From Clostridia bacterium (lineage in GTDB: Bacteria > Bacillota > Clostridia > UMGS1883), in NCBI GenBank assembly GCA_045643845.1, contig JAZRFX010000111.1, forward strand, positions 1 through 27,547: a stretch of DNA of 27,547 bases, given 5' to 3'. The notes beneath the pieces were generated by a model that was not told the DNA's origin, did not search any database, and worked only from the letters and a program-made list of their open reading frames with translations. Positions 1 through 27,547 of this stretch are shown in pieces. Every line of letters begins with the position of its first letter. Within the stretch, counting starts at the first letter, position 1. The position numbers and the translations under genes were made by a program.

Positions 1-1
1 G

Positions 2-322
2 TCAGCAACTCCTTGGCTCACAGAACGACATGGCTCCGATCCGACTTACGCATTTATTGAGTACTGTACATACAATGCTGTAGCGTTGCTTGTTTTGGCT
101 TTGGCTACTATAGTACAAAACACAAAAATAACAGCCAGTACTACTTTATATAATGCATCCAAAAGTGAAACTAACAAGGAAACTGAAAATGTTGTAGCAA
201 CCGAGATTGCTGAAATAAAGGCAGAAAAAGTAGTGAGAAACGAAACTAAACACTCGTGGAGATGTAATAACTGTGGCAAAATGCGAACAGAATCTCCTTG
301 CCCTCATTGTGGAAATGAATAA
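2..322 (+). CDS. 3' part of a hypothetical membrane protein with a C-terminal CxxC-x8-CxxC zinc ribbon (5'-truncated by the window edge)
   Basis: The frame is open from position 2 (SATPWLTERHGSDPTYAFIEYCTYNAVALLVLALATIV...), so the ORF-track TTG at 86 is probably not the start. It has a hydrophobic segment, ends WRCNNCGKMRTESPCPHCGNE, and is followed by a terminator. Confidence 0.7.
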   Translation, partial: SATPWLTERHGSDPTYAFIEYCTYNAVALLVLALATIVQNTKITASTTLYNASKSETNKETENVVATEIAEIKAEKVVRNETKHSWRCNNCGKMRTESPCPHCGNE

Positions 323-355
323 AATTCATCTAATTTGATTGGTTAAAACAACCTC

Positions 356-387
356 AAAACCCTTGTTTTCAAGGGTTTTTGTTTTTT
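356..387 (+). terminator. Intrinsic terminator
   Basis: AAAACCCTTG-TTTT-CAAGGGTTTT hairpin followed by TGTTTTTT. Confidence 0.8.
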
Positions 388-400
388 ACGCTATATCTAC

Positions 401-429
401 TTGAAATTTGCCCAAAAGTGTGGTATAAT
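401..429 (+). promoter_or_regulatory. sigmaA-type promoter with extended -10 for the CNNM pair
   Basis: TTGAAA-17 bp-TATAAT with TGn before the -10. The ORF-track TTG start at 401 is actually this -35 box. Confidence 0.8.
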
Positions 430-466
430 ACCTGCTGATTATGTAATACAAGGAGTTGGTTTTTTC

Positions 467-1489
467 ATGGACGGCAGTCCGGCGGGCTATTTAATTTTTA
501 TTTTTGTATTGTTATTACTGGCAGCCTATTTCGCAGGTGCGGAGATTGCTTTGGCATCGGTAAATCGAATCAGGCTGGAAAATCGTGCGGAAGACGGCGA
601 TAAGCGTGCAAAGCGCGTAATTTACATTCTTGACCATTTTGACAAGGCTCTCACAACCTTGCTCATCGGTACAAATGTAACTCACGCAGGTATTGCAACT
701 CTTTCCACAGTGTTTACATACAATTTGTTTGACAGCATTGAGGCGATGCCCGATTACGCGGTAACGCTCTCTACAATTATTTCAACAATTGTTGTATTCT
801 TAATTGGCGAGATGATTCCCAAAGCCTTCGCAAAAGCGTGTAATGAAAGATTCGCGCTTGCAATTTCAGGCTCTTTGGTGTTTTTGATGAAGGTTATGAC
901 TCCCGTCAGCTTTTTCTTTTCAGTTATCAGCGAGTGGGTAAGTCGCCCCTTCAAGAAAAAGGCGGAAGAAACCCCGACTGTAACCGAGGAAGAGCTTTAT
1001 GACATTATCGAAACCTTCGTTGAAGAAAACGAAATTGATGAAGAAACTGAAGAATTAGTGCAGAACGCTATTGATTTTTCAGCTCGTACCGCGAAGGATG
1101 TAATGACACCCTGGGAAAATGTACTGCGCATCAATGTTCACGATCCTAACGAGCAGGTTCTTGAATGTATCAAGAATTCAACCTACTCGCGTTTGCCCGT
1201 GGTAAATGACAAGGGCAGGGTAATCGGTACGCTTTCTATCCGTAATTTCCTTAAATGTCACTATAAAAAAGAAAATTTCAATGTACGCAAAATTATGACA
1301 AAAGCCACAATGATCAGCGACGAAACACCTGTGGACGATTTGCTTTCAACCCTTTCGGCTAATCGTACACATATTGCTTATGTGCGCTCTGGCGGGAAGA
1401 TTCTCGGAATCATCACGGTGGAGGATATTCTTGAAGAACTCGTAGGCGAAATCTACGACGAGAAGGAAGGGGGCAACGAAAATGCTTAA
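467..1489 (+). CDS. CNNM/CorB (hemolysin-family, DUF21 + CBS pair) membrane protein, short form without the C-terminal CorC_HlyC domain
   Basis: AGGAG RBS at 451-455 precedes ATG 467. N-terminal TM helices (AEIALASVNRIRL, GEMIPKA), CBS motifs (YSRLPVV, LGIITVEDILEELVGEIYDE), then it ends immediately. Confidence 0.85.
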   Translation: MDGSPAGYLIFIFVLLLLAAYFAGAEIALASVNRIRLENRAEDGDKRAKRVIYILDHFDKALTTLLIGTNVTHAGIATLSTVFTYNLFDSIEAMPDYAVTLSTIISTIVVFLIGEMIPKAFAKACNERFALAISGSLVFLMKVMTPVSFFFSVISEWVSRPFKKKAEETPTVTEEELYDIIETFVEENEIDEETEELVQNAIDFSARTAKDVMTPWENVLRINVHDPNEQVLECIKNSTYSRLPVVNDKGRVIGTLSIRNFLKCHYKKENFNVRKIMTKATMISDETPVDDLLSTLSANRTHIAYVRSGGKILGIITVEDILEELVGEIYDEKEGGNENA

Positions 1490-2750
1490 TGTTATCGTTA
1501 TTATCGTATGCCTTATCTTTTCAGCCTTTTTCTCGTCTTCTGAAATAGCTTTCGCTTCAGCTAATAAATTGCGTTTAAAACACGCAGCGGAAGAAAAGGG
1601 AACAACAGCTTCGAGGTTGGCATATAAAATTTACGAAAATTATGAAAAGGCACTCGCTACCATACTTATCGGTAACAATCTTGTGAACATTGCTTCCGAA
1701 TCGGTTGCAACCGTTGTCATTATCGGTCTTATGGGCGCGGAAGATGCCTGGATTGCAACTATTGTAATGACCGTAATCGTATTGATTTGCGGCGAAATTG
1801 TTCCCAAGGTTGTTGTAAAAACAATGCCCGAAACTTTCTCTACAATTTTTGCAATTCCCTTATATGTGTTGATGATAATTACCCGTCCCATCGTTATAAT
1901 AGTAGATGCTATCGTAAAGCTTATCTCAAAACTTTGGGAAAAGGGCGTAGACACAACCCCCATCAGCAAAGAAGAATTGGAAACAATTCTGGACACTGTC
2001 GAGGACGAAGGAATCCTTGACGAAGAAAAGTGTGAACTTTTGCAAAGTGCTATCGACTTTGGCGAGGTTCAGGCGTATGAAATCATCACTCCACGCGTGG
2101 ATATGACAGCGATTGATGCTGACGATGACCGCCGTGAAATGATGGATATCATCCTAAACTCTTCCTACACCCGTATCCCTGTTTACAAGGATACAATTGA
2201 TAATATCATCGGTATTCTTCATGTTAATCTAGTAATGCGTGCCTTGACTGAAAATCCCGAAGCCGACATTTTAGGCTCGCTTTTTGAACCTGTATTTGTT
2301 CACAAGACAATGCCGCTTGACGATGTTCTTGATATGATGCGTGTAAAGCGTAATCACTTGGCAGTTGTTACCGACGAATACGGCGGAGTAATGGGCATTC
2401 TCACTATGGAAGATGTTATCGAACAGCTCGTTGGCGATATCTGGGACGAAAACGACGAGATTGAGCCCGAGGTAGTCGAGCTTTCCGAAGGTATTTTTGA
2501 AATTGACGGCGATATGAGAATTGAAGACTTCTTCGACGAAGTAGAATTCGACGACCGCGATTTTGACGACGATAACTCAACCGTCGGCGGTTTCGTTGTT
2601 CAGCAGCTTGGCCACTATGCTGAAGAAGGCGAAACTGTGGATTACGAAAATCTTTCTTTCACAGTTCTTAAGACTGATAACAGACGAATTGAGCGTCTTA
2701 AAGTTGAAGTTCATCCTGAAGAAGAGCCTGGCGAAGAAGAAACTGAATAA
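1482..2750 (+). CDS. CNNM/CorB (hemolysin-family, DUF21 + CBS pair + CorC_HlyC) Mg2+/divalent cation transporter
   Basis: FSAFFSSSEIA, LIGNNLVN, GEIVPK, EIITPRVDM, GILTMEDVIEQLVGDIWDE, then a CorC-type tail (IDGDMRIED...STVGGFV...TDNRRIERLKV). Overlaps the upstream paralog by 8 bp. Confidence 0.9.
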   Translation: MLNVIVIIVCLIFSAFFSSSEIAFASANKLRLKHAAEEKGTTASRLAYKIYENYEKALATILIGNNLVNIASESVATVVIIGLMGAEDAWIATIVMTVIVLICGEIVPKVVVKTMPETFSTIFAIPLYVLMIITRPIVIIVDAIVKLISKLWEKGVDTTPISKEELETILDTVEDEGILDEEKCELLQSAIDFGEVQAYEIITPRVDMTAIDADDDRREMMDIILNSSYTRIPVYKDTIDNIIGILHVNLVMRALTENPEADILGSLFEPVFVHKTMPLDDVLDMMRVKRNHLAVVTDEYGGVMGILTMEDVIEQLVGDIWDENDEIEPEVVELSEGIFEIDGDMRIEDFFDEVEFDDRDFDDDNSTVGGFVVQQLGHYAEEGETVDYENLSFTVLKTDNRRIERLKVEVHPEEEPGEEETE

Positions 2751-2756
2751 TTTACA

Positions 2757-2793
2757 AATAAAATCCCTGAAAAGTATTTTCAGGGATTTTATT
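2757..2793. terminator. Intrinsic terminator (17-bp perfect inverted repeat)
   Basis: AATAAAATCCCTGAAAA-GTA-TTTTCAGGGATTTTATT directly after the stop at 2750. Confidence 0.8.
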
Positions 2794-2812
2794 GTTAAAG
2801 CTATACATATTC

Positions 2813-2841
2813 TTGCAAAATGAAAGTGGCTGTGGTAAAAT
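2813..2841 (+). promoter_or_regulatory. sigmaA-type promoter with extended -10
   Basis: TTGCAA-17 bp-TAAAAT with TGn, followed by a GGAGGGG RBS before ATG 2872. Confidence 0.65.
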
Positions 2842-2871
2842 ATTTTCAAAGAAATATACGGAGGGGTAAGT

Positions 2872-4056
2872 ATGGATTTTCAGTACCTTAAAAACTTTTT
2901 GGATATGATGGCAAAGGAGAGAACTCCAGGTAATGCCATAGAGGTAAAAATAGGCAACGAAACTGTCTTTAAATACGCGGCAGGATATTCCGACCTTGAA
3001 ACAAAGACAAAGCTTACAGGGGATGAATATTTTAATATTTTCTCCTGCTCAAAAATTACTACTATGACGGCTGTTTTACAGCTCCTTGAAAAGAGTAAAA
3101 TCCTTGTTACGGACCCTCTTTACGACTATATTCCTGAATACAAAAATATAACTGTAAAGGACGCTGACGGTAATATCCGCGAGGCGAAGAACCCAATCAC
3201 AATCGGGAACCTCGTCACAATGACTGCAGGCTTTGGATATAACTTCAAAACCGATGCTGCGGAAAAAACAAGAGTGCTTACCGACGGCAAAATGAACACC
3301 GATGTTTTTGCGCGTTGTATGGCGGAGGAGCCCCTTCTTTATGATCCTGGCGAAAAATGGCGTTACAGCCTCGCACACGATATTCTTGCAGGTCTTATCA
3401 CTATAATCGAAGGAAAACCTTTCCGTCAGTATGTAAAGGAAAACATCTTTGAACCTCTTGGTATGGATAAGGCGGTCTACCATGCTACCGATGATATAAA
3501 GGCGCAAATGGCATCGCAGTATAAATTTGTTCCGACGGGTGAGGAAGGCGAAATAGATATCGTTGCAGCACAGCAGTATGGAAAGAGCAACGACGGCACC
3601 TTCGTCAATATTGGTAAGGGCTGCGCCCATGTGCTCGGTGATGAATTTGATAGTGGTGGAGCAGGTATAACAACTACTATTTCTGATTATATTAAGTTAT
3701 TAGAGGCACTCGCTAACTTCGGCGTAGGCGCAACAGGGGAGAGAATTCTCACAAAAAATGCAGTTGAGCTTATGCGCACAAATGCTCTTACCGAAAAACA
3801 GCTTGAATACTTTAACTGGGTACAAGCAGCAGGCTGTGGCTATGGTTACGGAGTAAGAACTCTTATGAATCCTGCCAAGGCAGGTGTGATTGGTAATATC
3901 GGCGAAATCGGATGGGGTGGCGCGGCAGGTGCTACAGCGCTTGTTGATTCCAGTCTTAATCTTTCAGTTTTCTATGCTCAGCATTGCCACAATCCCAGAG
4001 AGGGATTCTATCAGCCAAGACTTCGAAACGCAATATACGCATCACTCGGAAGATAA
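2872..4056 (+). CDS. Serine hydrolase, beta-lactamase-related / family VIII esterase fold, cytoplasmic
   Basis: SxxK motif (FSCSK), LLYDPGEKWRYS (catalytic Tyr region), WGGAAG. No signal peptide. Confidence 0.85.
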   Translation: MDFQYLKNFLDMMAKERTPGNAIEVKIGNETVFKYAAGYSDLETKTKLTGDEYFNIFSCSKITTMTAVLQLLEKSKILVTDPLYDYIPEYKNITVKDADGNIREAKNPITIGNLVTMTAGFGYNFKTDAAEKTRVLTDGKMNTDVFARCMAEEPLLYDPGEKWRYSLAHDILAGLITIIEGKPFRQYVKENIFEPLGMDKAVYHATDDIKAQMASQYKFVPTGEEGEIDIVAAQQYGKSNDGTFVNIGKGCAHVLGDEFDSGGAGITTTISDYIKLLEALANFGVGATGERILTKNAVELMRTNALTEKQLEYFNWVQAAGCGYGYGVRTLMNPAKAGVIGNIGEIGWGGAAGATALVDSSLNLSVFYAQHCHNPREGFYQPRLRNAIYASLGR

Positions 4057-4060
4057 ATAT

Positions 4061-4098
4061 AAACGCATCTGTCCTACAGGGATGGGTGCGTTTGTTTG
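4061..4098 (+). terminator. Intrinsic terminator
   Basis: AAACGCATCTGTCC-TACAG-GGATGGGTGCGTTT stem (with G-U pairs) followed by GTTTG. Confidence 0.65.
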
Positions 4099-4145
4099 TA
4101 ATAGCAAAAAAATGTCAAAATAAGGGAGAAATAAGCCTAAAAACA

Positions 4146-4173
4146 TTGACATAATCGGCAAAAGGTATATAAT
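4146..4173 (+). promoter_or_regulatory. Consensus sigmaA promoter for the zinc-ribbon operon
   Basis: TTGACA-16 bp-TATAAT, with an AAGGAG RBS before ATG 4233. Confidence 0.8.
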
Positions 4174-4232
4174 ATTATTGTGGGGATTTTCTAACATTTA
4201 GAAGGTTCCAAAACTGATAAAGGAGTAAAATT

Positions 4233-6041
4233 ATGCTTTGTACGAAATGTGGCGCAAACAACGAAGAAAATTCTAAATTTTGTGACAACTGTGGTGCTGA
4301 CCTTTCAGAAATAAAGGAAACTCAAAACGATGCTAAAGACATCCCTGCTTTAGAGGTTTCTCCCGTAGTAGAAAATGAAGTTCAATCAGACCAGACTCCT
4401 GTTGAGGAAAAAACAGAAATCCAGGAGGAGGCTTCTGCCGTTGTAGAGGAAATAGCTCCTGAAACAACTGAATTTGAACTCGTGAAAAAAAGCGGAAAGA
4501 CGCGCAAGACGATTCTTATTGCACTTGCGATTTGTGTGCTTGGCGTTTTGTTCTGGGATACAGTTTTTGCTGCAGTTGCTCCCAAGCTGTATGCACAGAC
4601 CGTTCTTAACAAAACTATTGACAGAGTAAACGACGAAATACTCAAGTCGGAAAAGAATATTCTCGGATTCAATCTTGAAAACGAAAAAGAGCTTACAGCA
4701 AGTATGGAAGCTGTTTTAAACGAATTTGCAGGCAAAAAGCTCGATGGCCTTGGCGTCAGAGCTACTGCAACAGACTCTCAAAAGAAGAAAAAGTTTATGT
4801 ACAATGCAGAGCTTGTATATGACGAAAAAACTCTTGCTTCAGCTATATTCACGCTTGACGATAAGAATATTTACCTTGATTCTCCTGAATTTTTCAAGAA
4901 AAGTCTTATCGTTCCGTCAAAGGATTTCGGTAAAGCGTGGAACAATAGCGAAATTGCAGATGAGCTTGATGTAAAGCTTGATGAGAAGTTATTTGACCTC
5001 TCATACTCAAATCTTTCAAAAAAGCAGAAGGATAGCCTCCTGTCAAAGAAGTCCGAAAAATCAATTGAAAAAGAAATCGCAAAATTGATAAAAAGATCAA
5101 AAGTTGAAAATTCAAAGGGCAGTGCAACTGTAAATGATAAAACTGTAACAACAAAGGCAATTACAATTATTATCGATCCCGATGATTTTGAGGATATGCT
5201 TAATAATTCAATCGACATCATCGAAAAAGACGAAAACATAAAGAAAATGTTTGATTCTTCAAACGAAGTCGAAGACTCTATGGAAGAGCTTTTTGATGGA
5301 CTTCGTGACGGCGTGGAAGGACTTTGTGATGTTATCGATGATGAAATCATACTGGAACTTCAGGTCTACAAGGGTGAGGCTGTTTGTATCGCATGTGAGC
5401 TTGCTGTTGATGGCGGGGCTTCGATCAGAATGGAAATGGCTTTCGAAGACAGCAAAACATTCATAAACGATACGAGAATGCTTGTTGAAGTAAAGGTTAA
5501 CGGACAAAAAATCGCTTTTGAAGTGGATTCGGAAGGTAACCATATCGCAAAAGGAAAAGTCTTCACAGACGCAACTGTAATCAAAGTGAAGGCTGCAGGA
5601 CAGAAACTTGCAGAAGTAGAGCATACCATGACTATGGATATGAAGAAAAATGTATATGAGCAGGAAGTTATGATAAAGGCAAACGATAAAAAATTCGGTT
5701 TTGCATTTGAGGGAACCTGCTCAAACAAGAAGGAGTTTAACCTTGTAATCGATAAATTTAAGGTTAAGGGTGGTAACTCATCAGAAGTTGCGGAAGTAAT
5801 TCCTGATATCAAAGGAAAGCTCTCGCTTACCATCACTCCTGGGGCAAAATTTGAAAAGGTTGACACTTCGGGATCTCTCAATGTATTCTCGGCTGATGAA
5901 GATGATCTTCAGAAATGGGCTGAAGATGTAGAAGAAAAGGCTGAAGAATTTGCAGTAGAAAACGAAGAAGCTATTATGGATGTTGCCCAGGACTTTGGAG
6001 GCGTAGTACCACAGTCCTATCCCGATTATTATTACGAGTAA
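4233..6041 (+). CDS. Double-zinc-ribbon, single-pass membrane protein with a large uncharacterised extracellular domain
   Basis: N-terminal CTKC-x10-CDNC, acidic linker, basic KKSGKTRK, TM helix (ILIALAICVLGVLFW), then about 480 aa predicted to be beta-rich. Confidence 0.8.
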   Translation: MLCTKCGANNEENSKFCDNCGADLSEIKETQNDAKDIPALEVSPVVENEVQSDQTPVEEKTEIQEEASAVVEEIAPETTEFELVKKSGKTRKTILIALAICVLGVLFWDTVFAAVAPKLYAQTVLNKTIDRVNDEILKSEKNILGFNLENEKELTASMEAVLNEFAGKKLDGLGVRATATDSQKKKKFMYNAELVYDEKTLASAIFTLDDKNIYLDSPEFFKKSLIVPSKDFGKAWNNSEIADELDVKLDEKLFDLSYSNLSKKQKDSLLSKKSEKSIEKEIAKLIKRSKVENSKGSATVNDKTVTTKAITIIIDPDDFEDMLNNSIDIIEKDENIKKMFDSSNEVEDSMEELFDGLRDGVEGLCDVIDDEIILELQVYKGEAVCIACELAVDGGASIRMEMAFEDSKTFINDTRMLVEVKVNGQKIAFEVDSEGNHIAKGKVFTDATVIKVKAAGQKLAEVEHTMTMDMKKNVYEQEVMIKANDKKFGFAFEGTCSNKKEFNLVIDKFKVKGGNSSEVAEVIPDIKGKLSLTITPGAKFEKVDTSGSLNVFSADEDDLQKWAEDVEEKAEEFAVENEEAIMDVAQDFGGVVPQSYPDYYYE

Positions 6042-6081
6042 TTAAATTGATTTAATTATATAAATTCTAAGGAGGAAAATT

Positions 6082-8022
6082 ATGTTCTGTTCAAATTGTG
6101 GAGCAAAAAATGAGGAGGGCACAAAGTTTTGCGTGAACTGCGGTGCTAACCTCGAAGAAAAAGTTGAAAACACAGCAAATCAGGAACCTGAAACTGTAGA
6201 AGCACAGGAGCCCGTGGCAACACAGGAAGCTACACCCGTGCAGGAAACTGCAGAGTTCGTTGAAGCGGCTCCTGAAAAAAAGGTGGATGTAAAGAAGATA
6301 ATTACTACTGTAGTTATCGTTGCGGTAGTAGCGGCAATCGCATTCTTTGCAATTAAGTTAATCGGTGGATTGTTCGGCGGAAACGACGACGAAATTGATT
6401 ACAGCAAGCATCCTCTTCTTTATGTAAAAGACGGCGATGTAATGGCTAACCCCGCAGGTAAGAAGACTGCTTACGAAATCGGCGAAACAGATGAAGTTAG
6501 TAATTTCAAAGTTACTGAAGATGGTAAAGGCATCTTCTACGCAGCGGATTATGAAGGTGGCGAATATGACCTTTACTACAGAAAGTCTGCTGATATGAAG
6601 GGCGAATCAAAGAAGATTGATTCAGGTGTAACTTATTTCACCATCGTTCCCGAAACTCACAAGGTTGTTTACTTAAAGGATGACAAACTTGTTTACCACG
6701 ACCTTAAGAATGAAATAGCAATCGATAAAGATGTAGAAGACGTATACTTCATCTCAGAAGATGGCAAGATGGTTTTCTATACAGATGATGAGGGTACTAC
6801 TTTTGCCAGCAAGCTTGCTAAAAATGCAAAGCCCGAAGAAATCGGTGAAAATGTAAGCATCATTTCAAACGCTTACGAAGACTATAGCACAATCTACTTT
6901 GTAGAAGAAGATAAGCTTTACAAGAAGCAGCTTGGCAAGAAGGAAGAAAAGATTGCCAACGATGTATACACCGCTTTTGAGCTTGATGGAAAAGTGTTTG
7001 TAGTTCAGGCTGATGAAAAGGAATACAAGTTTGACGACCTCTTCATAAACGATATGAAGGACGAGATGGAAAACGCTGTAGAACCTAACGGATTGCCATA
7101 CCCCTTCCGTTCTGATTTCGAAACACAGGAAGATTATGAAGCTGCTCGTGAAGCATATGACGAAGCATGGGAAACATGGTATAAAGTTGATGGCTTAAGA
7201 GATATTGAAGAAGAGTATAACGAAAATCCCGAAAAGATTACTTCTTACTCTATCCACGAAGTAAAGGGTAAGGAACTCAAGAAAATTGACGAAAATATAA
7301 CAAGCCTCGGCTGGGGTGCAGACAAGGCAAAAGCTTATTACAAGAACGCAGGCGGCGAAGGCTTTGATAAGATTAAGCTCAGCGAACTTGAAAGCAGCTG
7401 GTCTGCAAGCAGCGAAGTTTACAACAGACTCTACTCTGACGATGCAAAGAGAGATCTTTACATTGTAACATCAGAAGGCAAGCACTTCCTTGCAATTGAA
7501 AATGCTAAGAACATAGAAGATTACGACTTCAGCGAAGACGGAAAGACTCTTTATGTATTCGAAAAGAAGGACGATAAGGAAGAAGGCGAACTTAAGAGCT
7601 ATAAGATTGGTGCTTCCAAGCTTTCAGGCGAAAAGGTTGTTGCTGAAGATGTAGCAGAATATGAGATCTATGACAGCGGCGAAATTGCAATCCAGAACAA
7701 GGATGGAGAAACATCTCTTATTATTGGCAAGAAGATTGTAGATATCGGCGAAGATGTTAGAAGCCTCAACTACGAAAAGGGAATATTCTTCTTCCTTGCA
7801 GATTACAGCGATAAGTCCGCTACAGGTGACCTTTCATACTGCGAAAACGGTAAGGTTAAGAAGATTGCCGATGATGTATATTCTTACAGAGTATTCAGCG
7901 AAAAGAGAATCGCTTACATTGGAGACTTTGACGATGATGACAGATGCGGTACCCTTTACATCGGCGGTAAGAGCGGTAAGGCAAAAGTCATAGACGATGA
8001 AGTTGAAAGAATTCTTTGGTAA
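6082..8022 (+). CDS. Double-zinc-ribbon, single-pass membrane protein with extracellular beta-propeller-like repeats
   Basis: AAGGAGG RBS. CSNC-x10-CVNC, acidic linker, TM (IITTVVIVAVVAAIAFFAI), then recurring K-I-[AD]-x-[DN]-V motifs spaced about 35-45 aa apart. Confidence 0.8.
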   Translation: MFCSNCGAKNEEGTKFCVNCGANLEEKVENTANQEPETVEAQEPVATQEATPVQETAEFVEAAPEKKVDVKKIITTVVIVAVVAAIAFFAIKLIGGLFGGNDDEIDYSKHPLLYVKDGDVMANPAGKKTAYEIGETDEVSNFKVTEDGKGIFYAADYEGGEYDLYYRKSADMKGESKKIDSGVTYFTIVPETHKVVYLKDDKLVYHDLKNEIAIDKDVEDVYFISEDGKMVFYTDDEGTTFASKLAKNAKPEEIGENVSIISNAYEDYSTIYFVEEDKLYKKQLGKKEEKIANDVYTAFELDGKVFVVQADEKEYKFDDLFINDMKDEMENAVEPNGLPYPFRSDFETQEDYEAAREAYDEAWETWYKVDGLRDIEEEYNENPEKITSYSIHEVKGKELKKIDENITSLGWGADKAKAYYKNAGGEGFDKIKLSELESSWSASSEVYNRLYSDDAKRDLYIVTSEGKHFLAIENAKNIEDYDFSEDGKTLYVFEKKDDKEEGELKSYKIGASKLSGEKVVAEDVAEYEIYDSGEIAIQNKDGETSLIIGKKIVDIGEDVRSLNYEKGIFFFLADYSDKSATGDLSYCENGKVKKIADDVYSYRVFSEKRIAYIGDFDDDDRCGTLYIGGKSGKAKVIDDEVERILW

Positions 8023-8050
8023 TTAGATTATCATAAAGGAGTTTTACTAA

Positions 8051-8452
8051 ATGGCAGATTTTTTTGGCAAGGTTTTGGACGGTGTTAACAAAAGTGTTGC
8101 AACTGTAAGCACAGGTTCAAAGACTATTCTTGAAAAAACAAAAATCAACAGTGTTATAAAAACACTTACAGACGAGAAAAAGCAGCTTACTGAAATTCTT
8201 GGAAGCAAGGTATATACATATGCTGCAGCGGAAAAGAAGGATGTTCCTTTTGCTGAAATTGAAGCAATTTGTGCTCAGATTACTCAGCGTATCGAGCAGA
8301 TTGCCGAGCAGCAGGCAAAGATTGATGCTCTTGATGACGAAATGAATAAAATCACAGGTTCATCAACTATTGCATCATCAGTTTGTCTTTGCGGACATGT
8401 CAACAAGGAAGGCGCAAAATTCTGCGCAGCTTGCGGAAAGAAACTCGGTTAA
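8051..8452 (+). CDS. Small soluble coiled-coil protein with a C-terminal zinc ribbon
   Basis: AAGGAG RBS. Helical heptad pattern (IKTLTDEKKQL...ITQRIEQIAEQQAKIDAL), ending VCLCGHVNKEGAKFCAACGKKLG. Confidence 0.8.
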   Translation: MADFFGKVLDGVNKSVATVSTGSKTILEKTKINSVIKTLTDEKKQLTEILGSKVYTYAAAEKKDVPFAEIEAICAQITQRIEQIAEQQAKIDALDDEMNKITGSSTIASSVCLCGHVNKEGAKFCAACGKKLG

Positions 8453-8457
8453 AATTC

Positions 8458-8490
8458 AAAAACCCCAACCTGAATGGTTGGGGTTTTTTT
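8458..8490. terminator. Bidirectional intrinsic terminator between convergent operons
   Basis: AAAAACCCCAACC-TGAAT-GGTTGGGGTTTTTTT, with A and T tracts on both sides. Confidence 0.85.
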
Positions 8491-8517
8491 ATGCAAAAAA
8501 TGAAACACATTTTGATT

Positions 8518-9630
8518 TTAAGGCTTCAATGCGGTACTGTTATTAAGAAGCGCCGTGCTGTAGATAAAGAGCACATCGCTGTTTTCAAAATTTGCAAACG
8601 CGCTTACATAACTGCTTGAAAGCATATAGCGGATATCAAAAACTGTGATTTTCTTGTATCCTTCAGCGAAAAGCGGAGCCAGACTGCTTCCGAATGAGTC
8701 GCGGAATATGATAAGCTCCTTATCAGTTTTGGCGTTGGGATTTTCTATTATTACAATCGATTCGGAGCCTGAAAGGAACATCTCGTACGGGTCCTTGCCC
8801 TGCGCCTTCTCCATATTGTACATATCGCCTTTAACGGGCATTCCCATATTGTTGAAATATGTCACGGTAGATCCTTCAAGAGTATCATTCGTAAGATACT
8901 TTATGCGGTCAGGCTCTACAGGAAGTCCGTATTGACCGCTGTAAACCCCGTAAAACGGATTTTTCAGCTCGTTAATAATGTAACCACTCTTTACATCCGT
9001 TCCCATTTCAGAGGCGATATATTCGGCGATATCGATTATCTCCTCCTGCTTCCAATGGGTATCGGTCGCGTAGTAATCATCAAGCGAGAGCTTTTTGGTT
9101 ATATCAATATACTTCATATACGGAGTCTTATCGCGCATTTTCTTTATGAAGCTCTCATAATCAAGCGAAGGGAAACCATTCTTATCGCTGATGTATAAGT
9201 TCTTATCGGGAACTATCGAAAAATAAACATTGGTATTTTTATCTTTCATATTTTTTTCATAAAGAGTTTTGAAAATTCCCGCCGCGTAGTCGAGCATTTT
9301 TTCGTCTTCTTTTTCATCAAGCTTGGAAAGATGACCGTACGCTCTGAAAACGCCGTTATTTTCAGCCTGCATAAGAACTCTTTCGGCGAAAAATGTTTTT
9401 ATGCCGCGGACAAAATCGCGTGCAGGGAACTGGTCCGCCGTGTAAATTTCAAAATTCTTCATAAATTCTCCGCTTGCAACCGTTGACGCGCTTAAATTCG
9501 GCATTTGCGCAAGCGGGCGTCTCTCGCTGATCGAAACATCAGTATCAGGCTTAAAGTAACAGACCGCGGAAATAGAAAATACGAAAACTATGAAAATAAC
9601 AGTCATTATGATGCTTTTTATTTTACTCAT
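8518..9630 (-). CDS. DHHW-family (AlgJ/AlgX-like SGNH) membrane-anchored O-acetyltransferase component
   Basis: GGAGGAG RBS gives ATG 9630, not the ORF-track GTG 9645. N-terminal TM anchor, SERRPLA, TDTHW (DxHW) and FRDSFG (GDS-like nucleophile motif). Directly downstream of an MBOAT gene. Confidence 0.85.
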   Translation of the reverse strand: MSKIKSIIMTVIFIVFVFSISAVCYFKPDTDVSISERRPLAQMPNLSASTVASGEFMKNFEIYTADQFPARDFVRGIKTFFAERVLMQAENNGVFRAYGHLSKLDEKEDEKMLDYAAGIFKTLYEKNMKDKNTNVYFSIVPDKNLYISDKNGFPSLDYESFIKKMRDKTPYMKYIDITKKLSLDDYYATDTHWKQEEIIDIAEYIASEMGTDVKSGYIINELKNPFYGVYSGQYGLPVEPDRIKYLTNDTLEGSTVTYFNNMGMPVKGDMYNMEKAQGKDPYEMFLSGSESIVIIENPNAKTDKELIIFRDSFGSSLAPLFAEGYKKITVFDIRYMLSSSYVSAFANFENSDVLFIYSTALLNNSTALKP

Positions 9631-9645
9631 ATTATCTCCTCCCAC

Positions 9646-11046
9646 TTAAAATCTGAAATATAAGAACGGATTAAATGAGCCGTCTACAAGATATGCCGTA
9701 GTAACAACAAGAAGAATTAAAAGAACGGGAATTTCTATAATATCAAGGAAAACGCGTCCTTTTTCAGAGTTCTCAAGCTTTTCTTTTATCTTTATTCCAA
9801 GTGGCGTTGAGGCTATAATCGCAATCAAAATTACAAAACCAAAGTTCCTTAAGTTATAGACAACTCCGCTTGAAACAAAGGGGAGAGAGCCATAGCCGAA
9901 CATTCCGCCTACATTCAAAAGCGCTTCTTTCATACTATTTCCTGCAAAAATTGCAAAGCTTATAGCGGTAAAGAACAATACATAAATATGTTTTAAAATC
10001 TTTGTTTTTTCAATGTGCTTTGAAAGGAAATATTTTTCAATAAGGAGCAATATTCCGAAATACACACCCCATATTATGAAATTCCATTCTGCACCGTGCC
10101 AGAATCCCGTCAAAAACCATACTGTGAATATGTTTATAAGAAGCTTTACTTTTCCCACACGGTTACCACCCATCGGGATATAAACATAGTCGCGGAACCA
10201 CGAGCCGAGCGAGATGTGCCATCTGCGCCAGAATTCGCTTATGCTTGATGAAATAAAGGGGTAGCGGAAGTTTTCCATGAAATCAAATCCGAAAAACTTA
10301 CCAAGACCGATAGCCATATCGCTATAACCTGAAAAGTCAAAATAAATCTGAAGCATAAACGCAATCACATAAAGCCAATAGAACATAACGGACTTATCGT
10401 CAGCCATTTTGAAATTTTCGCAAAGCTGACCTAAAGTGTTGGCAATAATTATCTTTTTTGAAAGACCTATTATAAATCTGCGTATGCCAAGAGCCGTTTT
10501 TTCAAAGGTGTGGGTTCTGTTTACAAGCTGCCGTTCAACATCAACATATCTTACAATAGGACCTGCAATAAGCTGTGGAAAAAGTGAAATATATGCGCCG
10601 AGCGTAACAGGATTTTTTTGTGCGGCAACATCCCCGCGATAAACATCCACCGTATAGCTTAAAATCTGAAAAGTATAAAAACTGATACCGATAGGAAGCG
10701 CAATGCGTAAAAGAGGCATTGAAAGACCTGTCAATGAATTGAAGTTTGTTATAAAGAAATCGGCATACTTAAAATAGCCAAGCACACCAAGGGATGCGAC
10801 TACCGAAAGTATAACGAAAAATTTTGAAAGCCATTTTCCGCGGGTTTTTTCAATTAAAATTCCCATAGCATAATTGAAAAGAACGGTTGCGATCATCAAA
10901 AATACATATCGTGGCTCGCCCCATGCGTAAAAAACAAGGCTCGACAAAAGCAGCACTGTATTTTTAAGAAATTTAGGTGCTATAAAGTACAAGATGATTA
11001 CAACGGGTAAAAAGTAGTATAAAAATGGAATACTTGAAAAAAGCAT
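9646..11046 (-). CDS. MBOAT O-acyltransferase, AlgI/PatA/DltB family
   Basis: LPIGISFYTFQ, FPQLIAGPIVRY, YFDFSGYSDMAIG, EFWRRWHISLGSWFRDYVYIPMGG, GFWHG (catalytic His), and C-terminal NPFLYFRF. Confidence 0.95.
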   Translation of the reverse strand: MLFSSIPFLYYFLPVVIILYFIAPKFLKNTVLLLSSLVFYAWGEPRYVFLMIATVLFNYAMGILIEKTRGKWLSKFFVILSVVASLGVLGYFKYADFFITNFNSLTGLSMPLLRIALPIGISFYTFQILSYTVDVYRGDVAAQKNPVTLGAYISLFPQLIAGPIVRYVDVERQLVNRTHTFEKTALGIRRFIIGLSKKIIIANTLGQLCENFKMADDKSVMFYWLYVIAFMLQIYFDFSGYSDMAIGLGKFFGFDFMENFRYPFISSSISEFWRRWHISLGSWFRDYVYIPMGGNRVGKVKLLINIFTVWFLTGFWHGAEWNFIIWGVYFGILLLIEKYFLSKHIEKTKILKHIYVLFFTAISFAIFAGNSMKEALLNVGGMFGYGSLPFVSSGVVYNLRNFGFVILIAIIASTPLGIKIKEKLENSEKGRVFLDIIEIPVLLILLVVTTAYLVDGSFNPFLYFRF

Positions 11047-11065
11047 AGCAATACTCCTTACAAAG

Positions 11066-11090
11066 AAAAAGCGGGGAAGCCCCCGCCTTT
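11066..11090 (-). terminator. Intrinsic terminator inside the lipoprotein-MBOAT-DHHW cassette
   Basis: Minus strand GCGGGG-GCTT-CCCCGC followed by TTTTTCTTT. Confidence 0.7.
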
Positions 11091-11092
11091 AA

Positions 11093-11785
11093 TTATTCTG
11101 CCTCTTCAAAACTTGTGGGGCACATTACAAAGAAAACTTTATTGCCTTGACTTCCTGTAACCATTTCGTCTGCAGATGTGCAGATGTTCCATCTGAGGTT
11201 AGCAGATTCTTTTAATGTTGCGATGAAGTCAGCTGCATTTGTGCCATCAGCAAGTGTGAAAACATAGCCAACAAAGGGGATTGTTCCAATCATGGGAGCA
11301 AACATTGCACCTTCGCTGAATCCTTTGATTTCTGCGTTTTCAAAGCCTACGAGATAGCCTTCCTCAACGGGCACTGCGCCACCGCCGAAAACGATTACTT
11401 CGTTAGTGATAAGTGCTTCTGCAATTGAAAGTGCAGATGAAGAATCAGTTGCGCTTTTCTTGAATGCTGAAAGAAGCGTCTGGCCTACTGTCTTGGGTTC
11501 TTCAGGCTTTTCTTCGGGCTTTGTTTCAGGTTTAACCTCAGGTTTTGCTTCGGGTGTTTCCTCGGGCTTAACCTCGGGTTTTGCTTCGGGCTTTTCCTCG
11601 GAAAGCTCCTCTTTTTCTTCTTCTTTTTCCTCTTCTGGTTTTACTTCAGGTTCTTTACCTGCTTCTTCATTTTCAACAACCTCGTTGCCGGAAGGGTTGA
11701 CTGCTTCCTCACTCTTTTTCTCTGTGCAAGCAGCAAGAGAAAAAGCAAGCATAAGTGCTAATATAAGCGAAAGTAATTTTTTCAT
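11093..11785 (-). CDS. Lipoprotein with a Glu/Pro/Lys-rich stalk and a C-terminal globular domain
   Basis: Signal peptide II MKKLLSLILALMLAFSLAA|C, E/K/P low-complexity linker, and a C-terminal domain containing FAPMIGTIPFVGYVF...ANLRWNICTSADE...VFFVMCP. Confidence 0.85.
   Translation of the reverse strand: MKKLLSLILALMLAFSLAACTEKKSEEAVNPSGNEVVENEEAGKEPEVKPEEEKEEEKEELSEEKPEAKPEVKPEETPEAKPEVKPETKPEEKPEEPKTVGQTLLSAFKKSATDSSSALSIAEALITNEVIVFGGGAVPVEEGYLVGFENAEIKGFSEGAMFAPMIGTIPFVGYVFTLADGTNAADFIATLKESANLRWNICTSADEMVTGSQGNKVFFVMCPTSFEEAE
11498..11594 (-). repeat. Degenerate 12-bp tandem repeat encoding (K/T)PE(A/V/E/T) units
   Basis: KPEAKPEVKPEETPEAKPEVKPETKPEEKPEEPK, about 8 units, inside the lipoprotein stalk. 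Confidence 0.75.
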
Positions 11786-11834
11786 ATAGTATTCTCCTTT
11801 TCGTCATAAATATTCTTGCGTTGTTTACAAATCC

Positions 11835-11863
11835 ATTATACAAAATAGCGCTATCTATGTCAA
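11835..11863 (-). promoter_or_regulatory. Consensus sigmaA promoter for the lipoprotein-MBOAT-DHHW cassette
   Basis: Minus strand TTGACA-17 bp-TATAAT, with an AAGGAG RBS before ATG 11785. Confidence 0.85.
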
Positions 11864-11868
11864 ATGTT

Positions 11869-12798
11869 TTATCTTTCTATCTGAGGTAAAGAATGTATGG
11901 CGCGCATAAGTTCGGAAAGCGATTCCGTGCGCCTTACAATTTTGTAAATTTTTTCTTCTTTTGGAAAATTCCACATCATAAATAGCCAGATTTCTTTTAA
12001 TTTATGCATTGTGAACTTATCGGTTGATAAAATGGCGTTATATCGCTCCCTGAGAAGCTCTGTGAATTCAACCATTTCGTCGGTAGTGATTGATTTCCCT
12101 CCGTGTATTTCGCGGAAAAGAGCAGGATTGGCTACTGCACCGCGCCCGAGCATTATGCTGTCAATATCGGGGAATGAGGAAACTACTTTATCGTAATCTT
12201 CTTTGGTAAAAATATTTCCGTTGTAACACAGCGGATTTTTTGAATTTTCATATGCAAACGAAAACGCATCAGTGTTTACATCGCCTTTGTAAAAATCGGC
12301 TCTGCAACGGGGATGAATGGTGAGGAGCTTTATCGGATACTTGTTGTAAAGCTTTAAAATATCGGAAAATTCATCGGGTGATGAAAAACCGATTCTTGTC
12401 TTGATTGAAATATCTATGTCGCACTTTTCAAAAATATCGTCAAGGAAATTTTCTAAAAGCTCCATTTCTCTCAAAAGTCCGCTTCCGCGCTTTTTGTTAA
12501 CAACTGTTGGAGAAGGACACCCTAAATTTATATTAACCTCGCCATAGCCGTACTCCTTAAGCTTTTCAGTAAACTTTAAAAATGAAACGCTGTTGTTGGT
12601 AAGTACCTGCACAACGGGACGGATGCCCGAATTGTTTTCGGGAAGCATATCGCGAAAGCCTTTTCTTCCTATTTTACTATTGTCGCTCGGAGAAATAAAA
12701 GGGGTGTAATAATCGTCGCACCCGCCAAAATATTCAGCGTGAGTGTTCCTGTATATATATCCTGTAATTCCCTCAAGCGGGGCGAATGATAATTTCAT
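11869..12798 (-). CDS. tRNA-dihydrouridine synthase (Dus) family protein
   Basis: APLEGIT, INLGCPSPTV (catalytic Cys), GSGLL, SIKTRIG, TIHPR, YNGNI, MLGRGAVANP. The AAGGTG RBS favours ATG 12798 over GTG 12807. Confidence 0.9.
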   Translation of the reverse strand: MKLSFAPLEGITGYIYRNTHAEYFGGCDDYYTPFISPSDNSKIGRKGFRDMLPENNSGIRPVVQVLTNNSVSFLKFTEKLKEYGYGEVNINLGCPSPTVVNKKRGSGLLREMELLENFLDDIFEKCDIDISIKTRIGFSSPDEFSDILKLYNKYPIKLLTIHPRCRADFYKGDVNTDAFSFAYENSKNPLCYNGNIFTKEDYDKVVSSFPDIDSIMLGRGAVANPALFREIHGGKSITTDEMVEFTELLRERYNAILSTDKFTMHKLKEIWLFMMWNFPKEEKIYKIVRRTESLSELMRAIHSLPQIER

Positions 12799-12815
12799 AA
12801 ATTTCACCTTGCTTC

Positions 12816-12850
12816 AAAAAAGAGCAATAGAAAAATTCTATTGCTCTTTT
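12816..12850 (-). terminator. Terminator-like hairpin overlapping the pflA stop codon
   Basis: 15-bp perfect inverted repeat AAAAGAGCAATAGAA-3 nt-TTCTATTGCTCTTTT. One arm encodes the last codons and TAG of pflA. Confidence 0.7.
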
Positions 12851-13590
12851 CTTGTTCTTACTTTTCGGATTCCCTCGAAAATATGTTCCTTTGCCTTAAC
12901 CGCTTTTTCGAAAGGCAGAGCGGGCAAATCTTTAAGAGGGTATTCGATGTTAAGGTCCTTGTATTTGTTTACTCCCATTGTGTGGTAGGGAAGAACATCG
13001 AGCGCGTGAACATTTGAAAGAGAACCGATAAATTCTCCAAGTTTCACAAGATCACTTGCCTCATCAGTAATTCCTTCAACAATAATATGTCGTACCCATA
13101 CGGGAATACCATTTTTTTCAAGGAATTTAGCAAATCCAAGTACCGCCTTGTTGTCGTGCCCCGTAAGGCTTTTGTGCTTTTCGGGATCAATATGCTTTAT
13201 GTCAAGCATAACAAGGTCTGTGTACTTGAGTAAAAGTTCAAGCTTCTTGATATATTCGGGATTTTCATTATAAGTAATGCCCGAAGTATCAATACAGGTG
13301 TGAATATTCTCCTCTTTAGCTTTTTTGAAAAGCTCGGTAAGAAAGTCAATCTGGAGCAAAGGTTCGCCGCCTGTCACAGTGATTCCACCGTCCTTATAAA
13401 AAGGACGGTTTTTATCATACTGCGAAATAATATCATCTACACTTATTTTTGTGCCGATGCCGATTTCCCATGTGTCGGGATTGTGGCAATATGCACAACG
13501 CATAGGACATCCCTGCATAAAGACAACGAATCTTATTCCGGGACCGTCAACCGTGCCGAAGCTTTCAGTAGAGTGTATAAAGCCTGTCAT
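12838..13590 (-). CDS. pflA: Pyruvate formate-lyase activating enzyme (radical SAM)
   Basis: HSTESFGTVDGPGIRFVVFMQGCPMRCAYCHNPDTW (CxxxCxxC), GGITVTGGEP, LPYHTMG. ATG overlaps the upstream TGA (TGATG). Confidence 0.97.
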   Translation of the reverse strand: MTGFIHSTESFGTVDGPGIRFVVFMQGCPMRCAYCHNPDTWEIGIGTKISVDDIISQYDKNRPFYKDGGITVTGGEPLLQIDFLTELFKKAKEENIHTCIDTSGITYNENPEYIKKLELLLKYTDLVMLDIKHIDPEKHKSLTGHDNKAVLGFAKFLEKNGIPVWVRHIIVEGITDEASDLVKLGEFIGSLSNVHALDVLPYHTMGVNKYKDLNIEYPLKDLPALPFEKAVKAKEHIFEGIRKVRTRKEQ

Positions 13591-13832
13591 CAGATGCTGT
13601 CGTGGAAGGTTCTTGAAATAACCTCATCCTGCTGTTCTTTAGTAAGCTTGATAAAGTTTACTGCGTATCCGCTAACTCTTACTGTAAGCTGGGGATATCT
13701 TTCAGGATGCTGCTGAGCATCGAGAAGTGTTTCCTTTGTGAAAACATTTACATTAAGATGATGGCCGCCTTTTTCAACGTAGCCGTCAAGAAGGGTTACC
13801 AAGTTATCAATCTGATTCTGTGTTGCTGCCAT
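13590..13832 (-). CDS. Stand-alone glycyl-radical domain (the C-terminal part of PFL encoded as a separate 80-aa gene; GrcA-like)
   Basis: AAGGAGG RBS 8 nt before ATG. LLDGY...GGHHLNVNV...[17 protein letters not shown]...[11 protein letters not shown]. The radical-bearing Gly is residue 55 (13668-13670). Confidence 0.95.
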
Positions 13833-13866
13833 AATTAGTTCCTCCTTAAAAATTTAATTTTTGAGA

Positions 13867-15966
13867 TTATTCTGCGTCAAGTCCCTCGAAAAGAGTGGGA
13901 GAGGAGCAAGCTCCGTTTGAGCAGTCAAGGTCTACTTCGATGTCGCCTGCGAAGATTCTATCATCCTTACCAAGCGCACCGGGGATAATTGAGAATGTAT
14001 TTGAAATACCATCCTGAGCATCAATGAAGGGAAGCTTTGAAACGCTTGCAAGTGAAGCAACTGCGCCGTGAGTATCTCTTCTGTGCATGGGGTTAGCACC
14101 GGGAGCGAACGCTTCACCCTTCTTACGACCATCAGGAGTAGCACCTGTGTTCTTACCATATACTACGTTAGATGTAATTGTAAGAATTGATGTTGTGGGG
14201 ATACCGTCACGATATGTATGGTTCTTTCTTACATGGTTCATGAATCTGTGAACGATATCGTATGCAATCTGGTCAACGCGGTCGTCGTCGTTACCATATT
14301 TGGGGAAGTCACCTTCAACTTCGTAATCTGTAACGATACCCTGTTCGTTACGGATTGTCTTAACCTTTGCATACTTAATAGCTGAAAGTGAGTCAGCTAC
14401 AACTGAAAGACCTGCGATACCTGTTGCGAACCAACGGGTAACATTCTTATCGTGAAGAGCCATCTGAATCTTTTCGTAGCAGTACTTATCGTGCATGTAA
14501 TGGATTACGTTAAGTGTGTTTACATAAACACCTGCGAGCCACTGCATCATCTGATCGTATTTGCGCATAACTTCATCGTAATCAAGATATTCAGACTTGA
14601 TGGGTGTGTATTCGGGAGCAATCTGCTTACCTGAAATTTCGTCAACACCGCCGTTGATAGCGTAGAGAAGACACTTTGCAAGGTTAGCTCTTGCACCGAA
14701 GAACTGCATTTCCTTACCAACTCTCATTGAAGATACGCAACAAGCGATAGCGTAGTCATCGCCGTGAGTGAATCTCATAACATCATCGTTTTCATACTGA
14801 AGTGATGATGATTCGATTGAAACCCTAGCACAGTAGCGCTTGAAGTTTTCGGGAAGCTTCTTTGACCAAAGAACTGTAAGGTTGGGCTCGGGAGCGGGTC
14901 CGAGGTTTGTAAGTGTGTGAAGGTAACGGTAGCTCATCTTTGTAACCATGTGTCTGCCGTCGATTGCAACACCTGCGATAGATTCAGTAACCCACTGAGG
15001 ATCGCCTGAGAAGAGTGCGTTGTACTCAGGAGTACGAGCAAACTTGATAAGACGGAGCTTCATGATGAAATGGTCAATCATTTCCTGAAGTTCTTTTTCA
15101 GTGAATGTACCGTTCTTAAGGTCACGCTCAGCATAGATGTCAAGGAAGGTAGATGTTCTACCAAGTGACATTGCCGCACCGTTCTGTTCCTTAACAGCTG
15201 CAAGGTAACCAAAGTAGAGCCACTGGATAGCTTCCTTTGTGTTCTTTGCGGGCTTTGAAATATCAAATCCGTAGCTTGCTGCCATCTTCTTGAGATCTTC
15301 AAGAGCACGGAGCTGTTCAGAAAGTTCTTCTCTGAGACGGATGATATGTGAGTACATTGTGCTGCGGGTTGTTTCCTTCTGCTCAGCCTTGTCCTTGATA
15401 AGGAAATCAACGCCGTAGAGAGCAACTCTTCTGTAGTCGCCGATGATTCTACCACGACCGTAAGCGTCGGGAAGACCTGTGATGATGTGGCTTGAACGAC
15501 AAGCTCTCATTTCAGGAGTGTAAGCATCAAATACACCTGCGTTATGAGTCTTTCTATGTGTTTCGAAAAATTCCTTTACAGCAGGGTCGATTGTATAACC
15601 GTTATCAGCACAAGCTTTTTCAGCCATACGGATACCACCATAGGGCATAAGAGCACGCTTGAGAGGCTTGTCTGTCTGGAAGCCTACGATCTGTTCCTTG
15701 TCCTTGTCAAGGTATGCAGGACCGTGTGAAGTGATTGTTGAAATGATGCTTGTGTCCATATCGAGAACACCGCCGGCTTCACGCTCCTGCTTTGAAAGTT
15801 CGAGAACCTGTTCCCAAAGATCAAGTGTGTTCTGAGTGGGAGATTCAAGGAAACTTTCATCTCCGTCGTAAGGTGTGTAATTGTGCTTGATAAAGCTTCT
15901 TACATTAACCTCTTTTGTCCAGGTTCCGCCTTCGAAACCTTCCCAAAATTCAGAATTAGTGTACAT
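13867..15966 (-). CDS. pflB: Pyruvate formate-lyase catalytic barrel lacking the glycyl-radical domain, with a 30-aa non-homologous tail
   Basis: [40 protein letters not shown] (Cys-Cys at 14737-14742), [27 protein letters not shown], then a divergent tail and TAA. The AGAGGG RBS favours ATG 15966 over GTG 15984. Confidence 0.95.
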
Positions 15967-16011
15967 TTTAAATCCCTCTTTCACTAATCGGCAAAAATGC
16001 CGTAATATAAA

Positions 16012-16065
16012 CTAATATGTGCGGCAAAATGTATAAGAAAATCTACACATCCTGTCGCACATTAG
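16012..16065 (-). other. Long stem-loop at the 5' end of the predicted pfl mRNA
   Basis: AUGUGCG-a-CAGGAUGUGUAG-auuuuc-UUAUACAUUUUG-c-CGCACAU: 7 bp + 12 bp, with four G-U pairs that form only on the sense strand. Confidence 0.55.
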
Positions 16066-16094
16066 ATTATAACATATTAATTTAATTAAGTAAA
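16066..16094 (-). promoter_or_regulatory. sigmaA-type promoter of the pfl operon
   Basis: TTTACT-17 bp-TATAAT with TGn, preceded by an AT-rich, UP-element-like tract (16095-16140). Confidence 0.7.
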
Positions 16095-16141
16095 TAGTAT
16101 TTTCGCATAAAATACAAAATTTTTACAAAAATTTATTTTAC

Positions 16142-17125
16142 TTAAACAAGAGGTTTTTCTATTATTTTTTCAACGAATAAAGCGGTGCTTAAAAGGTCGT
16201 TTTTATCAATGATTTCACTCGGACTGTGAATGTATCTTGTGGGGATTGAAATTGTTCCCGCAGGAATACCGCTTCCCGTCAGATGAATAGCCCCTGTATC
16301 AGTCCCGCCGAAGCTTGCCGCTTCAAGCTGGAAGGGGATAGAATTTTCCTTCGCTACATTAAGAAGCAAGTTTTTTACATCTTCGTGGATGATAAATGAC
16401 GCGTCTTTTATCTTTATCGCAGGACCTTTTCCGAGAGCAAGATTAAGCTCCATAGATTCAGGAGTATCACCGACATTTGAAACATCAACGGCGATAGCAA
16501 TATCGGGGTTTATCAGCGCTGCGGCAGTTTTGGCACCGCGGCAACCGACTTCCTCCTGAACTGTGAATACTGCGTAAACATCGTTGGGAGTTTCTTTTGC
16601 ATTTTTCATCGCGCGGATAAGTGCCCAGCAGCCTGCTCTGTCATCGAGTGCTTTTGCCATAATTTTGTTTCCCATAACGGCAAAATTACTGCTGTAAGAA
16701 GCCATATCTCCGATTTGTACTCTTTTTTCAGCATCTTCTTTGCTTTCAGCACCGATATCCATATACATTTTTTCAAAACCGACAGTAGAGGGGTTTTCCT
16801 TGTTTTCGTAGGAGATTTTACCCTTTTCACCGTTTGTAAATTCTACTGTGCTGTTGATACTGTTATACTTTAAAATTCCGCCGATAGTAGAAAAACGGAG
16901 GAATCCGTTATCGTCGATATAATTAACCATAAAGCCAATCTCGTCCATATGTGCCGCAAGCATCAGCTTTTTGCCGTTTCCTTTTTTGTGGCATATAAGA
17001 TTTCCGAGAGTGTCGGTATAAATTTCGTCGCAAAAATCCTTTAATTCTTCGCGGATTATATCGGTTATGGCACTTTCTCTGCCTGACGGAGAAACGCACA
17101 TAGTAAGTTTTTCTAAAAGTTTCAT
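16142..17125 (-). CDS. M42 family metallo-aminopeptidase (TET-like), paralog 3
   Basis: AAHMDEIG, ALDDRAG, VQEEVG, AVDVS, GGTDTG, RYIHSP. ATGA overlap with the upstream paralog. Confidence 0.92.
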   Translation of the reverse strand: MKLLEKLTMCVSPSGRESAITDIIREELKDFCDEIYTDTLGNLICHKKGNGKKLMLAAHMDEIGFMVNYIDDNGFLRFSTIGGILKYNSINSTVEFTNGEKGKISYENKENPSTVGFEKMYMDIGAESKEDAEKRVQIGDMASYSSNFAVMGNKIMAKALDDRAGCWALIRAMKNAKETPNDVYAVFTVQEEVGCRGAKTAAALINPDIAIAVDVSNVGDTPESMELNLALGKGPAIKIKDASFIIHEDVKNLLLNVAKENSIPFQLEAASFGGTDTGAIHLTGSGIPAGTISIPTRYIHSPSEIIDKNDLLSTALFVEKIIEKPLV

Positions 17126-18132
17126 ATCAGATTGCTCCTTTCAATGCCTTTTAAAACAGCTTTTGAAAGCTTGTAAACACTTTCCGCATCATCGGAATTC
17201 ATAACGCTGACAGGGGAGTGTATATATCTGCACGGGACGGCAAGAACGGCAGTTTTTACCCCGCATCCGCTACGCTGAATAACACCTGCATCGGTACCGC
17301 CCATTGTGGTCTTTTTTATTTGCAGTTTTATACCATTATCTTCAGCGGTTTTCATAATAAAATCGTAGTAGTTTTTATCGGAAATTGCCGCACCGTCAAC
17401 GGCGGTCATTACAGCTCCGCCTCCAAGATTAGTTACCTGATTATGAGGCTTGCTTCCGTAAACATCCGAGCAGGTAGTACCCTCAATAACGAGCGCTATA
17501 TCGGGCTTTATTCTTTCGGCAACAATTCTTGCGCCTCGACAACCGACCTCCTCCTGAACTGTGAAGCAAAAATACATATCACTATCGTACTTTTCCTTCA
17601 TAAGTTCAAGCATAATTGCACAGCCTACTCTGTCATCGAGCGCCTTGCTCTTGACAAGGTTATCGCCGAATTCGATATATTCGCCGTCAAATACGGCATA
17701 GTCGCCGAGTGATACAATTTTTTCGGCGCTTTCTTTATCACTTGCACCGATGTCGATATATAAATCCTTGATTTTAACGGGGGAATTCGCTTCGTCTTCC
17801 TTCTGAAGATGAATAGCCTTTGTACTGATGATTCCGGGGATTTTATCGTTGCCGATCAAAACTTTTTTACTGTTTAAAACGGCAGTCATAATTCCGCCAA
17901 GAGATTCAAAACGCAAGAAGCCTTCGTCTGTGATATTTGTTATTATAAAGCCGACTTCATCCATATGAGCCGCAACCATAACCTTTTTGCCGTTTCCTTT
18001 TTTGTGGCAAATGAGATTGCCCATTGAATCGGTAAATATCTCGTCACAAATTGCGTGCGCTCTTATAAAATCACGCACTTCATCTTCGAATCCTGAAGGG
18101 CCGTTGAGTGAAGTTAATTCTTTTACCAACAC
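17122..18132 (-). CDS. M42 family metallo-aminopeptidase (TET-like), paralog 2
   Basis: AAHMDEVG, ALDDRVG, VQEEVG, VIEGTT, GGTDAG, RYIHSP. GTG 18132 fits RBS spacing better than ATG 18138; either start overlaps the upstream stop. Confidence 0.92.
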   Translation of the reverse strand: MLVKELTSLNGPSGFEDEVRDFIRAHAICDEIFTDSMGNLICHKKGNGKKVMVAAHMDEVGFIITNITDEGFLRFESLGGIMTAVLNSKKVLIGNDKIPGIISTKAIHLQKEDEANSPVKIKDLYIDIGASDKESAEKIVSLGDYAVFDGEYIEFGDNLVKSKALDDRVGCAIMLELMKEKYDSDMYFCFTVQEEVGCRGARIVAERIKPDIALVIEGTTCSDVYGSKPHNQVTNLGGGAVMTAVDGAAISDKNYYDFIMKTAEDNGIKLQIKKTTMGGTDAGVIQRSGCGVKTAVLAVPCRYIHSPVSVMNSDDAESVYKLSKAVLKGIERSNLI

Positions 18133-19157
18133 AGGCATTCACCCTCTTTCAAAGCTTTTGCAAACGAGCAAATAATTTTTGCAGCATTTTCTAAATCATC
18201 AGAGTCGGCAACTTCAAAATTGCCGTGCATATATCGTACGGGAACGCTTAAAAGTGCAGTGGGAATACCTTCGCCCGAAACCTGGATTTCCCACGCGTCG
18301 GTACCTGTGTTTCCGGAGCATACTTCAAGCTGAAAATCAATATTGTCACGCTTTGCAAGAGAAATTATTTCGCGTGTCATTTTAGAATGGAGATTAGGCC
18401 CGATTGTAATAACAGGACCCTTTCCGCAGGGGTAGGCATCCTCCGATACTCCCGGACTTGTTCCGTGGCACACATCGAGCGCAATAGCACACGAAGGCTT
18501 GGCAGTAAAAACCGAAGTTCTTGCACCGCGAAGACCTACTTCCTCCTGAACTGTTGCAACGGCAATAATATCATTTTCAATCTTTTTATCTTTAAGAAGA
18601 TCAAGCGTTCTTAAAATAACTGCAAGTCCTCCGCGGTCATCAAGGCAACGCGAAGCAACCTTGTTTTCGCAAAGTTTCGTAAATCCCGTATTGAAAGTGA
18701 CTATGTCCCCGATTGAAACCTTTTGCTCGGTAACTTCTTTTGAAAAACCTATATCAACACACAACTCGTCAAGCTTTACCGCCTTGGAGCTGTCGGTGAT
18801 AAGGTGGGGAGGCTTGAAACCGATCACGCCGAAAAGCTTTTCCTTTCCCCAGACTGTGACCTCGGTTCCAGGAAGAATTTTAGCGTCAATTCCGCCTATC
18901 GGAATGAATTTAAGGCTACCTTCATCCGTGATTCCGCTCACCATAAGACCAAGCTCGTCCATATGTGCCTCAATCATAAGAGATGGGGCAGAGGTGTTAG
19001 TTCCTTTTTTTACTCCGAAAACATTTCCGAGGTTGTCAGTTTTAAATTCATCGCAAAAGTCGGAAAAGAGCTTTTTTACGCATTCGCGGACATTTTTTTC
19101 GTGACCGCTTACGCCAAATTCACCATCTAAAATTTTTAAATATTCTGAAGCTGTCAT
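18123..19157 (-). CDS. M42 family metallo-aminopeptidase (TET-like), paralog 1
   Basis: EAHMDELG, CLDDRGG, VQEEVG, ALDVCH, TGTDAW, RYMHG. Confidence 0.92.
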   Translation of the reverse strand: MTASEYLKILDGEFGVSGHEKNVRECVKKLFSDFCDEFKTDNLGNVFGVKKGTNTSAPSLMIEAHMDELGLMVSGITDEGSLKFIPIGGIDAKILPGTEVTVWGKEKLFGVIGFKPPHLITDSSKAVKLDELCVDIGFSKEVTEQKVSIGDIVTFNTGFTKLCENKVASRCLDDRGGLAVILRTLDLLKDKKIENDIIAVATVQEEVGLRGARTSVFTAKPSCAIALDVCHGTSPGVSEDAYPCGKGPVITIGPNLHSKMTREIISLAKRDNIDFQLEVCSGNTGTDAWEIQVSGEGIPTALLSVPVRYMHGNFEVADSDDLENAAKIICSFAKALKEGECLCW

Positions 19158-19161
19158 ATAA

Positions 19162-20541
19162 TCAGTCCTTAAGATTGTTTACGATTTCTTTAAATAAGTT
19201 GCCGCGTTCTTCAAAGTTCTTAAACATATCGAAACTTGTACTTGCGTTTGAAAGAAGAACAATGTCGCCTTCCTTTGCGGCACTTCTTGCAGCGTTTACT
19301 GCTTCTTCGTATGTTGTGCAAAATTCGGTAGGAATATCCTTTCCTATACCTGTTTTTTCGGAATATTTATCGAGTGCTTCCTTTATGATAGGTCCCGTCT
19401 TTCCGATAAGGATAATATGTTTTGTTTTTGTCGCAAGTGATTCTCCGATTTCGTCGTAGGGGATTCCCTTATCCTTGCCGCCTGTGATGAGGATAACCTT
19501 ATCAAAAACTTTAAGCGTGTTTATAGTTCTGTTGGGGCTTGAATCGATAGAACTGTTATAGTACTTAACCCCGTCAAGCTCGCGGACGAACTCGATTCTG
19601 TGAGCAACACCACCGAAAGTCTGTGCCACTTTTTTCACAGCAGCTTCACTGTAAAGAGGATATGTTACGGCAATAGCTGTCATATAATTCTGAACATTGT
19701 GTTCGCCCGGTATTTTTATATCTTTTTTATCAAGAATCTTTTTGCCGAACGCATAAATACTTTCGCCGTCGCAGTATACATCGCATTCCTTGTCATAACC
19801 AAAAACGCGTACCTGTCCGTTTGCGCTTTCTTTGCATTCGAACGACTTATCATTTTCTTTGTTTACAACAAGAACGCTGTCTTTACCTGCGTGGAGATAA
19901 ATGTTTCTTTTTGCCTCGATATATTCTTCGTAAGATTTGTGCATATCAAGATGATTTGGCGTAATATTTGTAATTGCCGAAACATCGGCGCTTTTTTTCA
20001 TCGTATGAAGCTGGAAACTTGAAAGCTCAAGCACAACTAAATCGTCGGGTGCAATTTCCTCTGTATTGCAGAGGAGCGGGTTCCCGATGTTGCCTCCAAG
20101 GTGACACTTGTGACCGCTTTCGGTCAGTATTTTATGAACAAGCGTAGTAGTTGTCGTCTTGCCGTCACTTCCCGTGATTGCAATTATTTTTGCAGGACAA
20201 ACCTCAAAGAAAACTTCCATCTCGCTTGTGATTATACTACCGTTTTCACGCGCCTTCTGAAGCTGGGGAAGGTCGAAACGCATCCCCGGGGTTTTGAATA
20301 TAATGTCGCCTGAAAGATTGTCAAGATATCCTTCTCCGCAATTAAGCTTTACGCCGAGAGAAAGGAGCTCTTTTCCGCTATCACCAAGCTCGTCAACAGT
20401 CTTTTTATCGCAGGCTGTTACAACGGCGCCATTTTCAACGAGAAACTTTATAAGCGGAAGGTTGCTGATACCGATTCCAACCACAGTAATATTTTTATAT
20501 TTTACATATTCTTTGAAAGCATCAAATTTTGAATTAGCCAA
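19162..20541 (-). CDS. murD: UDP-N-acetylmuramoyl-L-alanine--D-glutamate ligase
   Basis: VVGIGISN, ITGSDGKTTTT (P-loop), GGNIG, VLELSSFQL, NITPNHLD, HRIE, GGKDKG, SFDMFKNFEERG. TTG start with a GAGGGA RBS. Confidence 0.95.
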   Translation of the reverse strand: MANSKFDAFKEYVKYKNITVVGIGISNLPLIKFLVENGAVVTACDKKTVDELGDSGKELLSLGVKLNCGEGYLDNLSGDIIFKTPGMRFDLPQLQKARENGSIITSEMEVFFEVCPAKIIAITGSDGKTTTTTLVHKILTESGHKCHLGGNIGNPLLCNTEEIAPDDLVVLELSSFQLHTMKKSADVSAITNITPNHLDMHKSYEEYIEAKRNIYLHAGKDSVLVVNKENDKSFECKESANGQVRVFGYDKECDVYCDGESIYAFGKKILDKKDIKIPGEHNVQNYMTAIAVTYPLYSEAAVKKVAQTFGGVAHRIEFVRELDGVKYYNSSIDSSPNRTINTLKVFDKVILITGGKDKGIPYDEIGESLATKTKHIILIGKTGPIIKEALDKYSEKTGIGKDIPTEFCTTYEEAVNAARSAAKEGDIVLLSNASTSFDMFKNFEERGNLFKEIVNNLKD

Positions 20542-20552
20542 GTTTATCCCTC

Positions 20553-21170
20553 TTATCTGATAAAATTCGTTCTTACTTTTTCTTCGGATGCAGGCGCATT
20601 AATGCCTGCTTCTTTGCCTTTTTCAATGCATTTAAGAATCCACGCCATATTCTTTCCGATAGAGCGCATAACCTGAATTCCTTCAAGGTCCTGCATCGTT
20701 TCTTCGGGCGTGTTTCCGTGAACCATTGACCAATAAGGTCCGTTTATAATAGGCATTTCGTTGATTTCGGGGTATTTTAAAAGCTGGTCAAGTGTAGCGG
20801 TTGCACCACCTCGTCTGCAGCTTGCAACTACTGCGCAAGGCTTATGCATGAGAAGGGAAGAGCTGCTGTAAAAAAGCCTGTCAAGAAATGATGTCATCAT
20901 CCCCGAAGCCGCCGCATAATGAACAGGAGAGCCAAAGATAACTCCGTCTGCATCGCGGATGATATTAATTGCTTCATTTACACAGTCATCCGTTATACAT
21001 TTTCCATTCTTTCGGCAATAACCACAGCCAAGACATCCTTTAGTCGTCGCGCCTGCGTGGAAAATTTCAGTTTCAATACCTTCTTTATTAAGTTCTTTTT
21101 CTATTTCGCAAAGTCCCGTATACGTACAGCCGTATTTCTTTGGACTACCGTTAAAAAGAATAACTTTCAT
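20553..21170 (-). CDS. Flavodoxin-fold NADPH-dependent FMN reductase / iron-sulfur flavoprotein family
   Basis: FNGSPKKYGCT, CLGCGYCRKNGKC (compact 4-Cys motif), DGVIFGSPVHY, SCRRGG, YWSMVHG. Confidence 0.88.
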   Translation of the reverse strand: MKVILFNGSPKKYGCTYTGLCEIEKELNKEGIETEIFHAGATTKGCLGCGYCRKNGKCITDDCVNEAINIIRDADGVIFGSPVHYAAASGMMTSFLDRLFYSSSSLLMHKPCAVVASCRRGGATATLDQLLKYPEINEMPIINGPYWSMVHGNTPEETMQDLEGIQVMRSIGKNMAWILKCIEKGKEAGINAPASEEKVRTNFIR

Positions 21171-21185
21171 AAAAGTGTTCCTTTC

Positions 21186-22220
21186 TTAAGGATTACAGTT
21201 TCCGCAAATTTTATATCCTGAATTCAAAGCTTCCTCGCGGGAATTAAAAACAATTTTGTTCTTTTCCGACGGAAGGTTTGCGCAGGCGTCAGAATGGAAT
21301 GTTTTGGACTTTTTATTCCCTATATAAATAAGTTCTAACGCGGTTTCCTGCTTTTCGAATTCTTCGCCCGAGTCTTTCTTTATTGTTTTACCATCGGTGC
21401 GGAGAATAACAGTTTTATCTTTGTCAGTTCTGAATACAGTCGTGACTTTGTTAAGCCTTTCGAGAGCCTCCTCGTGAGGATGACCGTACGAATTTCCCTC
21501 TCCGCATTGAATTACACTTACGCTGGGAGAAACAGCATTTAAAAACGCTGAAGAAGATGCGTATCGGCTTCCGTGATGAGCTACTTTCAGAATATCAGCG
21601 TCAATCAATTCTTTGTTTTTTATAAGCTTTGCTTCAATGGCTCTTTCAGCATCTCCCGTAAATAGAGCCTTAATATCCCCGAACTGCACAGTGAATACAA
21701 GAGAATCGTCATTTTCGTCATCTGTATATTCTTTAGGAGAGAGGAATTTTACTCGAAAATCCCCGACCTCATAAATGCAGTCAAATTCGGGAATGATTGT
21801 AGGAATATCCTTCGCCGTGACAGCGTCTATAAATCTTTCGTAATGGTACCCATCGGAATTTTTGCCATTTACGAATAATCTTCCGATTTTCATCGAGGTA
21901 AGAATGGCTGCTGCTCCGCCGATGTGATCTTCGTGAGGATGCGTGCAAATGAAATAGTCAATATTCTTTACCCCAAGATTCAGGAGATAATTGTACACCA
22001 TACTGCCACTGTTGAAAGTGCCCGCATCAACCAGAATATTTGCGTTTTCACTCTGGATAAAAATGCAGTCACCCTGTCCGACATCAATAAAGTGGAAAAC
22101 GGCTTCGCCCGATACGGGGACAAGCTCATTTTCACTCTCAAGAAAGCGGGGGATGGAAACGCACAATCCAACCAGAAGGGCTATTATAAGACTTATGATT
22201 ATTAAACTGCGTTTATTCAT
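21186..22220 (-). CDS. Membrane-anchored ComEC/Rec2-like metallo-beta-lactamase-fold hydrolase with a C-terminal Ada-type Zn-binding domain
   Basis: N-terminal TM, HFIDVGQGD, THPHEDHIGG, NDDS, FTGDAE, KVAHHGS, YGHP, and C-terminal YIGNKKSKTFHSDAC...GYKICGNCNP. Confidence 0.88.
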   Translation of the reverse strand: MNKRSLIIISLIIALLVGLCVSIPRFLESENELVPVSGEAVFHFIDVGQGDCIFIQSENANILVDAGTFNSGSMVYNYLLNLGVKNIDYFICTHPHEDHIGGAAAILTSMKIGRLFVNGKNSDGYHYERFIDAVTAKDIPTIIPEFDCIYEVGDFRVKFLSPKEYTDDENDDSLVFTVQFGDIKALFTGDAERAIEAKLIKNKELIDADILKVAHHGSRYASSSAFLNAVSPSVSVIQCGEGNSYGHPHEEALERLNKVTTVFRTDKDKTVILRTDGKTIKKDSGEEFEKQETALELIYIGNKKSKTFHSDACANLPSEKNKIVFNSREEALNSGYKICGNCNP

Positions 22221-22241
22221 AGCTAATCACCCGTCAAAGTC

Positions 22242-22270
22242 AAAAAAGGCCTGACGAGCTGTCAGGCCTT
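22242..22270 (-). terminator. Intrinsic terminator after ptsH
   Basis: AAGGCCTGAC-5 nt-GTCAGGCCTT with a T-tract on the minus strand. Confidence 0.8.
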
Positions 22271-22276
22271 AAAAGT

Positions 22277-22540
22277 TCATTCTGCAAGGTCGGACTCAAC
22301 AAGAGCCGCCAATTCTTTAATGGCTGCATCTTCATCTGCACCGTCAGCAGTCAAAGTTACAGCGGTACCGCGTGTGATACCTAAATATAAAACGCCTAAA
22401 AGGCTCTTTGCATTTACCTTGCGATCATCCTTTGAAATCCAGATAGATGAGCTGAACTCATTAGCCTTCTGTATAAAGAATGTAGCAGGGCGAGCATGCA
22501 AGCCTACCTGATTCTGCACAACGACCTCTTTTGAAACCAT
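22277..22540 (-). CDS. ptsH: HPr phosphocarrier protein
   Basis: GLHARPA with His at residue 15 and NAKSLLG with Ser at residue 46. AAGGAG RBS. Could be an HPr paralog rather than the main ptsH. Confidence 0.88.
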   Translation of the reverse strand: MVSKEVVVQNQVGLHARPATFFIQKANEFSSSIWISKDDRKVNAKSLLGVLYLGITRGTAVTLTADGADEDAAIKELAALVESDLAE

Positions 22541-22575
22541 AAGAAAATTGCTCCTTAACTAAAAACTTGTATATA

Positions 22576-22604
22576 ATTATATATCTTTTTGAACTATTAG
22601 TCAA
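22576..22604 (-). promoter_or_regulatory. sigmaA-type promoter of ptsH
   Basis: TTGACT-17 bp-TATAAT. Confidence 0.75.
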
Positions 22605-22619
22605 TAAATTTTTATAAAA

Positions 22620-23240
22620 TTATTTTTTATTAAAATATGTGCTCGGAACACTTCCTACAATGAGCGTCTGCGCTATCGGCATTTGAGATTCTACGGTGAT
22701 ATTGCTGTATGCAAACGGAAGCAGAATTTCAATGTCAATTGAGATAGAAAGCAGTATCGTGTGAAGCGTCTGATTTATTGCAGTTTCTTCGAATGTATGC
22801 ATAATATCAGCATGCGTTACCGATAGCGGTTCAAACCTTATCGGTATCTTTGGCCCGAGTCCTGAAAAAAGGTCGAAACCAACGAGAGAGGAGAGGAAAA
22901 CCTTGTTCTCGAAGGTGTCGTTTTTCTCAATCAAATCCCCGATTTTTATATCAAGCTCGTTTGCAAAATTATTTATCAGCACCGAGTTCGTGCTGATGGA
23001 GGTAACTTTTCCGCTATCGTCGCGTGAAATAATAGTTATTTTATCATAACTTAAAAATTCCTCGAGCATAAGCTTTTTTACTTCGCGGTCAATAATATTT
23101 GAAACTTCATTTTCAACGAACTTCTGGGATATGGAAATAATCCTTGGACGAAGATACTTTGTATATGAAAAAAGAAGTGCAAGACTCATTATTCCGCTCA
23201 TAATAAGAATAATGGCAATAAATCTTTTAAGCTTTATCAC
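22620..23240 (-). CDS. yunB: Sporulation protein YunB
   Basis: N-terminal TM, LRPRII, IPIRFEPL, FEETAINQTLHTI, PIAQTLIVGSVPSTY. The ORF-track GTG 23249 overlaps the AGGAG RBS, so GTG 23240 is preferred. Confidence 0.85.
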   Translation of the reverse strand: MIKLKRFIAIILIMSGIMSLALLFSYTKYLRPRIISISQKFVENEVSNIIDREVKKLMLEEFLSYDKITIISRDDSGKVTSISTNSVLINNFANELDIKIGDLIEKNDTFENKVFLSSLVGFDLFSGLGPKIPIRFEPLSVTHADIMHTFEETAINQTLHTILLSISIDIEILLPFAYSNITVESQMPIAQTLIVGSVPSTYFNKK

Positions 23241-23292
23241 AAAAACCACTCCTATCCTTCATTTTATGCGGAAAAATCAAGGATAGTTCAAT

Positions 23293-23319
23293 AAAAAAAG
23301 GTTGTGCATATGCACAACC
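23293..23319 (-). terminator. Intrinsic terminator after pyk
   Basis: Perfect 20-bp palindrome GGTTGTGCATATGCACAACC plus a 7-nt T-tract on the minus strand. Confidence 0.85.
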
Positions 23320-23326
23320 GTTTAAA

Positions 23327-24751
23327 TCATATTCTTTTTGTGATTTTTTCAAGTCTTATGGTGTTGTTTTCGCCAGCTTTTCCGCTTGTAGTTCCGCCGA
23401 TAATTATCATATTATCTCCTTCTTTAAGTTGAAGAATTTTAGCGGTTTTGCGACTTGCGTTGTAAAACATTACTTCGGAAGATGGGAACTCTTCACACAA
23501 AACAGGGATAACACCCCAGGAAAGTGCAAGTTTGCGCCATACTTTCTTGCTTGTTGTCAGAGCAACAATATTTGCAGTCGGGCGGAAACGGGAAACGAAT
23601 CTTGCGGTAAGTCCTGAAATTGAACATACAGCAATAGCCTTTGCATCAACATCTATCGACATTGAACAGGCAGAATGAGAAATAGCATCAATGTTATCTT
23701 TTATCTGGAAATCAGTTCTGTGAAAACGCTTGTTATAATGAATGTTTTTTTCGGTTTCCTTACAGATATCATTCATTATTTCTACTGTTTTTACAGGGTA
23801 TTTTCCGACAGCGGTTTCACCTGAAAGCATTACTGCACTTGTCCCGTCATATACGGCGTTTGCAACATCGGAAATTTCCGCACGCGTCGGACGGGGGTTA
23901 TAAATCATTGTTTCGAGCATTTCAGTCGCTGTAATAATTCTTTTCCCGAGCAGACGACAAGCGGTAACAAGCTTTTTCTGAACTGCGGGAAGTTCCTGAA
24001 AAGGAATTTCGACGCCGAGATCTCCGCGCGCTATCATAACGCCTTCGCAATGCTTACAAATGCCCTCTAAATTTTCGACACCAAAGCGGTTTTCAATTTT
24101 TGCAACAAGACCTATTTCGTTGCCACCGTGAGCCTCAAGAAAATCCTTGATATCAAGGATATCCTGTTCACAGGAAACAAAGGATGCCGCAATGTAATCA
24201 ATATCGTTTTCAATTCCGAAAAGAATGTCTTTCTTATCCTGTTCGCTTAAAAAGGTCTGCTTGAGGATTTTATTCGGGAAACTCATACTTTTCTGATTTG
24301 AAATTTCTCCGCCGTGGATAACAATGCAAATAGCTTCTTTTTCCGTAAGTTCTTTTACCTTGAATTCTACAAGTCCGTTGTTGACAAGTACTGTATCGCC
24401 AACCTCAAGGTCGTTGATAAGTCCTTTGTAGTTTACGCTGACTTTTTTCTCGTCGCCGATAATGTCTTCAATAGTAAATGTGAACTCATCGCCGTCTTTA
24501 AGAAGAATTTTGCCGTCTTTAAAACCCTTGATTCGATATTCGGGGCCTTTTGTGTCAAGCATAATGGCAAGCGGAATATCCAGCTTTTCGCGAACCTTTT
24601 TAATAAGGTCAATCATTTCCTTGTGCGCCTGATGAGTACCGTGCGAAAAGTTAAGTCTTGCAACATTCATACCGGCTTTGCACATTTGTGTTAAAGTTTC
24701 TTCGTTACTGCAAGCGGGACCTACAGTGCAAATAATTTTAGTCTTTCTCAT
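23327..24751 (-). CDS. pyk: Pyruvate kinase
   Basis: RKTKIICTVGP, ARLNFSHG, MLDTKGPE, KIEN, MIARGDLGVE, ATEMLETM, PRPTRAE, AVMLSGETA. Confidence 0.97.
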   Translation of the reverse strand: MRKTKIICTVGPACSNEETLTQMCKAGMNVARLNFSHGTHQAHKEMIDLIKKVREKLDIPLAIMLDTKGPEYRIKGFKDGKILLKDGDEFTFTIEDIIGDEKKVSVNYKGLINDLEVGDTVLVNNGLVEFKVKELTEKEAICIVIHGGEISNQKSMSFPNKILKQTFLSEQDKKDILFGIENDIDYIAASFVSCEQDILDIKDFLEAHGGNEIGLVAKIENRFGVENLEGICKHCEGVMIARGDLGVEIPFQELPAVQKKLVTACRLLGKRIITATEMLETMIYNPRPTRAEISDVANAVYDGTSAVMLSGETAVGKYPVKTVEIMNDICKETEKNIHYNKRFHRTDFQIKDNIDAISHSACSMSIDVDAKAIAVCSISGLTARFVSRFRPTANIVALTTSKKVWRKLALSWGVIPVLCEEFPSSEVMFYNASRKTAKILQLKEGDNMIIIGGTTSGKAGENNTIRLEKITKRI

Positions 24752-24773
24752 TAAAATATCCTTCCAAAATAGA

Positions 24774-24971
24774 TTATATCTTATTGTCTACAAGTCCGTA
24801 TCCCTTTGCAATACGATTGGAGTAATAGTCTTCATCCTTTTTTTCGTCAACTAAAGCTTCCTCGTCGTCAAGCGCTTCTTCATAAAGCATATCTTCAGGA
24901 ATATCGGCCATTTCCGCATATTCGCGGTCTATCATTTTGCTGATAAGCTTTTCAGCTCCGTTTTGTTTCAT
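24774..24971 (-). CDS. Small acidic hypothetical protein (65 aa)
   Basis: AGAGG RBS. Fills the gap between neighbours with 14-bp and 22-bp spacers. No recognised motif. Confidence 0.65.
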   Translation of the reverse strand: MKQNGAEKLISKMIDREYAEMADIPEDMLYEEALDDEEALVDEKKDEDYYSNRIAKGYGLVDNKI

Positions 24972-24985
24972 AATAAACCTCTTTA

Positions 24986-25789
24986 TTATTCAAAAACAAG
25001 ACCTTCAGAGCTTTCTTTTTCAACTACTTCAACTTCAGGGGCTTTTTCCTGAGGCTTTTCGTTTTTAGAAGGCTTTGAAGAAGGAGTAGTGTCCTTCGGC
25101 TTTTCGGCTTCAGTTTCTTCGGCTACAGGCTTCTTTTCAGGCTTCTTCTCGGGCTTCTTTTCAACTTCTTCAGCCTTTTCTTCAGGTTCTTCTGCTTCTT
25201 CCTGATTCTGCAAAGCTTCATCCTGAATCTCTTCAGCTTCTTCGTTTTCGGAAACTATCTCGTCAGAAGAAGAATCCACATCGGAATCATTTTCGTAGTA
25301 ATTTTGCTTGTCGGGAAGGCTTGCTTCCGCAGATTCTTCAGCAGCGGGAGTATTTTCAGTTTCAGTATCTACGGGAGCTGTAAATATCTCGTATGCAATG
25401 ATAAAAGAAAGAACAAATACCAACACGAAAGCAAGGGCAACAATAAGTATATGGAGAGCTGTTTTGCTCTTCTTTTTCTTCTTCTTTTTCTTTGTCTTTA
25501 CAGGTGCGAGTGTTTTTTCTTCAACATCGCTTCTCATCAAATCACCCTCAACAAGCTGTTCAACTATAACTTCATCGATTTCGCCGTCAGTCAGAGCGTT
25601 TTCGCTGGGCTTTCTTTCTTCAATGATTTCCCCTTGAGAATTTTCCGAAATATTTTCGGCGTTTTCCAAAGCTGCTTCAGCTGATTCTTCGACAACATCC
25701 ACCTCGGGAGCATCGTCGAGAAGGGGTTTCATAGACTCTTTAATAACATTTTTGGGGATAACTTTTGTTTCGTCAATATTATCTGTCAT
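24986..25789 (-). CDS. Highly acidic, low-complexity single-pass membrane protein
   Basis: GGAGG RBS fits ATG 25789 (9-nt spacing) better than 25795. Acidic N-terminal half, KKKKKKKSK, TM (ILIVALAFVLVFVLSFIIAY), then an E/K/P-rich C-terminal half. Confidence 0.8.
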   Translation of the reverse strand: MTDNIDETKVIPKNVIKESMKPLLDDAPEVDVVEESAEAALENAENISENSQGEIIEERKPSENALTDGEIDEVIVEQLVEGDLMRSDVEEKTLAPVKTKKKKKKKKSKTALHILIVALAFVLVFVLSFIIAYEIFTAPVDTETENTPAAEESAEASLPDKQNYYENDSDVDSSSDEIVSENEEAEEIQDEALQNQEEAEEPEEKAEEVEKKPEKKPEKKPVAEETEAEKPKDTTPSSKPSKNEKPQEKAPEVEVVEKESSEGLVFE

Positions 25790-25821
25790 TATCATTTGCC
25801 TCCAACTTTTTTGTGGTCAAC

Positions 25822-25863
25822 ATTATAACAATTCTATTATATCATTTTTATGCATCAAGTAAA
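25822..25863 (-). promoter_or_regulatory. Possible internal promoter(s) in the 3' end of addA driving the hypothetical-hypothetical-pyk unit
   Basis: TTTACT-16 bp-TATAAT with TGn (25836-25863), plus a second TGnTATAAT overlapping the addA stop (25822-25830). Confidence 0.4.
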
Positions 25864-27547
25864 GATATTTTTGTATAATTTTTTCATTGAATCTTTTCTT
25901 TAATGCAAGCTCGTAATAATAAAGCTGTTTTTGGTATTTTTCGACAATTTCCTTCGGGTTTTCATATGAATCCGTTTTGTAGTCAACAAGAATTATCTTG
26001 CCGTCATATTCAAAATAACAGTCGATAATACCTTGAATACATATAGTTTCATCTTCGGGGAGAGATGAATTTATCTCACTTGCACTGATATTTATTACAA
26101 ATGACTCCTCACGACAGACTTTATCTGCGTTTTTCAGCATTTGTCCGAGACTGCTTCCGAGAAATTCTTCGATTTTGTCAGGCTTTATTACGCTGAATTC
26201 TTCATCACTGAGAAATCCTTTTTCGTAAAGAGCCTCACACTGCTCAATGACTGATGCACCGTTATAATCAATATACTGAAGAATTTTATGGTGCACAGTA
26301 CCGAAAAATGTTCCCTGCTCCTTCTTCTTCCCGAAATCGGGACGCTTCAACATAATTTTCTTCGAAGATGGAACTCCGATAAGCGGAATTTGTCCGTCCT
26401 CCGAAGGTGCAAGGTTTATGTCGAGCGACTTAAGGAAAGAAACCGACGCTTTATTCGGGAGAGAAACTGCGCCCTTGTATGGGTACTCATATTCGAGCAG
26501 TGAAGATATATTTTTATCTTCGGTAAATTCATAGCTTTCAGCCTTTTCGCCCGCAAATTTTTCCTCGTCTTCGGGAGGATTAACAATTGAAAGATTCCAA
26601 AATTTGTCCGCACCGCGGGAGTAGGCAAGAGCCATAAGAGATAAATAACTGCTTGCCCCGAGGATTTCGTTGGCGGTAAGATCTTCAAGTGCGGAAAGAG
26701 AATATTCATCGAATTTTCCTGCGCTCTGGAGTGATGCTACAACATATAATTTTTCGCGGGCACGGGTAAGAGCAACATAGAAAAGTCGCATTTCTTCGCG
26801 CGCATTTTCCTTTGAAGCAATATCCTTAATAACCGCCTGTATGGGGGAATTGTACTTGCAGCGAAGGACAGGATTTATTACATCCATACCAATCCCTGCG
26901 TGGTTGTTCATAATAAGACCGCCTGCGCTTGTCTTTACGCTTCCGTAAGAATTGGCGCAACCGCTTACAAAAACAATCGGAAACTCAAGTCCTTTTGACT
27001 TGTGGATAGTCATTATTCTTACGGCGTCCATACGGTCTGAAATAGATTTTGCCTCGCTCGTGATTTCCGCCGTTTTTTTGATTTTTTCAACATAATTTAC
27101 AAAGTTGAAAAGACCTGTGTAGGATGAACGCTCAAATTCTTCAGCCTTTTCTAAAAGTATGTCAAGATTTGCCCTGCGCAAAATTCCGTCGGGGAATGAT
27201 AATACACAGCTGTAAAGATTTGTGTCGGTATAAATCCTGCGGATAAGCTCCTCGACAGTAATAAAGCCTGATGCATTTCTCCACGCGGTAAGTGTATTTA
27301 AAAAGCTTTTGCATTTTTTTGCAAGTGTTGGGCTTACGGGATACTTGCCCGAGCATACTCCGTAAAACGCGTCACAAAAGCTTATCTTACTGCAAAGGCG
27401 GATTTTAAGAAGTTCGTTTTCATCAAACATGAACATAGGACTGCGAAGTGCACACGCAAGTGAAATATCGCTCTGTGCGTTGTCTATCAGGCGCAGAATT
27501 TCAAGTACCTGACCAACCTCAACAGTTTCGTAAAGGTCGCTGTTTCC
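25823..27547 (-). CDS. addA: ATP-dependent helicase/nuclease subunit A, 3' part (5'-truncated by the window edge)
   Basis: The frame is open from the window end (GNSDLYETVEV...IDNAQSDISL...LRSPMF). Helicase motifs MTIHKSKGLEFP and EEMRLFYVALTRAREKL; PD-(D/E)xK nuclease QGIIDC...VDYKTD. Confidence 0.93.
   Translation of the reverse strand, partial: GNSDLYETVEVGQVLEILRLIDNAQSDISLACALRSPMFMFDENELLKIRLCSKISFCDAFYGVCSGKYPVSPTLAKKCKSFLNTLTAWRNASGFITVEELIRRIYTDTNLYSCVLSFPDGILRRANLDILLEKAEEFERSSYTGLFNFVNYVEKIKKTAEITSEAKSISDRMDAVRIMTIHKSKGLEFPIVFVSGCANSYGSVKTSAGGLIMNNHAGIGMDVINPVLRCKYNSPIQAVIKDIASKENAREEMRLFYVALTRAREKLYVVASLQSAGKFDEYSLSALEDLTANEILGASSYLSLMALAYSRGADKFWNLSIVNPPEDEEKFAGEKAESYEFTEDKNISSLLEYEYPYKGAVSLPNKASVSFLKSLDINLAPSEDGQIPLIGVPSSKKIMLKRPDFGKKKEQGTFFGTVHHKILQYIDYNGASVIEQCEALYEKGFLSDEEFSVIKPDKIEEFLGSSLGQMLKNADKVCREESFVINISASEINSSLPEDETICIQGIIDCYFEYDGKIILVDYKTDSYENPKEIVEKYQKQLYYYELALKKRFNEKIIQKYLYLMHKNDIIELL

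Follow-up and report, generated by a model that had tools for sequence, protein, structure and literature searches.

The locus analysed here lies on the minus strand of a 27,547-nucleotide window, the whole stretch of DNA examined, and consists of a gene for a pyruvate formate-lyase (PFL) body, a short gene for a glycyl-radical protein, and pflA (Table 1). The large open reading frame (ORF) begins with an ATG at 15966, ends in TAA, and lacks an RVSGY motif. The small ORF features HHLNVNV and RTF in addition to RVSGY, within which Gly55 is the predicted radical site, and its TGA overlaps the ATG of pflA in the sequence TGATG. A sequence-only reading of this DNA had described a PflB-like gene that retains IACCVS, lacks RVSGY, and stops 30 codons past the PFL homology, followed by a gene that carries RVSGY. 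All of these features can be read directly, and the 34-nt AT-rich spacer, the AAGGAGG ribosome-binding site, and the overlap with pflA that it reported were confirmed in the sequence. From its pattern, the hairpin at the end of pflA is likely the operon terminator. A consensus scan of the region 5' of the large gene found fewer promoter-like sites than shuffled sequence contains.

Table 1. Features of the split PFL locus (positions are those of the window).
Feature	Position	Strand	Basis and remarks
Promoter-like site, TTTACT, 17 nt, TG-TATAAT	16066..16094	minus	Upstream of large gene; consensus scan, 10/12 matches; pattern match only
Large subunit, PFL catalytic body, 699 aa, PflB-like	13867..15966	minus	TIGR01255, 1114 bits; Pfam PFL-like, 748 bits
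Conserved 30-aa C-terminal tail of large subunit	13870..13959	minus	Acidic alternating segment, then Cys motif
AT-rich spacer, 34 nt	13833..13866	minus	Shine-Dalgarno AAGGAGG at 13841-13847, 8 nt 5' of small-gene ATG
Small subunit, glycyl-radical protein, 80 aa	13590..13832	minus	RVSGY; NF038360 (GrcA3), 167.3 bits
pflA, PFL-activating radical SAM enzyme, 250 aa	12838..13590	minus	TIGR02493, 300.6 bits; Radical_SAM and Fer4_12 domains
15-bp palindromic hairpin at end of pflA	12818..12850		Terminator-like scan; pattern match only

Profile searches divide a single PFL between the two proteins. The large protein matches positions 2-664 and the small protein positions 664-743 of the 744-position TIGR01255 model, and the Pfam Gly_radical model is divided in the same way, the large protein matching positions 1-50 and the small one 49-106. 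By itself, the large protein reaches 1114.2 bits against a TIGR01255 equivalog cut-off of 994.2, although it lacks the C-terminus. Residues 7-672 of the large protein align to residues 10-681 of E. coli PflB and residues 9-79 of the small protein to 683-758 (PDB 1h16 numbering), which places the break at 681/683, in agreement with the position near 680 estimated earlier. Gly734 of E. coli PflB is equivalent to Gly55 of the small protein, and C418/C419 to Cys409/Cys410 in the IACCVSS motif of the large protein; the Cys-Cys pair is invariant across 32 aligned split and fused relatives. A same-chain definition of PFL would place RVSGY on the polypeptide of the body; here it sits on the next ORF. 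The claim that the two parts tile one PFL is upheld by these matches, however, the accompanying claim of essentially no gap is not, because the large chain carries 30 extra conserved residues.

The small protein belongs to NCBIfam NF038360, "autonomous glycyl radical cofactor GrcA3", a curated model of 78 positions and of type "exception", which it matches over positions 2-78 with a score above the cut-off of 158 bits. It falls below the cut-offs of both TIGR04365 (GrcA/YfiD; 91 bits, cut-off 170), of which only positions 67-125 are matched, and NF008341 (GrcA2; 103.3 bits, cut-off 145). Neither the 301 genomes searched from the phylum nor the control genomes had a match to the GrcA2 model. 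PflA exceeds the TIGR02493 cut-off of 231.75 bits, and its CxxxCxxC motif is present as CPMRCAYC.

Of 41 related genomes, 13 have the split layout, as do about 22 genomes in a class-wide sample of 401 (~5%), which span at least 11 families, and 78 of the best 80 species loci, including that of the cultured Sellimonas caecigallum JCM 35759, which answers the call of the sequence-only reading for a search of relatives. The large and small genes are always adjacent, and most carriers are anaerobes of the gut and rumen. A quick tree required five changes between split and fused forms and does not support a single origin of the split. Since the layout is common, its novelty is lower than had been implied. 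Two odd database matches that looked like fused intermediates (P0136 and P0001) proved to be assembly artefacts with internal duplications. In one metatranscriptome, contigs fall within pflB and pflA; the junction and most of the small gene are left uncovered.

The metagenome-assembled genome (MAG) that holds the window is fragmented, with 349 contigs, and one could suspect that the break is an assembly error or that a one-piece pflB has recently become a pseudogene through a frameshift or nonsense mutation. However, about a hundred independent assemblies share the layout, the junction is crossed without indels by contigs of separate gut metagenome studies, and about 130 nt have been inserted, which is not a single base change. 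With near-saturated synonymous sites, dN/dS is 0.049 for the body (its last 300 pre-tail codons, computed among 11 split loci), 0.046 for the small gene, and 0.075 for the tail, which indicates that the tail and small gene are under selection. The chance that the break arose in either of these ways is negligible, and the artefact or one-off pseudogene that had been named as a threat to the proposal was not borne out. By these comparisons the split is genuine, under selection, and common to many related species.

Every one of the 41 related genomes encodes PFL in one form, split or fused, and never both at full length. A genome-wide profile search of the source MAG, which is 86.5% complete so that a fused PFL could sit on missing DNA, gave no second PFL-level match, and no full-length PFL was found in the 12 other split genomes among its relatives. 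Within this scope, the split is the only form of PFL, which the sequence-only reading had proposed for the operon. Further glycyl radical enzymes are encoded in the source genome (contigs C143, C102, and C333), and NCBI labels relatives of the small protein "autonomous glycyl radical cofactor GrcA". Both facts would fit a small protein that is only an accessory spare part, similar to GrcA, for another full-length glycyl radical enzyme, with the short PflB as an inactive or differently used remnant. However, the enzymes on all three contigs carry radical domains of their own, and the short body is under strong purifying selection and exceeds the PFL equivalog cut-off without its C-terminus. Additionally, the pair is always adjacent, and a fused PFL was found in no split genome searched. 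A purely accessory role is consequently improbable.

The arrangement of the two ORFs was compared across 12 split loci. The spacer is 16-43 nt long in 11 of them and contains an SD-like GGAGG or GGGGG in all 11, and the remaining locus (G020) has genes that abut or overlap. Each of the three possible frame relations is seen between the large and small ORFs; they share a frame in four of the 12 loci and are off by one base in the window, and some spacers contain further stop codons. The small gene overlaps pflA in seven of the 12 loci, the window counted, in line with the coupling noted from the window itself. The variable spacer length and frame and the usual presence of a ribosome-binding site indicate that the two chains are made separately. 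The four in-frame loci could suggest that the ORFs are joined into one chain by stop-codon read-through, frameshifting, or protein splicing, however, close relatives show every frame relation, the extra stops and SD-like sites argue for separate translation, and no intein-like sequence is present in a tail of 30 aa or in the eight residues that precede the PFL match in the small protein. Synthesis as one chain is very improbable. An AlphaFold2 model of an in-frame read-through from one relative (G017) folds as a canonical PFL, with TM scores of 0.88/0.91 to 2pfl, and its tail region, residues 669-711, has a pLDDT below 30.

A tail of the same type was found in 48 of 104 split loci, and some lineages have a split PFL without any tail. 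S. caecigallum JCM 35759 has two genes and another type of Cys tail, and Ruminococcus sp. 210702-SL.1.03 is an example with three genes. The Cys motif of the tail matches the C-terminus of a separate ORF of ~70 aa that three-gene relatives carry between the large and small genes (hhalign P 7e-7), and the N-terminus of this third ORF matches the helix and strand of the radical domain (P 2.7e-5). The acidic segment of the tail was also considered as a decayed copy of the GGHHLNVNV strand, however, hhalign of 48 tails against 109 small subunits found no match (P 0.34), and the idea was set aside. The tail is a conserved module and not filler between the two PFL parts.

The closest known systems are E. 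coli PflB with GrcA/YfiD (PDB 1h16, 6owr) and phage T4 Y06I, in which PflA activates a small RVSGY protein that provides the radical, in trans, for a PFL body without a working radical domain (PMC8683613, PMC12338860), as the small protein here would do. In vivo, PflB G734A again produces formate when GrcA is present (PMC12338860). Residues 68-126 of GrcA are the region matched by the small protein, which lacks the 60-residue disordered N-terminus of GrcA and retains a helix that corresponds to residues 683-692 of PflB. In E. coli, PflB is full-length and GrcA, whose gene lies elsewhere, serves as a back-up, whereas no full-length PFL was found in the 86.5%-complete MAG. A nearly identical division into a body and a radical domain of ~67 aa was engineered by Andorfer et al. 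in 2021, who combined tPFL(1-695) with YfiD or truncYfiD(61-127) (PMC8683613). The natural cut lies ~13 residues upstream of the engineered one, so that the small subunit retains an extra helix, and the natural body bears a conserved 30-aa tail that tPFL(1-695) does not have. Once activated, tPFL(1-695):YfiD matches wild-type activity, however, binding of YfiD to the engineered E. coli body was undetectable and activation was 32-fold poorer (PMC8683613). Therefore, efficient assembly of the present enzyme must rely on further features.

The locus most probably encodes a working PFL made of two polypeptides from one operon, a reading with a probability of roughly 0.85 that draws on the sequence comparisons, the model, and the GrcA precedent. 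In this enzyme, the 699-aa body would hold the barrel and the Cys409/Cys410 pair, and PflA would generate the radical on Gly55 of the small subunit. This subunit would dock in the body at the site filled by residues 683-759 in E. coli PflB, and its Gly55 radical would move on to the Cys pair. Such docking and transfer in trans are expected by analogy with GrcA acting on cleaved or G734A PflB.

The benefit of such a layout is a more tentative matter. It is reasonable to suppose that it limits O2 damage to a replaceable 80-aa subunit, and two other benefits, that the activase reaches a free radical domain more easily or that the small subunit serves to control activity, would stand on a par with this. 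If the module is free, replacing the oxygen-sensitive part may cost little, or its activation may be easier, and the acidic/Cys tail may help to keep the small subunit in place or to recognise it, a role that residues 696-733 have in E. coli; both suggestions are put forward with some reserve. A wider form of the two-chain proposal, equally speculative, is an obligate heteromer with an exchangeable 80-aa radical subunit, in which the acidic/Cys tail, which in other lineages is a separate radical-domain-like mini-protein, would be a third functional element that recruits or holds the radical subunit, gates it, or acts as a redox sensor. It is also possible, if rather doubtful, that the two-piece enzyme works and that its layout serves regulation or activation and not oxygen repair, with PflA acting on the free domain without opening of the barrel, with activity dependent on how the small subunit is supplied or turned over, or with the Cys tail as a redox or metal switch. 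The gut and rumen habitats of most carriers, the coupling of the small gene to pflA, and the conserved Cys motif at the junction, which in some lineages lies on a separate protein related to the radical domain, are consistent with regulation, however, the lineages without a tail indicate that a split PFL can do without the Cys motif.

A natural, widespread two-chain PFL would be the evolutionary counterpart of the truncated constructs built by hand in the GrcA field, and its separable parts would allow the study of radical-domain docking, activase access, and recovery after oxygen. If the obligate heteromer with an exchangeable subunit is correct, a very common gut fermentation enzyme would have an undescribed subunit architecture and repair or control cycle. 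Current annotation names the large gene as an ordinary formate C-acetyltransferase and the small one as a spare part, labels which hide that neither product likely works alone. The name of NF038360 similarly implies a spare part and is silent on the shortened partner, the obligate pairing, and the tail. The small protein is thus already known through the GrcA3 model, and the split layout is half-annotated in databases. Literature searches found no paper that describes a natural split PFL, and the name GrcA3 was likewise absent from the papers searched.

The closest solved structures to the large subunit are PDB 38la (687-aa chain; 1109 bits) and 38lb (739 aa; 1147 bits), both entitled "Formate acetyltransferase". 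Neither is in the Foldseek PDB copy ending 2026-04-08, a literature text search on both identifiers returned nothing relevant, and no small-subunit chain for them was found among PDB sequences. The value of the window alone is limited, as the layout is common, modelled in NCBIfam, and apparently already under structural study. Judged from their sequences, 38la and 38lb appear to be short PFL bodies of the split kind. The 38la chain ends in ...LGKED, which is the exact point at which PFL homology ends in the large subunit here, and 38lb runs on into a Cys-containing tail, ALGKSGNVMFGECDMCEMK...; the tails of both differ from the tail of the large subunit in the window.

The pyruvate formate-lyase (PFL) of the window is encoded on two separate genes, one for a truncated PflB-like protein, the body, and one for a small glycyl-radical protein. 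The body scores 1114 bits against the PFL equivalog model TIGR01255 (cut-off 994 bits) over positions 2-664 of 744, and profile searches place the small protein at positions 664-743 of the same model. The Pfam Gly_radical model is divided at position 50, with 1-50 in the body and 49-106 in the small protein. Alignment to E. coli PflB assigns residues 10-681 to the body and 683-758 to the small chain; Cys409/Cys410 of the body correspond to C418/C419 and Gly55 of the small protein to G734. The body thus reaches the equivalog score and features the Cys pair, but it is not a complete PFL on a single chain. The small protein belongs to GrcA3 (NF038360) by its cut-off of 158 bits and scores below the cut-offs of GrcA (TIGR04365) and GrcA2 (NF008341). 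The stop codon of the small gene and the ATG of pflA overlap as TGATG. Rereading of the ORFs, the spacer and this overlap, together with the TIGR01255, Pfam and TIGR02493 searches, confirmed every statement of the sequence-only reading on the operon sequence. The two parts do tile one PFL, but not with essentially no gap, as that reading had it: the 30 residues after GKDD are a conserved tail rather than filler.

Features of the PFL operon and its neighbors in the window
Feature	Position	Strand	Remarks
Body ORF, 699 aa	13867-15966	minus	ATG at 15966, preceded by an AGAGGGA ribosome-binding site
Tail, last 30 aa of body	13870-13959	minus	follows GKDD
Spacer, 34 nt	between body and small ORFs	minus	AT-rich; AAGGAGG 8 nt ahead of small-gene ATG
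Small ORF, 80 aa	13590-13832	minus	C-terminal part of PFL model
pflA, third ORF of the operon, 250 aa	12838-13590	minus	TIGR02493, 300.6 bits
Three M42-family aminopeptidase genes	16142-19157	minus	327, 338 and 344 aa
Predicted lipoprotein, 230 aa	11093-11785	minus	signal peptide with Cys

The split is neither an artefact nor a pseudogene, and the junction is no recoding site. This junction, for which the sequence-only reading had sought read support over 13830-13970, is bridged without insertion or deletion by Logan contigs from gut metagenome runs of separate studies. The contig of one run spans 13605-14011 and that of the other spans 13769-13919 with zero differences; since the window may have been assembled from one of the two samples, only one run counts as independent. 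Twelve split loci, the window included, were compared: the spacer measures 16-43 nt in 11 of them, and in the twelfth, from the related genome G020, the two genes abut or overlap. The frame of the small ORF with respect to the body ORF varies and takes all three values, some spacers feature additional stops, and the 11 spacers contain a GGAGG- or GGGGG-type site. These sequence features argue for separate initiation of the two proteins rather than read-through or frameshifting. Median pairwise Nei-Gojobori dN/dS values across 11 split loci, whose synonymous differences approach saturation (pS 0.6-0.7), are 0.049 for the last 300 codons of the body, 0.075 for the tail and 0.046 for the small gene.

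No second PFL-level match, and thus none of the full-length pflB that the sequence-only reading had asked about, was found elsewhere in the metagenome-assembled genome (MAG) of the window (1.58 Mb, 349 contigs, 86.5% complete), in which the other Gly_radical matches are longer, different glycyl radical enzymes. Of 41 related genomes, 13, the window's genome counted, have the small protein on a gene of its own that exceeds the GrcA3 cut-off. Examination of 12 split loci, the window among them, placed the truncated body directly upstream; for G007 the body is broken over two contigs. In the remaining genomes PFL is a single chain of about 742-753 aa, and none of the 41 combines a full-length split PFL with a full-length fused one. 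The body and the small chain are separately translated, selected chains that jointly make up one PFL, adjoin the activase gene and occur in genomes whose search revealed no one-piece PFL. Genomes assigned to a single GTDB genus (G001-G024) have three PFL lineages that are quite different from one another, one of them split and the other two fused, an indication that horizontal transfer within this group has replaced the PFL operon.

The same synteny, which the sequence-only reading had suggested seeking in Clostridia, is common. Among 401 genomes drawn evenly from the class, 19 exceed the GrcA3 cut-off and 3 more have short stand-alone frames just under it; these 22 come from at least 11 GTDB families. 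When one genome per species was scanned, at least 595 relatives were returned, and 78 of the best 80 loci have the split layout. The records are labeled Oscillospiraceae, Acutalibacteraceae, Lachnospiraceae, Ruminococcus, Blautia, Dorea and others, and include one Spirochaetales MAG. Two of the records, Sellimonas caecigallum JCM 35759 and Ruminococcus sp. 210702-SL.1.03, come from cultured isolates. Protein searches returned many relatives at >90% identity, which NCBI labels 'autonomous glycyl radical cofactor GrcA' (80 aa) and 'formate C-acetyltransferase' (~699 aa).

The window's tail type is near-identical in 48 of 104 split loci and consists of two parts. The first, which comes after GK[DE]D in most tail-bearing split bodies, is an acidic alternating segment (x-F-x-G-D-hydrophobic-acidic-hydrophobic-acidic), and the second is a Cys motif, D-C-x2-3-G-A-C-x2-P-T-L-F-E-G-L-D. 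In variant lineages the body stops after the acidic segment and a 190-300 nt gap contains an additional ORF of 57-77 aa (loci L061, L065, L073, L105, L108, L122, L126, L127, L130, L133, L141 and L143), and in a few lineages the body has no tail and ends in ...SLGKDD. By hhalign this gap ORF connects the elements, its C-terminus resembling the Cys motif (P 7e-7, probability 92%) and its N-terminus the opening helix and strand of the radical domain (P 2.7e-5, probability 74%); the radical glycine is absent from it. No relation between the acidic segment and the radical domain was detected (P 0.34). In a tree of 124 bodies, built from partial sequences by a short search and rooted at the midpoint, the window's tail type forms one well-supported clade nested inside acid-tail lineages, in many of which the gap ORF is present. 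This nesting fits a possible origin of the tail type by fusion of the end of that ORF onto the body. The tree requires five split/fused changes. Four fused genes (L071, L072, L124 and L157) lie inside the main split clade, which suggests that they are re-fused split genes, and a second split is suggested by the tail-less split forms, which cluster with fused genes other than these four. Splitting or re-fusion thus probably happened more than once.

In E. coli, GrcA that has been given a radical by PflA returns activity to oxygen-cleaved PflB. By analogy, the small chain would supply the radical to the body in trans, a mechanism that is well grounded in the E. coli work. An engineered body of residues 1-695 combined with GrcA has wild-type activity once activated, however, binding is too weak to measure and activation is 32-fold poorer (PMC8683613). 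A strain with full-length PflB G734A regained formate production in vivo through GrcA (PMC12338860). The natural cut lies ~13 residues upstream of the engineered one, so that the natural small chain, unlike that of the 1-695 pair, retains the helix equivalent to PflB 683-692. Additionally, the natural body bears the conserved tail, which the engineered body lacks, at the position where E. coli residues 696-733 serve as the GrcA recognition element. We hypothesize that the tail may have a similar recognition role, and the extra helix and the tail could repair the weakness of the engineered pair. An AlphaFold2 model of the relative G017, read through in frame with TAA as Gly from a 32-row alignment, has the canonical PFL fold (pTM 0.84; TM 0.88/0.91 to 2pfl over 793 columns) and a normal radical-domain topology, with pLDDT <30 for the tail and linker. 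The proposal of the sequence-only reading that the split allows repair of oxygen damage is plausible, and easier access of the activase to a free radical domain or control of activity via the small subunit would fit equally well.

The closest solved structures to the body are PDB 38la and 38lb, both named 'Formate acetyltransferase' and closer than E. coli PflB. The 687-aa chain of 38la terminates exactly at the split point (...LGKED) and the 739-aa chain of 38lb runs on into a Cys-bearing tail; no small-subunit partner chain was found for either. Both entries are absent from a PDB copy ending 2026-04-08, which suggests that others have recently solved structures of such short PFL bodies. The small protein is already modeled as GrcA3 (NF038360), but the natural two-chain layout is not described in the literature searched, and a review from June 2026 on glycyl radical enzymes discusses E. 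coli YfiD alone as a spare part (PMC13450708). The split layout is thus real, biologically interesting but common, a natural two-chain PFL variant with piecemeal database labels.

Outside the operon, the predicted lipoprotein features a long Glu/Lys/Pro-rich repeat of KPEV/KPEE units and has no real family match. The three M42-family genes directly upstream of the operon are tandem paralogs with overlaps of 4 nt (first and second gene) and 16 nt (second and third gene).
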